The notes beneath the pieces were generated by a model that was given only the letters and a program-made list of their open reading frames with translations, made no database searches and was not told the DNA's origin. This document shows, piece by piece, positions 1 to 64,000 of a stretch of 64,000 nucleotides of DNA. Source of the DNA: Thermodesulfobacteriota bacterium (GTDB taxonomy: Bacteria; Desulfobacterota; Desulfobulbia; Desulfobulbales; SURF-16); assembly GCA_039714595.1 (NCBI GenBank), contig JBDLJA010000001.1:20459-84458 (forward strand), read 5' to 3'. Numbering within the stretch: the stretch's first letter is position 1; every line of letters starts with the position of its first letter. The position numbers were made by a program, and so were the translations under genes.

Positions 1-693
1 ATAGCAGTTGCCGGGCAAAAGCTTATCACCGTCAGCTGCCGGCCGCACCCTAAAGGCCGAGTAACCATCCAGGTAATGGGCCAGGGCCTCCACATGGCCA
101 GCCGGCTCATGGAGCACCGCCACCACAGCCGCGGGCAGCTGCCGCGCCAGGCTGGGGATCACCTTCAACATCACCCCGCAGCCCCCCTCGGCCCCACCCA
201 TGACGATCACCTTCTCCAAGGGGCTGGCGCTGACGCTCTCCCCCCCCTGCTGGCGAACCGCCTTGATATAACGGATACGCCCCAACTCCACCCGGGCGGC
301 GGCCTTCACCTTGGCCACGATCTGTTCGGCCTGCTCCTCCAGGCTGGCAGCAGCCAGACCGGATGGCTTGGCAATATAATCCACCGCCCCGAAACGCAGG
401 GAGTCAAAAGCGGCCACTGAGCCATCCTGGGTCATGGCGCTGAGCATAACCACCGGCAGGGGGGTGGAGATCATGATATGCTTCAGGGCGGTGAGACCTC
501 CCATCACCGGCATATTGACATCCAGCAACACCAGATCAGGGGCCAATTGGCCAATCATCTCCAGGGCCTGGGCCCCGTTTTCCGCCGCGCCAACCACCCG
601 CAGGGAGGAATAGGGCTCCAGCATTGCGGTTACGGCCCGGCGCATCATGGCCGAGTCATCCACCAGCAGTATGTCTATACCATCTTGCGCCAT
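1..693 (-). CDS. CheB-like response regulator / methylesterase-domain protein, first 231 codons only (3' end lies beyond window start)
   Basis: My translation of the minus strand from ATG comp(691-693): MAQDGIDILLVDDSAMMRRAV...DLVLLDVNMPVMGG...GAVDYIAKP (receiver), then EKVIVMGGAEGGCGVMLKVIPSLARQLPAAVVAVLHEP (CheB catalytic fold, Ser box GASTGG reads GGAEGG). Absent from the ORF track because there is no stop inside the window. Confidence 0.75.
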   Translation of the reverse strand, partial: MAQDGIDILLVDDSAMMRRAVTAMLEPYSSLRVVGAAENGAQALEMIGQLAPDLVLLDVNMPVMGGLTALKHIMISTPLPVVMLSAMTQDGSVAAFDSLRFGAVDYIAKPSGLAAASLEEQAEQIVAKVKAAARVELGRIRYIKAVRQQGGESVSASPLEKVIVMGGAEGGCGVMLKVIPSLARQLPAAVVAVLHEPAGHVEALAHYLDGYSAFRVRPAADGDKLLPGNCY

Positions 694-697
694 ACCG

Positions 698-2566
698 CTA
701 TGGCAGAAGGTACTTTTCGACCTTGGCCAACAGGGCCGGGGCCTTAAACGGCTTGGTCAGATACTCATCCGTGGCTGACATCTTGCCCTTGAGCTTGTCG
801 AGCAGGGAGTCACGGGCCGTGAGCATAATCACCGGAATTTCTTGCAGGGCGGGATCTTTTTTCAGGGCGGACAGCACCTGATAGCCGTCCATAACAGGCA
901 TAATCAGGTCAAGGAGGATGAGATTGGGCGACTTCTCCTTACACACGGAAAGGGCGGTCATGCCATCGCTGGCCTCCAGCACGCCGTAACCGGCCCGCTC
1001 CAGCATGAGGCAGATCCCCTTACGGGTGGTGTTGCTGTCTTCCACCACCAGAACGGTATAAAAACTGGAGGCAGCGGCCCTACCGTCCAGGCCCTGCTTC
1101 TTTTCTTTGATCAGCCTCTGCAGTTCCTTGAACTGGCGGCGCAGATAAATATTTTGCGTGTCACATTTGACCGCCTCCTGCATGGTGGCCAGGGCCTCAT
1201 CCGGCCGCCCCATGTTCAGATGGACCAGGGCCAGGTTGAAACGGGGCCGGCACTTCTTGCTCTCCCCGGCAACCACCCCCTCATAGCGGGCCTGGGCCTG
1301 GACCATGAGCCCCTCGTTGGCGGAACCAGCCTGACCCAGCACCCCCTGGTAGACAAGCTGGCTGGCCTTACAGTTGGCGCAGACGCGGGTCTCCATGGTC
1401 ACCGGCGCCCAGCAGAAAGGACAATGCCACACCTCTCCGCCGTTAGGGCAGCCGGCCTGCAGGGCCAGGCTAATCTTTTTACCTTCGGCCCGCACCTCGC
1501 CATCGCCGGGCAGGATCCAGGCCGCGTTTTTCTGGGCCTTAATCACCACCGCCATATCATTGGCCACCCGACTGAACCAGAGCCAATATTGGCCATTTTT
1601 CGGATTACTCTTGAGCAGGGCGGTAAATAAGGCGCGAGCCTTTTCCTCCTCATTGGCCATGGCATGTTGTTTGGCGGCGGCAAAGCTCAAGTCAGCGGCA
1701 GAGGGAGCCCCTTGCGCTGCTTGGGCCACGGGCGATGGAGTTTTCTTGGCGGGCTGCTTCTTGGCTTGCGGCGGTTTGCTTGGCGGTGGTGGCTTAACTG
1801 AAGAGACGGGACTCTTCTGGGAGGATGCCGGGACGGTACTCTTCCGGGCTTGGGGCGAAGGGGGGGCGGAATCTTGCTCGGCTGTTTTTTTGGGGGGGGC
1901 AGGGGTCGTTGCCCGCAGGCTGCTTACGGAACGGTTTATGGCCCGTTCAACTCCCTCCGGCGCCAGATTGTGGAGGCTAAGGGAGACGTCGGGCCAGGCC
2001 AAGATTGCGGCCAAGGCATCCTCTCCTGCTTGCGAACCATGACTCGCCTGATACACCTGGCCATCAACCAGAAAAATTGTCCCCACCTTATCGCCGGAGG
2101 CCTGGACAACCAGCCGGCAGTGGATATCTTTCTCCGCCATGACCTGCAGGTCTTCAACCAGGCCAGAGCCGGCATAGGGCAAGCCCTCACCTGACTTGTA
2201 ATGAAGCAAAGACTTCTCCGCACTACCAAGGAGTTCACCCTCCTTGGCAGGCTCGGGAAGGTAGATATAGACATTAAGGCAGTCAGCCAGCAGCTCCTGG
2301 GCCTCACTGATATCGCGGGCGGTGGTGGCAATAACCGGAGTGGCGGGTTGATGCTGATTCATATAGGCGACAAGATCAGCAGCACGCATATTGGCCATAT
2401 CAAGATTGATCAACAGGGTGGCAATGGGGTTTGCCTTGATGATATCCAAGGCCTCTTCCCTGGTTGCGGCAAAGAGCACCTCAGCTGTGACCTTTTTAAC
2501 TGCCAACCCCACACTCAAAATTTGCTTGTATGGCTGGTGGTCATTGACCACTAGTACAATTGACAT
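698..2566 (-). CDS. Multidomain response regulator: receiver-like N-terminus, DUF4388/PATAN-like segment, Pro/Lys-rich linker, TPR-like repeats around a Cys4 zinc ribbon, C-terminal canonical receiver
   Basis: 622-aa ORF. Motifs: GTIFLVDGQVYQASHG (DUF4388-like), a PPPSKPPQAKKQPAKK linker, WHCPFCWAP...CANCKA, and C-terminal VLVVEDS...LDLIMPVMDG...LTKPF. Its stop lies 5 nt upstream of the cheB-like ATG (operon). Confidence 0.7.
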   Translation of the reverse strand: MSIVLVVNDHQPYKQILSVGLAVKKVTAEVLFAATREEALDIIKANPIATLLINLDMANMRAADLVAYMNQHQPATPVIATTARDISEAQELLADCLNVYIYLPEPAKEGELLGSAEKSLLHYKSGEGLPYAGSGLVEDLQVMAEKDIHCRLVVQASGDKVGTIFLVDGQVYQASHGSQAGEDALAAILAWPDVSLSLHNLAPEGVERAINRSVSSLRATTPAPPKKTAEQDSAPPSPQARKSTVPASSQKSPVSSVKPPPPSKPPQAKKQPAKKTPSPVAQAAQGAPSAADLSFAAAKQHAMANEEEKARALFTALLKSNPKNGQYWLWFSRVANDMAVVIKAQKNAAWILPGDGEVRAEGKKISLALQAGCPNGGEVWHCPFCWAPVTMETRVCANCKASQLVYQGVLGQAGSANEGLMVQAQARYEGVVAGESKKCRPRFNLALVHLNMGRPDEALATMQEAVKCDTQNIYLRRQFKELQRLIKEKKQGLDGRAAASSFYTVLVVEDSNTTRKGICLMLERAGYGVLEASDGMTALSVCKEKSPNLILLDLIMPVMDGYQVLSALKKDPALQEIPVIMLTARDSLLDKLKGKMSATDEYLTKPFKAPALLAKVEKYLLP

Positions 2567-3256
2567 GAAAGCCTACCCTCTCTCTCTCGTAATGTTATCA
2601 GACCTCGACTCCTGTGGCGTGTTGTGGGAACAAACAGGAAACGACAAAGACTAAAAGCAACACAGATCAGAAATACCCCCAATGATGACGAATGAAAATA
2701 TCAGCAATCCCGCAATAAACTGATTTTTATGTCTTAATGCCCATGGGCAAATCCCAAGATTATTTTGCCGGATGAAGAAACTTTTACCCTCCACCCCTTT
2801 CGCCCAAAAGGTTTTATAAAATAATTTGACCTAATATATCCACTAAGAAATATACAACTTACTGAAATCTGGAGCAATTAGATTCTTCTGAGCCAGGCGG
2901 CAATGATAATCACTACGAGGAAAGGCCGGTAATAAGGCCCTTGTTGCCCATCCCGCTCCCGCCACCTGACGAGCAACGGGTGTTAAAGGCAGATCAGCTA
3001 TAACAATTTGTTTTTACATTGATTTTTTCACAGTAATGAAAAAAATAATCCGGCAAAGGGCCTTTATTCAATAAGGCTTCCAGCCCGGCTCACCATTTTT
3101 AGGAGCAGTCAGGCCATCGCCAAATTTCTCCTAAAAAAAATACCCCTGCCACGCCCCACCCCCCAGCTCCTATCTGGCAAATGCACCATATAAGCCTATT
3201 AGCCAACCAGCAGAACACGCCTCTCCTGCCCTGTGCTTGCAGGCAGTGAGAGGTTG

Positions 3257-3294
3257 CCTCTGCGGCAGCAATCTTCTGACTTCTGCCGCAGAGG
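3257..3294. repeat. 12-bp perfect inverted repeat (CCTCTGCGGCAG / CTGCCGCAGAGG) with a 14-nt loop in an ORF-free spacer
   Basis: Read directly: arms at 3257-3268 and 3283-3294. A second nested hairpin (CTCTC..CTGC / GCAG..GAGAG) sits just upstream at about 3221-3253. No flanking U-run on either strand. Confidence 0.6.
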
Positions 3295-3489
3295 GAACCG
3301 CTGACCAACGGGACACCTTCTCTATATAGCTATGTGAATGACTTATACGTGGGGAAAAATTCAAGAAATTATTTGCTGATGGAAGATGCTCTTTTTGCTA
3401 AACGGCCGGGTTTGATCTAACTGTTTACCCCGTTTAAGATAGCGGCCTTGTTCTGTGGGCCATTCACTCCCAGCACGAGCCATGACTGG

Positions 3490-4668
3490 CTAAAATTCGC
3501 CGATACGAACCGCGATGCAGGTAAAATCATCCGCGAAATCTGCCAGACCGCTGAAAGCGGTCACCTCGGCCCTGATGGTGGCGAGGAGATCAGGAAGATC
3601 TAAATGATGGCGTTTTTCCACCAGTTCCAGCAACCTCTCCTCGCCAAAGATCTCACCGTCACCACCGGCTGCCTCGGTGACGCCATCGGTATAAAACAAC
3701 AAGGTATCACCGGGACTCAAGGTTGCCTCGACGATTCGATACTCCTGTTCACTGGCCATTCCGAGAGCAAGATCATTGCCCTTGAGCAGGACTCCGCTGC
3801 CCTTCTCTCCCTGGAAATGAATCACCGGCATATGACCGCAATCCACCAGGCCAAGCCGTCCGCCGACCAGATCCAAGCGGGCGTAGCTTAGGGTGACAAA
3901 CATCTCCAGATCCTGCAGGTTGTCAATACAGTCACCATGGACAGATGCCATTACCTCTGAAGTTGCGGCCAGATCAAAGGCGTTGCCGCCCCCCTCACTT
4001 ACCCCTACCTGTTGCCGCCTGGCCCCGCACTCGGCCAGTGATTTCGCAAATTTTTGCCGCAACCCGGCCGCAACTAAGGCGGACATGACACCCTTGCCCA
4101 TCACATCACCCACGAGGATATCCACCTGCCCGTCAGCAAAGACAAAATAATCCGCGAAATCACCATTTAACTGGCCGGCCGGCAACATGGAGGCGGCCAG
4201 TTGGGCCCCTTCCAGGTGGAGGGGCGGCGGCACCTGCAACATCTGGCGCTGAATTTCAGCCATCATCGCCTGGCGCTCGCTCACCAGCAGATGATAGTCC
4301 ACCACCTCCAGCAGGATGCGCCGAAATGGCTCAGGATCGATGGGCTTGGCAAAGAAACGATACACCTCACCCTTATTGATCGCCTCTATGGCCTCCAGCA
4401 CATCCTGGGTCGCGGAGAGAATCAGGCGCAACACCTGCGGGTAGCGCTCCTTAACCCAGGCCAACAGAGCCATGCCATCCATTTCCGGCATGCGCAGATC
4501 AGTGACGATGATATCAATGGCCTCTTTGCCAAACAGGGCCAGGGCCTCCTGACCACCTTGGGCAAAGAGGATTCGGTATGGCTCTTTGCGTAAAAAGCGC
4601 TGCAGGGAACTGAGCTGCTCAGGTTCATCATCAACAAAGAGAATGGTGACATCACGAACGGATTTCAT
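3490..4668 (-). CDS. Response regulator with PP2C/SpoIIE-type serine phosphatase output (RsbU-like)
   Basis: 392-aa ORF. Receiver motifs ILFVDDE...VTDLRMPEMDG...FAKP, then PP2C motifs GDFADYF, GDVMGKG, LLFYTDGVTEA, DDFTCIAV. Confidence 0.85.
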   Translation of the reverse strand: MKSVRDVTILFVDDEPEQLSSLQRFLRKEPYRILFAQGGQEALALFGKEAIDIIVTDLRMPEMDGMALLAWVKERYPQVLRLILSATQDVLEAIEAINKGEVYRFFAKPIDPEPFRRILLEVVDYHLLVSERQAMMAEIQRQMLQVPPPLHLEGAQLAASMLPAGQLNGDFADYFVFADGQVDILVGDVMGKGVMSALVAAGLRQKFAKSLAECGARRQQVGVSEGGGNAFDLAATSEVMASVHGDCIDNLQDLEMFVTLSYARLDLVGGRLGLVDCGHMPVIHFQGEKGSGVLLKGNDLALGMASEQEYRIVEATLSPGDTLLFYTDGVTEAAGGDGEIFGEERLLELVEKRHHLDLPDLLATIRAEVTAFSGLADFADDFTCIAVRIGEF

Positions 4669-4752
4669 CTTCTTCCTCGGCCCTTGGCAGCTCTTTTCCC
4701 AGCAGAGCGATTATTACCTGCCACCCGGTCAGTTCTCCCTGTCCAGAGAGGT

Positions 4753-6066
4753 TCAGTCATCTACTGGAATCTCCTGGCCAACCTCAGCCTTGCCAAGATC
4801 CTTGGGAATTCGCAGGGTGAACACCGTGCCACCAGCCTTGGGGCAATGGGCCGTGAGCTGACCATCATGCTTATGAACTATAATATCGTAGGAGATGCTC
4901 AACCCCAGGCCAGTCCCCTTTCCCGGCTCCTTGGTGGAGAAAAAAGGTTCAAAGATCCTATCCAGGTGATCAGGCTCTATACCGGAACCGTTGTCGCTGA
5001 TCTCACAACAGACAAATTGGGCCTCTTCCCAGGTCCTGATCACTATCAGCCCGCCCTTCTTACCGGTCTCCGGACTGATGGATTGAGCGGCGTTGACGAT
5101 TAGGTTCAAAAATACCTGATTCAACTGATCCGGCAGACAGGGAATCTGCGGCAACTTGGCCAGTTGTTTTTCTATCACCGCGTGATGCTTATATGTATTT
5201 CTGGCGATGACTAAGGTGTCTTCAATACCTTTATTAATATTAAAGAGGCGGTAATCACCGCTGTGACTAACCTGACCAAAATTACGCATACTCTCGATAA
5301 TACTGACCACCCGCTTTAAACCTGTACGTGATTCCGTGAAGATGACCGGAATGTCTTCGAGAAGAAAATCGATCTCGAGAAATTCCTCCTGGGCCGTTAT
5401 GGCCTGGCGCACGGGCCCTGGCAATTTAGCCATGGCAGCCCGATAGGCCTGAACCATCTCCTGTAAATCTTGGAAGTTATTAGCCAGGGTTGAAAAATTG
5501 GTAAAGACGAAATTTATGGGATTGTGCAACTCATGGGCCAGCCCCTCGGCCAACTGGCCAATGGAGGCCATCTTCTCCTGCATCACAAGCTGTGACTGGA
5601 GAGAGCGCAACTCACTGGTCCTGGCAAACACCTTTTGCTCCAGGCCTTCGTTGGCCTCCTGCAATTTCTGGTAACTGGCCCGCAACTCTTCCTTTATCGC
5701 CAGGCGTTGACTCACGGCGTTTACCCGGGCCAGCACCTCCTCCACCAGGAAGGGCTTGGTGATATAATCTTCCCCGCCCACCTTGAAACCGCGCAGCTTC
5801 TCATCCTTCTCGGTTAGGGCGGTGATGAACAGCACCGGGATATGGCGGCTCTTCTTCTCCGCCTTGAGACGCCGGCACACCTCAAAGCCATCCATGGTGG
5901 GCATCATGACATCCAGCAGGATAATATCAGGGGAGTGGCCCGCCACATAGCTCAAGGCCTGCCTGCCATCTTCCGCCAAGGCAACCTCATAACCATTTTT
6001 GCTGAGCAGGTTACTTAGGATCTGCAGGTTAATGAAGGTATCGTCTACGATAAGGATTTCATGCAT
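4753..6066 (-). CDS. Hybrid receiver-histidine kinase (N-terminal REC, HisKA, HATPase_c)
   Basis: 437-aa ORF. ILIVDD...LLDVMMPTMDG...ITKPF, H-box LAHELHNPINF, N/G boxes NLIVNAAQS and GTGLGLSISYDI. Confidence 0.85.
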   Translation of the reverse strand: MHEILIVDDTFINLQILSNLLSKNGYEVALAEDGRQALSYVAGHSPDIILLDVMMPTMDGFEVCRRLKAEKKSRHIPVLFITALTEKDEKLRGFKVGGEDYITKPFLVEEVLARVNAVSQRLAIKEELRASYQKLQEANEGLEQKVFARTSELRSLQSQLVMQEKMASIGQLAEGLAHELHNPINFVFTNFSTLANNFQDLQEMVQAYRAAMAKLPGPVRQAITAQEEFLEIDFLLEDIPVIFTESRTGLKRVVSIIESMRNFGQVSHSGDYRLFNINKGIEDTLVIARNTYKHHAVIEKQLAKLPQIPCLPDQLNQVFLNLIVNAAQSISPETGKKGGLIVIRTWEEAQFVCCEISDNGSGIEPDHLDRIFEPFFSTKEPGKGTGLGLSISYDIIVHKHDGQLTAHCPKAGGTVFTLRIPKDLGKAEVGQEIPVDD

Positions 6067-6286
6067 CGTGATTAATACCCTTCCTCTCTCCTGGCCGTTA
6101 CCTGGCTGAATCTCTAATTAAAGGTAAACAGCGGGAGATGATTGCAGTGGTGGCTAGCGCCAAAACAACATTTCAAGACCATCGGTTTTGTTTGATATCA
6201 ACAATTTACAACCAAGCTACCTGGCAGACTATGCCACTGGCAAAAAAATGAGTCAGCCAAGCAAAGAGACAGTGCCAACAGCTAAG

Positions 6287-7444
6287 CTATGGGCTGGACC
6301 AGTCAGGATTACGCCGCACCTGAAACTCTTCATTAAGGACAAAGGCCTCTGACTGGAGAAAATGAAGGTCCTCCATCCTTTTTACCGGCGCGAACCTGCT
6401 GCGCGGCACCTCCAGCAGGGCAGGCCGGGCAAAACATTGCAGGGCCGCACCCATGGCCGTCTCTATCTGGATCACCTCTGTGTCGCAGATCCTCTTGCGA
6501 TTCTGGATAACAGGCAGGCGCAACTCATTATTAACCAGCAGGGTGTCCAGGGCGCGGAGATCCACCCAGAGGTTGTTGGTATTGAAATAGCTGAACCGGT
6601 CGATATCCTGAAACTCACCCAGGTAAGAGTCGGGCACCTGAGCTATCTCCAGCATGGTAAGATTATCCCGGTAAATTACCGGAGAGCCGCCCTTTAGATC
6701 GGCATCCGTCTTTCTGGTTACCTCCATGACAAAGTCATGATTGCCGGCCACCATATTGCCTAAGATCAGGGGGGACACCTCGGCCGAAAGGTTATCAATG
6801 TTTGAGATAAAGACATAGCGAAAACCAAGCTCCAAAAGATCAGCGAGAAGTCCTGAACCATAGAGGCTGGCGAAAAAATCACCATGGCCGCCAGGACACC
6901 AGTCCTCCTCGCTGCCGGTCTCCAAGGGGTGGAGATTATCCACCCGGGTCCGGGGATATTCATTCTGGATAAAGTCCATTATGATAAGGGGAGTGCGGCC
7001 AACAATCTCCGAGCTCTTCTGGCCGGTGAAGAAGCTGTTCATCAAGATAAGGGGCATCTCGATACCCAGACTATCGTTCACCGACATCACCTGGCCCAGG
7101 ACAATTTCCAGGAAGCTCTTGCCGTCCTTGGCCGGGAGGGTACACTTGGGCACCTTGCCGCCCATGGTGGTCGATCTGCCGCCATTTAATTTGACAATGG
7201 CGCATCTGGCCATATTTTCCAGGCCAACCCGCAACAACCGTCTCTCCGCCTCACTGCCCACGGCTGGCAGTTGCCCGACATCGTCAGCCGCAGCCGGCTG
7301 CACATCCTGCCAGGCCAACTGCTCATCACTATTTTCAAGATTTCGCCACGCCTCAAGGAAAAACTTTATATCACGCCCCCCCACCCCGCGCTGGGCCATC
7401 CGGAGCCGAATCAGCTCTTCGATATCTTTCTTCTCAATACTCAT
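6287..7444 (-). CDS. UDP-sugar pyrophosphorylase of the UDPGP (eukaryotic-type UGPase) family
   Basis: 385-aa ORF with VKLNGGRSTTMGG and GHGDFF motifs typical of UTP--hexose-1-phosphate uridylyltransferases. Overlaps the upstream GT gene by 11 nt. Confidence 0.65.
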   Translation of the reverse strand: MSIEKKDIEELIRLRMAQRGVGGRDIKFFLEAWRNLENSDEQLAWQDVQPAAADDVGQLPAVGSEAERRLLRVGLENMARCAIVKLNGGRSTTMGGKVPKCTLPAKDGKSFLEIVLGQVMSVNDSLGIEMPLILMNSFFTGQKSSEIVGRTPLIIMDFIQNEYPRTRVDNLHPLETGSEEDWCPGGHGDFFASLYGSGLLADLLELGFRYVFISNIDNLSAEVSPLILGNMVAGNHDFVMEVTRKTDADLKGGSPVIYRDNLTMLEIAQVPDSYLGEFQDIDRFSYFNTNNLWVDLRALDTLLVNNELRLPVIQNRKRICDTEVIQIETAMGAALQCFARPALLEVPRSRFAPVKRMEDLHFLQSEAFVLNEEFQVRRNPDWSSP

Positions 7445-8564
7445 TCATGCCCTCTCCGGCGAAAGGAATCTGGCCCTGCCTGACCAAACCATGGGAAGAC
7501 ACCCTGTCGCGGCTTAAAATCATCCGGTACCTGTTCTCCAGGTCAGCAATGATCCTTTGCCAGTCCAGGGGCAGGACCTTAAGACGGGTCCGCACCGGCT
7601 GGGCCCACGCCATGGACTTCACCGCCGCCACTATCTCAGCTGTTGTGTCACGATAGAGCAAGCCCCCACCTTCCATAAAAAGCCGGGGCAGAGCGCCAAA
7701 ATGCGTCGAAACAACTGGTAAATTACAGGCCATGGCCTCAAGGATTGACAGCGGCATGTCAATTGCCTCGCCCCGGCCATTATTTTTCCGACCACCATCA
7801 ATGTCGCCAGACTCCTCCACCGGAAAGACAAAAAGGTCTGCCGCCTTGTACAGCTCGGAGATATCCTCCAGGTATTCCTCAATAATTATTACCCCAGCCG
7901 CGCTCAACTGGTCATGGAGCTCTTTATCCATCGGTTCATCCGAACTGCCCACCAGCACAACCTGCGCCTGGGGGTCACGTTGAATCTCAGCAAAGATATC
8001 AATTTTTCGACTTGAACTCAGATGGCCCACATAGAGGATCATCTTTTTATCCCGTGGTATGTTATAGCGCCAGCGAAGTTCCTCTTTCTTCTCCTGGTCC
8101 ACCGCCATAAACCGGTGGCAGTCAACGCCATTTGGCAACAGGGCGATATCGCAACCATGATCCCGGAAGAAGCGCTCAAAATGGTGTGACTGGGTTAAAA
8201 CAAGGTCTGGCCGGAGGAGAAAGACAAACTTGCGGGCCCAGCGCCCCAGAGATGGGCGTAAGGCAGAGACCACAGATTTGCTACCTCTTCCGGCCAGGAG
8301 GCTGAGAAACTTGAGCATAATCAGCCCGGGCAATGAGGCGCCATGGAGATAATGAATTACCTGGGGCCGAAAACTAAGGAAACGGCGCAGTACTGAAGGG
8401 CGAAGAAGAATACTGCCGGTGAGGACCTGAACCTCCTGATTAGCGGCCAGGTGCTCGCAGGTTATGCGGCTAACATTCTTCAGCCCCCCATCTGGGGCCC
8501 CGGAAAACTCACCAATTAGACAAATTCGCATATTGTTAGCCATAAACAGTACCCCCGGAGCCAT
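7434..8564 (-). CDS. Glycosyltransferase, GT1/GT4 (GT-B) family
   Basis: 376-aa ORF. C-terminal EAIDMPLSILEAMACNLPVVST matches the E-x7-E/EAMA signature of group-1 glycosyltransferases. Start is uncertain (three ATGs within the first 12 codons). Confidence 0.7.
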   Translation of the reverse strand: MAPGVLFMANNMRICLIGEFSGAPDGGLKNVSRITCEHLAANQEVQVLTGSILLRPSVLRRFLSFRPQVIHYLHGASLPGLIMLKFLSLLAGRGSKSVVSALRPSLGRWARKFVFLLRPDLVLTQSHHFERFFRDHGCDIALLPNGVDCHRFMAVDQEKKEELRWRYNIPRDKKMILYVGHLSSSRKIDIFAEIQRDPQAQVVLVGSSDEPMDKELHDQLSAAGVIIIEEYLEDISELYKAADLFVFPVEESGDIDGGRKNNGRGEAIDMPLSILEAMACNLPVVSTHFGALPRLFMEGGGLLYRDTTAEIVAAVKSMAWAQPVRTRLKVLPLDWQRIIADLENRYRMILSRDRVSSHGLVRQGQIPFAGEGMNEY

Positions 8565-8649
8565 GACGCCCAGAAAAATTTAAATTACTTGCAAAACCCT
8601 CTAAACAGCCGCCAAATCGTGCCTTAAACAGGTCAAAACTTACCACCAC

Positions 8650-9090
8650 TTACTGTCCGCAAAAACTTAACTTCTTACTTAGACTCACCACGTTCCAGCC
8701 CTGCTGCCGCTCATATGAGACATGATCCATAACTTGCTGAATCAGGAAAAGCCCATAACCGCCATCACCATGACTACTGAAATCAGGGGCTGGAACTGCC
8801 GCAAGGTTAAAGGAGTTGTTTTGATCCTTGATGGTGACTCCCAAACCGCAACCTTGGAATTCAAACTCTATCTTGACCCGAAGATCTGGCGGGGCACCAT
8901 CATCTTGATGCTGAACCGCATTGGTGAACGCCTCACTTAGGGCCAGCTCAAAGGCGTGGCTGTAGGCCTGGCCAGTCACCCGGTTCACCTGTCTGGGGAT
9001 GACACAGCTGGCCGCCTGGCCTGCCATCTGCGCGGCCAGAGCCAGGTAGGTGAGATTGGCCGGCAGTTCCAGAGAGAGGCGCTGGTTCAC
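8650..9090 (-). CDS. Anti-sigma-factor-type serine kinase (RsbW/SpoIIAB-like HATPase)
   Basis: 146-aa ORF. ALSEAFTNAVQH N-box-like motif and a GGYGLFLIQQVMD G-box. ATGA overlap with the upstream STAS gene. Confidence 0.75.
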   Translation of the reverse strand: MNQRLSLELPANLTYLALAAQMAGQAASCVIPRQVNRVTGQAYSHAFELALSEAFTNAVQHQDDGAPPDLRVKIEFEFQGCGLGVTIKDQNNSFNLAAVPAPDFSSHGDGGYGLFLIQQVMDHVSYERQQGWNVVSLSKKLSFCGQ

Positions 9091-9434
9091 TCCCCCCTCT
9101 CCCTGATGAAACTATCCAGGGCGCTCTGCCGTTGGGCAAAGATCTCAAAGAGACGGTTGGCCGAAGTCAGATCAAATACCCGCTGCACGTTATCATTGGG
9201 GCAGGCGATCTTCAGATCCCGCCCCCCCTTCCGCAACCGGCGCACCGCCGCAATCAACGCGCCTAGACCAGAGCTGTCCATAAAATCCACCGCTGAAAAG
9301 TCCACCACCCCCCCCCTCTCGACACAGTCAGCGGCCATCAGTTGTTGCCGCAGGGCAGGGGCAGTGTTGGCGTCCAACCGGCCGTAGGGGGTAAAGATAC
9401 AGACATCCTGGACGACACATTGGGAAAAACGCAT
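9087..9434 (-). CDS. STAS-domain anti-anti-sigma factor (RsbV/SpoIIAA-like)
   Basis: 115-aa ORF. FMDSSGLGALIAAVRRLRKGGRDLKIACPNDNVQRVFDLT is a typical STAS segment with the phosphorylatable Ser in DSSG. Confidence 0.8.
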   Translation of the reverse strand: MRFSQCVVQDVCIFTPYGRLDANTAPALRQQLMAADCVERGGVVDFSAVDFMDSSGLGALIAAVRRLRKGGRDLKIACPNDNVQRVFDLTSANRLFEIFAQRQSALDSFIRERGE

Positions 9435-9805
9435 CAGCGCACCTCATAAATATCTAAATGACAAAAAGGGCAAAGGCCATGGCACCCGGGCCTTAACGCC
9501 CTTAAATTGGCAAGCCGGTTTGCATATTGCAACAGTCTAACCGGCAGGATCGTTTCACAAATCGAGTGGCAGGGATGAAATTATTCTAGCACAAAAAGGC
9601 AGTCAAAAAAAAAGGGATTTCCTTAGATTTTTTTGGCCCGCCTCTCTTGGCAGACAAAAGATCTTTGCCAATTACTGCTGAGGAAATATAATCTAGAGTG
9701 ATCCCCCTTGGTCTGGTAAGTTGACCAAATAACAATGAAAATTAACCGCCCAGCCGCGCAACCCAGCCAAGTGCTGGGCGGCAAATCCCCTCAGGATAAA
9801 AAACG

Positions 9806-10867
9806 ATGGATCTCTCCCCTATCTACGCCCTTATTCCAGCAATTGCCGATAACCTCTGGGCCCAGTTCCTGGTCACCATTTTTTTCTACGGCCTGCTGGC
9901 CGCCATGGCAGATATTATCGTTAAACGTGTCTTGAAGCGCTTAAGCGCCAAGGCTGACAATGATCTCTATGACGCCATAATAGATTTCATTCACGCCCCC
10001 CTCTACCTCACCATCCTGATCCTCGGCTTTCTCCACGGTTTTTCCCTCTTCACCAATAACGAGCTGTGGCCTCATTTTGTTAGGCTGGGCAAGTCACTGA
10101 TACTCCTCATCTGGTTCTTCACCCTGGTCAAGATATTATCCTTTCTCGCCAGGCACCCGATCAGCACCCTGCGGGGAAAGGTGGGGCAGGACATGGTCAA
10201 CCTGGGCCAGAAGCTGGGTGTGGTCTTTTTCTCCATGCTGACGGCCTACTGGCTCCTGGGCATCTGGCAGATTGACCTGACTCCGCTCCTCGCCTCAGCC
10301 GGTATCGCCGGTATTGCCATTGCCCTGGCCGCAAAAGACACCCTGGCCAACTTTTTTGGCGGTATAAGCCTCTTTGCCGATGGCGCCTTTAAGGTGGGAG
10401 ATTACATAATAATCGACAACAACGAGCGGGGTGAGGTAATTGAACTGGGAATCAGGTCCACCAAGGTCCTCACCCGTGATGATGTCCTTGTTAATATTCC
10501 CAACTCCATCCTGGCCAACTCGAAGATCATCAATGAAAGCGCCCCCAACCCCCTCTACCGCATTAAAATCCCGGTATCTGTGGCCTATGGCTCTGATCTC
10601 GGCCAGGTTGAAGATATCCTCCAGGGAATCGGCCAGAACCACCATGGGATCGTAAGCTCCCCCGCCCCCCGGGTGCGGCTCCGCCTGTTGGCAGACTCTG
10701 GCCTTAACTATGAACTGTTGGTCTGGGTGAAAGACCCCCGCGAACGCGGCATGCAGACCCACCTGCTGTTACGCGAAATCTATGAACAACTGAATAAGGC
10801 CGGTATCAGCATCCCCTTCCCGCAACAGGAAATCCACCTGCACCGCCTCCCCACCGCCAGTAGTTAA
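9806..10867 (+). CDS. Small-conductance mechanosensitive channel (MscS family)
   Basis: 353-aa ORF. Has N-terminal TM helices and the conserved pore/beta-domain stretch ALAAKDTLANFFGGISLFADGAFKVGDYI. Confidence 0.85.
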   Translation: MDLSPIYALIPAIADNLWAQFLVTIFFYGLLAAMADIIVKRVLKRLSAKADNDLYDAIIDFIHAPLYLTILILGFLHGFSLFTNNELWPHFVRLGKSLILLIWFFTLVKILSFLARHPISTLRGKVGQDMVNLGQKLGVVFFSMLTAYWLLGIWQIDLTPLLASAGIAGIAIALAAKDTLANFFGGISLFADGAFKVGDYIIIDNNERGEVIELGIRSTKVLTRDDVLVNIPNSILANSKIINESAPNPLYRIKIPVSVAYGSDLGQVEDILQGIGQNHHGIVSSPAPRVRLRLLADSGLNYELLVWVKDPRERGMQTHLLLREIYEQLNKAGISIPFPQQEIHLHRLPTASS

Positions 10868-11109
10868 GAGCCGTAAGCCAACCAGGACAGTGAAAGGCTA
10901 AGGCGTTGCGCCAGATAAATAATTTCCCAATAGAACGTCATTTTCCCCTAAGGCAGAGCAGCCCCTGGGGAAAAAACTCCTTGTCTGCCAGGGGGAAATA
11001 TGGACATAATAAAGGATAGGCAAGCAACAAGAGTCAATATTATTAACTACTTACGCCGAGAACCAGACTTTCCTAAAGTGGAATAGTCACCACCCCAGCC
11101 ATTGCCAAC

Positions 11110-11496
11110 ATGCCCCGGCCCTTACTATCCATAATCTTCTGCCTGCTTCTGGCCCTGGCCCTGCCCCTCTTCAGCCCGGCCAGCGAAAATGGTCCTGCCC
11201 TACTGCTCCGGCCGATCATTAATCTGGAGAAGAACAAGAGAGGGGACGATGGCAGGCCACAGCTGGTCTTGCCTGAGCAAATGGGTCCGGCAGAGCTGGC
11301 AGCAACGTCTCCCCTCTTTTCCGGCCCTGGCGGGCTGGGCGACCTTGACATTTTTGCCCTCAGCGTAGGGGCCTCATTCTCATTTAGTGACTGGCTGGGA
11401 TTTGACGCCACCTATGCCGTACCCCTGAGGGAGGAGGAGTTAAGTCGCCAGGACGACAACTACACCCTTGAGGCCATGGTAACCATGCAGTTTTAG
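11110..11496 (+). CDS. Small secreted protein, possibly outer-membrane associated
   Basis: 128-aa ORF. Has a signal peptide ([24 protein letters not shown]) and alternating C-terminal strands ending in a terminal Phe (EAMVTMQF). No recognisable family. Confidence 0.45.
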   Translation: MPRPLLSIIFCLLLALALPLFSPASENGPALLLRPIINLEKNKRGDDGRPQLVLPEQMGPAELAATSPLFSGPGGLGDLDIFALSVGASFSFSDWLGFDATYAVPLREEELSRQDDNYTLEAMVTMQF

Positions 11497-11548
11497 CCAA
11501 ACCCTTATTCCCTTCTGCCCCAAACAGAGCTCACTCTCCCACCGCCCC

Positions 11549-12829
11549 ATGAATCTTGCGTCACTAAAAAAGGCCCCTACCATTTTCAGCGCGTCGTTGA
11601 AGAAAACAGCGCCCCTACTGCGCGCCGTCCAGTCGTCGGCCCACAGCCGGGAAATCTTCTTGCAGGCCGGCTCCCTTTCCTTCAAGCTCCTGCAATCCTT
11701 AATCCCCATGCTTGCCCTGATCTTCGCCGTGGGCAAGGGTTTTGGCATCCAGGACACCCTGGAGCCCATCATCATGGAGCATCTGATGGGCAAGGGCATT
11801 GCCGATGACCTGATACCCAAGGTCCTGCAATATGTGGACAATACCAATGTCAAGGCCCTGGGGGTCATCGGTCTCATCTTCATCCTCTCCACGGCGCTTT
11901 CCATGATCAGCGGGGTGGAGGACTCCTTCAACCGGATCTGGGGGGTAAGCAACGCCCGCCCCTTCTTCCGCCGTTTCACCACCTATCTGACCATGCTCAT
12001 GATCAGCCCTCTGCTGCTCATGATTACCATCAGCCTCTCAGCCATGTTAAGCAGCAACACCATCACCCAGCGGCTGATGGAAATCGGCGTTATGGCCGGC
12101 GTCATGCGTTTCTGGGTAAGCAGCCTGCCGTGGCTGGCCAGCATCATCATCCTCACCCTGGTGTATAAGATCATCCCCAACACCAATGTCAAGATCCGTC
12201 CCGCCCTGATCGCCGGGGTCATCGCCGGCGTCTGCTGGCAATGCAATCAGTTCATCTTCATCAAGTTCCAGATCGGCGTGGCCCGCTTCAACGCCATTTA
12301 CGGCACCTTTGCCAGCGTGCCCATCTTCATGCTCTGGGTATTTTCAAGCTGGCTCATTGTCCTTTACGGCGCCCGGCTGGGCCACTGCTGCCAACATAAG
12401 GTGGGCATCTTCACCGATGACAGTGAGGCCATAAGTTTTGCCAACCAGGAAAACATCCTCCTCCTCCTGCTGAAGAGATTATGTCAGGAGTTTGATGGAG
12501 GGAGGCGGGGGGCCTATGCCACTACCCTGAGCGACGAGTTTGAGCTCCCCTTGCCCTATATCACCCGCGGTTTAAACGCCCTTATCAAAATGGGCTATGT
12601 CACCGAGGTTGCGGGGGACGAAGACCCTTTTTTCATGCCATCGAAACCAAGCGAGGCCATTCTTCTGGCTGATTTTTTTATTGCCCACCGCCAGTTAGGC
12701 CGCGACCCTGATCGCCTGCGCCAAAATGCCAAGATCAACAGTCTCACATCTCTGCAGGCTGAACGCCAGGGGGCCGTCCAGAACCTCTTTCAGGACAAAA
12801 CCATAACCAGCCTGTACCAGAAGGAGTAG
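11549..12829 (+). CDS. YihY/BrkB-family membrane protein with a C-terminal soluble (winged-helix-like) extension
   Basis: 426-aa ORF. Polytopic, with the family-typical LSFKLLQSLIPMLALIF...YGTFASVPIFMLWVFSSWLIVLYGA. Confidence 0.7.
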   Translation: MNLASLKKAPTIFSASLKKTAPLLRAVQSSAHSREIFLQAGSLSFKLLQSLIPMLALIFAVGKGFGIQDTLEPIIMEHLMGKGIADDLIPKVLQYVDNTNVKALGVIGLIFILSTALSMISGVEDSFNRIWGVSNARPFFRRFTTYLTMLMISPLLLMITISLSAMLSSNTITQRLMEIGVMAGVMRFWVSSLPWLASIIILTLVYKIIPNTNVKIRPALIAGVIAGVCWQCNQFIFIKFQIGVARFNAIYGTFASVPIFMLWVFSSWLIVLYGARLGHCCQHKVGIFTDDSEAISFANQENILLLLLKRLCQEFDGGRRGAYATTLSDEFELPLPYITRGLNALIKMGYVTEVAGDEDPFFMPSKPSEAILLADFFIAHRQLGRDPDRLRQNAKINSLTSLQAERQGAVQNLFQDKTITSLYQKE

Positions 12830-12867
12830 GTGAGAGGCGTCGTGGCAGCTGTAGGAGATCAGTCATT

Positions 12868-15792
12868 ATGACCATCCTGGCCGATATTCTCTCGCACCGC
12901 TTCTGGCGCCGGGCCATCATGGCCTCGCTCTTCCTCCTCCTCTTCTACACCATCCTCGGTTTCTGGCTCGTGCCAAAACTGATCCAGCAGAGGCTGCGCC
13001 AGGATCTCAACTTTCACCTGCAGCGCCCGGCTGAGGTGGGTCAGGTAAGCTTAAATCCCTTCAGCCTGCGCCTCACCATCTCCCAGGTCAAGGTCATGGA
13101 AGCAGATGGCCAGGGGGAGTGGCTCTCCTTCAGTGAGCTTTGGGCCGACATGGCCCTCTTTCCCTCCCTGGTCAACCGTATTGTCGTGCTGCAAGGCCTG
13201 AAGATCAGCGACCCGCACTTTCTTCTGGTCCTTGAAGATGATAACAGCCTTAACATCTCCGACCTCTCCAGGCTCCTCACCGATAGAGTTATCATGGAGA
13301 GGCTGGAACGACTCTCGGCCATGCGCCTCCACAACCTGCAGGTGACTGGCGGCGAATTCACCTTCGTTGACAAGGCGGTGGGCTCAACCAGTAAGGCCAG
13401 CAAAGTTGCCATCAGTCTGCCATTTCTCTCGGCCCAGCCAGACGATGCCGACATATCCATAACACCGCGCTTCTCTGCCATAATTAATGACGTTCCCCTG
13501 GTCATGGAGGCCAAGAGCAAGCCGTTCAGCCAGAGCCGGGAAACAGGCATCAGCCTCTCCTTCACCGACCTGGACCTAACCAGTTTCCAGCCCTATCTCG
13601 CGCTGTTCAGCGCCATCAACCTCAAACAGGGCCGCCTGGCCCTGGATCTCAATATCGCCTTTGCGGTGAAGGGTGAGCAGCCGGATCTAGTGATCAGCGG
13701 CAGGACCCGGCTGGATGAGATCAGCCTCAACGGTCCCGGCTCAGAGCAACTTCTCTCAGCGCAGGCCGTGGAGGTGGAAATAGCCCGCCTTGATCTCTTT
13801 GCCCGCCGTTGTCAGCTCAAGCAGATAACCCTTGACGCCCCCAACCTGCACCTGGTCCGCCAGGCTGACCGAACTTTCAACTTCAATGATCTCATAGCCC
13901 ACCCCCCGCCCCCCCAAAAAAGCAACCATGACCCAGCAGAGGCCAAGGCCAACAGCGGCAAGGAGTTACCGGAGAGCAGCTCCCCGCCGCAACTGTCCAT
14001 AGCAAAAATTAGCGTTAACCAGGGAAAGCTCACCCTTACCGACGAGACAAAAAAACCTGCGGCCGGCCAGGTGATAGAGGGACTGACAGTAAGGATCGAA
14101 AACTTCAATAGCGGCAGCAGCCCAAGCCGGGTTGATATTTCGGCCCAGATCAACAATGACGGCCACCTTGAACTATCCGGCACCCAAAGCAGCAAGCCCT
14201 TGGCCGCCGACCTTGAGCTTGCCCTCTCCCTGCCCCTGGGTCCCCTGCAGCCTTACCTCTTTCCCAGACGAAATATTGTTGCGGCCCGTGGCCAGGCCGG
14301 ACTTAGCGGCAAACTGGCCTTAAAACCTGGGGGAAAAAACAAAAATTTGCAGATAAGTTTTCAAGGCCAGGCGGATCTCAACGATCTCCGCCTGGACAAC
14401 AACAAGGGGGCCAAGATATTGAAGGTGGGCGGGGTGAAGGCCGAGCAGGTCTCAGCCTCTTATCCTGAGTTGGCCCTGGCCATGGGCCAGGTGGAGATCC
14501 AACGCCCCAGCCTCTACCTGACCATCGACAAAAGTGGTAAGACAAACCTGGCCGCCCTTGGGGAGGAGGGTCCTAAGAAGAAGAAGGAAAAGAAAAAAAA
14601 ATCTGGGCCAGAACCAGGGGCCAAGCTCACCGCCGGCGAGATAACAGTAGATAAGGGGCAGATCCACTTCCAGGACAACTCCCTGGTGATGCCCATGGAG
14701 ATGAAGTTTCACGACATAAACGGCCAGATATCGCAGTTAATGGCCGACAAGGCGAGCAAGTTCGCCTTAAAGGCGGTCCTGGACAACCATTCCACCTTTA
14801 CCAGCCAGGGCCGCCTTAACCCCTTCCCGGCCCAGCGCAGTTTTGATTTCAACCTCAAAATAAAGGATCTGGACCTGAGCCGTTTCAGCCCCTACAGCGC
14901 CACCTATGTGGGCCATAAGGTCCACACGGGCAAGCTGTTCCTTAATCAAAACAACAAGCTCCATAGGGGAAGGGTCAGGGTGGACAACGATATCTTTATT
15001 GATCAGTTGCGCCTGGGGGAGAGGGTGAAGAGCAAAAAGGCCAAAGAGCTGCCACTGCGCCTGGCCATTGGCCTGCTTAAAGACGTGCGGGGGGAGATCC
15101 ACCTCCATGTGCCGGTGGAAGGTTCCTTGGACGACCCGGAGTTCAGGGTGGACTACGCCATCCTCCAGGCCCTGGTCAACATAGTGATGAAGGCGTCCAC
15201 CACGCCTTTCAACCTCCTTGGCAGCCTTATTGCCTTAAGCGAGGAGGACCAGTATGTGACCTTCGCCCCGGCCAGCAGCGTTATCACCAGGAAGAAAGAG
15301 GCCCCTTTGAAAAAAATCGCCCATGTCCTGGAGAATCGGCCAATCCTGAAGCTGGAGATTATGGGCCAGGCCGATACCAGCTCTGACCGCCAGGCTATTG
15401 CCGACCAGCGTCTTTTGCGGCTGTTGGAGAAGGAAAAAAGAAAGGTCCTGGCCAGGGAGTCGGGCCGCGGCAAGGGGCCGGACAAGGTGACGATCAGTAA
15501 AAAGGAATTCAGCACCTATCTGGCCAGGGCCTATGGGGCGGCGAAGTTCAAACGGCCCCGCAACGCCCTGGGCGGTCTGGAGGAGCAAGATGAGAGGGAG
15601 ATGGAGAGGCTGCTGCGGGAAAACATTGAGGTGAGCGAGCTGGATCTCCAGCACCTGGCCCGGGCCCGGGCCCAGGCCGTGGCGGATCACCTGAAGGAGA
15701 ATATGGGGATAGACGCCCACCGTCTTATGGTCTTAGAGCCGGAAAAGAGTAAGCCCGGGCAGGCCCGCCGGGTGACCGTGACCCTGAGATAA
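12868..15792 (+). CDS. Large N-terminally anchored envelope protein, DUF748/AsmA-like, with an OmpA-C-like tail
   Basis: 974-aa ORF. Single N-terminal TM, long beta-rich repeats, a KKKKEKKKKS linker, and a C-terminal ARARAQAVADHLKENMGIDAHRLMV segment resembling OmpA-like peptidoglycan-binding ends. Family call is from memory of the architecture. Confidence 0.5.
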   Translation: MTILADILSHRFWRRAIMASLFLLLFYTILGFWLVPKLIQQRLRQDLNFHLQRPAEVGQVSLNPFSLRLTISQVKVMEADGQGEWLSFSELWADMALFPSLVNRIVVLQGLKISDPHFLLVLEDDNSLNISDLSRLLTDRVIMERLERLSAMRLHNLQVTGGEFTFVDKAVGSTSKASKVAISLPFLSAQPDDADISITPRFSAIINDVPLVMEAKSKPFSQSRETGISLSFTDLDLTSFQPYLALFSAINLKQGRLALDLNIAFAVKGEQPDLVISGRTRLDEISLNGPGSEQLLSAQAVEVEIARLDLFARRCQLKQITLDAPNLHLVRQADRTFNFNDLIAHPPPPQKSNHDPAEAKANSGKELPESSSPPQLSIAKISVNQGKLTLTDETKKPAAGQVIEGLTVRIENFNSGSSPSRVDISAQINNDGHLELSGTQSSKPLAADLELALSLPLGPLQPYLFPRRNIVAARGQAGLSGKLALKPGGKNKNLQISFQGQADLNDLRLDNNKGAKILKVGGVKAEQVSASYPELALAMGQVEIQRPSLYLTIDKSGKTNLAALGEEGPKKKKEKKKKSGPEPGAKLTAGEITVDKGQIHFQDNSLVMPMEMKFHDINGQISQLMADKASKFALKAVLDNHSTFTSQGRLNPFPAQRSFDFNLKIKDLDLSRFSPYSATYVGHKVHTGKLFLNQNNKLHRGRVRVDNDIFIDQLRLGERVKSKKAKELPLRLAIGLLKDVRGEIHLHVPVEGSLDDPEFRVDYAILQALVNIVMKASTTPFNLLGSLIALSEEDQYVTFAPASSVITRKKEAPLKKIAHVLENRPILKLEIMGQADTSSDRQAIADQRLLRLLEKEKRKVLARESGRGKGPDKVTISKKEFSTYLARAYGAAKFKRPRNALGGLEEQDEREMERLLRENIEVSELDLQHLARARAQAVADHLKENMGIDAHRLMVLEPEKSKPGQARRVTVTLR

Positions 15793-15816
15793 CAATTTTG
15801 CTTTAGTGTTCACGCC

Positions 15817-17607
15817 TTACGGCTTCCAGCGCCCTGCCCCCTGTTTACGTAGCCGGATATGGCTCGGGGTGATCTCCACCAGTTCATCATCGTTGATGTA
15901 GGCGATACAATCCTCCAGGCTCATATCCAGATGGGGGGTGAGGACCACCGCGTCATCGGAGCCAGAGGCGCGGACGTTGGAGAGCTTCTTGCCCTTGGCC
16001 GGGTTAACCACCATATCGGCCGGCCGGCTGTTTTCGCCGATGATCTGGCCGCCATACACCTCTTCCCCGGGGCCGATGAAGAGCTTACCCCGCTCCTGGA
16101 GGTTGGCCAGGGCGTAGGCCACGGTGACTGCCGTCTCCTTGACGATCAAGACCCCATTGATCCGGTTGATAATATCGCCGGCATGGGGGCCATACTCGCT
16201 GAAGATATAGTTCATGATGCCCATGCCTTTGGTGTCGGTCATGAACTCGGAGCGGAAGCCAAGCAGGCCCCGGGTGGGGATCTTGTAGACCAGGCGGGCC
16301 ATGCCGTTCTCGTTGTGCATCTCCTGCATCTGGCCCTTGAGGCGCCCCAGTTTTTCGATGACCGGGCCCTGATACTGCTCATCCACACTGACCGTTAACT
16401 CCTCGTACGGCTCCAGCTGCTGGCCGCCCTCCTCCTTAAAGATAACCTGGGGCCGGGTCACCTGAAACTCATAGCCCTCGCGGCGCATCTTCTCGATGAG
16501 GATGGAGAGATGGAGCTCACCCCGGCCCGAGACCTTAAAGCCCACCCCCTGGGTGAGCGGCTCCACCACCAGGGCCACATCGGAGAGGGTCTCCCGCCGC
16601 AGCCTGTCTTCAATGTGACGCGAGGTGACATACTTACCCTCCTTGCCGGCAAAGGGTGAGTCGTTGGGAATGAAGTTCATGGAAAGGGTGGGAGGATCGA
16701 TCTCGATTAAGGGCAGGGGTTGCGGGTCCTGGGAATCGACAAAGGTCACCCCCACCGTCACGTCCTCCATGCCGGCTATGGCGACGATCTCGCCCACCAC
16801 GGCCTCATCCACCGCTACCTTCTCATTACCCTCGAAGCGAAAGAGCTTGGAGATCCTGATGGGCGAGATGGAGCCGTCCCGGCGGGCCACACTGATGTCC
16901 TTATTTACCTGCAGGGCGCCATTAACCACCTTACCGACACCAAGGCGGCCCATATAGGGCGAGTAATCGATGGTGTTGATCTGCATCTGCAGGGGCGCGG
17001 CGCTGCTGCCCTTGGGGGCGGGAATGTGGCGGACGATCATCTGGGATATCGGCTCCATGGTCATGTTGCCATCACCCTCCTCAAAGCGGGCGTAACCCTC
17101 CTTGGCCGAACAGTAGACAACCGGAAAGTCGAGGAGCTCATCAGGGGCGTCCAGCTTGACAAAGAGATCAAATACCTGGTCCAGGACCCAGTCGCAGCGG
17201 GCCGCGGGCTTGTCTATCTTGTTGATCACCACCACCACCGGCAGGTTATGGGCCAGGGCTTTTTTCAGAACAAAGAAGGTCTGGGGCATGGGCCCCTCCT
17301 GGGCATCCACCAGGAGCAGGCAGCCGTCACTCATGCGCAGGATCCGCTCCACCTGGCCACCGAAGTCGGCATGACCCGGGGTGTCGATGATATTGATCCA
17401 GTGGTCCTCATACTGATAAGAGCCATTCTTGGAGGTGATGGTTATCCCCCGCTCCCGCTCCAGATCCATGGAGTCCATGAGACGATTGGCCACCTGTTGA
17501 TTGTCGCGGAACATGCCCGACTGCTTGAAGAGCTGATCCACTAGCGATGTTTTGCCATGATCAACATGGGCGACAATGGCGACGTTACGAATCTTCTGGG
17601 GGTCCAT
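15817..17607 (-). CDS. typA: Translational GTPase TypA/BipA
   Basis: 596-aa ORF. IRNVAIVAHVDHGKTSLVD, DTPGHADFGGQVER and NKIDKP GTPase boxes, with the BipA-type C-terminus. Confidence 0.95.
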   Translation of the reverse strand: MDPQKIRNVAIVAHVDHGKTSLVDQLFKQSGMFRDNQQVANRLMDSMDLERERGITITSKNGSYQYEDHWINIIDTPGHADFGGQVERILRMSDGCLLLVDAQEGPMPQTFFVLKKALAHNLPVVVVINKIDKPAARCDWVLDQVFDLFVKLDAPDELLDFPVVYCSAKEGYARFEEGDGNMTMEPISQMIVRHIPAPKGSSAAPLQMQINTIDYSPYMGRLGVGKVVNGALQVNKDISVARRDGSISPIRISKLFRFEGNEKVAVDEAVVGEIVAIAGMEDVTVGVTFVDSQDPQPLPLIEIDPPTLSMNFIPNDSPFAGKEGKYVTSRHIEDRLRRETLSDVALVVEPLTQGVGFKVSGRGELHLSILIEKMRREGYEFQVTRPQVIFKEEGGQQLEPYEELTVSVDEQYQGPVIEKLGRLKGQMQEMHNENGMARLVYKIPTRGLLGFRSEFMTDTKGMGIMNYIFSEYGPHAGDIINRINGVLIVKETAVTVAYALANLQERGKLFIGPGEEVYGGQIIGENSRPADMVVNPAKGKKLSNVRASGSDDAVVLTPHLDMSLEDCIAYINDDELVEITPSHIRLRKQGAGRWKP

Positions 17608-17838
17608 AGATCTATCCTGGCAGCCAAGGGCCGCATATTTTTTTTCTAATCACCACTTAAGTTTCAGCCACTATTGCTGCTAAACTGGCTGAAAGTCGAT
17701 GGTAATCAGATATTTTATAACCACAGGGGTTAAAGAAATTATAACTATCTCGCGGCATCTAGGCGGCAAGAAAAAAATTACGCTAAAAGATAGCGTTTTG
17801 AGAAAGGCCCTTGCTTTTACCGTAAAGGGGGGAAACCG

Positions 17839-18396
17839 TCAAGAAAGACGATTGTTAAGATCAACGAGAAGCTCATCTGGCGAGGCGCAGGTGGGGACGA
17901 CCAGAAGGTGGGACTTGCTTAACTCATGGGGATACTCAAACTGCTGTTGCTGCTTGACAAAGATGTCCCAGGTACCGTCTGAGACCGCCTCTGGGTCTTC
18001 GGCCCGGCGCAGGAGGCGCTCCCGGGTCTCGGCCGGGGGGCAGGTACAGAGAATGAAGGTGTAATCATAGCTGGTCCCGCACGCCTCAACAAGGCGCCAG
18101 CGCTCGCTCTTCTTGTGATAGGAGCCGTCCAGCACCACGCTTTTGCCGCCTGAAAGCTCGGCCAGGGCCCGGCTCCAGAGCTCGTAATAGGTGCGGCGGG
18201 AGAACTCCGGCGTATAGATACCAGCGCCAAAGGCGGCAGCCGCCCCGCCCTTTAAACCAGCCAGCTCCTTGCGCACCACGTCGGAGTTATAGTAGGGCAG
18301 ATCGTTACGCTGGGCGAAAAGCTGGGCCAGGGTGGATTTACCGCTGGCGATGAGCCCCATGAAGATGAAGAGCTGCGGCCCCTTAAGACTTGGCAT
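17839..18396 (-). CDS. P-loop kinase-like ATPase (AAA_33/zeta-toxin-like fold)
   Basis: Walker A FIFMGLIASGKSTLA. I prefer ATG comp(18394-18396) over the ORF-track start at 18459, because the upstream 21 codons overlap the preceding gene. Overlaps that gene's stop by 14 nt. Confidence 0.65.
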   Translation of the reverse strand: MPSLKGPQLFIFMGLIASGKSTLAQLFAQRNDLPYYNSDVVRKELAGLKGGAAAAFGAGIYTPEFSRRTYYELWSRALAELSGGKSVVLDGSYHKKSERWRLVEACGTSYDYTFILCTCPPAETRERLLRRAEDPEAVSDGTWDIFVKQQQQFEYPHELSKSHLLVVPTCASPDELLVDLNNRLS

Positions 18397-19396
18397 AGGA
18401 GTGGGCCAGGCCAAAGTATTTGGCCGCTGCGTCCAGGGCCGCGGCCTGGGTCGCCCCATCCACCTCCGGGGCGTGGGCGGTGAAGAGGCCTATCTTACCG
18501 CGCACGTAAGCCCGGTAACATTTATAAAAATTCAAAACCTCGCGCAACCCCTCATCCCCGGAGCGGGCCACGAAGCTTTCAATAAAATAGGAGGAGAGAT
18601 CAGTTAAGCCGCGGAAATCAAGGTCCATGGCCAGAAAGGCCACGTCGCTGGCCACATCGTGGTAGCGGAAACGCTCATTAAACTCGATACAGTCGAATAT
18701 ATAGACCTGATCCGGGGCCAGGCAGATATTGGCCGAGTAGAGGTCGCCATGGCAGTCGCGCACCTGGGCCAGCCGGCTGGTAAATATTTCCTCCCGGGCC
18801 AGGAACCCCTTGGCGTAGCTTGAAATCTCAGCAAACTGCTCCTGACTTAAGGGGCCGTCATCACTAATAAAGCCTTCAGTCTGCTCAAAGTTCTCCAGGA
18901 CATTTACCGCCACGCTCTCAGCCTTGCCAAAACCCTGGATCTCAGGACCTACGGCGGCCGCAGCGTAAAAGGGCACCAGCCGCTGGACGATGGCGTCGAT
19001 GCTATCTTCGGTCAACTCGCCCCGGCCAATGACCTCAGCCATCATGCCCTCCTCTGGCATGCGTTTCATCTTGAGACCATACTCCTCCACCTCGCCAGAG
19101 CCGGCCAGGGCAAAGCCATTCCCCTCCCTGGTAACGGCCAGGGTGGTGAGATAAATATCGGGGCAGAGACGGCGGTTGAGGCGCAGCTCCTCCTCGACGA
19201 AGTGCTGGCGCTTGGCAAGAGAGGTGAAGTCGAGGAAACCAAAGTCCACCGGTTTTTTGAACTTGTAGACAAAGTCACCGGCCAGGAGGACGTAAGAGAT
19301 GTGGGTCTGGACCAGATCCACCTTATCCACCGGATGGTCATAGTGGCTGGGATCAAGAAAATAGTTGATATAGGCGGGCAGGGCGGGATCAGACAT
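18383..19396 (-). CDS. Aminoglycoside-phosphotransferase-like (protein-kinase-fold) phosphotransferase
   Basis: Kinase-fold motifs VRDCHGDLYSANICL and IFDCIEFNERFRYHDV. Start moved to MSDPALP (ATG comp 19394-19396), because the 44-codon extension in the track contains the ahcY terminator hairpin. Confidence 0.65.
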   Translation of the reverse strand: MSDPALPAYINYFLDPSHYDHPVDKVDLVQTHISYVLLAGDFVYKFKKPVDFGFLDFTSLAKRQHFVEEELRLNRRLCPDIYLTTLAVTREGNGFALAGSGEVEEYGLKMKRMPEEGMMAEVIGRGELTEDSIDAIVQRLVPFYAAAAVGPEIQGFGKAESVAVNVLENFEQTEGFISDDGPLSQEQFAEISSYAKGFLAREEIFTSRLAQVRDCHGDLYSANICLAPDQVYIFDCIEFNERFRYHDVASDVAFLAMDLDFRGLTDLSSYFIESFVARSGDEGLREVLNFYKCYRAYVRGKIGLFTAHAPEVDGATQAAALDAAAKYFGLAHSYAKS

Positions 19397-19470
19397 TTTT
19401 TTATTTTTTCTAGGGTGGGAGAGAAAAAAATACTCCCGGCAGGTAATGGGGGGCAGGCTTAGCTTAGACC

Positions 19471-19521
19471 AAAACAGCGAAAGAGCAGAGGGAAGCCCCC
19501 CTGCCCTTTCGCTGTTTTTTT
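19471..19521 (-). terminator. Rho-independent terminator downstream of ahcY (bidirectional shape)
   Basis: Perfect 11-bp stem AACAGCGAAAG (19473-19483) / CTTTCGCTGTT (19506-19516), with an A-run before and a T-run after. Confidence 0.7.
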
Positions 19522-19550
19522 GCTCCAAGGGTTACAGAGCAATAAAAAAA

Positions 19551-20858
19551 CTAATAGCGGTAATATTCCGGCTTATAGGGGCCGTCCACTGCTACGCCGA
19601 TGTAATCGGCCTGCTCTTTGGTCAGGGTGGTGAGGTTGGCGCCAATCTTCTGTAGATGGAGGCGGGCCACCTTCTCGTCCAGGTGCTTGGGCAGGAAGTA
19701 CACCTTGTTCTCCAGCTTGTCGCCGTTATGCCACAGCTCGATCTGGGCCATCACCTGGTTGGTAAACGAGTTACTCATGACAAAGCTGGGATGACCGGTG
19801 GCGCAGCCCAGGTTGACCAGGCGGCCCTCGGCCAGAATAATCAGCCGCTTACCGTCCGGGAAGATCACATGGTCCACCTGGGGCTTGATGTTCTCCCAGG
19901 TAAGCTCGCGGACGCTGGCGATGTCGATCTCTGAATCAAAGTGACCGATATTGCAGACAATGGCCTGATCCGGCATGGCGTCCATATGGTCCCTGGTTAT
20001 GACGCGGAGGTTACCGGTACAGGTGACGAACACCTCGCCGCGCGGCGCGGCCTCCTCCATGGTCACCACCCTATAACCCTCCATGGCGGCCTGCAGGGCG
20101 CAGATGGGGTCGATCTCGGTGACCAGCACCGTGGCCCCCATGCCGCGCAGGGCCTGGGCGCAGCCCTTGCCCACATCGCCGTAACCCACCACCACGCAGG
20201 TCTTGCCGGCGATCATCACATCGGTGGCCCGTTTGATCCCGTCAATGAGGGACTCACGGCAGCCGTACAGGTTATCAAACTTTGATTTGGTCACTGAATC
20301 ATTGACGTTAAAGGCGGGGGCCATGAGCTTGTTGTCCCGGGCCATCTCGTTTAAGCGCAAAACGCCGGTGGTGGTCTCCTCGCTGATCCCTTTGATATCC
20401 TTCATCAACTCCGGGTACTTTTCATGCATCACCAGGGTGAGATCGCCGCCATCGTCTAAGATCATGTTGGGTCGCCAGCCGTCCGGGCCAAAGATGGTCT
20501 GCTCGATACACCACCAGAACTCCTCCTCGCTCTCGCCCTTCCAGGCAAAGGTGGGGATACCGGCCGCCACCATGGCAGCAGCGGCGTGGTCCTGGGTGGA
20601 GAAGATGTTGCACGACGACCAGCGCACCTCGGCGCCAAGATCCACCAGGGTCTCCATGAGGACCGCGGTCTGAATGGTCATGTGCAGGCAGCCGGCAATG
20701 CGGGCCCCGGCCAGGGGCTTTTCGGCCCGGGCCTCCTCACGTACCGTCATCAGCCCCGGCATCTCGGTCTCGGCGATGGCCACCTCTTGCCGACCCCACT
20801 GGGCCAGTTCCATATCAGCGACCTTAAAGTCGCCAGATTCCATTACAGGATTAGACAT
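19551..20858 (-). CDS. ahcY: Adenosylhomocysteinase
   Basis: 435-aa ORF. Typical SAHH sequence ([27 protein letters not shown] site, C-terminal YRY). Confidence 0.95.
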
Positions 20859-21044
20859 TTTTCACTCCAAATATTTTTTAAATCTTTTATTTCGTTCTTA
20901 AGTAAGCAACCGCAGAGAACCAAGGAGCCAAGGAGCCCTAAAAAAGTTCCGCAGTGGTGCAGATTTGGTCATTTAGGCCAGCGCAGCATACCAAAGGTAT
21001 GTGAGCTGGCAAAAATGGCCAAAGATGCGCTGCTGCTGGACTTT

Positions 21045-22211
21045 TTACTTCAGGCCCGCGGCGGCTCGCAGCTCGTCGGCCTTATCGGTTTTCTCCCAGG
21101 TGAACTCGTCATACTCGCGGCCAAAATGACCGTAGGCCGCGGTCTTCTTATAGATGGGCCGTAAGAGGTCCAGCTGCTGGATGATCGCCTTGGGCCGCAG
21201 GTCAAAATGACTCAAGACCAGCTCCCTGATCTTGTCATCACTCACCTTGCCAGTGCCGAAACTCATGACGTTCACCGATACCGGCTGGGAGATACCGATG
21301 GCATAGGCAATCTGGACCTCCACCTGCTCGGCCAGGCCGGCGGCGACGATATTCTTGGCCACGTAACGGCCCATGTAGGCCGAAGAGCGATCCACCTTGG
21401 ACGGGTCCTTGCCGGAGAAGGCGCCGCCGCCGTGGGAGCCCACCCCGCCGTAGGTGTCGACGATGATCTTACGGCCGGTAACGCCGCAGTCACCCACCGG
21501 GCCACCGATGACAAAACGGCCGGTGGGGTTGATGAAGTATTTGGTATTCTTGTCCAGCATCTCCACCGGCAGGACCGGCTTGATGATCTCCTCCATCACC
21601 CCTTCCTTCAGGTCACCATAGATCACATCAGGCGAGTGCTGGGTGGAGAGGACCACCGCCTCAATGCGGCTGGGCTTGCCATCGACGTATTCAATGGTTA
21701 CCTGGCTCTTGGCGTCAGGCCGCAGCCAGGGCAGGCGCCCCGCCTTGCGCACCTCGGACTGGCGCTTCACCAGCCGATGGGCGTAGGTGATGGGCATGGG
21801 CATAAGGACCCGGGTCTCATTGCAGGCGTAACCGAACATCAAACCCTGGTCACCGGCCCCCTGGTCCAGGTCCACGCCGCTGCCCTCATCCACGCCCTGG
21901 GCGATATCCACCGACTGCTTGTCGATGCTGGTGAGGATGGCGCAGGACTGGGAATCAAACCCCATGTCTGAGGAGTTGTAGCCGATCTCTTTGACCGTAT
22001 CACGGATGATCTGGGGCATATCCACCCAGGCCGAGGTGGTGATCTCACCGGAGATGATGACCATGCCGGTGTTGACCATGGTCTCACACGCCACCCGGGC
22101 CTGCTTATCATGGACCAGGATGGAGTCGAGGATGGCATCGGAGATCTGGTCGGCCACCTTATCGGGGTGGCCTTCGGAGACGGACTCGGAGGTAAACAGA
22201 AAGTTGGACAT
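21045..22211 (-). CDS. metK: S-adenosylmethionine synthetase
   Basis: 388-aa [28 protein letters not shown] and GGGAFSGKD signatures. Confidence 0.97.
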
Positions 22212-22340
22212 TGATGTTACCTATTTATTTGTAATTATAAAAAAGAGAAGATCTAAATATTCTTATCTCAAAAAGCAGAGAACTTTTCTTTCTAACGAGG
22301 GTACGGAGAAAATGCAAGGGGCCAGGCGACATTTATCATT

Positions 22341-22578
22341 ATGACTCTTAACAATTCTCAGCTGAGCCATTAACCCGGCAGGAGATGCCCTTTTTCCGCT
22401 TTTGCCTTGAAATTTCTTGATCTCCTAGATTCCCTGCGCCAAACACGTAATCGCGCGACTTCGCTGCTAAAATTAGGTATGTGTTTGGCTACGTTCATCA
22501 AGGAAATAGTACGAAATTTTCTGGACTACGCTCCCAAAAGAGCATCTCCAGCCCCTACTGAGAATTGTTAAGAGTCAT
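22341..22578. mobile_element. MITE-like 238-bp palindromic element with 21-bp perfect terminal inverted repeats
   Basis: ATGACTCTTAACAATTCTCAG at 22341-22361 is the exact reverse complement of 22558-22578. Internal arms are also complementary (GGCAGGAGATGCCCTTTT vs AAAAGAGCATCTCCAGCC; GCCAAACAC vs GTGTTTGGC). Flanking 10-mers ATTTATCATT (22331-22340) and ATTTAGCATT (22579-22588) form a 9/10 direct repeat. Confidence 0.55.
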
Positions 22579-22626
22579 ATTTAGCATTAAACAAAGGCGA
22601 CCCCGCCCCAGGAGGGACGGTAATTG

Positions 22627-23214
22627 CTACTTATAGGCGCGGTGACAGTCACTCTTTAAATCCTTTACCCTGGCCACCCCCTGCCGGGCCCTGGCGAAAT
22701 CACCCCGGCCGGCCGCGGCGAGAAGATCCTCAATCTCCGCCACACATTGCTGCCACAGTCTTGCCCAGCTTTCCGGCGCTTCCGCGCCATAAAGAGCCGC
22801 CGTGGCCAACAGCTCTTCGCTTACCGCCGGGGCGGGAAGCCTACCAGCCGCCACATCGGCCATCACCTGTTTCCAGAGAGCGCTCACCTTCTTCTTCTGG
22901 GCCTTGGCGCCATGGGGCCTGCTCTTACCCCTGTGGCGGTGGTGACCGCCGCCCTTTTTCCCTGCTCCTTTGCCATCCTTTTGCCGCGCCCCCTTGGCCG
23001 GGGGGGGACAATCGCAGTGCGCGCCGGGGAGAGCGGCAACCAGGCTTATATCAAGCTTTACCTGGCCACCGCTGAGCTTCTGCTTCATCTTCCACTTCAG
23101 GGGCTGGCCCACGGCAAGATTCACTCCGCCCACCTCAACCTGGCCATCTGCCAAGAGATCGGCGAACCCCTTTAACTGTTCGGCAATCTCTACCAGAGTA
23201 ATTTTTTCAGCCAT
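22627..23214 (-). CDS. Amphi-Trp-like domain plus XXXCH-domain protein (GAK-system-type accessory protein, orphan here)
   Basis: Start taken at MAEKITLVEIAEQLKGFADLLADG (ATG comp 23212-23214). Has a K-x-K-x-K strand segment, a basic Gly/His/Lys linker, and a C-terminus ending VKDLKSDCHRAYK (CH motif). Family call is from memory of the TIGRFAM descriptions. Confidence 0.5.
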   Translation of the reverse strand: MAEKITLVEIAEQLKGFADLLADGQVEVGGVNLAVGQPLKWKMKQKLSGGQVKLDISLVAALPGAHCDCPPPAKGARQKDGKGAGKKGGGHHRHRGKSRPHGAKAQKKKVSALWKQVMADVAAGRLPAPAVSEELLATAALYGAEAPESWARLWQQCVAEIEDLLAAAGRGDFARARQGVARVKDLKSDCHRAYK

Positions 23215-23549
23215 AATCTTTCCCTTCTTTTTGCGATGACAGGCCACCTGAAAAAGGCTCTCCACCTCATAATTTAAACCAGAAAAACCCAAAAAAATAA
23301 AACCGCTAAATTCACGGCGACAAGTTTCCCACAAAATGACCAGCCACCACCACCTTTTTAATAATAATTACTATAAAGCAGCTGGTCTAAGCTGGCATCA
23401 TATTATTGTTAAGAAGTTTTTGAACCGGGCCCAATATTGGCCAGCCACCCCCATCCATATTGCTTTTTTTGCCATTTCCAGGTAAAGAAGCGTGTTTTTT
23501 GCAAGTTTTTAACAGCACTACTCTTCCCTCCAGCAAGAGAGATAAAATC

Positions 23550-24632
23550 TTGGAGATAATCCGTAAAAAAACCAGGCAGATCAAGGTAGGACCGGTACCA
23601 ATCGGCGGCGATGCCCCCATTGCTGTCCAGTCCATGACCAACACCGACAGCCGGGACGTTGCTGCCACGGTGGCCCAGATCAAGGAGCTGGAAGATGTGG
23701 GCTGCGAGATTATCCGGATCGCTGTCCTGGATCTTGAGGCAGCCGCGGCCATCAGCAAGATCAGAAGCCAGATCGCCATTCCCCTCATCGCCGACATCCA
23801 CTTTGACCATCGCCTGGCCGTGGCCGCCATGGAGCATGGGGCCCAGGGCATCCGGATCAACCCGGGCAACATCGGCGGGCCAGAGAAGCTCTCTAAGGTG
23901 GTGGACGCGGCCAAGGCCCATGGGGTCTCCATCCGGGTGGGGGTGAACTCCGGCTCGGTGGAAAAGGATATCCTGCGTAAATATGGCCACCCCACCCCCC
24001 AAGCCTTGGTTGAAAGCGGTCTGCGCAACGTGGCCCTGCTGGAGGGCCAGGGATTTCACGAGATAAAAATCTCGCTGAAGTCCTCCGACGTCCTCACCAC
24101 CATCGCCGCCTACCGGCAACTCTCCGAGGCCAGCGACTACCCCCTTCACCTGGGGGTTACCGAGGCGGGGGGGCTCATCGGCGGCACGGTAAAATCATCG
24201 GTGGCCCTGGGCATCCTGCTCTCCGAGGGCATTGGCGACACCTTCCGCATCTCCCTGACCCGTGACCCGGTGGAGGAGATCAGGGTCTGTTATGAGCTGT
24301 TGCGTTCTTTAGGCCTACGCCAGCGGGGGCCGGAGCTGATCAGCTGCCCCACCTGCGGCCGCTGCCAGATAAATTTATTTGATCTGGCCGAGAAGGTGGA
24401 GCGTCACCTGCAGACCATGAAAACACCACTGAAGGTGGCGGTGATGGGCTGCGTGGTCAACGGACCGGGCGAGGCCAGGGAGGCGGACATCGGCCTGGCC
24501 GGCGGCAACGGCCTGGGCATTATCTTTAAGCATGGCAAGCTGTTCAAGAAGGTAGCCGAAGAGGAGCTCTTTGCGGTCTTTGTGGCCGAGCTGGATAAGA
24601 TGGCTGAAGAGAAAGGCAGCCGGAAACCCTGA
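23550..24632 (+). CDS. ispG: 4-hydroxy-3-methylbut-2-en-1-yl diphosphate synthase (flavodoxin)
   Basis: RKKTRQIKVGPVPIGGDAPIAVQSMTNT, ADIHFDHRLA and INPGNIG; C-terminal CPTCGRC cluster ligands. The maximal ORF starts at TTG 23460. I prefer TTG 23550, which gives a normal-length N-terminus, but the start is uncertain. Confidence 0.9.
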   Translation: MEIIRKKTRQIKVGPVPIGGDAPIAVQSMTNTDSRDVAATVAQIKELEDVGCEIIRIAVLDLEAAAAISKIRSQIAIPLIADIHFDHRLAVAAMEHGAQGIRINPGNIGGPEKLSKVVDAAKAHGVSIRVGVNSGSVEKDILRKYGHPTPQALVESGLRNVALLEGQGFHEIKISLKSSDVLTTIAAYRQLSEASDYPLHLGVTEAGGLIGGTVKSSVALGILLSEGIGDTFRISLTRDPVEEIRVCYELLRSLGLRQRGPELISCPTCGRCQINLFDLAEKVERHLQTMKTPLKVAVMGCVVNGPGEAREADIGLAGGNGLGIIFKHGKLFKKVAEEELFAVFVAELDKMAEEKGSRKP

Positions 24633-24817
24633 AGCAGATCAATAAACTTTTTTTCACCGCAGATAAGCGCAGACTTCGAAGACGCAAAGTTTAAAAAATA
24701 GAAGATGTTAACTTTGCGCCTTTGCGGTTAGCGGTTTTGTTAATTTTCAAGATAGCCTTAATTAAAAATATCTCACAGAAATCCCCATTCATAATTACCA
24801 ATAGAGACTCACAAAAA

Positions 24818-26554
24818 ATGCGCTACTCCAACCTGCTCATCCCCACCCTGAAGGAAGATCCCCATGAGGCTGAGGTGATCAGCCACAAGCTACTGCTGCG
24901 GGCCGGTTATATCAGGAAACTCACCAGCGGCACGTACAACTATCTGCCCCTGGGGCTAGCCGCCATCCGCAAGGTGGAAAATATCGTCCGGGAGGAGATG
25001 AACCGGGCCGGGGCCCAGGAGATCCTCATGCCCATGGTCCAGCCGGCCGACCTGTGGCAGGAGTCGGGGCGCTGGCAGAAGTATGGGGCGGAACTGCTGC
25101 GCATGCAGGACCGCCACCAGCGCGACTGCTGCTTAGGGCCCACCCATGAAGAGGTGATCACCGATCTGGTCCGGCGTAACATCCAGTCCTACCGGCAGCT
25201 GCCGGTGAACCTCTACCAGATCCAGACCAAGTTCCGCGACGAGATCAGGCCCCGTTTCGGCCTCATGCGGGGCCGGGAGTTCCTGATGAAGGACGCCTAC
25301 TCCTTTTCCGCCGACAATAAGGGGGCCCAGCAGAGCTATAAAGAGATGAGCGCCTGCTACCACCGCATCTTCCAACGCTGCGGCCTGAAATTCCGAGCCG
25401 TTTCGGCCGATTCGGGTGCCATTGGCGGCAGCTTCTCCCACGAGTTCATGGTCCTGGCCGACACTGGCGAGGACACCGTGGTCATCTGTAATAAGTGCGA
25501 CTATGCCGCCAATATGGAGAAGGCAACCTGCCAGCCTGCCAGCCTTGCCCAGGACGAGGCGGCGGAACTGGTCCGGGTTGAGACCCCGGGCAAACGCAAG
25601 GTGGCCGCCGTCTGTGACTTTCTGGCCATCAAGCCTTCCCAGCTGGTCAAGACCCTGGTCTACATGGTGGAGGGTGAACCGGTGGCGGTACTCCTGCGCG
25701 GCGACCACGTGGTGGAGGAGGTGAAGCTTGCCAACCTCCTGGGGGTGAGCGACGAAGAGATCCGCCTGGCCGACGACAAGGAGGTGTATGACGCCACCGG
25801 CACCCCCACCGGCTACCTGGGCCCCATTAACCTAAAGATCAAGATAGTGGCCGACCTGGAGCTTGAACAGCTGCGCAACTTCACGGTGGGGGCCAACGAG
25901 AAAAACTATCACGTCCAGAACTGCAATCTGAACCGTGATTTCTCCGCCACCCTGGTAGGCGACATCCGCCAGGTTACGGCAGAAGACCATTGCCCTGAGT
26001 GCGGCGGCGCACTTAAGCTCACCCGCGGCATTGAGGTGGGCCACATATTCAAGCTGGGCACCACCTACTCCGAGAAGATGAACGCCACCTTCCTGGACAA
26101 TAAAGGCCAGGAAAAACCTTTTATCATGGGCTGTTATGGCATCGGCGTCAGCCGGGTGGTGGCGGCGGCCATTGAACAGAACCATGACAAGGACGGCATG
26201 GTTCTCCCCCTGCCTTTAGCCCCGTTCCAGGTGACCATCTTAAACCTCTCCCCCCAGGATGAGGAGATAACGAAGGGGGCGGAGCAGCTCTACCAGGAGC
26301 TGACCGAGGCGGGCATCGAGGTGCTCCTGGACGATCGCGACGAGCGGCCGGGCACCAAGTTCAAGGACGCCGACCTTCTGGGCATCCCCCTGCGCCTCAC
26401 CGTGGGCAAGACATTTGCCAAGGAGGGGATGATCGAGGTGCGGGAGCGGGCCAGCGGCGCCACCAGCAAGGAGCCCCTCAAGCAGTGCAGCGCCAAGGTG
26501 AGTCAGTTCATCGCCGCGGAATTGGCGCGGCTGGCAGGTGACTCTCCCGCCTGA
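24818..26554 (+). CDS. proS: Proline--tRNA ligase (bacterial type with INS editing domain)
   Basis: Start at MRYSNLLIPTLKEDP (ATG 24818). Class II motifs FRDEIRPRFGLMRGREFLMKD and GCYGIGVSR. Confidence 0.95.
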   Translation: MRYSNLLIPTLKEDPHEAEVISHKLLLRAGYIRKLTSGTYNYLPLGLAAIRKVENIVREEMNRAGAQEILMPMVQPADLWQESGRWQKYGAELLRMQDRHQRDCCLGPTHEEVITDLVRRNIQSYRQLPVNLYQIQTKFRDEIRPRFGLMRGREFLMKDAYSFSADNKGAQQSYKEMSACYHRIFQRCGLKFRAVSADSGAIGGSFSHEFMVLADTGEDTVVICNKCDYAANMEKATCQPASLAQDEAAELVRVETPGKRKVAAVCDFLAIKPSQLVKTLVYMVEGEPVAVLLRGDHVVEEVKLANLLGVSDEEIRLADDKEVYDATGTPTGYLGPINLKIKIVADLELEQLRNFTVGANEKNYHVQNCNLNRDFSATLVGDIRQVTAEDHCPECGGALKLTRGIEVGHIFKLGTTYSEKMNATFLDNKGQEKPFIMGCYGIGVSRVVAAAIEQNHDKDGMVLPLPLAPFQVTILNLSPQDEEITKGAEQLYQELTEAGIEVLLDDRDERPGTKFKDADLLGIPLRLTVGKTFAKEGMIEVRERASGATSKEPLKQCSAKVSQFIAAELARLAGDSPA

Positions 26555-26709
26555 TTCATCTTACCACCTCCCACTTTGCCGGGTTGTCTAACCACAACCC
26601 GGCAAGTCGCGAAACCCAGGCAAAGTTGCTAGAGCCCCTTTGTAAGTTCAACCAATAATATGTTATAATCAGATGTTATTTTCATTTTCACCTGACACAC
26701 TATAACCCC

Positions 26710-28887
26710 ATGACCAACTCCCGAGAACCGAGCATCACCATAGACGACCTGCTCAACCGGACCCAAGGCTACCTGCCAGCGGACCAGGTCCCCCTTCTTG
26801 AGGAGGCGTACGGGGTCGCCAAGGCTGCCCACCTTAACCATCTCCGGCCCAGCGGCGAGCCATACATCAACCACGTCCTCTCGGTGGCCCAGATCCTGGC
26901 CGCCATGCGCCTTGACCGGGACACCCTGATCTCCGGGCTCTTGCACGGCACCCTCAAGTACCCGGACACAGGCATTGACGAAAAATTTCTCACCGACAAA
27001 TTCGGGGCTGACGTGGCCCGCATTGTCCGCGGCACCACCCGCATCGATAAGGTCCGCTTCAACTCCCAGATCGACTACCAGGCGGAGAACATCCGCAAGA
27101 TGCTCCTGGCCATGTCCTCTGATATCCGCGTCCTCTTGGTTAAACTGGCCGACCGCTTAAACGACATGCAGCTCCAGGACTTCCCGGAGGATAAGGCCAA
27201 GGAGTACGCCCGGGAGACCATGGATCTCTACGCCCCCCTGGCCAGCCGCTTAGGCATCGACTGGCTGAAACGGGAACTGGAGGACCGCGCCTTTGGCATC
27301 CTCCACCCAGAGGAGCACCACGACCTGGAAGAGCGGATCAGCTCCTCGCTCCATGACCGGGAGCGCTACGTCAAGGAGGTCAAGAAGCTGCTCTCGGAGA
27401 AGTTGCACGAGTATGGCATCTTTGATTTTTCCATCCTGGGCCGGCCCAAACATCTCTACTCCATCTATAAAAAACTGCTCAAGCAGCAGATCCCGTTGGA
27501 AAAGGTGTATGACAAGGTGGCCTTCCGGATCATCCTGAAGACGGTGCGGGAGTGTTACCAGGCCTTAGGCATGGTCCACGCCATCTGGCCCCCCATCGAG
27601 GGGCGGATCAAGGACTACATCTCCCAGCCCAAGACCAATATGTACCAGTCGCTCCACACCTCGGTGATCGGCCCATCCGGCGAGTTCATGGAGATCCAGA
27701 TCCGCACCGATGAGATGGACAAGATCGCCAAGGAGGGTATTGCCGCCCACTGGGCCTACAAGGAAGGGGCCACCATAACCGAACAGGACGCCTCCTCCTT
27801 CCAGTGGCTCAAACAGCTGGTCAACTGGCTCCAGGAGCTCAAAGACCCCCAGGAGTTTCTCGAGACGGTGAAGGACGAGCTGCACCGCGACGCCAAGACC
27901 TACGTCCTTACCCCCACCGGTGAGGTCAAAGAGCTGCCAGGCGGCGCCACCCCTTTGGACTTTGCCTACTCCATCCATACGGAGGTGGGCAACCACTGCG
28001 TGGGGGCCAAGATCAACGGCACCATCGCCCCCTTGAAGACTCCCCTGCGCAACGGCAACGTGGTGGAGATCATGACCAGCCCCCGCCAGCAACCCAACCA
28101 GGGCTGGCTCAAACTGGCCAAGACCAGCCGGGCCAAGAGCCGCATCCGCCACTGGCTGCGCCAGGACGAGTTGCAAAAATTCAGCAAGCTGGGCGAGGAG
28201 TTATGTGAACGGGAGCTGAAAAAGCAGCATATCAGCCTGAAAAAGCTGATCAAGACCGGGCACCTGAAAACCATCCTCCAGAAACTGCACTGCAACAGCC
28301 TAAGCAACCTGTTTGTCAAGGTGGGCGAGGGCACTATCAGCACCAGCCAGATCAGCGAGATCTTGCTGCCACCGGAGCTGGTAACTGAACCAGAACCAGA
28401 ACTGGCCCCAAGCCCTGAAACAAAGGGCAAACGACCAGAGCAACGGCCCACCAGTGACGAGGTAATAACCATCGATGGCGTGGACGGGGTGCTGATGCGC
28501 ATCAGCCAGTGCTGCCTGCCCATGCCCGGTGACGAGGTTATGGGCTTTATCACCAATGGCCGTGGCATCTCGGTCCACAAACGGCTCTGCCCCAACCTGC
28601 TGGCCACCGACCCGGCCCGCTGGATCAGGGTGAAGTGGAATGAGGTCAAGGTCAACCACCGGGCCCAGATATCGATCATCGCCCATGATCACAAGGGTGT
28701 TTTGGGGGAACTGTGTAACACCATCTCCGAGGCGGACGCCAACATCGCCAATATCGACGCCAACATCAGCCACGACAACCTGGCCAGCCTGACCATTATC
28801 GTTGAGGTATCAGGCCTGGACCATCTCCAGCGCATCCTCCAGCGCCTCCACTCCCTGGACTATGTCCTGGAGGCCAAAAGGGTTTGA
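26710..28887 (+). CDS. rel: Bifunctional (p)ppGpp synthetase/hydrolase (RelA/SpoT homologue)
   Basis: 725-aa ORF. HD domain (HLRPSGEPYINHVLSVA), synthetase domain (YQSLHTSVIGPSGEFMEIQIRT), and TGS and ACT regions. Confidence 0.95.
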   Translation: MTNSREPSITIDDLLNRTQGYLPADQVPLLEEAYGVAKAAHLNHLRPSGEPYINHVLSVAQILAAMRLDRDTLISGLLHGTLKYPDTGIDEKFLTDKFGADVARIVRGTTRIDKVRFNSQIDYQAENIRKMLLAMSSDIRVLLVKLADRLNDMQLQDFPEDKAKEYARETMDLYAPLASRLGIDWLKRELEDRAFGILHPEEHHDLEERISSSLHDRERYVKEVKKLLSEKLHEYGIFDFSILGRPKHLYSIYKKLLKQQIPLEKVYDKVAFRIILKTVRECYQALGMVHAIWPPIEGRIKDYISQPKTNMYQSLHTSVIGPSGEFMEIQIRTDEMDKIAKEGIAAHWAYKEGATITEQDASSFQWLKQLVNWLQELKDPQEFLETVKDELHRDAKTYVLTPTGEVKELPGGATPLDFAYSIHTEVGNHCVGAKINGTIAPLKTPLRNGNVVEIMTSPRQQPNQGWLKLAKTSRAKSRIRHWLRQDELQKFSKLGEELCERELKKQHISLKKLIKTGHLKTILQKLHCNSLSNLFVKVGEGTISTSQISEILLPPELVTEPEPELAPSPETKGKRPEQRPTSDEVITIDGVDGVLMRISQCCLPMPGDEVMGFITNGRGISVHKRLCPNLLATDPARWIRVKWNEVKVNHRAQISIIAHDHKGVLGELCNTISEADANIANIDANISHDNLASLTIIVEVSGLDHLQRILQRLHSLDYVLEAKRV

Positions 28888-29101
28888 CCTTCCCCTGAGG
28901 CCCCTTGGCCAACAGAGGCAAGAGAATGGCCCAGGAGAAAACAGCTCGCGGCGCTACTCTTTTTCTTCACTGAAATTTACGCCACAAAAGAACCACCAGC
29001 AGAAAGCTTGGTGGCTTACCCATTTCGGAACCATAAACGCTCTTCTAGCCGGGCCAGCGAAGATAGACTTGCTGGTGGGGGCTAGAGCGGACAGGCAGCG
29101 G

Positions 29102-30250
29102 TTATTCTGGTTTCGGCGAGATCTCGGCCGGTTGCCGGTCGAAGGAGGCGGGCGAGATATCCGCCCCGAGATTAATGCCAATCTCCACCGCGGTCCCCAC
29201 CCGGTCACCGTCCACCGGCACCATCTTGCGCTTGCGGACCGCCTCGGCCAGACGCACGGCAACCATATCATCACCCTCCAGGGCCACCATATGGTCAAAT
29301 CTCTCGGCCTCGGCCAGACGCACCGCCGTGGCCCCAAAACGCAAGGCCAGCACCCGGTCAAAGGTGGTTGGCGACCCACCCCGCTGGAGATGCCCCAGCA
29401 CTAAAGAGCGGGTATCCTTGCCCGTCCGCTTATTTATCTCCTTGGCCACCCACTCGCCAATGCCGCCGAGAAGCACCTCCCCCCGGCCAGTCTCGGCATT
29501 TTCCTTATGAATTACCCCCTGGTGATCCATGGCCCTGGCCCCCTCGGCCACCACAACAATGGCGTAATTCTTATCATGGAGCTCATTTTCATCGATCTTG
29601 GCGCAGACAAGGTCCATATCAAAGGGGATCTCCGGAATAAGGATCACATCGGCATCACCGGCGATGCCGGAATTCACGGCAATCCAACCAGAATCGCGCC
29701 CCATTACCTCCACCACCATCACCCGGTCATGGGACTTGGCCGTGGAATGGAGGCGATCCAGGGCGTCGGTGGCGGTGGAGACCGCGGTATCAAAGCCGAA
29801 GGTAAGCTGGGTGGACTCCAGGTCATTATCGATGGTCTTGGGCACACCGATGACCGGCATCCCCTTTTCCACGGCAAAACGATGGGCAATCTCCAGGCTG
29901 CCATCGCCCCCCACGGCGATATGGCAGAAAAAACCCATCCGGCGAAAGTTCTTCATAACCCGGTCAGAGACATCCTTGATATCAACCTCACCAGCGAGAT
30001 TATCAATGGGCATGGCAAAGGGATTGCCCTTATTGGTGGAGCCGATGATGGTCCCGCCCAGGGGTGTGATGCCGGCCACTACCTCCGGGGTCAGGCGGAC
30101 CAGCTCATCCAAGTCCAGCAGGCCCAGATAACCGCTGCGGCTGCCGTACACCTCCCAACCGCGGTTATGGCAGGCCTGGACCACGGCAAAGATAACAGCA
30201 TTGAGACCAGGGGCATCACCACCGCCTGTTGAGATAACTATTTTCTTCAT
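29102..30250 (-). CDS. pfk: 6-phosphofructokinase (PfkA superfamily; ATP- or PPi-dependent not resolvable)
   Basis: Start at MKKIVISTGGGDAPGLNAVI (ATG comp 30248-30250, GGAGAA SD). Motifs GGDGS, PKTIDND, MGRDSGW. Confidence 0.9.
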   Translation of the reverse strand: MKKIVISTGGGDAPGLNAVIFAVVQACHNRGWEVYGSRSGYLGLLDLDELVRLTPEVVAGITPLGGTIIGSTNKGNPFAMPIDNLAGEVDIKDVSDRVMKNFRRMGFFCHIAVGGDGSLEIAHRFAVEKGMPVIGVPKTIDNDLESTQLTFGFDTAVSTATDALDRLHSTAKSHDRVMVVEVMGRDSGWIAVNSGIAGDADVILIPEIPFDMDLVCAKIDENELHDKNYAIVVVAEGARAMDHQGVIHKENAETGRGEVLLGGIGEWVAKEINKRTGKDTRSLVLGHLQRGGSPTTFDRVLALRFGATAVRLAEAERFDHMVALEGDDMVAVRLAEAVRKRKMVPVDGDRVGTAVEIGINLGADISPASFDRQPAEISPKPE

Positions 30251-30481
30251 GGATTCTCCAAGATTAGCTAAAAAGACCCTAGGCACCGCTCTAAGATTAT
30301 AATCAGACTGTGGCTAACTATTATAGATGACCTAAATAAAGCGTGCATTAAAATTTCAAGGGGGAGTTAATATTGACTTATTAATAAATTATGCTTAACT
30401 TTAGAGATTCATAAAATTGAAAACCCAATTTACCGGTCCAGCACTGCGACCAGTAACCGTACAATAACAGGAGGATTTTTC

Positions 30482-30811
30482 ATGTTAGAAGTTACATCTC
30501 TCGCAATCGAGAACCTTAAAAGCTATCTGGAGCAGAATAATATCAATTCTGCCATCCGCATCGCTCTGATGCAGGGCGGCTGAGCTGGCCCCTCCCTGGG
30601 CTTGGCTCTGGATGAGTCAAAAGATAATGATGAGATAGCAGAACACGATGACCTTACCTTTCTGGTTGAGAAAAGTCTCATGACCAGCTGTGGTGACATA
30701 AAGGTCGATTTCATGGATGCCGGGCCGCGCTCAGGCTTTGCCATCTCGTCCACAAATCCGTTAGGCGGTGGTGCATCTGGCTGTGGCAGCTGTGGCAGCT
30801 CCTGCGGCTAA
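30482..30811 (+). CDS. HesB/IscA-like selenoprotein (in-frame UGA at 30581-30583 read as Sec)
   Basis: AGGAGG (30469-30474) sits 7 nt before ATG 30482. 33 codons (MLEVTSLAIENLKSYLEQNNINSAIRIALMQGG) run into TGA, and the same frame continues as AGPSLGLALDE...IKVDFMDAGPRSGFAISS...GCGSCGSSCG. GG-U-AG aligns with the conserved GGC(A/S)G Cys of HesB/IscA. A stable hairpin begins at the UGA. Confidence 0.8.
30582..30608 (+). promoter_or_regulatory. SECIS-like stem-loop for the HesB-like gene
   Basis: GAGCUGGCCC-CUCCCU-GGGCU(U)GGCUC: a 10-bp stem with one bulged U, starting at the GA of the UGA codon. Confidence 0.55.
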
Positions 30812-30830
30812 CCCCCCTTAACTCGCGATA

Positions 30831-30875
30831 AAAAAATCCCGTTTCAGCCTGGCCTGAAACGGGATTTTTTATTTT
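30831..30875. terminator. Bidirectional rho-independent terminator shared by the convergent genes on either side
   Basis: Perfect 13-bp stem AATCCCGTTTCAG (30835-30847) / CTGAAACGGGATT (30854-30866), with an A-run upstream and a T-run downstream. Confidence 0.85.
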
Positions 30876-31086
30876 AAGATCCGCAGCTGGCCATAACCTC
30901 TTCCTGCCACTGCTCAATCTGCTCCTCATAGAACCTGGCGTCACTTTCCATCCCGCACTCCAGGCAGGACACGCGGGCGAAAGCTCAACGCCCCTTAAGG
31001 ACAGCCCTGCCCCGGCAATAGATACAACGCAAGACCAACTCCAACTCCGCCCAACCCGCCGCCTCTCTGGTGCAATCCTGTGCCAT
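30874..31086 (-). CDS. Candidate small Zn-ribbon (CxxC...CxxC) protein with an in-frame UGA (possible novel selenoprotein)
   Basis: My translation from ATG comp(31084-31086), preceded by AAGGGGTGG: MAQDCTREAAGWAELELVLRCIYCRGRAVLKGR-UGA-AFARVSCLECGMESDARFYEEQIEQWQEEVMASCGS-TAA. The stop abuts the bidirectional terminator, and a 40-nt hairpin follows the UGA. Not in the ORF track. Confidence 0.35.
30944..30983 (-). promoter_or_regulatory. 40-nt stem-loop immediately 3' of the UGA in the Zn-ribbon ORF (SECIS-like)
   Basis: CUUUC-G-CCCGC-[GU(G)UCC-UGCCU-GGAGU]-GCGGG-AUG-GAAAG, starting 1 nt after the UGA. Confidence 0.4.
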
Positions 31087-31610
31087 TATTACCACCCCTT
31101 ATTTTAAACGAGACAACTTCCCCGGCCCTCCCTCACCCCTTGCCCATCTCTTTTGCTAACACAGACCGGAATTTCTGGCAGCAGAGAAGAGAGTAAATCA
31201 AGAAAAAGTTAGACAAAAGCCACCTTGTCTGGTGATTAAAATGAATAGCCATTCACAAAGACAAAATAGACTTGACAGCGACCTAATAGTATGATTTTCT
31301 GCTGCACGCAAGAGGTCCATAAGCGTTCATTAAATTGTTGAAATTGTAATTTTGCCAAAAGCTTACAAACTACACTTCAACAGAGTATTGGACCCCTTAA
31401 CTTTTGACTTATATGTAAAGCGGGCAACGAGACAGAGCGTAGCCTCCCCCCTAAACCAGGGGAGATATATCTGTCCAGTCCTTACATAACTTATTGCAGT
31501 TGTTAATTATTATTGCCATCGTGGCAGGCTGCCTTAATAAAGACCATGCACCAAAGGCAACACCAAGGTCTAACGGCTGGCTACCTGGCACCACTGAAGG
31601 GAGAGATATA

Positions 31611-32369
31611 ATGAAAGTTGATGATCTGGAAAAGCTCAAGAACGAAGGTGTAGAGAATCTTCCTTCTGAGGAACGGCGCCGCTTCCTGCAATTTGGCCTA
31701 ACCGTAACCGGCGTCTTCCTGGGCGGTTCCGTCCTGTCGCTGACCTCCGCAGGCAATGTTCAAGGCGCTGTGGGCGGCATGAAACCGGCCAGCAAGTTTC
31801 CTTACAACCCGCATTACACCATGGTTATCCGCCAGAACCACTGTGTGGATTGTGAGCTCTGCAAAGACGCCTGTGTCGCCACCAATCATGTTCCTTCCTA
31901 CGGCTACCGGACCACCATCCTGGAGCGGGAGCGGGCCATCGGCCCCGACGCTACCGAGCGCATCTTCATGCCAGTCCTCTGCAATCACTGTAACCGTCCT
32001 CCCTGTGTTCGGGTCTGCCCCACCACGGCGACCTTTAAGGACAAGAAGACCGGCATCGTTATGATGAACACCAAGCGCTGCATCGGTTGCAAAACCTGTA
32101 TGGCAGCCTGCCCTTACAATGCCCGTTATTTTGATGAAGACAAGCGGACCATCGACAAGTGTAACTTCTGCGTCGACACCAAATTAAAAGAGAGCGGCGG
32201 CAAGATCACCGCCTGTGCTGAGGCGTGCCCGGCCAATGTCCGTATCTTTGGCGACCTTGCCGATCCCAGCAGCGAGGCCTATAAACTGATCCATTCACCC
32301 GAGAAGGTGGTATGGGTACTGCGTCCGGAGACAGGCGCCCTGCCCAACGTCTTCTACATGAATGACTAA
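31611..32369 (+). CDS. Tat-exported 4x[4Fe-4S] ferredoxin-type subunit (NrfC/PsrB/DsrO/HybA family)
   Basis: Start at MKVDDLE (ATG 31611, GAAGGGAGAG SD). Twin-arginine signal SEERRRFLQFGL. Four Cys clusters (CVDCELCKDAC, CNHCNRPPC, CIGCKTCMAACP, CNFC...CAEACP). Confidence 0.85.
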   Translation: MKVDDLEKLKNEGVENLPSEERRRFLQFGLTVTGVFLGGSVLSLTSAGNVQGAVGGMKPASKFPYNPHYTMVIRQNHCVDCELCKDACVATNHVPSYGYRTTILERERAIGPDATERIFMPVLCNHCNRPPCVRVCPTTATFKDKKTGIVMMNTKRCIGCKTCMAACPYNARYFDEDKRTIDKCNFCVDTKLKESGGKITACAEACPANVRIFGDLADPSSEAYKLIHSPEKVVWVLRPETGALPNVFYMND

Positions 32370-32485
32370 GGATAGATTTCTACCTCGCCCGCAGTTAAGG
32401 GAAAGAAAAAATATTGTCTGGATATCTCCCCTGCCCTACCAGGGTCAGGGGAGATAACAGAACAGTAGGTTTGGAGAGAAAAACA

Positions 32486-33178
32486 ATGAAAGATAAGAAG
32501 ATGAAAAACATTCTGCTTGGCGCCCTTGGCACCATATTCTGCCTGGGTTGCGTCACCGCCAGCCTTGCTTCAGCTCCTAAGAAGGGTGGGGAGACGGTAA
32601 TCCATAGCCATGGCGACACCCAGATCATCGCCGAAAAGCCCACTCGCGAGATGTTCAGCCACGCCCTCCACTTTGGCCAACTGGATTTAAGCTGTGACTC
32701 CTGTCACCCCGACACCTTCCAAAAGAAGCGTGGCGCGGCTAAGGCCAAGGGCGACTACACCATGAAGGCGTTTGCCGAGGGTAAGTATTGCGGGACCTGC
32801 CACGATGGCGACACCGCCTTCAGCGCCAACTCCCAGTGCTCCAGCTGTCATATCGCCCCCGAAAAAGAGAACATGTACTTCAACAAACCGGCCAAGACGG
32901 TTGAGTTTGGCCACAAGGCCCATATTGACATGGGCCTGGAGTGCGAACAGTGTCACAACGAAAAGGGTTTTGAGATGCGTTCCGGCGCAGCCGAAGAGCA
33001 TCCTGAATCCTTCACCATGCAGGCCCTCTATGACGGCAAATATTGCGGCTCCTGCCACAATGGCGATGACGCCTTTGCCTCCAACACCCGCTGTACCGTC
33101 TGTCACATCGGGGTTAAGGGCTTTGACCGCCTGAACGGTGGCGACTCTGGCGCTGCCGGCCACGGTGGTGGCCACTAA
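32486..33178 (+). CDS. Periplasmic hexahaem c-type cytochrome built from two c7-type trihaem modules
   Basis: Start at MKDKKMKNILL (ATG 32486, GGAGAG SD) with a signal peptide. Six CxxCH motifs: CDSCH, CGTCH, CSSCH, CEQCH, CGSCH, CTVCH. The pattern GKYCG(T/S)CH(D/N)GD.AF..N..C..CHI occurs twice. Confidence 0.85.
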   Translation: MKDKKMKNILLGALGTIFCLGCVTASLASAPKKGGETVIHSHGDTQIIAEKPTREMFSHALHFGQLDLSCDSCHPDTFQKKRGAAKAKGDYTMKAFAEGKYCGTCHDGDTAFSANSQCSSCHIAPEKENMYFNKPAKTVEFGHKAHIDMGLECEQCHNEKGFEMRSGAAEEHPESFTMQALYDGKYCGSCHNGDDAFASNTRCTVCHIGVKGFDRLNGGDSGAAGHGGGH

Positions 33179-33229
33179 GATAAAGTCAACTTAAGGGGCA
33201 GATCAGCCCCACTAGCCAAGACTTTTATG

Positions 33230-33288
33230 AAAAAGACCGTCTCCCCCGCCTTTAAGGCGATCAAGGGGTAGGCGGTCTTTTTATTTTC
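33230..33288 (+). terminator. Rho-independent terminator after the cytochrome gene
   Basis: AAAAAGACCGTCTCCCC (33230-33246) pairs with GGGGTAGGCGGTCTTTTT (33265-33282) with two mismatches, followed by TTTTTATTTT. Confidence 0.65.
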
Positions 33289-33592
33289 AGCCCCCACACT
33301 TGCAAATCATCCCTTCATATCTTCTGCCCCCCAACCGCCCCTGGCCCCTCTGGCCCGCAATCACCCCTTTTAGCCAATAACCGCCGCAATCTCCACCTGC
33401 TCCATCAATATCCAGTCTACGCTGTTCGGCCACTTTTGCGCCCGCCTGCCGCAGCCAAAGACGCAAAACACTCCCAGCCCCTGCAAATTACCTGCCCCCC
33501 GCCACTGTCAAACAACTGTGGCAAAGACAATGAACAACGTATTCCGGGCCAGTTAGCCCACAAGTATATTTTTTCAACCGACCTCCTTCTTG

Positions 33593-33609
33593 TGGCACAC
33601 CAGTTGCAT
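33593..33609 (+). promoter_or_regulatory. Sigma-54 (-24/-12) promoter for the nrfD-like gene
   Basis: TGGCAC-ACCAG-TTGCAT matches the TGGCAC-N5-TTGCW consensus exactly, with correct GG-N10-GC spacing. It lies about 110 nt upstream of ATG 33719. Confidence 0.7.
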
Positions 33610-33718
33610 TGCTAGCTGGCATTAATTGCTAACCCAAGTAATTGTCACTGGTCCCAGGGCGACAACTCCCCTTTTGCCGGTGACCACTTTAATTCCCTTA
33701 TTTGAGGAGGAGTAGAAA

Positions 33719-34906
33719 ATGGCTGATGGATTCTCTTTGGCTGCCACAGCGGAACCAACAGTGGCAACCCCAAAGCTCAACACCTACACGGGCGTCTTTG
33801 CCCTGATCGCCCTGATCGGCGTCACTGCCGGTCTCTATGGCTTTTTCGCCGGGCATCATCATATCTATAACAACACTCGGGAGATGCCCTGGGGTATTCT
33901 CATCTCAACCTACGCCTTCCTGGCCATTACCTCCACCGGCCTCTGTGTCCTGGCTGCCATCAGTCACATCTATGGCGGCACCAAGCTGGCGCCTCTGGCC
34001 AATCGCATGGTATGGCTGTCGCTGATCACCATTATCGGCGGTTTTACCCTCATCGGCCTGGAGCTTGAAAACCCCTGGCGCATGGCGATCTACAACATCC
34101 TCACCCCCAACCTTACCTCCAACATCTGGTGGATGGGTACCCTGTACGGCCTGGCCGTGGGTATGATGTTTGTCGAGTTCTACCTGATCCTGACCAAGCA
34201 GTATAAATGGGCCGTGGTCCTGGGTGTCATCGGCGCCCTGGCCGAGATGGCAGCCAATACCAACCTGGGTTCCGTATTCGCCTCCCTGGCTGGCCATCCC
34301 TTCTGGTTCGGCGCTCAAATCCCCATCTACTTCCTCGGTTGCGCCTTCCTCTCTGGCGCTGCTGCCACCATCCTCTTCACCTTCCTGGCCATGAAAATGC
34401 GGGATAGGGAGATCGATAGTGACACCATGGCCGCCTTCCAGACCGGTGGCAAGGTAATGGCCCTGGCCCTGCTCCTCATCGGCATCTCCACTGCCTGGCG
34501 CTACATCAACCTGATGAGTGGCGGCGCGGAACAGGCCCGTCTTGGTGCCCTGGCCATCCTGAACGGTCCCCTCTCCTTCAACTTCTGGGTATTTGAGATT
34601 GCCATCGGCATGATCTTCCCCTTAGGCCTGCTGGTTGTGACCAAGTTCAAGAGCGCTCCGGCCCTGGCCTTCTCCGCCTTTATGATCCTGGTGGGAATGT
34701 TTATCTCCCGCTACGACATGGTTGTAGCCGGGCAACTGCCGCCGGTCTATGGCGGCCTGGACAGCCACCTGCCCGCCCTCTTCACCTACGTCCCTTCTCT
34801 CTTTGAGATCCTGGTAACCGCAGGCGGATTCGGCATAATTGGTGCCGCCTTCCTGCTGGGTGAGCGTCTGTTTGGTCGCGCCTTTGACGACCACGGAGCC
34901 CACTGA
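33719..34906 (+). CDS. NrfD/PsrC-family integral membrane quinone-interacting subunit
   Basis: 395-aa polytopic ORF. The N-terminal REMPWGILISTYAFLAITSTG motif is typical of NrfD-like proteins. GAGGAGGAG SD. Confidence 0.8.
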   Translation: MADGFSLAATAEPTVATPKLNTYTGVFALIALIGVTAGLYGFFAGHHHIYNNTREMPWGILISTYAFLAITSTGLCVLAAISHIYGGTKLAPLANRMVWLSLITIIGGFTLIGLELENPWRMAIYNILTPNLTSNIWWMGTLYGLAVGMMFVEFYLILTKQYKWAVVLGVIGALAEMAANTNLGSVFASLAGHPFWFGAQIPIYFLGCAFLSGAAATILFTFLAMKMRDREIDSDTMAAFQTGGKVMALALLLIGISTAWRYINLMSGGAEQARLGALAILNGPLSFNFWVFEIAIGMIFPLGLLVVTKFKSAPALAFSAFMILVGMFISRYDMVVAGQLPPVYGGLDSHLPALFTYVPSLFEILVTAGGFGIIGAAFLLGERLFGRAFDDHGAH

Positions 34907-34928
34907 GCCAAGTGCGCCTTAGGCCATG

Positions 34929-34994
34929 GTCCCGGGGATAAGCCCGGGACCCGAAGCGATCAGGCCCCGCCTCTTAGCGGGAACTGATCGCTTC
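34929..34994. repeat. Two adjacent perfect GC-rich hairpins between nrfD-like and merR-like genes
   Basis: GGTCCCGGG/CCCGGGACC (34929-34952, 9 bp) and GAAGCGATCAG/CTGATCGCTTC (34954-34994, 11 bp, with an inner CCCGC/GCGGG stem). No U-run follows. Confidence 0.6.
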
Positions 34995-35045
34995 TCCCCT
35001 GTCACCTGATATTTGCCCCGGCTTGGGGCAGAGGAATCAAGCAAG

Positions 35046-35414
35046 ATGCTGCCAGACGACAAACCGGTCTTCACCATAGGCGTTGCCGCCAAGATGCTCG
35101 AGGTTCATCCCCGCACCCTGCGGATCTATGAGAAAGAGGGGCTGATTAAGCCCTTCCGTAAGGGGAAATGGCGCTACTTCACCATGGATGACATCAAATG
35201 GGTGGAGTGCTTACGCTCCATGATCCACGACAAGGGCATCTCCATTGCCGCGATCAAAAAACTGCTGCAATATACGCCGTGCTGGAACATAACGGATTGC
35301 GCCTTTGATAAACGCAAGCAGTGTACGGCCTTCATGGCCAATGGCATGGTACCGCGCAAGATAGAGGTGAGCCAGCCGGACAAAAAGATCGCCAACCTCC
35401 ACGATCACCGCTAG
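35046..35414 (+). CDS. MerR-family transcriptional regulator with a C-terminal Cys cluster
   Basis: Start at MLPDDKPVFTIG (ATG 35046, GAGGAA SD). HTH FTIGVAAKMLEVHPRTLRIYEKEGLI. C-terminal CWNITDCAFDKRKQC. Confidence 0.8.
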   Translation: MLPDDKPVFTIGVAAKMLEVHPRTLRIYEKEGLIKPFRKGKWRYFTMDDIKWVECLRSMIHDKGISIAAIKKLLQYTPCWNITDCAFDKRKQCTAFMANGMVPRKIEVSQPDKKIANLHDHR

Positions 35415-35533
35415 AATCCTAACTGGAAAATCAGGGCTGTAGGGTTTAACGATCTAACCTTGCCCCTCTTGTTGCCAGGCCGTTAAAGATTTGACCCTAA
35501 GAGCAATAAAGAGCCAGGTCACAAAGAAAAAAA

Positions 35534-35848
35534 TCAATCCTTCTTATCTTCTTGCATGCGCGTCATATACTCCTCCCACTCATAGGGGAGAAGGTTCTTC
35601 TTCTTACTGTTACACTCCTTACAGGCACAGACTAGATTACCCTTACTGCTGGTTCCCCCCCGGGCCAGGGGCTGCAGGTGGTCCATGGTCAGCTGGGCCG
35701 GCTTGAAATGGCCCTGGCAGTAATAACAGGTACAGGCCGCAAGCTTATTCTGCCACCAGCGGCTCTTCCTGAGATCCCTCGCCTTTTGCCGCTCCCTCCG
35801 GATTACCGCCTCATCAACCCCATCAAAGAAATAGTCGTCTCTAGCCAT
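35534..35848 (-). CDS. Small HNH endonuclease-family protein
   Basis: 104-aa ORF. CYYCQGHFKPAQLTMDHLQPLARGGTSSKGNLVCACKECNSKK (HNH with two CxxC pairs). Confidence 0.8.
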   Translation of the reverse strand: MARDDYFFDGVDEAVIRRERQKARDLRKSRWWQNKLAACTCYYCQGHFKPAQLTMDHLQPLARGGTSSKGNLVCACKECNSKKKNLLPYEWEEYMTRMQEDKKD

Positions 35849-35853
35849 ACTCT

Positions 35854-37170
35854 TTAGCCCACCAGCTCGCCGCAGAGCTCAAGCCTTGCCGCGCCTACCA
35901 GATAGAGGGATCCTGCCACCAGGATAAGGTCATCTGGCCCGGCCAGTTCCCGGGCCTGGGCCAGGGCAGCAGGCACATCGCCCACCAGACGACTCCGACC
36001 CTTATAGTCAGGCGGCAGGGCCGCGGCTAGCTCACCAGGCGTGGCGGATCTCTCACTCTCCGGTCGGGTGAATATCATCTCAGCGCAGAAGGGGGCAATG
36101 GTCGCCAGGTTACTGGCAATATCCTTGTCCGCCATGGCCGCCCAGACACAGATCAGGCGCTGGTACGAAAAATCACTCGCCAGGGAGGCGACCAACGAGG
36201 CCATGCCGGCCGGGTTATGGGCCCCATCCAGGAGATACTGGTAACGGCTGCCCGCCCCAGTGGCACCAAGGAGACGCCCCGCCGCGTCTTGGCGCAGGTA
36301 CTCAAGCCGTCCCGGCCAGTTAACTTCAGCCAACCCCTGGCGGATCTGCTCATCGCTGACCGTGAGCCCGTGGGGCGCCAAACAGTCCAGGACGGCCAGG
36401 GCCAGGGAGCTGTTGTCCCGCTGATAGTTGCCGCGCATCCCGCAGTGAAGATCCCCAAGACTACGTCTACGTCCCTCATAGCGCCACCCGTCATCCTCTC
36501 CCTGCCAGGAGAAATCACGGCCCAAGAGGTAAAGGGGGGCGGCCAGCTCCTCACAGCGCTCCATCACCACCGGGCCACTATCGTCTTGCCGGCTCACGCC
36601 GCTCACCAGCGGCACCCCTGCCTTGATGATGCCCGCCTTCTCCCCGGCCACCTCGGCCAGGGTATCGCCCAGATACGCCTCATGGTCCATGGAGACATTG
36701 GTAATGACCCCCACCAGGGGGGTGACGACATTGGTGGCGTCCAGCCGCCCCCCCATGCCCACCTCGAGGATGACCAGATCCACTTTCTTAGCGGCAAACC
36801 AGAGCAGGCCTAAAGCGGTGGTGAACTCAAAATAGGTGATCTGCTCCTCGCCCAGGGCCGCGCAGATCTCAGCACCATGGCGGGCGAAATCCTCCTCAGA
36901 GATAAAGGTGTCGTTTACGCGGAAACGCTCCCGCACGCAGCTTAAGTGGGGCGAGGTAAAGAGACCCACCCGGTAACCGGCCCGGCCCAGGATGGTCAGC
37001 AGGTTCATGGCCACCGAGCCCTTACCGTTGGTGCCGGCCACATGGACAAAGGAGAGCTGCTCCTGGGGGTTGCCCACCTGATCGAGGAAGGCGGTCATGG
37101 AGTCCAGCCCCAGCTTGATCTTAAAGAACTGCAGATCGTCCAGGTATTGCCACACCTCTTGATAGTTCAT
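35854..37170 (-). CDS. folC: Bifunctional folylpolyglutamate synthase / dihydrofolate synthase
   Basis: 438-aa ORF. Mur-ligase P-loop VHVAGTNGKGS, followed by ILEVGMGGRLDATNV. Confidence 0.9.
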   Translation of the reverse strand: MNYQEVWQYLDDLQFFKIKLGLDSMTAFLDQVGNPQEQLSFVHVAGTNGKGSVAMNLLTILGRAGYRVGLFTSPHLSCVRERFRVNDTFISEEDFARHGAEICAALGEEQITYFEFTTALGLLWFAAKKVDLVILEVGMGGRLDATNVVTPLVGVITNVSMDHEAYLGDTLAEVAGEKAGIIKAGVPLVSGVSRQDDSGPVVMERCEELAAPLYLLGRDFSWQGEDDGWRYEGRRRSLGDLHCGMRGNYQRDNSSLALAVLDCLAPHGLTVSDEQIRQGLAEVNWPGRLEYLRQDAAGRLLGATGAGSRYQYLLDGAHNPAGMASLVASLASDFSYQRLICVWAAMADKDIASNLATIAPFCAEMIFTRPESERSATPGELAAALPPDYKGRSRLVGDVPAALAQARELAGPDDLILVAGSLYLVGAARLELCGELVG

Positions 37171-37391
37171 TTCTTTTTTACTTTAGATCTCGTCCGCCCT
37201 CCCCATCTGGGGAGATGGCAAACTTTAAATTTCTTTTTTTTAGGCGAAGACCTTCCGGCCGAAAGCAAGGCGAAGTCCGGTGAGACAAGCTTTTTCCGAC
37301 AACCGTTAAGGGAAAACTTTTAGCAGGGACATTGATGAGACCCGACCAAGACCGGACAACAGTGGCTGAAGCAAAGGATCAGCCAAAAAAA

Positions 37392-39578
37392 TCAAGGCCG
37401 GCTCAGCTTGGCATAGTCGAGATGGAGCTTCTTGAGGCCATGGCGGGGAAAGAGGATCTCAACGGTTTTCGGGGGCAGCAGACGCTGCACCTTACCCTGG
37501 CCAAAGAAGTTGTGGACAAGGGTATCTCCCGCCTTGAGAGCATTGATAGCAAGTGCCCCACCACTGGACTTGGCCACCTCTTCCACCCCCTGGACCCGTC
37601 TCCTGGGCGTCGGCGGGGCAAAGGTGGGGACCTGGGGCGCGCTGCTGGCCAGCACGCCTTGGGGCAGGGCCTCCAGGAAACCACTGAGCATGGCGGCCTG
37701 GGGCATCCGGTCATGACCCACCGTGCGCCGGGGCGCCACTAAGAAGAGATGCTCCATGGCCCGGGTGGCCGCCACGTAAAGGAGGCGGCGCTCCTCCTCC
37801 CGCTCCTGGGGGAGCTGGGCCTGGCCAGAGGGGAACTTGCCCTCCACCAGGTTGAGGACGAACACCTTCTGCCACTCCAGCCCCTTGGCCGAATGGACGG
37901 TGGAGAGGATCAGGCAGTCACCCTCGCCGCCGCCGCCGTTCTCCTCGGGGGGATCCAGGGCGGTGTCATCGAGGAACTCCTGGAGGGTCTCATAACCGCC
38001 AAGTAACTCGCGGAGCTGCTCCAGGTCACGCTGGCGGCTGGGGTAATCGTCCTGATAGAGGCGCTCAAAGATAGGCTGATAGTAATCCATCACCTGATCA
38101 AAGAGGGCAGTGGGGGCGGAAAGGTGGACCAGGGCGTCGAAGGCCTTGACCAGCTCGCCATACTCCTGGCGCCATGACTTGGCCGGTTTATAGGCGGCCA
38201 GCCCCGCTAAAGCGCTCTCATGGTCGGCGATGGCCGTGTAGATCTTGGCCGCCGTCTTGGGCCCCACCTTGGGGAGCTGGAGGAAGATGCGGTGCCAGGA
38301 GAGACGATCCTGGTTATTGGTCAGAACATGGAGGTAGGCGAGGAGATCCTTGATATGGGCCGATTCGGTGAGTTTCAGCCCGCCGCGTTTCTCAAAAGGG
38401 ATCTGCTGGTTCACCAGCTCCAGCTCCAGCTTGTAGGAGTGAAAGCCGGAGCGAAAGAGCACCGCCATATCCTTCAGGGCCACCCCTTCCGCCCGGAAGC
38501 TATTAATCTTCTCCACCACATAGCGGGCCTGCTCCCGCTCATCGATGGCCCGGTGGAGGATCGGCTTGTCCCGCCCTTCGATCTGGGAGAAGAGGGTCTT
38601 GGCAAACTTCTCCTCGGCCTGGGCTATGATGGCGTTGGTGGCCTCGAGGATGGGCTGGACCGAGCGGTAGTTCTCCTCTAAGCGCACCACCTGGCAACCG
38701 GCAAAGAGATCGGGGAACTCCATGATGTTGCGAAAATCCGCCCCGCGGAAGGAGTAGATGGACTGGGCATCGTCCCCCACCACCATGATATTTTTATGCT
38801 CCTCACAGATGAGCTTGACTATCTCGGCCTGGATGCGGTTGGTATCCTGGTACTCATCCACCATCACGTAGCGGAAGCGGGCCGCCACCTCTGCCCTGGC
38901 CTCCGGCTGGTCCCGCAGCACATCACGCAGGTTGACCAGAAGATCATCGTAATCCATCAGGCCATGCTCATGCTTGAAGGCGTGGTAATGATCGCGAATA
39001 TCGTGCAGTTTGCCGCTGAACTCCAGGAGGTGGGCAAAGCGGTCATGGAGATACTCGTCAAAGTCCATGGACTTGTTCACCGCCCCGCTGATCATGTTGA
39101 TGATCACCCTTTTCGAGGGGAAGCGGCGGCCGGCCCCGGTCAGATCCAGGGAGCCCTTGATCAGGTTGATGATCCCCTCGGCATCACCCCGGTCGAGGAT
39201 GGTAAAATTTGCCCCATAACCGAGGAAATGGCCATAACGGCGGAGAAGAAGGTTGGCAACCGAGTGAAAGGTGCCGCCCATGACCCGGGCGGCAGATTGA
39301 TCCATGAGCATGGCGGCCCGGCTGAGCATCTCCTGGGCGGCCTTGCGGGTAAAGGTGAGCAGCAGGATGGAGGAGGGATCAACCCCCTGCTCCACCAGAT
39401 AGGCGAGACGGTGAACCAGGGTCCGGGTCTTACCGGAGCCGGCCCCGGCAATGACCAGCACCGGCCCGTCCACCGTGGTAACGGCCTGGCGCTGGGACGG
39501 ATTTAGACTCTCCAGAAGGGAGGGGGGCGCCCCCCCCTCTCCTTTGTTATCACTGGCAAAAAGAGAAAGCTGTTCCAT
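37392..39578 (-). CDS. UvrD/PcrA/Rep-family ATP-dependent DNA helicase
   Basis: Start at MEQLSLF (ATG comp 39576-39578). LNPSQRQAV, AGAGSGKTRTLV, VMVDEYQDTN, TVHSAKGLEW motifs. Confidence 0.9.
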   Translation of the reverse strand: MEQLSLFASDNKGEGGAPPSLLESLNPSQRQAVTTVDGPVLVIAGAGSGKTRTLVHRLAYLVEQGVDPSSILLLTFTRKAAQEMLSRAAMLMDQSAARVMGGTFHSVANLLLRRYGHFLGYGANFTILDRGDAEGIINLIKGSLDLTGAGRRFPSKRVIINMISGAVNKSMDFDEYLHDRFAHLLEFSGKLHDIRDHYHAFKHEHGLMDYDDLLVNLRDVLRDQPEARAEVAARFRYVMVDEYQDTNRIQAEIVKLICEEHKNIMVVGDDAQSIYSFRGADFRNIMEFPDLFAGCQVVRLEENYRSVQPILEATNAIIAQAEEKFAKTLFSQIEGRDKPILHRAIDEREQARYVVEKINSFRAEGVALKDMAVLFRSGFHSYKLELELVNQQIPFEKRGGLKLTESAHIKDLLAYLHVLTNNQDRLSWHRIFLQLPKVGPKTAAKIYTAIADHESALAGLAAYKPAKSWRQEYGELVKAFDALVHLSAPTALFDQVMDYYQPIFERLYQDDYPSRQRDLEQLRELLGGYETLQEFLDDTALDPPEENGGGGEGDCLILSTVHSAKGLEWQKVFVLNLVEGKFPSGQAQLPQEREEERRLLYVAATRAMEHLFLVAPRRTVGHDRMPQAAMLSGFLEALPQGVLASSAPQVPTFAPPTPRRRVQGVEEVAKSSGGALAINALKAGDTLVHNFFGQGKVQRLLPPKTVEILFPRHGLKKLHLDYAKLSRP

Positions 39579-39766
39579 GGCCGCAACCTTAACACAGTGG
39601 AGGCAATTTTCAAGATGAAGCAGGGAGGCCCTGTAAAGATTGACCCTGCCAGGCAAAACGGGTATATTGCGCCCCGGTTTAGGCCAGATGACGAGCTGAA
39701 ATTCCCTTGGCCCTTCCCCATAAGCCGACCCACCCACCAAAAGAATCAAAGAAAGGAAGTAGACCC

Positions 39767-40159
39767 ATGCCTGATATGAACCAGCTATTTACCGATGATG
39801 TGTGCGACAACCTGTTTCCGGCCAACCGGGCCGATGATTTCTTCGAGGCCCTCTTTGGCGATGCCAGTGAAGGGTCCTACGACATTGCCCTGCGCTATGA
39901 CGGCTTTGACCAGGAGGCCAACACCCTCCATTTCCTCTTGAACCTGAGCCAGCGCCCCGGCTGCTGCCTGGCCTGCAACCTCACCTATGGCCTGCCCCAG
40001 GTCTTCTCCCGCCATCCGGTCATTAACCTCAACGGGGTGGAAAAGGAGATAAATAAGCTCTTGGGGCCAGACTATGAGACCAGCGGCTGGCAATTAAAGT
40101 CCACCCGCTCCACCTCCAGCGAACTGCACCAGATCCCCTACGTGGTCTCTTTAAGCTGA
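39767..40159 (+). CDS. Conserved hypothetical protein (CCxxC motif)
   Basis: Start at MPDMNQLFTDD (ATG 39767, AAGGAAG SD). 130 aa with no recognised domain. Its 3' end overlaps the convergent PHP gene by 22 nt. Confidence 0.5.
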   Translation: MPDMNQLFTDDVCDNLFPANRADDFFEALFGDASEGSYDIALRYDGFDQEANTLHFLLNLSQRPGCCLACNLTYGLPQVFSRHPVINLNGVEKEINKLLGPDYETSGWQLKSTRSTSSELHQIPYVVSLS

Positions 40160-40911
40160 TCACTGTTAAAATAACGGCCCACATCCTCGGGCCTGTGGGC
40201 ATCTGAGCCGTAAACAAAGTTCAGGCCAATGGCCCTGGCCTGATCCCTGATCCAGGCGGCCGGGAACGCGTCGCGGCCCAGGGCCAGGCCCGAGGTGTTC
40301 ACCTCCAGGGCCACCCCCCTCTCCGCCATGGCGTGAAGAATCGCCGTCACCAGTTGCCGATGCTCGTCTTGCCACTGAACATCAGCGCTGTGCCGCAGGA
40401 CCGCGTCCAGGTGACAGACCGCACTGACAGGCAACTCCCGCACCCCGCGCAAGAGCCCGGCCAGATAGAGCCGTAACACCTCATCGTGCCCCAGCCGGGC
40501 GAGACCGATGGTATTGCGCGCCTTGCGGCTCACCATATTAAGGTGCCCCCCCTGACCACAGGCCAGAAAGTGGTATGAGAGCCCCACCCGGGCCCAGGGG
40601 TAGGAGTCGATAAAGGCGCGGGTCTCGGCCAGCCCCTCAAGGTTCAGGCCAACCTCCACCCCTACCCCCACCTTGATCCGCCCCCCATAACGGGCGGACA
40701 ATCTCTCCCCCTCCTGCTGATAGCGGACAAAATCGGCTGGGAAAAGCCAGGTCCGCTCAAAATAATCAATCCCCCACTCAAAATGCTCCAGGAAGATGAT
40801 CTCGGCCAAGCCCTGGGCCAGGGCCGCCTGGACGTAATCCTCCATCTCACCTGTGGCGTGGCCGCAGAGGGAGGTATGGACATGGCCGTCGCAGCTTAAG
40901 GGATCAGTCAT
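40138..40911 (-). CDS. PHP-domain phosphoesterase (histidinol-phosphatase HisJ/K-like)
   Basis: MTDPLSCDGHVHTSLCGHATGEMEDYV...IFLEHF is a PHP metal-binding signature. The start ATG overlaps the cbiO stop (ATGACTGA). Confidence 0.7.
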   Translation of the reverse strand: MTDPLSCDGHVHTSLCGHATGEMEDYVQAALAQGLAEIIFLEHFEWGIDYFERTWLFPADFVRYQQEGERLSARYGGRIKVGVGVEVGLNLEGLAETRAFIDSYPWARVGLSYHFLACGQGGHLNMVSRKARNTIGLARLGHDEVLRLYLAGLLRGVRELPVSAVCHLDAVLRHSADVQWQDEHRQLVTAILHAMAERGVALEVNTSGLALGRDAFPAAWIRDQARAIGLNFVYGSDAHRPEDVGRYFNSDQLKETT

Positions 40912-41629
40912 GGCCATGGGCATGGGGCCGGTCGCCATGGAGATGGATATGGGCATGGCTGTGGAGCTGGGCGGTGGCGCCCTCTTCCAGCCCGCCTCCC
41001 GTAAGAGAGTAGATGATATCGCATGTCTCCTGGAGAAAATCAAAATCGTGGGATATGAGGAGATAGGGCAGCGGGATCACCTTAAGGATTGCCATGAGGC
41101 TCTCGCGGCTGGCGGGATCGAGATTATTGCTCGGCTCATCAAGCAGGAGCAGGCGCGGTTCCATCACCAGGATGGTGGCTAAAGAGACCAGCTTCTTTTC
41201 ACCACCTGAAAGATGATGGGTGACGCGGTGGGCCAGATGATCCAGCCCCAGGCCGCTTAAGGTGGTCATGGCCCGCTGGCGCGCCTCACCGGGCGTGGCG
41301 CCCAGGTTTAAAGGGCCAAAGGCCACATCCTCTATTACGGTGGGGGAAAAAAGCTGGTCATCGGCATCCTGGAACAGATAGCCCACATGGCGGCGCAACT
41401 GGCGCCACTGGTCGCGGCTCTCCACCCTGGCGCCGTCAAGGAGGAGAGCGCCACTGGCGGGTTGACTCAAGCCCATGACTATGTTGAACAGGGTTGTCTT
41501 GCCGGAACCATTGGCACCGACGAGCCCCACCCGCCCCTGGCCCAGCTGGAGATTCACCCCCTTAAGGAGCTCCTCGCCGCCAGGATGGTGGTAAGAGATA
41601 TCGCGCAACTCAATGATGGAATCCTTCAC
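40904..41629 (-). CDS. cbiO: ECF/Cbi-Nik transporter ATPase subunit with a His-rich C-terminal tail
   Basis: Walker A GANGSGKTT, signature LSGGEKK, Walker B LLLLDEP. Tail HSHAHIHLHGDRPHAHGHD. Confidence 0.85.
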   Translation of the reverse strand: MKDSIIELRDISYHHPGGEELLKGVNLQLGQGRVGLVGANGSGKTTLFNIVMGLSQPASGALLLDGARVESRDQWRQLRRHVGYLFQDADDQLFSPTVIEDVAFGPLNLGATPGEARQRAMTTLSGLGLDHLAHRVTHHLSGGEKKLVSLATILVMEPRLLLLDEPSNNLDPASRESLMAILKVIPLPYLLISHDFDFLQETCDIIYSLTGGGLEEGATAQLHSHAHIHLHGDRPHAHGHD

Positions 41630-42384
41630 CAGGTACCCCCCGCTCTCAGCTCAAGGCCAGTAATAAAAAAGAGGCCGGCCAGCCCCATGGTGAGGAGAAG
41701 CAGGTCAGCCCGCCCCAGGTCAGTTACCGTTAAGCCATGGTAACGGCCGGTAAAACCGCGCAGGACCATGGCCTGCTGGACCCGCTGGCCCCGGCGCCAG
41801 CCCCGGACCAGGGTCATACCGATCATATTGCCGTAGGTCCGGTAGGTGTGCAGCGAGGTGGTGGGTACGAAGCCGCGCAGGGTGGCCGCCCGCCTGAGAC
41901 GGTCAAATTCTTTAGTGAGGACAAAGATGTAACGATAGGTGTAGAGGAGAAGGAGGCAGAACTTCTCCGGCACCAGGAGCAGCTGCAGGGCCTGGCCCAG
42001 TACGGCCAGGGATGAGGTGGCGACCAGGGCCAGGAGAAGCAGGACGATGGCGTTGCTCTTCAGGGTAATAAGCAGGGCCATCTCAAGGCCACGCTGATTT
42101 ACGGCCAGCGGCCCCAGCTCAAGATCCGCCTCTCCCACCAGGGGCAGGGTGAGCCAGAGCAGGAGAATAAAAACATTGACCATGGCCAAGCGGGCCAGCA
42201 CCTGGCGTAGGGGAAGACGGGCAAGCAGAACTAACCCCAGAGCCAGCCCCAAGCCCAGCAGGGCCACGGGCCAGCTGGCCAGCAGGGAGAGCAGCAGGGA
42301 AAAGAGCAGAGCAAGGACCACCTTAACCCGGCCGTCCCTCTGATGAAGCCAGGAGGTGCCACTGCTGAAGGGTTCAAAAACCAT
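41626..42384 (-). CDS. cbiQ: ECF transporter transmembrane (T) component CbiQ/NikQ
   Basis: 252-aa polytopic ORF of CbiQ type (ARG-containing C-terminal coupling helices: AATLRGF...MVLRGF). ATGA overlap with cbiO. Confidence 0.8.
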   Translation of the reverse strand: MVFEPFSSGTSWLHQRDGRVKVVLALLFSLLLSLLASWPVALLGLGLALGLVLLARLPLRQVLARLAMVNVFILLLWLTLPLVGEADLELGPLAVNQRGLEMALLITLKSNAIVLLLLALVATSSLAVLGQALQLLLVPEKFCLLLLYTYRYIFVLTKEFDRLRRAATLRGFVPTTSLHTYRTYGNMIGMTLVRGWRRGQRVQQAMVLRGFTGRYHGLTVTDLGRADLLLLTMGLAGLFFITGLELRAGGTW

Positions 42385-42386
42385 TG

Positions 42387-42956
42387 CTAATCACCCTTCC
42401 TCCGGCCGCGCCACCAGGCAAAGAGACCGGCCAACCCCACGATGTAACCAACACCAGCCAGGGCGTCAGCCAGCCCAGGCTGGCGGATGCTCTGCGCCGC
42501 CAACTGTCGGCGCAGAGGGGCCAGTTGCCGCTCCACCTCCTGGGCCACGATAGGGCGCAGGTCCTCCCCGTTGGCGGAGAGTGGCGCAGAGAGGGCGGCC
42601 GGGGGAATTTCCGTCTCCCCCCCCTTCTCACCCGCCTCAAGGGGCCACTGGGCCTGGTGGCCCTGACCACAGTTAACCGTGACCAGCATATCCCCCGGGT
42701 AATCGGGCCAGGCCAGGGTGGCCTTACCGGCGCTGTCCGTCTCTCCCTGGCCCAGCTGCCTTGAATCGGCCCGGGCCAGGAGGGTAACAGCACAGCCCTG
42801 GGCCGGCCGCTGGCCGCCAAAGTACGATTCCACCTGCAGACGCCCCTGCTCCCTGTAGGCGAAGACCGACATCTGATGGGCCCCGGCCGTTGGCGGCAGG
42901 GCAAGGGACAAGACGGCGGCAGCAACCAGCAATAGCAAAGAATTAATATTGATCAT
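42387..42956 (-). CDS. Periplasm-facing accessory component of the Ni/Co uptake system (NikL/NikK-like, transthyretin-like beta domain, C-terminal TM anchor)
   Basis: 189-aa ORF. The signal peptide ends AGA|HQM, so the mature N-terminus is His. Has a beta-rich domain and a C-terminal TM helix (GVGYIVGLAGLFAWW). Sits between cbiM and cbiQ with an ATGA overlap. Confidence 0.5.
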   Translation of the reverse strand: MININSLLLLVAAAVLSLALPPTAGAHQMSVFAYREQGRLQVESYFGGQRPAQGCAVTLLARADSRQLGQGETDSAGKATLAWPDYPGDMLVTVNCGQGHQAQWPLEAGEKGGETEIPPAALSAPLSANGEDLRPIVAQEVERQLAPLRRQLAAQSIRQPGLADALAGVGYIVGLAGLFAWWRGRRKGD

Positions 42957-43552
42957 CTCTGCCCCAGCATCTCCGGCTCAACCCGGGCCAGGAAACGGAC
43001 CACAACCATGGTTATCAGACCCTCAATCAGCATGACAGGCAGATGGGCCAGCAGAACCAGACGGGCGGTGAGGAGAAACTGCTCATCGGTGGAGATCAAG
43101 ACCAGGGCCAGAAGGAGGCCGGAGAGGGCAATGGCCCCGGCCCCGGCCGCAAAGGCGGCAATTTCCATCCTCCGCCCCGGTCGAGCCAGGTGAGGCCGGG
43201 CCAGGAGGCCACAGAGCAGGGCGGGCCCGGCAATAATAACGATATTTGCCCCCAGGGCGGTGAAACCGCCAAACTGAAAGAAGATCGCCTGTAAGAGCAG
43301 GGCCACAGCAATGACCGGCACGCAACCCCACCCCAGCAGCAGCCCCATGAGCCCGTTTAACAGGAGGTGAACCGATCCCGGTCCAAGCGGCACATGGAGC
43401 AGGGAGGCGACAAAAAATGTTGCGGCCAACAGGGCGGGGGTCATGATCCGCTCCGGATCAATGGCCCGTAACCCGGCCACGGTCCCCACCGCGGCCAGGG
43501 CCGCCCCGCCAACGATGAGAGGGGCGTTTAATATTCCTTCAGATATATGCAT
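42953..43552 (-). CDS. cbiM: Ni/Co ECF transporter substrate-capture component CbiM/NikM
   Basis: 199-aa polytopic ORF beginning MHISEGIL, the conserved Met-His metal-binding N-terminus of CbiM/NikM. Confidence 0.85.
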   Translation of the reverse strand: MHISEGILNAPLIVGGAALAAVGTVAGLRAIDPERIMTPALLAATFFVASLLHVPLGPGSVHLLLNGLMGLLLGWGCVPVIAVALLLQAIFFQFGGFTALGANIVIIAGPALLCGLLARPHLARPGRRMEIAAFAAGAGAIALSGLLLALVLISTDEQFLLTARLVLLAHLPVMLIEGLITMVVVRFLARVEPEMLGQR

Positions 43553-43689
43553 TTTTATTACTTTATTATTGGCAGCTGCTTTTACCTGTTGTTAAAAACG
43601 CTGGTAAAGGCGGCAGATAGCTAACGGCTCATTGAAACCCACCACCTGCCGCCCACCTTTACTGCCCCAGGGTATCCCTGAAAGAAATA

Positions 43690-44100
43690 TCAATGGAGAT
43701 TCTGGCCGGTGGAGCTCATGGCCAGCTTGCCGTCGCGCACCCCGCGCAGGGAGATGAGGCGGTGGGCCAGACCCTGCACGTCTCGGGCCTTGCCCCGGAC
43801 GATAATCACCTCCAGGCAGTTATGGTGGTCCATATGGACATGGGTGGTGGAGACAATCAGATCATGCTGATCATGCTGCTGCTCGGTCACCTTTTCCTGC
43901 AGCTTATGCTGGTGATGGTCATAGACCAGGGAGATAACCCCCATGACATCCTTATCCGCCGCCCACTCATCCTTGACAAAGGCGTTTCGGATGAGATCGC
44001 GAATGGCCTCGGAACGATTCTCATAGCGCCGGCGGCGGCTGAAATCATCAAAATCCGCCAGCAGATCCTCATCAAGGGAGATGGAAAAACGCTTTAACAT
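43690..44100 (-). CDS. nikR: Nickel-responsive transcriptional regulator NikR
   Basis: 136-aa ORF. RHH domain RFSISLDEDLLADFDDFSRRRRYENRSEAIRDLIR, with high-affinity site residues (HVHMDHHNCLEV). Confidence 0.92.
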   Translation of the reverse strand: MLKRFSISLDEDLLADFDDFSRRRRYENRSEAIRDLIRNAFVKDEWAADKDVMGVISLVYDHHQHKLQEKVTEQQHDQHDLIVSTTHVHMDHHNCLEVIIVRGKARDVQGLAHRLISLRGVRDGKLAMSSTGQNLH

Positions 44101-44284
44101 TTTTACTCCTACCCACCGTGGGGGGGGAATTTAAGACAAAATCGCGGGACTTAAGGCAGCCACCAATCACACCAAAACAAATTTCGTGTTACTGTAGCCG
44201 ATAAGGTTACGATTAACCACAAAAAAAGGCTGCCCCCAAAGGGGCAGCCTTGAACATAAGCCTTATACAGCTTGAGGCCTGGGG

Positions 44285-45649
44285 CTATTCGGTGATGGAA
44301 CAGTCGTTACCGTCGCACTCCACCTCGGCCATGAGAAAATAGGCGTTGTAATCACGCTTCTTCAGCTCTTTATAGGCCATCTCGGCCCGGGCACCGGTGG
44401 TGCAGTGGATAAAGATCTTCTGACCCTTGTCCACATTTTTGATCCGGCAGATGAAGTTATCCATCTCCTTGCACAACTCATCCAGGGGGATATGCTGGGA
44501 GGTCTTGAACTTGCCTTCGGCAACCTCATCCCTGGTCCGGACGTCAAGGACAATCGCCTTGGAGGGATTTTTCAAGGCGGCCTCAAATTCAGCCACGGAG
44601 ACCTCGCCTTCACCCAGGATACGGACCCAGGTCACCTCGGTATTCACCGGTCCCTTCTTCAGGGTGCCACCCACCCTCTTCCAACCACGGAAACCGCCTT
44701 CCACCAGGGAGACCTTCCTATAACCCTCTTCGCGCAGCTTCTTCATGGCGGCCAGGGTATCTTTATCCTTGTCGCTGTAGAGGACCACCGGCGCCTTCGT
44801 GGGGATATCCTCCCAGAGGTCATCCGCCATAAAATCCTTGAAGGGCATGTTCACCGAACGGGGGATGCGGGACTCGGCATCGGCCTTGGCACTGCGGAGA
44901 TCGACAAGGACGATGTTTCCGCGGCAGACCCAGCCGTAGTTGGCGTAGGTGGGATAACCCGCCTTCTGCCAGGCCGGCTCACCTTCGAGCATTACTTTGA
45001 TATTTTTATAACCTGCTTTGACCGCCTGACCGGCGGACTTGGGGCTCATGCCTCAGGTGGGCCCTCCACAGTAAAAGACAAGCAGTTTATTCTTGTCCTT
45101 GGGCAGGTTCTGCAAAAGTTCCTGCATCTCACAGACCGGGATGGAGATCGAGCCAGGGAGATGGGAGGCGGCATAGCGCTTGCCAGGCCGGGAATCAACG
45201 AGGAGAAAATCCGCGTTCTTGTCCTGTAAGGCCTTGACATCCTTCGCACTTATTTTCTCCACGCCAGGCGGCAACTTGGCCAGCTTGGGCTTGATATTCG
45301 TGGCAAAGGGCTTGCCGTCCCGCATCTCATAGGCGATGATGGCGGCATGGCCCTTGGAGGCATGCTCCACGCCCGTGGTGGCCTCGTCAAAGGAGACCAT
45401 GACTGTCTTGGCCTTGGCCCCCTTGCCCACCTGAATGGAAATCTGCTTGGCCTTGTTGGACTTGCCAACGACCTTGCCCTTATACACCTTTTGCTGTTTT
45501 TTCTGCGTTGCAGCAGCAGCCGGAGCAGCGGGTGCGCTAGCGTCAGCAGCCTTGGTCCCACCACCGCCGCCAGTGGCGCAGCCGGTGAGGAGCAGAGCAG
45601 TAAGGGCCAGGGCTGGCCCTGTGCCTTTAAGAATTGACGTAAAGTTCAT
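44285..45649 (-). CDS. Triple-rhodanese lipoprotein, selenocysteine-containing (in-frame UGA at comp 45053-45055)
   Basis: Track ORFs 45053..45649 and 44285..45049 are in the same frame, separated by TGA plus one Gly codon: LLVFYCGGPT-U-GMSPKSAGQAVKAGYKNIKVMLEGEPAWQKAGYP. The junction lies inside a single rhodanese fold. AAGGAGG SD, signal peptide with LLTGC. Third domain has HCTTGARA. Confidence 0.75.
45022..45036 (-). promoter_or_regulatory. SECIS-like hairpin core for the rhodanese gene
   Basis: mRNA CCGCC-GGUCA-GGCGG starts 16 nt after the UGA. The GGU-containing apical loop resembles the E. coli fdhF SECIS loop (GGUC). Confidence 0.55.
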
Positions 45650-46058
45650 TCAAACCTCCTTAAACATAGGATTTCACGAAGGGCACCAGAGGCACCATTT
45701 AGCAAGCATAATATCGACCATTATCTATAGCAATATACATACCATGCAATTACCAAGCCCCATTTTAGCCGCATATCCCTGACTACCAAGCCTTCGCCTC
45801 ACTAGCCAACCCACTCTCCGGACAACAACCCCCTGCAAACAAACTTGACAAGCCGCCCCGCCGCAAATTCGGAACCAGAGACAACTCCCAAAAGTATGGG
45901 GCTTAGTGACCAATGGTCCCAGCGCAAAAAAACAATGCCCAGCAAAAAATTTTGCAGGACATTTGGCAACCGGCCAAAATTTCAGCGCCGGCTGGAGATT
46001 GGCAGGGCAGTAGCACCTTTAAAGGGTGCCCTTATCGTTTTCGGCAAAAGGAGGGATA

Positions 46059-46087
46059 GTAAAAAAAACAGCCCGGTACGGGCTGTT
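46059..46087 (-). terminator. Rho-independent terminator for the 46255-46950 gene
   Basis: Perfect 9-bp stem AACAGCCCG/CGGGCTGTT (46067-46087) with a GTA loop. The A8 run on the plus strand gives a U-run on the minus-strand transcript. Confidence 0.75.
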
Positions 46088-46254
46088 AATTACCTTGTGC
46101 CAACTTGAAACAGATTGAATCTGCGCTACTACCCTTAGACTGACAGAGGTTAAGCATGGGCCAGGCTGGCTACTAGCCTGGGCCTAGCCAAAACTCCCCC
46201 CTTCCCTATCCGCGTCATCGAGCAGAGGACCCAGAGGAGCGGCACCCCTTTACC

Positions 46255-46950
46255 TCAGGCGACCAGAACCGGCATCTGCCGCCGGCCGCCATTACTCCCC
46301 TCCCCCTTCTTGTCCTCCGGGCTACCCTTTTCCGCAACCTGCTGCTGTTGTTGCTGCTGCACACTTGGGGTTAGGGCGGAGAGATTAAACTCCACCTTAT
46401 AGAGAAGCTTGATGGAACTCACCTCACCCGCCTGGGCCTCAATATTCAGGTAATCATTAATATTAAGATCCAACCGCACCGCCGGATCGTTGGCATCAAA
46501 ACTCGTATCCCACTGAACCTTGTGGATGAACGGGATCAGAAACTTTTTTTCCTTATTCGTGGCGCTATTCGTGACGCTCTTTTTTTCATCTTTCCCGGGG
46601 GTTAGCCCGAACAGCCCGGAACCAGTTGTTTCAGGGCCAACTTGCCCATACTCACCCTTCAGGTGAAGATACCTGGCCGTATCTGAAACAACGTCCTCCA
46701 CATGCTCCACAAATTTCCGGGCCCCGGGCAGAAGATCCAGGTCAAAGAGGACAATCTGGGCGATAATCAAGGGATTGGCCTTGGTGGGCTCATCCTCCTG
46801 CAGGGATTGGCTCTCCCAGTTGCTGGGATCACCGCCATAGTCGAAATCTTCCTGGGCGTGGAGGGATGGCTGGGCTATCAGGCTGATTAAGAAAAATTGC
46901 ACCACAAACAGCGTGCTGATGGACATCCAGAAAGTTCCCATCTTCGACAT
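46255..46950 (-). CDS. Secreted hypothetical protein with a poly-Gln run
   Basis: Start at MSKMGTFWMSISTLFVVQFFLISLIAQPSLHA (ATG comp 46948-46950, GAGGTGGGAG SD). Has a signal peptide and a Q7 tract near the C-terminus. No recognised domain. Confidence 0.6.
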   Translation of the reverse strand: MSKMGTFWMSISTLFVVQFFLISLIAQPSLHAQEDFDYGGDPSNWESQSLQEDEPTKANPLIIAQIVLFDLDLLPGARKFVEHVEDVVSDTARYLHLKGEYGQVGPETTGSGLFGLTPGKDEKKSVTNSATNKEKKFLIPFIHKVQWDTSFDANDPAVRLDLNINDYLNIEAQAGEVSSIKLLYKVEFNLSALTPSVQQQQQQQVAEKGSPEDKKGEGSNGGRRQMPVLVA

Positions 46951-47865
46951 GGCTCCCACCTCTGTTAGTGGCTGGCAGTAGGTCGTCCGCAGGCGACCCT
47001 GAGCATGCATCCGGCCCTCTCAACCTATGGTTGAGGATGCGGAAGGGCTTTTTTTGCTGGCGGACCTGTTTCCGCCAGCCGATTTTCATCTAACTTCCAA
47101 GCAGGCCAGGTAACGAGACACACCAATTACTTAGGTCTTGACTGCTGGTGCGACCTCCCTGGCCTGTTACTAAAAATCTTTTTTCAAATACTTGAAGATG
47201 AAGTTGACCATCGGTAACGCCCTTTTGGCCGCCACCCTTCAAACTTTGTATTTTCGCGACCCCTCCTATCAGGTCCACAGGTTGTTTTTGTTGGCCTTGG
47301 GCAAACCCCGTTCTGCCAGAACCGGGGATAAACTGTTGGGAGTTTCCATGATCGCCTCTGATCATGGGAACCGTGAAGGTTATAAAAAAAGCTGGAGAGG
47401 AGATGGACCACCCTAAAACTTTTGTCCAGCAGCCGTTGCCCTTGTTAAAGATCAGCAACAGCCAAAGTCAAACTCCCTTCTCACCTTCTCAGACCACGGG
47501 CTTTACGCCCCTTGATTAATTTCTTGACCGGTTCTTTAAAGAGGAGTTGGCCCCCTTTGGTTGTTGCGGCCTTGGGAGACCCTTGTCCCCCGTTAGCATC
47601 TTTATTTGCAGGGTATGTGCCAGGGAAAAAACAATCTCGGAAAGACAACAAAATCAGGAAATTGGGCCGTGAAGCCGGGCCGGGCAACCGTCTCAGACCA
47701 CCCTATTGTTTACAGTTATCCGGAAATGAGAGGCAAATCGCAGAGAATTATCATATGAAACTCAATAGATAGACAGGAAGGGCGGGGGGGAGAATCCACT
47801 TCGGAAATCCGGAGAGAAACAGCCAAGCCCTGGGGCACCAAGGGAAAAGGCCATTGAAAGCATAG

Positions 47866-47895
47866 AAAAAAGGGCGAAAATCGGCCTTTTTTTTA
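47866..47895 (-). terminator. Probable terminator downstream of the CDF transporter gene
   Basis: Imperfect hairpin GGGCGA-AAA-TCGGCC flanked by A6 and T8 runs. One G-G mismatch. Confidence 0.4.
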
Positions 47896-47926
47896 CGCTT
47901 ATCAGGAAGGGCAACCTCAGCTACGG

Positions 47927-48835
47927 TTAATCGCGGAGAACAGGCTCAAAGAAGAGCCAGAGGATCTGGGGAAATTCGGCCTTTAAGGCGCTCTTGCACC
48001 GCTTAATATCAGCAATCATATCGGCGGAGCGCAAGGTGGGCCGCATCCTGGCCTTGACGGCCAGCAAGACATCTTCACCAAGCTGGATGGTAAGAAGGTT
48101 GTCTACGTGATCCACCTCCTTCATTGCTGTCAAAAAAGAGACCAGCCGTTCCCTGGTTTCAGGTTCAACCCCCTGGCCAATGAGCAGCGATTTAACCTCA
48201 ACACCGATCATTATCGCCATGAAGATAAGGAGAACACCAATGACAATGGCGCCAATGGCGTCATAGACGGGTGAACCGGTAATCAGGGAGGCAATGAGCG
48301 CCGCCAGGGCCAGAAAAAGAGCGACAATCCCAGTGGCATCCTCGCCAAAGACCAGCTGCAGGTCACTCTGGCGGGTCTCCCTGAGCCAGCAGAGGAGGCT
48401 GCGCCTGCCCCGCACCTTGTTTACCTCCCGCCGACAGCCCCATAAAGAGGTGAACTCAGCCACCAGGGCAAAGACCAGGACAACAAGGGCCACCAGGGGG
48501 TAAGTGAGCTCCTGGGGGTTATTTAACCTGCTCACCCCCTCATAGATCGCGTAAATCCCGGCCATGGAATAGAGGATGAGGGCCACGACAAATGACCAGA
48601 AATAAACGGCCTTGCCATAGCCCAGGGGATATTGATCCGTCGGCGGCCGCTTAGCGCTGCGCAATCCCAGCAGGAGCAAGAGCTGGCTTACGGTATCAAC
48701 CAGGGAGTGGCTGGCCTCGGCCAGCATCACCCCGGAACCGGTAAAGAGCGCGGCCAGCAATTTGCTAAGAGCAACGACAAGGCCCGCGGCCAGGGCAAAG
48801 AAGATGGATTTTAGAGAGTCGGCTCCGGTTGACAT
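47927..48835 (-). CDS. Cation diffusion facilitator (CDF) family divalent-metal efflux transporter
   Basis: 302-aa ORF. Six TM helices, metal-site motif HSLVDTVSQ, and a C-terminal cytoplasmic domain. Confidence 0.85.
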   Translation of the reverse strand: MSTGADSLKSIFFALAAGLVVALSKLLAALFTGSGVMLAEASHSLVDTVSQLLLLLGLRSAKRPPTDQYPLGYGKAVYFWSFVVALILYSMAGIYAIYEGVSRLNNPQELTYPLVALVVLVFALVAEFTSLWGCRREVNKVRGRRSLLCWLRETRQSDLQLVFGEDATGIVALFLALAALIASLITGSPVYDAIGAIVIGVLLIFMAIMIGVEVKSLLIGQGVEPETRERLVSFLTAMKEVDHVDNLLTIQLGEDVLLAVKARMRPTLRSADMIADIKRCKSALKAEFPQILWLFFEPVLRD

Positions 48836-49022
48836 GGCTGTGGCCAGTTAAAAGTTTTGGGCGATGGGGCCCCAAGGCTGACAGGGGCCCCACGGGGAGA
48901 AGCAAAAGATTATTGGTTCTTCTCTAGCAATGCAAGCTCAGGGACTAGGCTAGCACAGGGAGAAGAGTAAGATGAAGAGGAAAGGTAAAGAAGGGCTGCT
49001 CTCTCTCTCTTATGGCCTGCAG

Positions 49023-51158
49023 TTAAGCGTCATACTCCTGGCGCACCAGGATCTCCCTGGGCTTGGCGCCGTCGGCCGGGCCGATAATCCCCTCCCGTTC
49101 CATCATCTCAATGATCCGGGCCGCCCGATTGTAACCGATGCGCAGGCGGCGCTGGACCATGGAGATTGAGGCCTGGCCGCTCTCGCAGACAAGGGCCACG
49201 GCCTCGTCATACTTATCGTCATGCTCCCCATCTTCCATCTCAGCCGCGGCGGGTCCCTCCTCCACCGATTTAACCATCTCCTCATCATAGGTCGCCGAAC
49301 CCTGTTCCTTCAGGAAGGTGACAATGCGCTCGGTCTCGGCCTCGGAGATGTACGCCCCATGGATACGCTGGAGGCTGGCGGTACCAGGTGGCAGGAAGAG
49401 CATGTCACCGGCCCCCAGGAGATGCTCGGCCCCGGAGGTGTCGAGGATGGTGCGGGAATCAATCTTGGATGAGACCTTGAAGGACATCCGGGTGGGGAAG
49501 TTGGCCTTGATGAGACCGGTCAAGACATCCACCGACGGCCTCTGGGTGGCCAGGATCAGGTGCATCCCGGCCGCCCGGGCCATCTGGGCCAGGCGGGCCA
49601 CCGCCCCTTCCACCTCGTTGGAGGAGACCATCATCAGATCGGCCAGCTCATCAATGATAATAACGATGAGGGGCATCTTCTCCTCAGCCACCTCGTTATA
49701 GCTGGCAAAACTCTTGACCCGCTGCTCCTCCATCATGGTGTAGCGCCGTTCCATCTCCCGCACGGCCCAGTTCAGGGCGCGACTGGCCATCTTGGGATCC
49801 ACCACCACCGGGTGGAGGAGATGGGGGATGCCCTCATAGCCGGAGAGCTCGATGCGCTTGGGGTCCACCATGAGCAACCGCACCTCGTCCGGGGTGGCCT
49901 TGAGAAGGATGGAGCAGATAATGGTGTTAATGGCCACAGACTTGCCGGCCCCAGTGGCCCCGGCGATGAGAAGATGGGGCATGCGGGCCAGATCGGCGGT
50001 AACCGGAGCCCCCACCACGTCCATCCCCAGCCCCAGGGTGAGTTTGGAGTCGCCCTGGAGAAACTGGGGGTTGGAGAGGATATCGCGGACATAGACGATC
50101 TGGCGCAGCTTGTTGGGGATCTCAACCCCCATGGCCGCCTTGCCCGGAATGGAGCCAACGATGCGCACGGCCTGGACCTTGAGGCCCATGGCCAGGTCGT
50201 CGGTGAGGGAAACCACCTTCTGGATCTTCACCCCCGGGGCCGGCTCAAACTCATAGGTGGTGACCACCGGACCAGGTGAGATACCCACCACCGTACCCTT
50301 CACCCCGAAGTCGAGGAGTTTCTTCTCCAGCTCCTGACTCACCTGGTGGAAGAAATCACGGTCTATAGTGACCTCCTCCTGCTCAGGCCGGTCCAGAAGA
50401 TTTAAGGAGGGTAGTTGATACTCCCCTGGCGCCACCGCCAATGGTTCAAACTCCTTATCGTCATCAGGGGCGGGCAAGCGCACCGGCTCTTTAACCGCCG
50501 GCAGAAGAGCCAGCTCCCCCCCGGCCCCCTGGGGCTGCTTCGCCTTGGCGCTCCTGCCGGTAACCGTTGTCGCCGCCGAGGCCTGCTCGCCGGGCTCCCG
50601 GCGAAACAGGGCCATGAGCCGCGCCCCCCCCTGCCAGCAGAAGGCCAGGCAGCTTGTGGGGGTAAGGTGGAGGATCAGGAGGATGGAGAGGAGGCAGAGG
50701 GTGCCACTGATGAGCAAGAGGCCAGGCCCCCCCAGGTAGACAGATAGGCGCTGGTAGAGAAAATCACCCAGAAAGCCACCCAGGGGGTAGCTGCGCCCCC
50801 AGAGGGTAACGTAGTTGCCGCCCACCGCCCCCAGGAGGACGACACTGGAGAAGAAGAGGCCGGTGACGCCAAGGGAGAGGGAAGGCAGGCGGCCCATGAG
50901 ACTGGCAGAGCTGAAGAGAGAAAAACTGCAGAAAAAGCTGAAGAGGGGCAGCCAGAATGAGCTGAGCCCGGCGGAGCCCATCAGGGCCGTGGCAAAGAGC
51001 TGGCCCAGGGCCCCGCCCCAGTTGGCCTGGCCCGGAGCAGCGCCGGGTACTGAAAAGCTGATGAGGCATAGCAAGACAAAGATGCCGAAGACCAGACAGA
51101 TGGTGGCTGTAACTTCCCGGCCCAGGGCCGGCGGACTAACGCTCTGTTTTTTTGACAT
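49023..51158 (-). CDS. ftsK: DNA translocase FtsK/SpoIIIE
   Basis: 711-aa ORF. N-terminal TM helices, Walker A HLLIAGATGAGKSV, and a C-terminal gamma wHTH domain (SISMVQRRLRIGYNRAARIIEMME). Confidence 0.95.
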   Translation of the reverse strand: MSKKQSVSPPALGREVTATICLVFGIFVLLCLISFSVPGAAPGQANWGGALGQLFATALMGSAGLSSFWLPLFSFFCSFSLFSSASLMGRLPSLSLGVTGLFFSSVVLLGAVGGNYVTLWGRSYPLGGFLGDFLYQRLSVYLGGPGLLLISGTLCLLSILLILHLTPTSCLAFCWQGGARLMALFRREPGEQASAATTVTGRSAKAKQPQGAGGELALLPAVKEPVRLPAPDDDKEFEPLAVAPGEYQLPSLNLLDRPEQEEVTIDRDFFHQVSQELEKKLLDFGVKGTVVGISPGPVVTTYEFEPAPGVKIQKVVSLTDDLAMGLKVQAVRIVGSIPGKAAMGVEIPNKLRQIVYVRDILSNPQFLQGDSKLTLGLGMDVVGAPVTADLARMPHLLIAGATGAGKSVAINTIICSILLKATPDEVRLLMVDPKRIELSGYEGIPHLLHPVVVDPKMASRALNWAVREMERRYTMMEEQRVKSFASYNEVAEEKMPLIVIIIDELADLMMVSSNEVEGAVARLAQMARAAGMHLILATQRPSVDVLTGLIKANFPTRMSFKVSSKIDSRTILDTSGAEHLLGAGDMLFLPPGTASLQRIHGAYISEAETERIVTFLKEQGSATYDEEMVKSVEEGPAAAEMEDGEHDDKYDEAVALVCESGQASISMVQRRLRIGYNRAARIIEMMEREGIIGPADGAKPREILVRQEYDA

Positions 51159-51259
51159 AAATCTCCCACAGCAGTGGGTGTCGCGTCATTTCATCCTTGA
51201 CCCGACACTAACTTGTGCCCCAAAGGGGGATGCGGCCAGTGATACGCACCCCGGGGCAG

Positions 51260-51661
51260 CTAATCGGCCTTGGCGACGGCGTCAAGGATGCCGTTGATAA
51301 AGGCCAGCGCCTCACCGGCGGAAAAACGTTTGGCCAGCTCCATCGCCTCATTTATCGCGACCTGAGGGGGCACGTCATCGATGAAACGTATCTCATAGGT
51401 GGCAAGGCGGAGGATGTTACGGTCCACCGAATCCATCCTCTCTAAGCGCCACTGGTGGGAGTGCTCATTGAGGATCTCGTCGATCTCAACACGCCGCTCC
51501 CGGACCCCTGCCACCAACGCCTCGGCATAGGCCATCGCCTTCTTGGGCGCCTCGAAGTTCACCTTGATAGTGGTCACCCCCACCTCCCGGTCGGGGTTAA
51601 AGTCCCACTGGTAGAGACATTGCAGGGCCAGTTGTCTGGCCTTATGGCGGTTACCTTTCAT
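51260..51661 (-). CDS. nusB: Transcription antitermination factor NusB
   Basis: 133-aa ORF. RHKARQLALQCLYQWDF and ATYEIRF...VAINEAMELAK. Confidence 0.92.
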   Translation of the reverse strand: MKGNRHKARQLALQCLYQWDFNPDREVGVTTIKVNFEAPKKAMAYAEALVAGVRERRVEIDEILNEHSHQWRLERMDSVDRNILRLATYEIRFIDDVPPQVAINEAMELAKRFSAGEALAFINGILDAVAKAD

Positions 51662-51756
51662 TATTTTCTATTATGAAAGTTCTTTTTGCGGGACGAACAT
51701 CTCCGCTGGAGACGCGAAGGGGAGAATATCCGGCCCATAAGAAGTTTATCTGGCAG

Positions 51757-52221
51757 CTATACCAAGTCGAGGAGATTAACCATCTCAATGGCGGTGGCGG
51801 CGCAGTCAGCGCCTTTATTTCCCGCCTTGGTACCGGCCCGTTCAATGGCCTGCTCAATGGTGTCGGTGGTCAAGATGCCGAAGATGATGGGCAGATCCGC
51901 CTCCATGCTGGCCTGGGCAATACCCTTGGCCGCCTCATTGGCAACAAAATCAAAGTGGGGGGTGGCACCCCTGATCACGGCGCCCAGACAGATCACCGCG
52001 TCATAATTGCCGGAGTTAGCAAGACGCTGGGCCACCAGGGGAATCTCATAGGCGCCCGGCACCCGGACCACCACGACATCATCATCACTGGCCCCGGAAC
52101 GAACCAGGGTATCCATGGCCCCTTCCACCAGCCGTTCGCCGATGAACGAATTAAAACGGCCCACCACGATGGCGAACTTCTTACCCTCTGCCTGTAAACT
52201 TCCTTCCAGATACTTGGCCAT
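51757..52221 (-). CDS. ribH: 6,7-dimethyl-8-ribityllumazine synthase
   Basis: 154-aa [20 protein letters not shown] and GATPHFDFV motifs. Confidence 0.95.
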
Positions 52222-52424
52222 AACTCTTCTTCCTTATTGATTTCTCTGATATTTTTTTTGACTGACAGAAAGCGGTGCTGCCCCCAAAGACTATCGTGGA
52301 ACCCTCAGCATAAGTTACCTGATACCGGGGCAGGTCAGATTGCCAGAGAGCAGCAGCAAACCTTCCCTGCAAAGGCAGATTATAACCTTTTTCCCAGGCA
52401 ACTCAACCTTGGAACTTGCCGAAT

Positions 52425-53642
52425 TTACTTATCTTCCTCGGCAAGATCCAGGAGATGGCCCATCTTGTCGCGCTTGGTCTGCAGGTAACCTAAGTTTTCC
52501 GGCACCGGTTCACACTCAATGGCCACCCGGTCCACCACCTGCAGGCCGTAACCCTCCAGGCCAATGATCTTCTTGGGGTTATTGGTCATAAGGCGCATCT
52601 TCCGCACCCCCAGGTCACGCAAGATCTGGGCCCCGATGCCGTAGTCACGCAGGTCCGCCTTGAAGCCCAGCTTATGGTTGGCCTCCACCGTATCCAGCCC
52701 CTCATCCTGCAGGGCGTAGGCCTTGAGCTTGTTGACCAGACCAATGCCGCGCCCCTCCTGGTGCATGTAGAGGATGACGCCGCTGCCCTCGCGGTCCACC
52801 ATATTCATGGCCGAGTGGAGCTGGCCGCCACAGTCACAGCGCATGGAGCCGAAGACGTCCCCGGTGAGGCATTCGGAATGGACCCGGACCAGCACCGGCT
52901 TGTCCGGATCGATCTCGCCCTTGACCAGGGCCACATGCTCGTGGCTATCAACATCATTGGTGTAGGCCACCACCTTGAACTCGCCCCCGAAACGGGTGGG
53001 CATCTTCACCTCGGCCGCCCGCTGCACCAGGGTATCCTTCTGCATCCGGTAGGCCACCAGGTCGGCAATGGTGGCAATCTTCAGATCATGCTCCCGGGCA
53101 AAGACCTCCAGGTCGGGCATCCGGGCCATGGTGCCATCGTCCTTCATGATCTCACAGATAACGCCGGCGGGATTGAGACCGGCCAGCTTACAGAGATCCA
53201 CCGACCCCTCGGTCTGGCCGGTGCGAACCAGCACCCCGCCCCGTCTGGCCCGCAGGGGAAAGACATGGCCGGGTGAGACCAGATCGGCTGGTTTGGCGTC
53301 AAGGGCCGCTGCCACCTGGATGGTATGGGCCCGGTCAGCGGCCGAGATGCCGGTGGTCACCCCGGTCCTCGCCTCGATACTGACGGTGAAGCCGGTGCCA
53401 AAGGCGCAGGTATTGTTCTGGACCATCATGGGGATATCAATCTGATCAAGATGCTCCGGGGTCAGGGTGAGACAGATCAGGCCGCGGCCATGGGTGGCCA
53501 TGAAGTTAATGGCCTCTGGGGTGGCGTACTCGGCGGCCATGAAGAGGTCGCCCTCGTTTTCCCGGTCCTCGTCATCCACCAGGATGATCATCTTGCCGGC
53601 CTTGATCTCCGCCAGGACCTCTTCAATACTACTTATAGCCAT
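52425..53642 (-). CDS. ribBA: Bifunctional 3,4-dihydroxy-2-butanone-4-phosphate synthase / GTP cyclohydrolase II
   Basis: 405-aa [14 protein letters not shown] (RibB) and [21 protein letters not shown] (RibA Zn site). Confidence 0.95.
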
Positions 53643-53756
53643 ACAATTTACCTCGTTATTTCAAAAAGTTACTTTAGTTATCAACACGTTGCGAAGGACA
53701 AATCACCTCTTCGTAAAGAGAGCGCAATCGCAATAATCGGGCAAAAGCCTCAGGTT

Positions 53757-54413
53757 CTACTTCCAGAAACCATGCTCGGCTAGAAAGGAGGAACTCAGTT
53801 TAGAGGGAGCAGAGGCTGGATTGCCGCCAGCGCCCAGCAGTTTCTCCACATACTTGCCAATGAGGTCCACCTCAATATTCACCGCGTCCCCCTGGCGCAG
53901 CTTCCCCAGGCTGGTGATCTGCAGGGTGTGGGGGATGATGGCCACCGAGAAGCTCGTCTCGTCACACTGGTTCACCGTGAGGCTGATACCGTCAATGGTG
54001 ATGGAGCCCTTTTCAATGATGTAGCGGCTTATCTCCGCGGGGATGGCAAAGGCAAAACGGGTGAAATCACCCTCGGCTACCCGGCTTGCCACCGTTGCCA
54101 CCGCGTCCACATGGCCGCTGACCAGATGTCCCCCCAGCCGGTCGGCAAGGCGCAGGGCCCTCTCAAGGTTCAGCTTATCACCGGCCGCCTTATCGCCAAG
54201 GTTAGAGCGAGTCAAACTCTCAGGGGATACGTCCACCGTAAACCTGCGGCCGGCAAAGGAGGTGGCGGTGAGACAGACACCGTTACAGGCAATGGACTCA
54301 CCCTCCTCCGGCTCGCTAATCTCAAAATCGGCGTCGATGGTAAAGAGCATCCCGCCGCCGGCGGGGCGCTTGCTGACCAGGGTACCCATACCCTGAATTA
54401 GACCGGTAAACAT
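53757..54413 (-). CDS. ribE: Riboflavin synthase alpha chain
   Basis: Start at MFTGLIQGMG (ATG comp 54411-54413). Duplicated lumazine-binding repeats (GESIACNGVCLT / GSITIDGISLT). Confidence 0.93.
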   Translation of the reverse strand: MFTGLIQGMGTLVSKRPAGGGMLFTIDADFEISEPEEGESIACNGVCLTATSFAGRRFTVDVSPESLTRSNLGDKAAGDKLNLERALRLADRLGGHLVSGHVDAVATVASRVAEGDFTRFAFAIPAEISRYIIEKGSITIDGISLTVNQCDETSFSVAIIPHTLQITSLGKLRQGDAVNIEVDLIGKYVEKLLGAGGNPASAPSKLSSSFLAEHGFWK

Positions 54414-54417
54414 TTTT

Positions 54418-55566
54418 CTACCCTTCGCCTCGTTTTGGGCCGTTGGCCCCAATCCCCGTAAAAAGTCCCTCAAGCAACACGTCGCTGCCAAAACGTTTGA
54501 CCCGCTCAAGCTGCAGACGCCGGCCCTGGGCCACATCTTCGATGGCCAAGGCGCCAACCAGAGGGATCGACTCCTGACCTAAAAAAAGGGGGGCCAGAAA
54601 GAGGGATACCTGATCCACCAGACCCTGGCTCAGAAATGAGGTGTGCACCCCGCTTCCCCCCTCGACCAGGAGCGAATTAAGCTGATTTTCGCCCAGCCGG
54701 GCCAGGACCTGTTCCAGGTCAAGGCCGCCTCCAGGGCCGCGCTCCACCACAAGGACTTTAGCCCCGGCCGCCTCCAGGGCCTGGCGCCGCTGCCGAGGGG
54801 CATCAGGCCCGCAGAAGAGCCAGGTGGGGGCCGCTGAATCCTGGTTGAGCATCTGGGCGTTTTCTGGCAAGCGCAGCTGGCTGTCCAGGACCACCCGGAC
54901 GGGGTCACGCCCCTTGCCCCGCTTCAGCCGGGTGGTAAGGGAGGGGTCATCATTTATGGCCGTCTCCACCCCCACCAGGATGGCATCCAAACGGTCCCGC
55001 AGGCGGTGCACCTCCTGGCGCGACTCGGGGCCGGTGATAAAGGCGCAGCGGCCATCCGCCACGGCGATCTTACCGTCAAGACTGCAGCCGGCCTTCATAA
55101 CCACCCAGGGCAGACCGGTGGAGATATGTTTCAGAAAAGGGCGGTTAAGGGCCCGGCACTTGCTCGCCAGAACCTCTCCTGCCACCTCAACCCCCTGTGA
55201 CTCAAGATAACGGCAGCCGCTGCCAGCCACCAGCGGGTTGGGGTCAACCATTCCCACCACCACCCGCTTGATACCACTGGCAATAATGGCCTTAGTACAG
55301 GGCGGCGTCTTGCCGGTATGGTTACACGGCTCCAGGCTGACATAGATGGTGGCGCCAGCCGCCGCCTCCCCGGCCCGGCCCAGGGCGTGAACCTCGGCGT
55401 GGGGGGTACCGGCCTTTTTATGATAGCCCGTGGCGATAACCTGGCCATCCTTGACCACCACCGCGCCCACACAGGGGTTGGGGGAGGTGCGACCCAGCCC
55501 TTTCCGCGCCTCACGGAGGGCAAGGCGCATAAATGGCAGGTCAGAGTCTGCTGGCGCGCGCATCAA
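54418..55566 (-). CDS. ribD: Bifunctional diaminohydroxyphosphoribosylaminopyrimidine deaminase / 5-amino-6-(5-phosphoribosylamino)uracil reductase
   Basis: 382-aa ORF. Deaminase Zn motifs HAEVHAL and PCNHTGKTPPC, with a reductase C-terminal half. Confidence 0.93.
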   Translation of the reverse strand: MMRAPADSDLPFMRLALREARKGLGRTSPNPCVGAVVVKDGQVIATGYHKKAGTPHAEVHALGRAGEAAAGATIYVSLEPCNHTGKTPPCTKAIIASGIKRVVVGMVDPNPLVAGSGCRYLESQGVEVAGEVLASKCRALNRPFLKHISTGLPWVVMKAGCSLDGKIAVADGRCAFITGPESRQEVHRLRDRLDAILVGVETAINDDPSLTTRLKRGKGRDPVRVVLDSQLRLPENAQMLNQDSAAPTWLFCGPDAPRQRRQALEAAGAKVLVVERGPGGGLDLEQVLARLGENQLNSLLVEGGSGVHTSFLSQGLVDQVSLFLAPLFLGQESIPLVGALAIEDVAQGRRLQLERVKRFGSDVLLEGLFTGIGANGPKRGEG

Positions 55567-55575
55567 TGAGGTCCC

Positions 55576-56046
55576 CTAGACCAACTCCTCAGCATCAGCC
55601 CCCAGCAGGCCTTTCAGCTCATCCATGAACTCATTCAAGTCCTTAAACTGGCGATATACCGAGGCAAAGCGCACATAGGCCACCTCATCGAGGTTGCGCA
55701 GACCGTCCATGAGCCGCGCCCCCACCAGCTTCACCGGGATCTCCCGTTCCCCCATGTCCTGCAGGTCACGCTCCAGGCTATCGACAAAATCCTCGATCTC
55801 ACTCATGGAAACAGGCCGTTTTTCACACGCCTTCTTAAGGCCGTTAACCACCTTATTACGGTCCCAGGTCTCCCGCCGCCCATCCTTCTTGATCAGCATG
55901 GGCATGGTCACCTCCAACCGCTCATAGGTGGTAAAACGCCTTTCACACTCCTCACATTTCCGGCGGCGCCGGGTGATGGTGTAATCTTTGTTGAGACGGG
56001 AGTCAACGACCTTGTTTTCCAGGTGACCACAGTAGGGACATTTCAT
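55576..56046 (-). CDS. nrdR: Transcriptional repressor NrdR
   Basis: 156-aa ORF. MKCPYCG...[12 protein letters not shown] zinc ribbon plus an ATP-cone. Confidence 0.95.
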
Positions 56047-56218
56047 AACTTTTGCTTACCACTTTCTTTTTATGCCGGGAAGGGACTGGCCCCTTGCCGC
56101 GCAGCATTTACGGGAATAACAGCAGGGCCTTCCCCGGCAAACCGACAACGGCATGACCAGCAAAGAGAGGAGCGCCCCTTTTCCCAGAAAAACTTGAGAG
56201 CAGACAAGCCTGCCCCGT

Positions 56219-56671
56219 TTATAACTGAATCAACTCAATACCCGCCTCAGCCAGCATCTCCGCCCCCAGGGGGTCGGCGTAACCCTCACCGTAGTAGATC
56301 CGCCGCACCTGGGCGTTAATCAGCATCTTGGCGCAGATGGAGCAGGGGCTGTTGGTGCAGTAGAGATCGCAACCGCTTATACTCACCCCATGGGTGGCGG
56401 CCTGGATGATGGCGTTCTGCTCGGCGTGCAATCCCCGACACAGCTCATGGCGCTCGCCGGACGGCACCTTAAGTTGGGCCCGCAGGCAGCCAACCTCGGC
56501 GCAGTGACTGATCCCGGTGGGCACCCCGTTGTAACCGGTGGCCATCACCCGCTTGTCACGGACCAGCACCGCCCCCACCTTGCGCCGGGTGCAGGTGGAA
56601 CGCTGGGCCACAAGCTCAGCTATGTCGCGAAAATATTCGGGCCAGGAGGGCCGCTCGTCAACCGCCATCAT
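56219..56671 (-). CDS. dCMP deaminase-family zinc deaminase (ComEB-like)
   Basis: 150-aa ORF. HAEQNAI and [12 protein letters not shown] motifs. ATGA overlap with glyA. Confidence 0.88.
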
Positions 56672-57927
56672 TCGTCGTAATCACGTTCCAGCTCAGGATA
56701 GAGGGGAAACTCCTCACAGAGCATCCGCACCTCCACCCGAATCCGGCCCAGCTCTTCCTTATTATCGCGGCCCGCAACAGCCCGGTTGATCCAATCACCC
56801 ACCTGGACCATCTCCGCTTCTTTCAGACCACGGGTGGTCACCGCCGGGGTGCCGATGCGGATACCACCGGTGACAAAACGGCTCTGGGTGTCAAAGGGAA
56901 CGGCATTTTTGTTGACGGTGAGGCCGGCCATCTCCAGGGCCTCCTCCGCCTCCTTGCCGGTCACATCCTTATTACTTAAGTTTACCAGGACCAGATGGTT
57001 GTCGGTGCCGCCGGAGACCAGCTTAAAACCATGGCCCAGCAGCGTCTCCCCTAACTTTCGACTATTTTTAACCACCTGGGCCTGATAGTCGCGATACTCT
57101 TTGGTCATCGCCTCGCGGAAGGCCACCGCCTTGGCGGCGATGACATGAACCAGTGGTCCGCCCTGGATGCCGGGAAAGATCTTGGAGTTGAGCTTCTTGC
57201 CAAACTCCTCGTCGGCCAGGATCAAGCCGCCTCTGGGGCCGCGCATGGTCTTATGGGTGGTGGTGGTGACAAAATGGGCCTGGCCCACCGGGCTGGGATG
57301 GACGCCAGCGGCCACAAGGCCCGCGATGTGAGCCATATCCACCATGAGCAGGGCGCCCACCTTATCGGCAATGGCCCGGAAAGCGGCGAAATCTATGGTG
57401 CGGGGATAGGCGCTGGCCCCGGCCACAATGAGCTTGGGCCGCTCTTGCTCGGCAATGCGCTCCACCTCGGCCATGTCGATCTGTTCGCTCTGCCGGTTGA
57501 GGCCGTAGGAGACAAAGTCAAAGAGCTGGCCGGAAAAACTCACCGAGGCGCCATGGGTCAGGTGGCCGCCATGGGCCAGGTCCATCCCCAGAACCTTATC
57601 ACCCGGATTCAGGCAGGCAAAGTAGACCGCCATATTGGCCTGACTGCCGGAATGGGGCTGAACATTGGCGTATTCGGCCTTAAACAACTCCTTAGCCCGG
57701 CTGATGGCCAGGGACTCCACCTCGTCAGCATACTCGCAGCCGCCATAATAACGTTTGCGGGGGTAACCCTCGGCGTACTTATTGGTGAAGATGGAGCCCT
57801 GCGCCTCCAGCACCGCCATGGAGACAATATTCTCCGAGGCGATGAGCTCCAGCTGGTGGGCCTGGCGCTCAAGCTCAAAGCGGATGGAGCGGAATATCTC
57901 GGAATCTGTTTCTTTTAAATAGGACAT
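56668..57927 (-). CDS. glyA: Serine hydroxymethyltransferase
   Basis: 419-aa ORF. Typical SHMT sequence including the [17 protein letters not shown]-lysine motif. Confidence 0.97.
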
Positions 57928-57939
57928 TTTTTTACTTCA

Positions 57940-58386
57940 CTATTCTTGCAAGAACTCCCGGATCGAAAACATCTCAATGCGGGTGAGATGGCGACCGGCA
58001 GCGAAATTGGTGGTGAGCCAGGTGCGGACAATGTCCAGGGCCAGGCCAGGCCCCAGGACGCGGGCCCCCAGGCAGAGGACATTGGCGTCATTATGCTCCC
58101 GACTCATGCGGGCCGTGAAGGCTTCATTACAGAGGGCGGCACGAATCTCCGGGTGACGGTTGGCCGCCATGGACATGCCGATGCCGGTACCACAGATCAG
58201 GATACCCATGGTGCTGCTCCCCTCTTTGACCTGCTCACAGACCAACTGGGCAAAGTCAGGGTAATTGACCGAGGCCACCGAGTTGGTACCGCAATCCTCC
58301 ACCTCGTGCCCCAGATCGGCCAGCAGGGAGACCACATCCTGCTTCAGCTCATAACCACCGTGATCACAGCCTATTGCGATTTTCAC
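57940..58386 (-). CDS. rpiB: Ribose-5-phosphate isomerase B
   Basis: 148-aa ORF. MKIAIGCDHGGYELK...GILICGTGIGMSMAANR. Confidence 0.93.
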   Translation of the reverse strand: MKIAIGCDHGGYELKQDVVSLLADLGHEVEDCGTNSVASVNYPDFAQLVCEQVKEGSSTMGILICGTGIGMSMAANRHPEIRAALCNEAFTARMSREHNDANVLCLGARVLGPGLALDIVRTWLTTNFAAGRHLTRIEMFSIREFLQE

Positions 58387-58391
58387 CTTTT

Positions 58392-59633
58392 TTAACCCTC
58401 AAAACGTTTCATGATGATAACCCCATTGGTCCCGCCAAAACCAAAGGAGTTGGACATGGCGGCCCGCATGGCCATATCCCGGGCCACACCCGGCACATAG
58501 TCGAGATCACACTCAGGGCCGGGGTTCTCCAGGTTCATGGTGGGCGGGGCCACCTGATGGTGGAGGGAGAGGGCGGTGAACACCGCCTCGATACCACCGG
58601 CGCCACCCAGCATATGACCGGTCATGGACTTGGTGGAGGAGATGGCCAATTTTTCGGCATGGTCGCCGTACACCTTCTTAATGGCCCGGGTCTCCACCAC
58701 GTCGTTTAAGGGGGTGGAGGTGCCATGGGCGTTGATGTAATCGATATCTTCAGGGTTCATACCGGCATCATTTAAGGCCATCTCCATGCAGCGCACCGCG
58801 CCATCGCCATCCTCGGGCGGAGCGGCGATATGGTAGCCGTCACCGGAAAGACCATAACCCGCCATCTCGGCATAGATCTTGGCCCCCCGGGCCTTGGCAT
58901 GCTCCATCTCCTCCAGGATCAGGATACCGGCACCCTCGGAGATGATGAAGCCGTCCCGGTCCTTATCAAAGGGGCGGGAGGCGCGGGTGGGGTCGTCGTT
59001 GCGCTTGGAGAGCGCCTTCATGGAGTTGAAGCCGCCCACGGCCAAGGGGCAGACCACCGACTCGCTGCCGCCGGTAAAGGCCACGTCGCAGAAGCCGCCG
59101 GCAATGGAGCGAAACGCCTCGCCCACGGCGTGGGTGCCAGCGGCACAGGCGGTGGTGGTGGACATATTGGGGCCTTTGGTCTTATGGAAGATGGAGATCT
59201 GCCCGGCCCCCATATTGGGGATTACCATGGGGATGAAGAAGGGGGTGATCCGCCGGGGCCCGCGGTCCAGGGCAATCTTATGGTATTTCTCAATGGTGGG
59301 CAGACCACCGAGGCCGCAACCAACGATGGAACCAACCCGCGGGCCGTTTTCATCGCTGATAACAAAACCGGAGTCATCGATGGCCATCTGGGCCGCGCCC
59401 AGGGCGTACTGGACAAAGAGGTCCAGGTGCTTGGCCGCCTTGGCATCAACATAATCGGTAACCTGAAAGTCATCGACCTCGGCAGCGATCTTTACGGCAT
59501 GTTCGCTGGCGTCAAAACGGGTGATGGGGCCCACCCCGCTTTTACCTTTGCACAAACCATCCCAGGTCTTAGCAACTCCTGTTCCCACTGGCGTCACCAG
59601 ACCAAGGCCGGTGACCACTACTCGACGTCCCAT
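58392..59633 (-). CDS. fabF: 3-oxoacyl-ACP synthase II
   Basis: 413-aa ORF. Active-site ACAAG Cys, HGTSTPLND and GHMLGGAG His motifs. Confidence 0.96.
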   Translation of the reverse strand: MGRRVVVTGLGLVTPVGTGVAKTWDGLCKGKSGVGPITRFDASEHAVKIAAEVDDFQVTDYVDAKAAKHLDLFVQYALGAAQMAIDDSGFVISDENGPRVGSIVGCGLGGLPTIEKYHKIALDRGPRRITPFFIPMVIPNMGAGQISIFHKTKGPNMSTTTACAAGTHAVGEAFRSIAGGFCDVAFTGGSESVVCPLAVGGFNSMKALSKRNDDPTRASRPFDKDRDGFIISEGAGILILEEMEHAKARGAKIYAEMAGYGLSGDGYHIAAPPEDGDGAVRCMEMALNDAGMNPEDIDYINAHGTSTPLNDVVETRAIKKVYGDHAEKLAISSTKSMTGHMLGGAGGIEAVFTALSLHHQVAPPTMNLENPGPECDLDYVPGVARDMAMRAAMSNSFGFGGTNGVIIMKRFEG

Positions 59634-59825
59634 AACATCCTCATCCGTATATGATGACCCATCGGCAGCCCCTTTATGTTACACAAGGTTGACTGCCAAT
59701 GTTCAATGGCACAAACGCCTTGCCGCCGTTATCGTAATAACAGCGGCAAGGCGCAGGTAAAAAACAAACTATACCGTTCCCCCCTCAAGCCATAACATGC
59801 GGCCAGTGAGGGGCAAGGACAATTA

Positions 59826-60053
59826 CTACAGGCTGGAGATGTGATCCATGGCGTCCTTGACGGTGGTGATCTTCTCAGCCACCTCGTCGGCAATCTCGGT
59901 ATCAAAGGTCTCTTCCATGGCCATGATCAGCTCCACCAGGTCAAGGGAGTCGGCGCCAAGATCATCAACAAAAGAGGCAGAGGGCACAACCTTGGCCTTA
60001 TCAACACTGAGTTGCTCGGCAATGATATCGATCAATTGTTCTTCAACAGACAT
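59826..60053 (-). CDS. acpP: Acyl carrier protein
   Basis: 75-aa ORF with the [12 protein letters not shown] phosphopantetheine attachment motif. Confidence 0.96.
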
Positions 60054-60170
60054 AATATTCTCCTATAAATAGGTTCAAGAAGGTAAGAGTTACTATTTTG
60101 ATATTTGAGGGGAAGTCTTTGCCCGCCCCCCTGCTCAACTTTCTATATCCACACTGCAAATCCTAACAAA

Positions 60171-60917
60171 CTAGCCCATATACATACCGCCATTGACATG
60201 GATAAACTGGCCGGTAATATAGTTGGCGTCCTCGGAAACCAGAAAGGCCACGGCGCCGGCGATGTCATCGCCACTACCCATGGACTTCATGGGGATCTCA
60301 GAGAGGATGATCTCCTTGACGTCGTCAGAGAGATCCTTGGTCATATCGGTATCGATATAGCCAGGCGCCACCCCATTAACCGTGATCCCGCGACTGGCAA
60401 GTTCCTTGGCCGTGGAGCGGGTAAGCCCCACCAGGCCCGCCTTGGCCGCCGAGTAATTAACCTGACCGGCGTTGCCGGCAAAACCGATGACCGAGGTCAC
60501 GGAAACTATCCGGCCCCAGCGCTGCTTCATCATGGGGCGACTGGCCGCCTTGATACAGTTAAAGGCGCCCTTCAGGTTGGTATCCAGCACCGCGTCCCAG
60601 GCCGCCTCCTTCATCATGGCCAGAAGGCCATCCCGGGTGATGCCGGCATTATTTACCAGAATATCCACCCGGCCATGGTCGGCCATGATCTGTTTGAAGG
60701 CTGCCTGCACTTCACCATAATCAGCAACATTGAATTTGTAAACGGCTGGCGTGCCACCCGCCGCAGTAACCTGGGCCGCAACCTCATCGGCCGCTGAAGA
60801 GTTACTCACATAGTTGATAACCACTGTGGCGCCGGCCGCGGCCAGGCGCAGACAGATGGAACGGCCGATACCACGACTGCCGCCGGTAACCACGGCCACC
60901 TTACCCGTCAAATCCAT
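60171..60917 (-). CDS. fabG: 3-oxoacyl-ACP reductase
   Basis: Start at MDLTGKVAVVTGGSRGIG (ATG comp 60915-60917, AGGTGA SD; the track start is a GTG 3 codons upstream). SDR catalytic YSAAK. Confidence 0.94.
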   Translation of the reverse strand: MDLTGKVAVVTGGSRGIGRSICLRLAAAGATVVINYVSNSSAADEVAAQVTAAGGTPAVYKFNVADYGEVQAAFKQIMADHGRVDILVNNAGITRDGLLAMMKEAAWDAVLDTNLKGAFNCIKAASRPMMKQRWGRIVSVTSVIGFAGNAGQVNYSAAKAGLVGLTRSTAKELASRGITVNGVAPGYIDTDMTKDLSDDVKEIILSEIPMKSMGSGDDIAGAVAFLVSEDANYITGQFIHVNGGMYMG

Positions 60918-60996
60918 ACTTTTCACCTGATTTTTGCTATTTCTTCAGTTCAGTTTGAGAATCAAAAAATTACCGACAATCGCCGGCAAAAGAGCC

Positions 60997-62184
60997 CTAC
61001 TTGCCACTGCGCTCCTTCAGTTTTTCTAAGAGCGGCGGGAGCAGGTCAAAGACATCTCCCACCACCCCGTAGTCGGCCACATCGAAGATGGGGGCGTTCT
61101 TATCACGGTTGATGGCGACAATGGTTTCCGACGACTTCATGCCGATTACGTGCTGGATGGCACCGGAGATACCGCAGGCCACATAGAGCTTGGAGGCCAC
61201 CGTCTTGCCGGTCTGGCCCACCTGATGGGGATAACCGACCCAACCGCTGTCCACTGCCGCCCGCGACGCGCCCACGGCCGCGCCCATGGTATCGGCCAGC
61301 TCTTTAATCAGGTCAAAGCCCTGATCGGTCTCCAGACCCCGGCCGCCGGCCACCACCACCTCGGCCTCGGCCAGGTTAACCTCTTCACCAGCGCTTATCA
61401 CCGTCTCCACCACCCTGGTCCGCGACTTTAAGCGCTTAGCGCTCACGGACTCTGTGATAACCTCGCCGCTGCGGCTCTGGTCCGGGGCGGAGGCGGGGAA
61501 GACCATGGGGCGTACCGTGGCCATCTGGGGCCGATGGTTGGGGCACATGATGGTGGCCATGATGTTGCCGCCAAAGGCGGGCCGGGTCTGGTGGAGATGG
61601 CCGTCATCGCCCATGGCCAGCTGGGTACAGTCGGCGGTGAGACCGGTGTTGAGTGAGGTGGCCACCCGGGGAATAAACGAACGGCCAATGGCGGTGGCGC
61701 CGGCTAAGATCACCTCGGGCCTATGCTTTCTGGCCAGATCTTCCAGGGCGGCGCCATAGCTCTCATCGTTAAAATGGCTCAGGGCATCATCTTCAACCAC
61801 GTAGACCTGGTCGGCGCCGGCGGCGATGAGCTCCTGAGGCACATCACCGGAATCAGCGCAGAGGAGTACGGCGGACAGGGGCACCCCCCGCTTGTCGGCC
61901 AGATCGCGGCCAATCCCGAGGAGTTCCTGGGAAACCTGGGCCAGCTTACCCTGGCGATACTCGGCGTAGACCCAGATCCCGGCCCACTGGGAGAGATCGA
62001 TACCCGCCCCCTCCTCCCGGGGGATGGAGAGCGCCTCCACCTCGCACACATCCACGCAGGTGCCGCACAGGGTACAGTTATCATTGACCTGGGCCTTGCC
62101 ATCCTCCACGCTAATGGCGTCGAAGGGACAGTTCTCCTCGCAGAGGCCGCAGCCGATACAGGCATCTTTATCTATCTGTAACAT
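60997..62184 (-). CDS. etfA: Electron transfer flavoprotein alpha subunit with an N-terminal 2x[4Fe-4S] ferredoxin domain
   Basis: 395-aa [15 protein letters not shown] and [12 protein letters not shown] at the N-terminus, then an EtfA fold with FAD-binding [12 protein letters not shown]. Confidence 0.88.
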
Positions 62185-62275
62185 ATCTTACACCTTCTCC
62201 CCCTGCCCCTAACGGCCAGACCAGAGCCTGAAAACCGGGGGACTAAGAGAATCTTTTTTACTGGAGTAGAAAAAA

Positions 62276-63064
62276 TTAAGAACCCAGGGCCGCCTCAAAG
62301 ATGATCTCGGCCAGCTTATCCACCTGCTCCGTGACACTGCCTTCAATCATGGTGCGCTCACCCTTCTTCTCCGGCGGGAACACCTTGACCACCTGGGTGG
62401 GGGAGCCGCCCAGCCCCAGCTGACTCTCATCCGCCTCAATATCGGCGGCAGTGAGGCTTGCGACCTGATAATCTTTGGCCCGCTTCAGGCCGCGCAGGGA
62501 GGGGAAGCGGGGGGTGTTAATCTCCTTGACCACGGTGAGCAGGGCCGGCAGATCCACCTCCAGCACGTCGTAGCCGTCATCCATCATCCTCTCCAGGGTG
62601 AGCACCCCGTCAGAGACAGTGTGCACCTTCTTGACACAGGTGACAAAGGGCATATCGAGGCGCACGGCCAGCCCCGGGCCAACCTGGGCCGTATCACCGT
62701 CGGTGGCCTGCTTACCGCAGAGAACCAGATCAGGGTTGGCCACCTTGGCCACGGCCTGGGCCAGGGTATAGGTGGTGGCCAGGGTGTCGGCCCCGGCAAA
62801 GGCGCGGTCGCTGACGAGGTAGGCCTCATCGGCCCCGCAGGAGATCGCCTCACTCAGGATGGCCGCGGCCTGGGGCGGACCCATGGAGAGCACGGTAAGG
62901 CTGCCGCCATACTCCTCCTTGAGGCGCACCCCCTCTTCTAAGGCATGCCGGTCATAGGGATTAATCACCGACTTCACCCCCTCGCGCGACAGGGTGTTGG
63001 TCTCAGGGTCCAGCCGGACATCCTTGGCATCCGGCACCTGTTTTATACAGACGACGATATTCAT
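62276..63064 (-). CDS. etfB: Electron transfer flavoprotein beta subunit
   Basis: 262-aa ORF. MNIVVCIKQVPD...LVLCGKQATDGDTAQVG is typical EtfB. Confidence 0.92.
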   Translation of the reverse strand: MNIVVCIKQVPDAKDVRLDPETNTLSREGVKSVINPYDRHALEEGVRLKEEYGGSLTVLSMGPPQAAAILSEAISCGADEAYLVSDRAFAGADTLATTYTLAQAVAKVANPDLVLCGKQATDGDTAQVGPGLAVRLDMPFVTCVKKVHTVSDGVLTLERMMDDGYDVLEVDLPALLTVVKEINTPRFPSLRGLKRAKDYQVASLTAADIEADESQLGLGGSPTQVVKVFPPEKKGERTMIEGSVTEQVDKLAEIIFEAALGS

Positions 63065-63159
63065 ATCTTTTTCTTATCCTCGTGCACTGATTGGGGCAGC
63101 CGGCCATCAACAACAGTGGCCGCCCTCCCAGTTTTTGTGGCTAAACAAGTACAAAAAAA

Positions 63160-64000
63160 CTAGTTGTACTCTTTATTCAGTTCCTGGCCGATGACGTTAC
63201 GCTGAATCTGGTTGGTGCCCTCATAGATCTGGAGGATCTTGGCGTCACGCATCATCTTCTCCACCGGATACTCCCGCATGTAACCATAACCACCCATGAC
63301 CTGGACCGCGTCGGTGGCCACCTTCATGGCCGTATCGGTGGCCATCACCTTACACATGGCCGAGGCCTTGGACATATCCTTGGGGTGGGCGTCGATATGT
63401 TTGGCCGCCACATAGACCAAAGCGCGGGAGGCCTCGGTCTGGATGGCCATGTCGGCCAGCATGTGCTGCACCGCCTGAAAGGAGATGATGGGCTTGCCGA
63501 ACTGGACCCGCTGCTTGGCATAGACCGTGGCCTCGTCCAGGGCGCCCTGGGATAGGCCCACACCCAAGGAGGCGATGCCGGGCCGCGACTTGTCCAGGGT
63601 CTTCATGACGGTGATAAAACCCGCCCCCCGCCGGCCGATCATCCGGCTCTTGGGGATGCGGCAGTCCTTGAAGATCAGTTCGGTGGTGGCCGAGGTGCGG
63701 ATACCCAGCTTCTTCTCCTTGGGGCCGGCGGAAAAGCCGGGGTCATCACTCTCCACCACAAACATGGTGGCGCCCCGTGGCCCCTTATGGGGATCGGTCA
63801 TGGCGATAACCGTATAGATATGGGCCTGACCGCCGTTGGTGATCCACTGTTTGGTGCCGTTTAAGACCCAGTGATCGCCATCCTCCACCGCCGTGGTCTG
63901 GATGCCGCTGGCGTCCGAGCCGGCATTGGCCTCGGTGAGGGCAAAGGCCGCCCTCTTCTCGCCCGTGGCGATCAGCGGCAGATAATGTTCTTTCAGCTCC
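63160..64000 (-). CDS. Acyl-CoA dehydrogenase, C-terminal ~280 codons (5' end beyond window)
   Basis: The reading frame stays open upstream of the track's GTG at 63888 to the window edge (..FALTEANAGSDASGIQTTAVEDGDHWVLNGTKQWITNG). The C-terminus has YEGTNQIQRNVI. Confidence 0.9.
   Translation of the reverse strand, partial: ELKEHYLPLIATGEKRAAFALTEANAGSDASGIQTTAVEDGDHWVLNGTKQWITNGGQAHIYTVIAMTDPHKGPRGATMFVVESDDPGFSAGPKEKKLGIRTSATTELIFKDCRIPKSRMIGRRGAGFITVMKTLDKSRPGIASLGVGLSQGALDEATVYAKQRVQFGKPIISFQAVQHMLADMAIQTEASRALVYVAAKHIDAHPKDMSKASAMCKVMATDTAMKVATDAVQVMGGYGYMREYPVEKMMRDAKILQIYEGTNQIQRNVIGQELNKEYN

Follow-up and report, generated by a model that had tools for sequence, protein, structure and literature searches.

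Rhodanese selenoproteins have been catalogued in five forms, which include proteins with UxxS, CxU, and UxxxxU loops (Zhang et al. 2026, PMC13188914). Form 1 carries the UxxS motif (G. sulfurreducens WP_010941598.1), forms 2 and 4 carry UxxG, form 3 carries CxU (NCBIfam NF041203, rhodanese_LYCAU), and form 5 is TsoB (NF045694), a selenoprotein resembling a fusion of rhodanese and DsbD that has the motif UxxxxU (PMC13188914). The protein encoded in the window (the whole 64-kb stretch of DNA that was analysed) resembles the catalogued ones in its rhodanese fold, in the predicted Sec in the active-site loop, and in having Cys-containing homologues, but combines three rhodanese domains with an N-terminal beta domain and a lipoprotein signal and has no DsbD-like fusion. 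Matched by the motif U-G-M-S alone, it probably is form 1 or a close relative of it. With form 3 it shares the position of Sec downstream of the canonical Cys, although the spacing is one residue there and four residues here. Given its C-x4-U loop and a score of 77.5 bits, compared to the cutoff of 115, it does not belong to NF041203. The U-x4-U spacing of TsoB equals the C-x4-U spacing of the window protein, which, however, reaches only 56.8 bits of the 805 needed for NF045694, contains no DsbD-like membrane domain, and has a single UGA, and thus falls outside this family as well. Placed beside TsoB, the C-x4-U motif in an enlarged loop suggests a redox-type subclass of rhodaneses. The preliminary description of this DNA had mentioned that rhodanese-type selenoproteins are known, as the five forms confirm, and had considered the three-domain lipoprotein architecture unfamiliar. 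The latter is not unique, because the Cys-type homologues of Geobacteraceae and Thermodesulfovibrio share it.

ExtH (GSU2940, 49 kDa) is the rhodanese lipoprotein of the ext clusters in Geobacteraceae (PMC6148476, PMC5877670). In the homologues from Geobacteraceae (P0186 and P0299-P0416, 457-470 aa), a beta domain likewise precedes three rhodanese domains; they share the FYC-x4-C-NMS loop, are 32% identical over about 370 residues, and are exported or lipoproteins. All retrieved ones are Cys forms or lack the pair (P0186), and GenBank lists one of them (GFO56496.1) under the name "sulfur transferase selenocysteine-containing protein". They have an N-terminal CXXCH haem motif, which the window protein lacks, and are found in clusters with porins, cytochromes, and Psr-like proteins, whereas the window gene stands alone. 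The 32%-identical homologue of Geomonas is flanked on one side by a gene for a DUF3373 porin-like protein and a gene of 105 aa, and on the other side by genes for a PsrABC-like molybdopterin oxidoreductase, multihaem cytochromes, and Rieske/cytochrome b proteins, a cluster that resembles the ext type (PMC6148476, PMC5877670, PMC13510729). An assignment of the window protein to ExtH was rejected because neither an ExtI-like porin nor an ExtJ-like small protein nor periplasmic cytochromes adjoin the gene; the architecture and the loop are shared with the Geobacteraceae homologues. The best single-domain structural match is BH2092 of Bacillus halodurans (PDB 3nhv, 3o3w; TM 0.73 on the target, rmsd 1.4-1.6 A, 26% identity), which has a similarly enlarged C-x4-C loop (Y-C-W-G-P-A-C-N-G-A-T). 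However, BH2092 has Cys instead of Sec and is a cytoplasmic single-domain protein from a structural-genomics project, for which a search for a published function gave no result. YnjE of E. coli (PDB 2wlr, 3ipo; Foldseek E ~2e-8), a periplasmic sulfurtransferase, is likewise exported and consists of three rhodanese domains, but has neither Sec nor the C-x4-C loop, the N-terminal beta domain, or a lipid anchor. Of its three domains, only the C-terminal one is active.

Taken as a whole, the locus is best and very probably explained by an exported triple-rhodanese selenoprotein with a Cys-x4-Sec pair. It was presented as two adjacent ORFs, the first of which (45649..45053) stops at a TGA that is followed by GGC ATG and further codons in the same frame up to the TAG. 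Translation gives 454 codons in one frame without any shift and with this TGA as sole internal one (Table 1). Together the two ORFs make up a single gene, whose product is a sulfur-transfer protein with three domains that is exported and predicted to be lipid-anchored, as had been proposed in the preliminary description from the break inside a single rhodanese fold. The best of the three stretches matching Pfam Rhodanese (PF00581; 130.6 bits compared to a cutoff of 22.2) indeed spans the TGA, and a homology search gave about 78 full-length single polypeptides that read FYCGGPT-C-GMS with Cys exactly at the TGA column. These are between 411 and 478 aa long and 64-70% identical to the window protein. 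The gene is present in most Desulfobulbales genomes. At 80 loci from species-level genomes of this order, which include the four cultured isolates Desulfogranum mediterraneum, D. marinum, D. japonicum, and Desulfoprunum benzoelyticum, the column is TGA in 63 and TGY in 13 cases, and the coding sequence is conserved on both sides of the TGA in the 63 genomes that have it. Such agreement goes far beyond chance. The gene is monocistronic, and the terminator of the preceding gene is located at 46087..46067.

Table 1. Features of the triple-rhodanese gene, in the direction of transcription (positions in the window).
Feature	Position	Strand	Details
Candidate sigma-70-type promoter TTGGTA-16-TAAAAT	45762..45789	-	consensus scan, 9/12 matches, weak
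Shine-Dalgarno AAGGAGG	45655..45661	-	5 nt 5' of ATG 45649; direct reading
Complete gene of the predicted selenoprotein	44285..45649	-	predicted Sec199 = UGA; stop TAG 44287..44285
Predicted signal peptide and lipobox MNFTSILKGTGPALALTALLLTG-C24	45578..45649	-	Cys24 codon 45580..45578; from sequence
N-terminal five-strand beta domain, residues ~55-121	45287..45487	-	no Pfam assignment
Rhodanese domain 1, residues 134-229	44963..45250	-	loop C194-G-G-P-T-U199-G (U predicted); best Pfam stretch
Cys194 codon TGT	45068..45070	-	canonical rhodanese catalytic position, directly past central strand
SD-like GGAGG (Gly195-Gly196 codons)	45063..45067	-	7 nt upstream of UGA
UGA predicted to encode Sec199	45053..45055	-	translation, Cys homologues, related loci
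Putative SECIS core hairpin	45022..45036	-	stem CCGCC/GGCGG, apical loop GGUCA; MFE fold
Rhodanese domain 2, residues ~245-335	44645..44917	-	LYSD293 replaces Cys
Rhodanese domain 3, residues ~349-437	44339..44605	-	loop H-C416-TTGAR-A; Cys codon 44404..44402
C-terminal beta-hairpin tail EVECDGNDCSITE	44288..44338	-	Cys445-x4-Cys450 pair
Intrinsic terminator	44226..44251	-	11-bp stem, 8 GC pairs, T run; 34 nt past stop

The Shine-Dalgarno sequence, the signal peptide, and the lipobox LLTG-C24 that had been read from the DNA before are all present. The lipobox L-T-G-C24 fits the pattern [LVI][ASTVI][GAS]-C and is preceded by a Lys-containing n-region and a hydrophobic core; it is followed by a Gly/Ala/Pro-rich stretch (residues 25 to ~52), which is disordered in the structural model (pLDDT <50). 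The window protein is thus a predicted lipoprotein with Cys24 as putative anchor and a flexible tether. Cys is found at the lipobox column in 27 of 45 homologues, and the remainder have ordinary signal peptides. For the N-terminal beta domain, whose strands comprise residues 48-57, 62-67, 74-79, 95-103, and 106-114 in the model of homologue P0003 and which shows the conserved motifs VYxGKVxGKSNKAKTISI...FDDxTxG, the sole Pfam match is a sub-threshold one to BipA_C. Sequence, Pfam, and homologue columns agree with the earlier view that the second rhodanese domain is degenerate (YSDKD) and the third has a normal Cys loop (HCTTGARA). Column 293 of domain 2 is D, N, or E but never Cys in the 45 homologues, and Asp293 therefore renders this domain inactive. 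In domain 3, C416 is conserved in 40 of 45 homologues and replaced by Ser in the other five, and G419, R421, and A422 are invariant. The tail forms two strands in the model (436-441 and 443-447), and its two cysteines are present in 40 (C445) and 44 (C450) of the 45 homologues.

The architecture of the active-site loop was derived from the Cys homologue P0003, which is 67% identical and was modelled with AlphaFold (pLDDT 88). In this model the central strand ends at FY, the residues C-G-G-P-T-C-G form the loop, and the helix starts with M-S-P-K. HMMER alignments to solved rhodaneses place the catalytic Cys of 6mxv and 1yt8 onto Cys194, and Sec199 at +5, either on the position of the canonical Arg or inside a two-residue insertion. 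The preliminary description had assigned Sec to the canonical catalytic position with U-GMSP-K-S as cradle, which has to be revised since both model and alignments put Cys194 there. It had also pointed to a Cys five residues upstream of Sec (CGGPTU), and this is the well-conserved Cys194. Column 194 is Cys in 43 of 45 aligned homologues, as is column 199 in 43 of the 45 aligned full-length ones, and in P0035 and P0045 both residues have been lost together. In addition, the C-x4-C loop is pervasive among exported multi-rhodanese relatives. Sec199 is accordingly located five residues past the catalytic Cys194 in an active-site loop that is about two residues longer than usual, and the position of Sec at +5 of an enlarged loop implies that the functional unit probably is a Cys-x4-Sec pair rather than Sec as a nucleophile on its own.

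Sec is the reactive residue in most selenoenzymes. It is nevertheless improbable that Sec199 is the catalytic nucleophile in the canonical position, with a U-x4-K-S cradle and Cys194 as accessory only. While U-G-M-S-P-K-S formally fits C-x4-[RK]-[ST], S202 is invariant, and the review lists a UxxS form of rhodaneses (PMC13188914), K204 is poorly conserved (17 of 45), the helix (194-204 in P0003 numbering) lies past U-G so that the cradle loop is upstream of Sec, and the HMMER alignments favour Cys194. However, Sec could still act as the main nucleophile from a site other than the canonical one, and therefore only the claim on its position is rejected.

The window gene is accompanied by genes for a CDF transporter and a hypothetical protein and by a nickel-uptake operon (NikR, CbiM, NikL, CbiQ, CbiO). 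This operon, which had been remarked on before, is real but its vicinity is incidental, because only the closest relative among the 80 loci has it. With one in 80 loci the nickel adjacency says nothing about function. ORF clustering across the 80 Desulfobulbales loci gave no conserved neighbour; the surrounding genes are housekeeping genes such as those for PurD/E, TsaC-like, TetR, GreA, ABC-F, and PBP4 proteins. A functional link to the nickel operon was thus rejected. It is also quite improbable that the Cys-x4-Sec site handles a metal or metalloid instead of sulfur, be it nickel or, as has been suggested for ExtH/ExtI of Geobacter, selenite and tellurite. Besides the adjoining nickel regulon such a role could be based on findings, as relayed by a citing paper, that strains without extI are impaired in reducing selenite and tellurite and that the localisation of ExtH needs ExtI (PMC5877670; Jahan 2019), and on the ability of rhodanese to carry selenium as perselenide. 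However, the gene is separated from its surroundings by its own terminator and by that of the preceding gene, the homologues are found together with Psr-like enzymes and cytochromes, which points to sulfur respiration, and ExtKL has now been assigned to elemental sulfur respiration (PMC13510729).

Judged from sequence and comparative data, we regard the decoding of UGA199 as Sec by means of a minimal bacterial SECIS as nearly certain. The hairpin with a GGU-containing apical loop that had been noticed downstream of the UGA (CCGCC-GGUCA-GGCGG) was found again at a distance of about 17 nt and turned out to be conserved in the Sec forms. Numbering from the U of UGA as 1, its stem comprises positions 20-24 and 30-34 and its loop positions 25-29. 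The core CGCC-GGUCW-GGCG is kept in all TGA forms but one. The codons +7 to +10 (GCC GGU CWG GCG) are fixed only in Sec forms, so that the synonymous sites of the hairpin are frozen there and free in the Cys forms (third-position entropy of the 13-mer 0-0.13 bit in Sec forms versus 1.5-2.0 bit in Cys forms). Three Cys forms retain relic copies. The 13-mer has a single exact match in the window, at this site, and is also restricted to this site across 1.23 Mb of loci. Because the 4-bp stem is invariant, covariation in the classical sense amounts to no more than one compensatory U-A pair in the stem (locus L016) and the comparison with Thermodesulfovibrio. The latter also carries a Sec form of the triple-rhodanese protein, in which the hairpin is an independent one (UCUGCUC-GUA-GAGCAGA) that places G26-U27 at equal distance. 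The single-sequence fold of the window element has a z-score of -2.8. An Rfam search of the whole window at gathering thresholds and a permissive search near the UGA gave no SECIS family but only noise. The minimal SECIS consists of a 4-5 bp G+C stem and a GGUCW apical loop that presents G26-U27 23-24 nt past the U of the UGA. The SECIS of E. coli fdhF, whose apical hairpin binds SelB, is similar in having a G+C stem, a loop beginning with GGUC, and an essential G-U about 20 nt past the UGA. In fdhF, the essential loop bases are G23 and U24. The G26/U27 of the window are therefore one codon further away, and in contrast to fdhF only a stem of 4-5 bp is conserved, with neither a conserved lower stem nor a bulged U. 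The SD-like GGAGG before the UGA occurs in 48 of 58 Sec forms and in no more than two of 15 Cys forms, and might be a second, as yet unreported recoding signal.

TGA terminates 10 of the 31 large genes and ORFs of the window and is thus used there as an ordinary stop, which rules out a global reassignment of the codon. Searching the window for further pairs of ORFs joined by a TGA resulted only in antisense or overlap artefacts. In the 64-kb window selA, selB, selC, and selD were not visible (no tRNA; ORF survey), and we infer the Sec competence of the source organism from its relatives. One of these is Desulfotalea psychrophila, a member of the same order. Selenoproteins of this species are on record (PMC1914089).

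Current annotation treats the gene as two. For dozens of genomes, including RefSeq isolates and MAGs, each half has an entry of its own as a "rhodanese-like domain-containing" or "hypothetical" protein. A database entry of 254 aa (P0006) is 100% identical to the C-terminal piece, about 42 database "proteins" of 250-255 aa begin at the Met two codons past the TGA column, entries of 189-199 aa are N-terminal fragments stopping at this column, and the Sec form of Thermodesulfovibrio is also split (WP_068859848.1 and WP_068859850.1). If gene callers and GenBank/RefSeq were right, the TGA would be a real stop, a lipoprotein fragment would end there after 198 aa, and translation would start again at the ATG two codons on to give a second protein of 254 aa. 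The GGAGG upstream of this ATG could be invoked in favour, but its spacing of 13 nt exceeds that of a normal SD. Such a pair of proteins is extremely unlikely because the break would split the rhodanese fold between strand and active-site helix, the C-terminal piece would be without signal peptide, the 78 homologues are continuous with Cys at this site, and the SECIS is under purifying selection only where the TGA is present. A pseudogene or assembly error restricted to this MAG, for which a single-base change from TGY to TGA in a metagenome-type contig would suffice, is practically inconceivable given that 63 independent genomes, isolates among them, have the same TGA in an uninterrupted frame with conserved sequence on either side.

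In summary, the one monocistronic gene codes for a 454-residue exported protein with beta domain, three rhodanese domains, and Cys-x4-Cys tail. Its function probably is the extracytoplasmic handling of sulfane sulfur via the Cys-Sec redox pair. Domain 1 might take up sulfane sulfur on one chalcogen, with polysulfide, thiosulfate, or species derived from S0 as the source, and the adjacent chalcogen would resolve it so that sulfide or persulfide is released or handed on and a Cys-S-Se-Sec bond is formed. This bond would then be re-reduced by an extracytoplasmic reductant. Domains 2 and 3 could represent a classical tandem of an inactive and an active rhodanese, with the persulfide carried on Cys416. 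A relay from domain 1 to domain 3 would not be universal, as is evident from the homologues with Ser at the domain-3 Cys. The likely setting would be the trafficking of sulfur in the periplasm or at the outer membrane of Desulfobulbales that disproportionate or respire sulfur. Because the gene has no conserved neighbour in this order, the function is derived from distant homologues and from chemistry. In Thermodesulfovibrio, the gene after the Sec form encodes a 644-aa multihaem cytochrome, which would fit a role in sulfur respiration. To the redox-relay mechanism together with the role in sulfur respiration we would give almost, but not quite, even chances.

It is possible, although rather unlikely, that the protein represents an uncatalogued family, exported and usually lipid-anchored, in ~80% of the Desulfobulbales species and in Thermodesulfovibrio, in which Sec at +5 of the enlarged loop is the partner of the catalytic Cys and not its replacement. 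If true, a sulfur-carrier fold would have been turned into a redox device of Cys and Sec outside the cytoplasm, by which sulfane sulfur is reduced or resolved in sulfur disproportionation or respiration. No NCBIfam model reaches its cutoff with this protein, and a family-specific model would mend hundreds of gene calls. Periplasmic rhodaneses are counted among the still unresolved machinery for sulfur oxidation and disproportionation in Desulfobulbales and cable bacteria. In Desulfobulbales they are conserved and reach high expression levels while sulfide is oxidised and during disproportionation, and the recent comparative study of this repertoire never mentions selenocysteine (PMC13047784). 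If those periplasmic rhodaneses include the triple-rhodanese selenoprotein family, this machinery would be partly selenium-dependent.

The minus-strand frame joined across the in-frame TGA comprises 454 codons with this TGA as its only internal stop. The preliminary description had taken the split gene for a triple-rhodanese lipoprotein with selenocysteine at the TGA (Sec199), and all the features that it listed were found in place in the sequence and its translation. Pfam detects three rhodanese stretches in the joined protein (130.6 bits; gathering score 22.2). Residues 134-229, the best-scoring stretch, extend across the TGA. TGA is an ordinary stop for 10 of the 31 large ORFs of the window and is therefore not reassigned genome-wide. 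The rhodanese gene is monocistronic. A naive longest-ORF gene call is topped by an antisense shadow ORF of 274 aa (window 44405-45229, plus strand) overlapping the rhodanese gene, because the UGA divides the true gene into halves that are each shorter.

Features of the rhodanese gene, its product and its surroundings
Feature	Position	Strand	Remark
Start codon ATG	45649	minus	preceded by AAGGAGG
In-frame TGA	45055..45053	minus	followed by GGC ATG, frame unchanged
Hairpin CCGCC-GGUCA-GGCGG	45036..45022	minus	RNA fold 3' of UGA
Stop codon TAG	44287..44285	minus	end of joined frame
Terminator, 11-bp stem	44251..44226	minus	3' of rhodanese gene
Terminator of upstream gene	46087..46067	minus	
Signal peptide with lipobox LLTG-C	residues 1-24		from sequence
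Gly/Ala/Pro tether	after residue 24		disordered; from model
Five-strand beta domain	residues 55-121, 45287-45487	minus	from model and conservation
Rhodanese domain 2			Asp where Cys expected
Rhodanese domain 3			loop H-C416-TTGAR-A; G, R, A invariant
C-terminal tail			beta-hairpin, conserved C-x4-C pair
NikR, CbiM, NikL, CbiQ, CbiO (nickel/cobalt ECF uptake operon and regulator)	40904-44100	minus	downstream
HisJ-family PHP phosphatase			downstream, after CbiO
251-aa ORF	46255-47010	minus	upstream
CDF transporter			upstream

With U replaced by C, the joined protein has 352 relatives at E <= 1e-10. Among the best 120 of these, 78 are full-length (384-478 aa) and, with three exceptions, share the motif ...FYCGGxTC[GSTP][ML]S..., in which a Cys stands precisely at the TGA column. 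The remaining 42 are entries of 250-255 aa that begin with the Met two codons past the column or with the Met after it. These entries represent the C-terminal portions of Sec forms that gene callers have split, and P0006 among them matches the second ORF of the window at 100% identity. The N-terminal counterparts of 189-199 aa, terminating at the column, are also database entries, labelled "rhodanese-like domain-containing protein" or "hypothetical protein". Scanning one representative genome per species yielded 80 loci, every one from Desulfobulbales. TGA is present at the column in 63 of them (57 by a protein-motif screen and six via the downstream hairpin) and TGT or TGC in 13, while both cysteines are gone in one; the three loci matching neither the loop-motif nor the hairpin screen were left out of these counts. 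The 63 TGA loci rule out both a pseudogene and an error of assembly; among them are the cultured strains Desulfogranum mediterraneum DSM 13871, D. marinum DSM 2058, D. japonicum DSM 18378, and Desulfoprunum benzoelyticum DSM 28570. The homologue search proposed earlier, together with the loci, thus confirmed single polypeptides with Cys or Sec at this column. In two loci, L050 (5711, 10538) and L061 (5597, 10559), the Sec-type gene has a second, Cys-type paralogue about 4.8 kb upstream of it, with the loops FYCGGVACGMS and FYCGGPTCGMS, respectively.

Concerning the SECIS-like hairpin, the 69-nt stretch after the UGA has a folding energy z-score of -2.8, but the comparative evidence is much stronger than the fold energy of a single sequence. 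In the 57 motif-screened Sec loci plus the window (n=58), codons +7 to +10 read GCC GGU CWG GCG with third-position entropies of 0, 0, 0, and 0.13 bit, whereas nearby four-fold sites reach 1.3-1.9 bit and the same codons in 15 Cys sequences 1.7-2.0 bit. The proposed hairpin is therefore well founded, its synonymous sites being fixed in Sec and free in Cys forms. Numbered from the U of the UGA, the conserved core has a stem of 4 bp (21-24/30-33) capped by the loop G25 G26 U27 C28 W29; a conserved lower stem is absent among the aligned Sec forms, and L016 offers a single instance of compensatory change (C-G to U-A at pair 21-33). The GGUC loop is similar to the loop of E. coli fdhF that SelB binds, with a shift of one codon. 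In 1.23 Mb of loci, the 13-mer CGCCGGUCWGGCG occurs 62 times at Sec sites, each 17 nt 3' of the TGA, and three further times at the homologous place in TGT/TGC genes (L008:3703, L031:5797, and L044:5696, the last exact), and nowhere else; its sole exact match in the window is the hairpin site. The three copies in Cys forms resemble remnants of a recent change from Sec to Cys. Rfam has no model matching the hairpin, neither in a gathering search of the whole window nor in a permissive search around the UGA. Taken at the level of sequence comparison, these data argue compellingly that the UGA is recoded as Sec via the downstream hairpin. In addition, an SD-like GGAGG (window 45063-45067, minus strand), formed by the Gly195-Gly196 codons GGA GGN, lies 7 nt 5' of the UGA. 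It is found in 48 of 58 Sec forms versus 2 of 15 Cys forms. It might cause pausing or stimulate recoding, or just reflect lineage.

Sec199 resides in the active-site loop of domain 1, five residues past the canonical Cys. It had been placed in the catalytic position itself, with U-GMSP-K-S as the C-x4-[RK]-[ST] cradle, but both the structural model and the HMMER alignments assign this position to Cys194. In the AlphaFold model of the Cys homologue P0003 (67% identical, 44-sequence alignment, mean pLDDT 88), residues 182-186 (..LVFY) form the central strand, followed by the loop C187-G-G-P-T-C192-G193 and a helix from M194. Transferred to the window protein, Cys194 is predicted to follow the strand immediately, at the canonical catalytic position, and Sec199 to lie at +5, with the helix beginning at G-M-S-P-K. 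HMMER aligns 6mxv FYCGGGF--RSALVA with FYCGGPTCGMSPKSA, and for 1yt8 (NCAGRTRS) it pairs the catalytic Cys with Cys194 and the Arg with residue 199; compared with the canonical loop, that of domain 1 is longer by about two residues. Residues 194 and 199 are both Cys in 43 of 45 homologues, and the two exceptions lacking one also lack the other, so that the positions behave as one unit. The C-x4-C loop is widespread among exported multi-rhodanese relatives, and BH2092 (PDB 3nhv), the best single-domain structural match, has the same loop (YCWGPAC).

The remaining architecture agrees with the proposed triple-rhodanese lipoprotein, with sequence, Pfam, and homologues supporting the signal peptide and lipobox, the degenerate domain 2, and the Cys loop in domain 3. 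The protein is exported; a Cys occupies the lipobox column in 27 of 45 homologues, and the others have plain signal peptides. Residue 416 is Ser in five of the 45. The beta domain, for which Pfam has no family, may serve for docking or for binding a substrate. Foldseek matches are multi-rhodanese proteins (1yt8, 6mxv, EanB, and YnjE, which is periplasmic and has three rhodanese domains).

Catalogues of selenoproteins have included the rhodanese type since 2004-2005, in line with the preliminary description, and five forms are distinguished in a 2026 review: UxxS, UxxG (twice), CxU (NF041203), and UxxxxU (TsoB, NF045694) (PMC13188914). The window protein reaches the cutoff of neither dedicated NCBIfam model, NF041203 or NF045694, and is therefore neither form 3 nor form 5. 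It may belong to form 1 of that list (UxxS; reference a G. sulfurreducens protein, PMC13188914), whose described motif its U-G-M-S fits; an uncatalogued sixth form is less probable. Tentatively, and with slightly more doubt than confidence, we propose that Cys194 and Sec199 are a redox couple acting on sulfane sulfur. Polysulfide or thiosulfate would donate sulfur to one chalcogen, the other would resolve the adduct to a Cys-S-Se-Sec bond, and an extracytoplasmic electron donor would then reduce this bond; domains 2 and 3 would form a classical tandem rhodanese. It finds support in the precedent of TsoB, a rhodanese with a U-x4-U loop fused to a DsbD-like thiol-disulfide transporter (PMC13188914).

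A profile search of 1.84 billion representatives returned 538 proteins at E <= 1e-30, many with the overall layout of the window protein. Geomonas P0186 (32% identical), whose domain 1 has neither cysteine, is encoded in Geomonas sp. Red32 (L081 5930-17374) in the order DUF3373 porin-like protein, 105-aa protein, rhodanese, PsrABC-like molybdopterin oxidoreductase, two multihaem cytochromes, and Rieske plus cytochrome b. This cluster resembles the ext clusters of Geobacter, in which ExtH is a 49-kDa rhodanese-like lipoprotein adjoining the porin ExtI (PMC6148476, PMC5877670); elemental-sulfur respiration reportedly requires the selenoprotein ExtKL (PMC13510729). Further Geobacteraceae homologues retain the FYC-x4-C-NMS loop and also carry an N-terminal CXXCH motif; GenBank names one "sulfur transferase selenocysteine-containing protein". 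P0146, P0186, and P0299-P0408 carry a haem-binding-type CXXCH or CX4CH motif before the beta domain, in the N-terminal 40-50 residues, and the Desulfobulbales family, the window protein among them, differs from these Geobacteraceae and Thermodesulfovibrio homologues in lacking it. The Thermodesulfovibrio (Nitrospirota) homologue, 34% identical, occurs in a Cys form (P0284/P0146) and a Sec form, split in RefSeq into WP_068859848.1 and WP_068859850.1. Its hairpin, UCUGCUC-GUA-GAGCAGA, differs in sequence but has G26-U27 equally far from the UGA. In L083 the Sec form (7419-8768) is followed by a 644-aa multihaem cytochrome (8823-10757) and preceded by a divergent 165-aa rhodanese.

The nickel-uptake operon pointed out earlier is present, but its arrangement is shared only with the closest relative, L001, when ORFs are clustered over the 80 loci, and its adjacency is incidental. 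The most frequent neighbours are housekeeping genes in at most 24 of the 80. CbiO has a His-rich C-terminus (HSHAHIHLHGDRPHAHGHD). The product of the 251-aa ORF contains a run of Gln (QQQQQQQ) and is predicted to have a hydrophobic segment at its N-terminus; it has neither an NCBIfam match nor a counterpart in the 80 loci.

The finding is genuine and was read correctly in its essentials; the catalytic position of Sec and the nickel link are unsupported. Its practical value lies in the systematic mis-annotation of the gene as two halves. Periplasmic rhodaneses of Desulfobulbales, which may include this family, are described as conserved and strongly expressed in sulfide oxidation and disproportionation, in a report that does not mention selenocysteine (PMC13047784). 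The possibility that sulfur trafficking in the periplasm of Desulfobulbales depends on selenium adds to the practical value of the finding.
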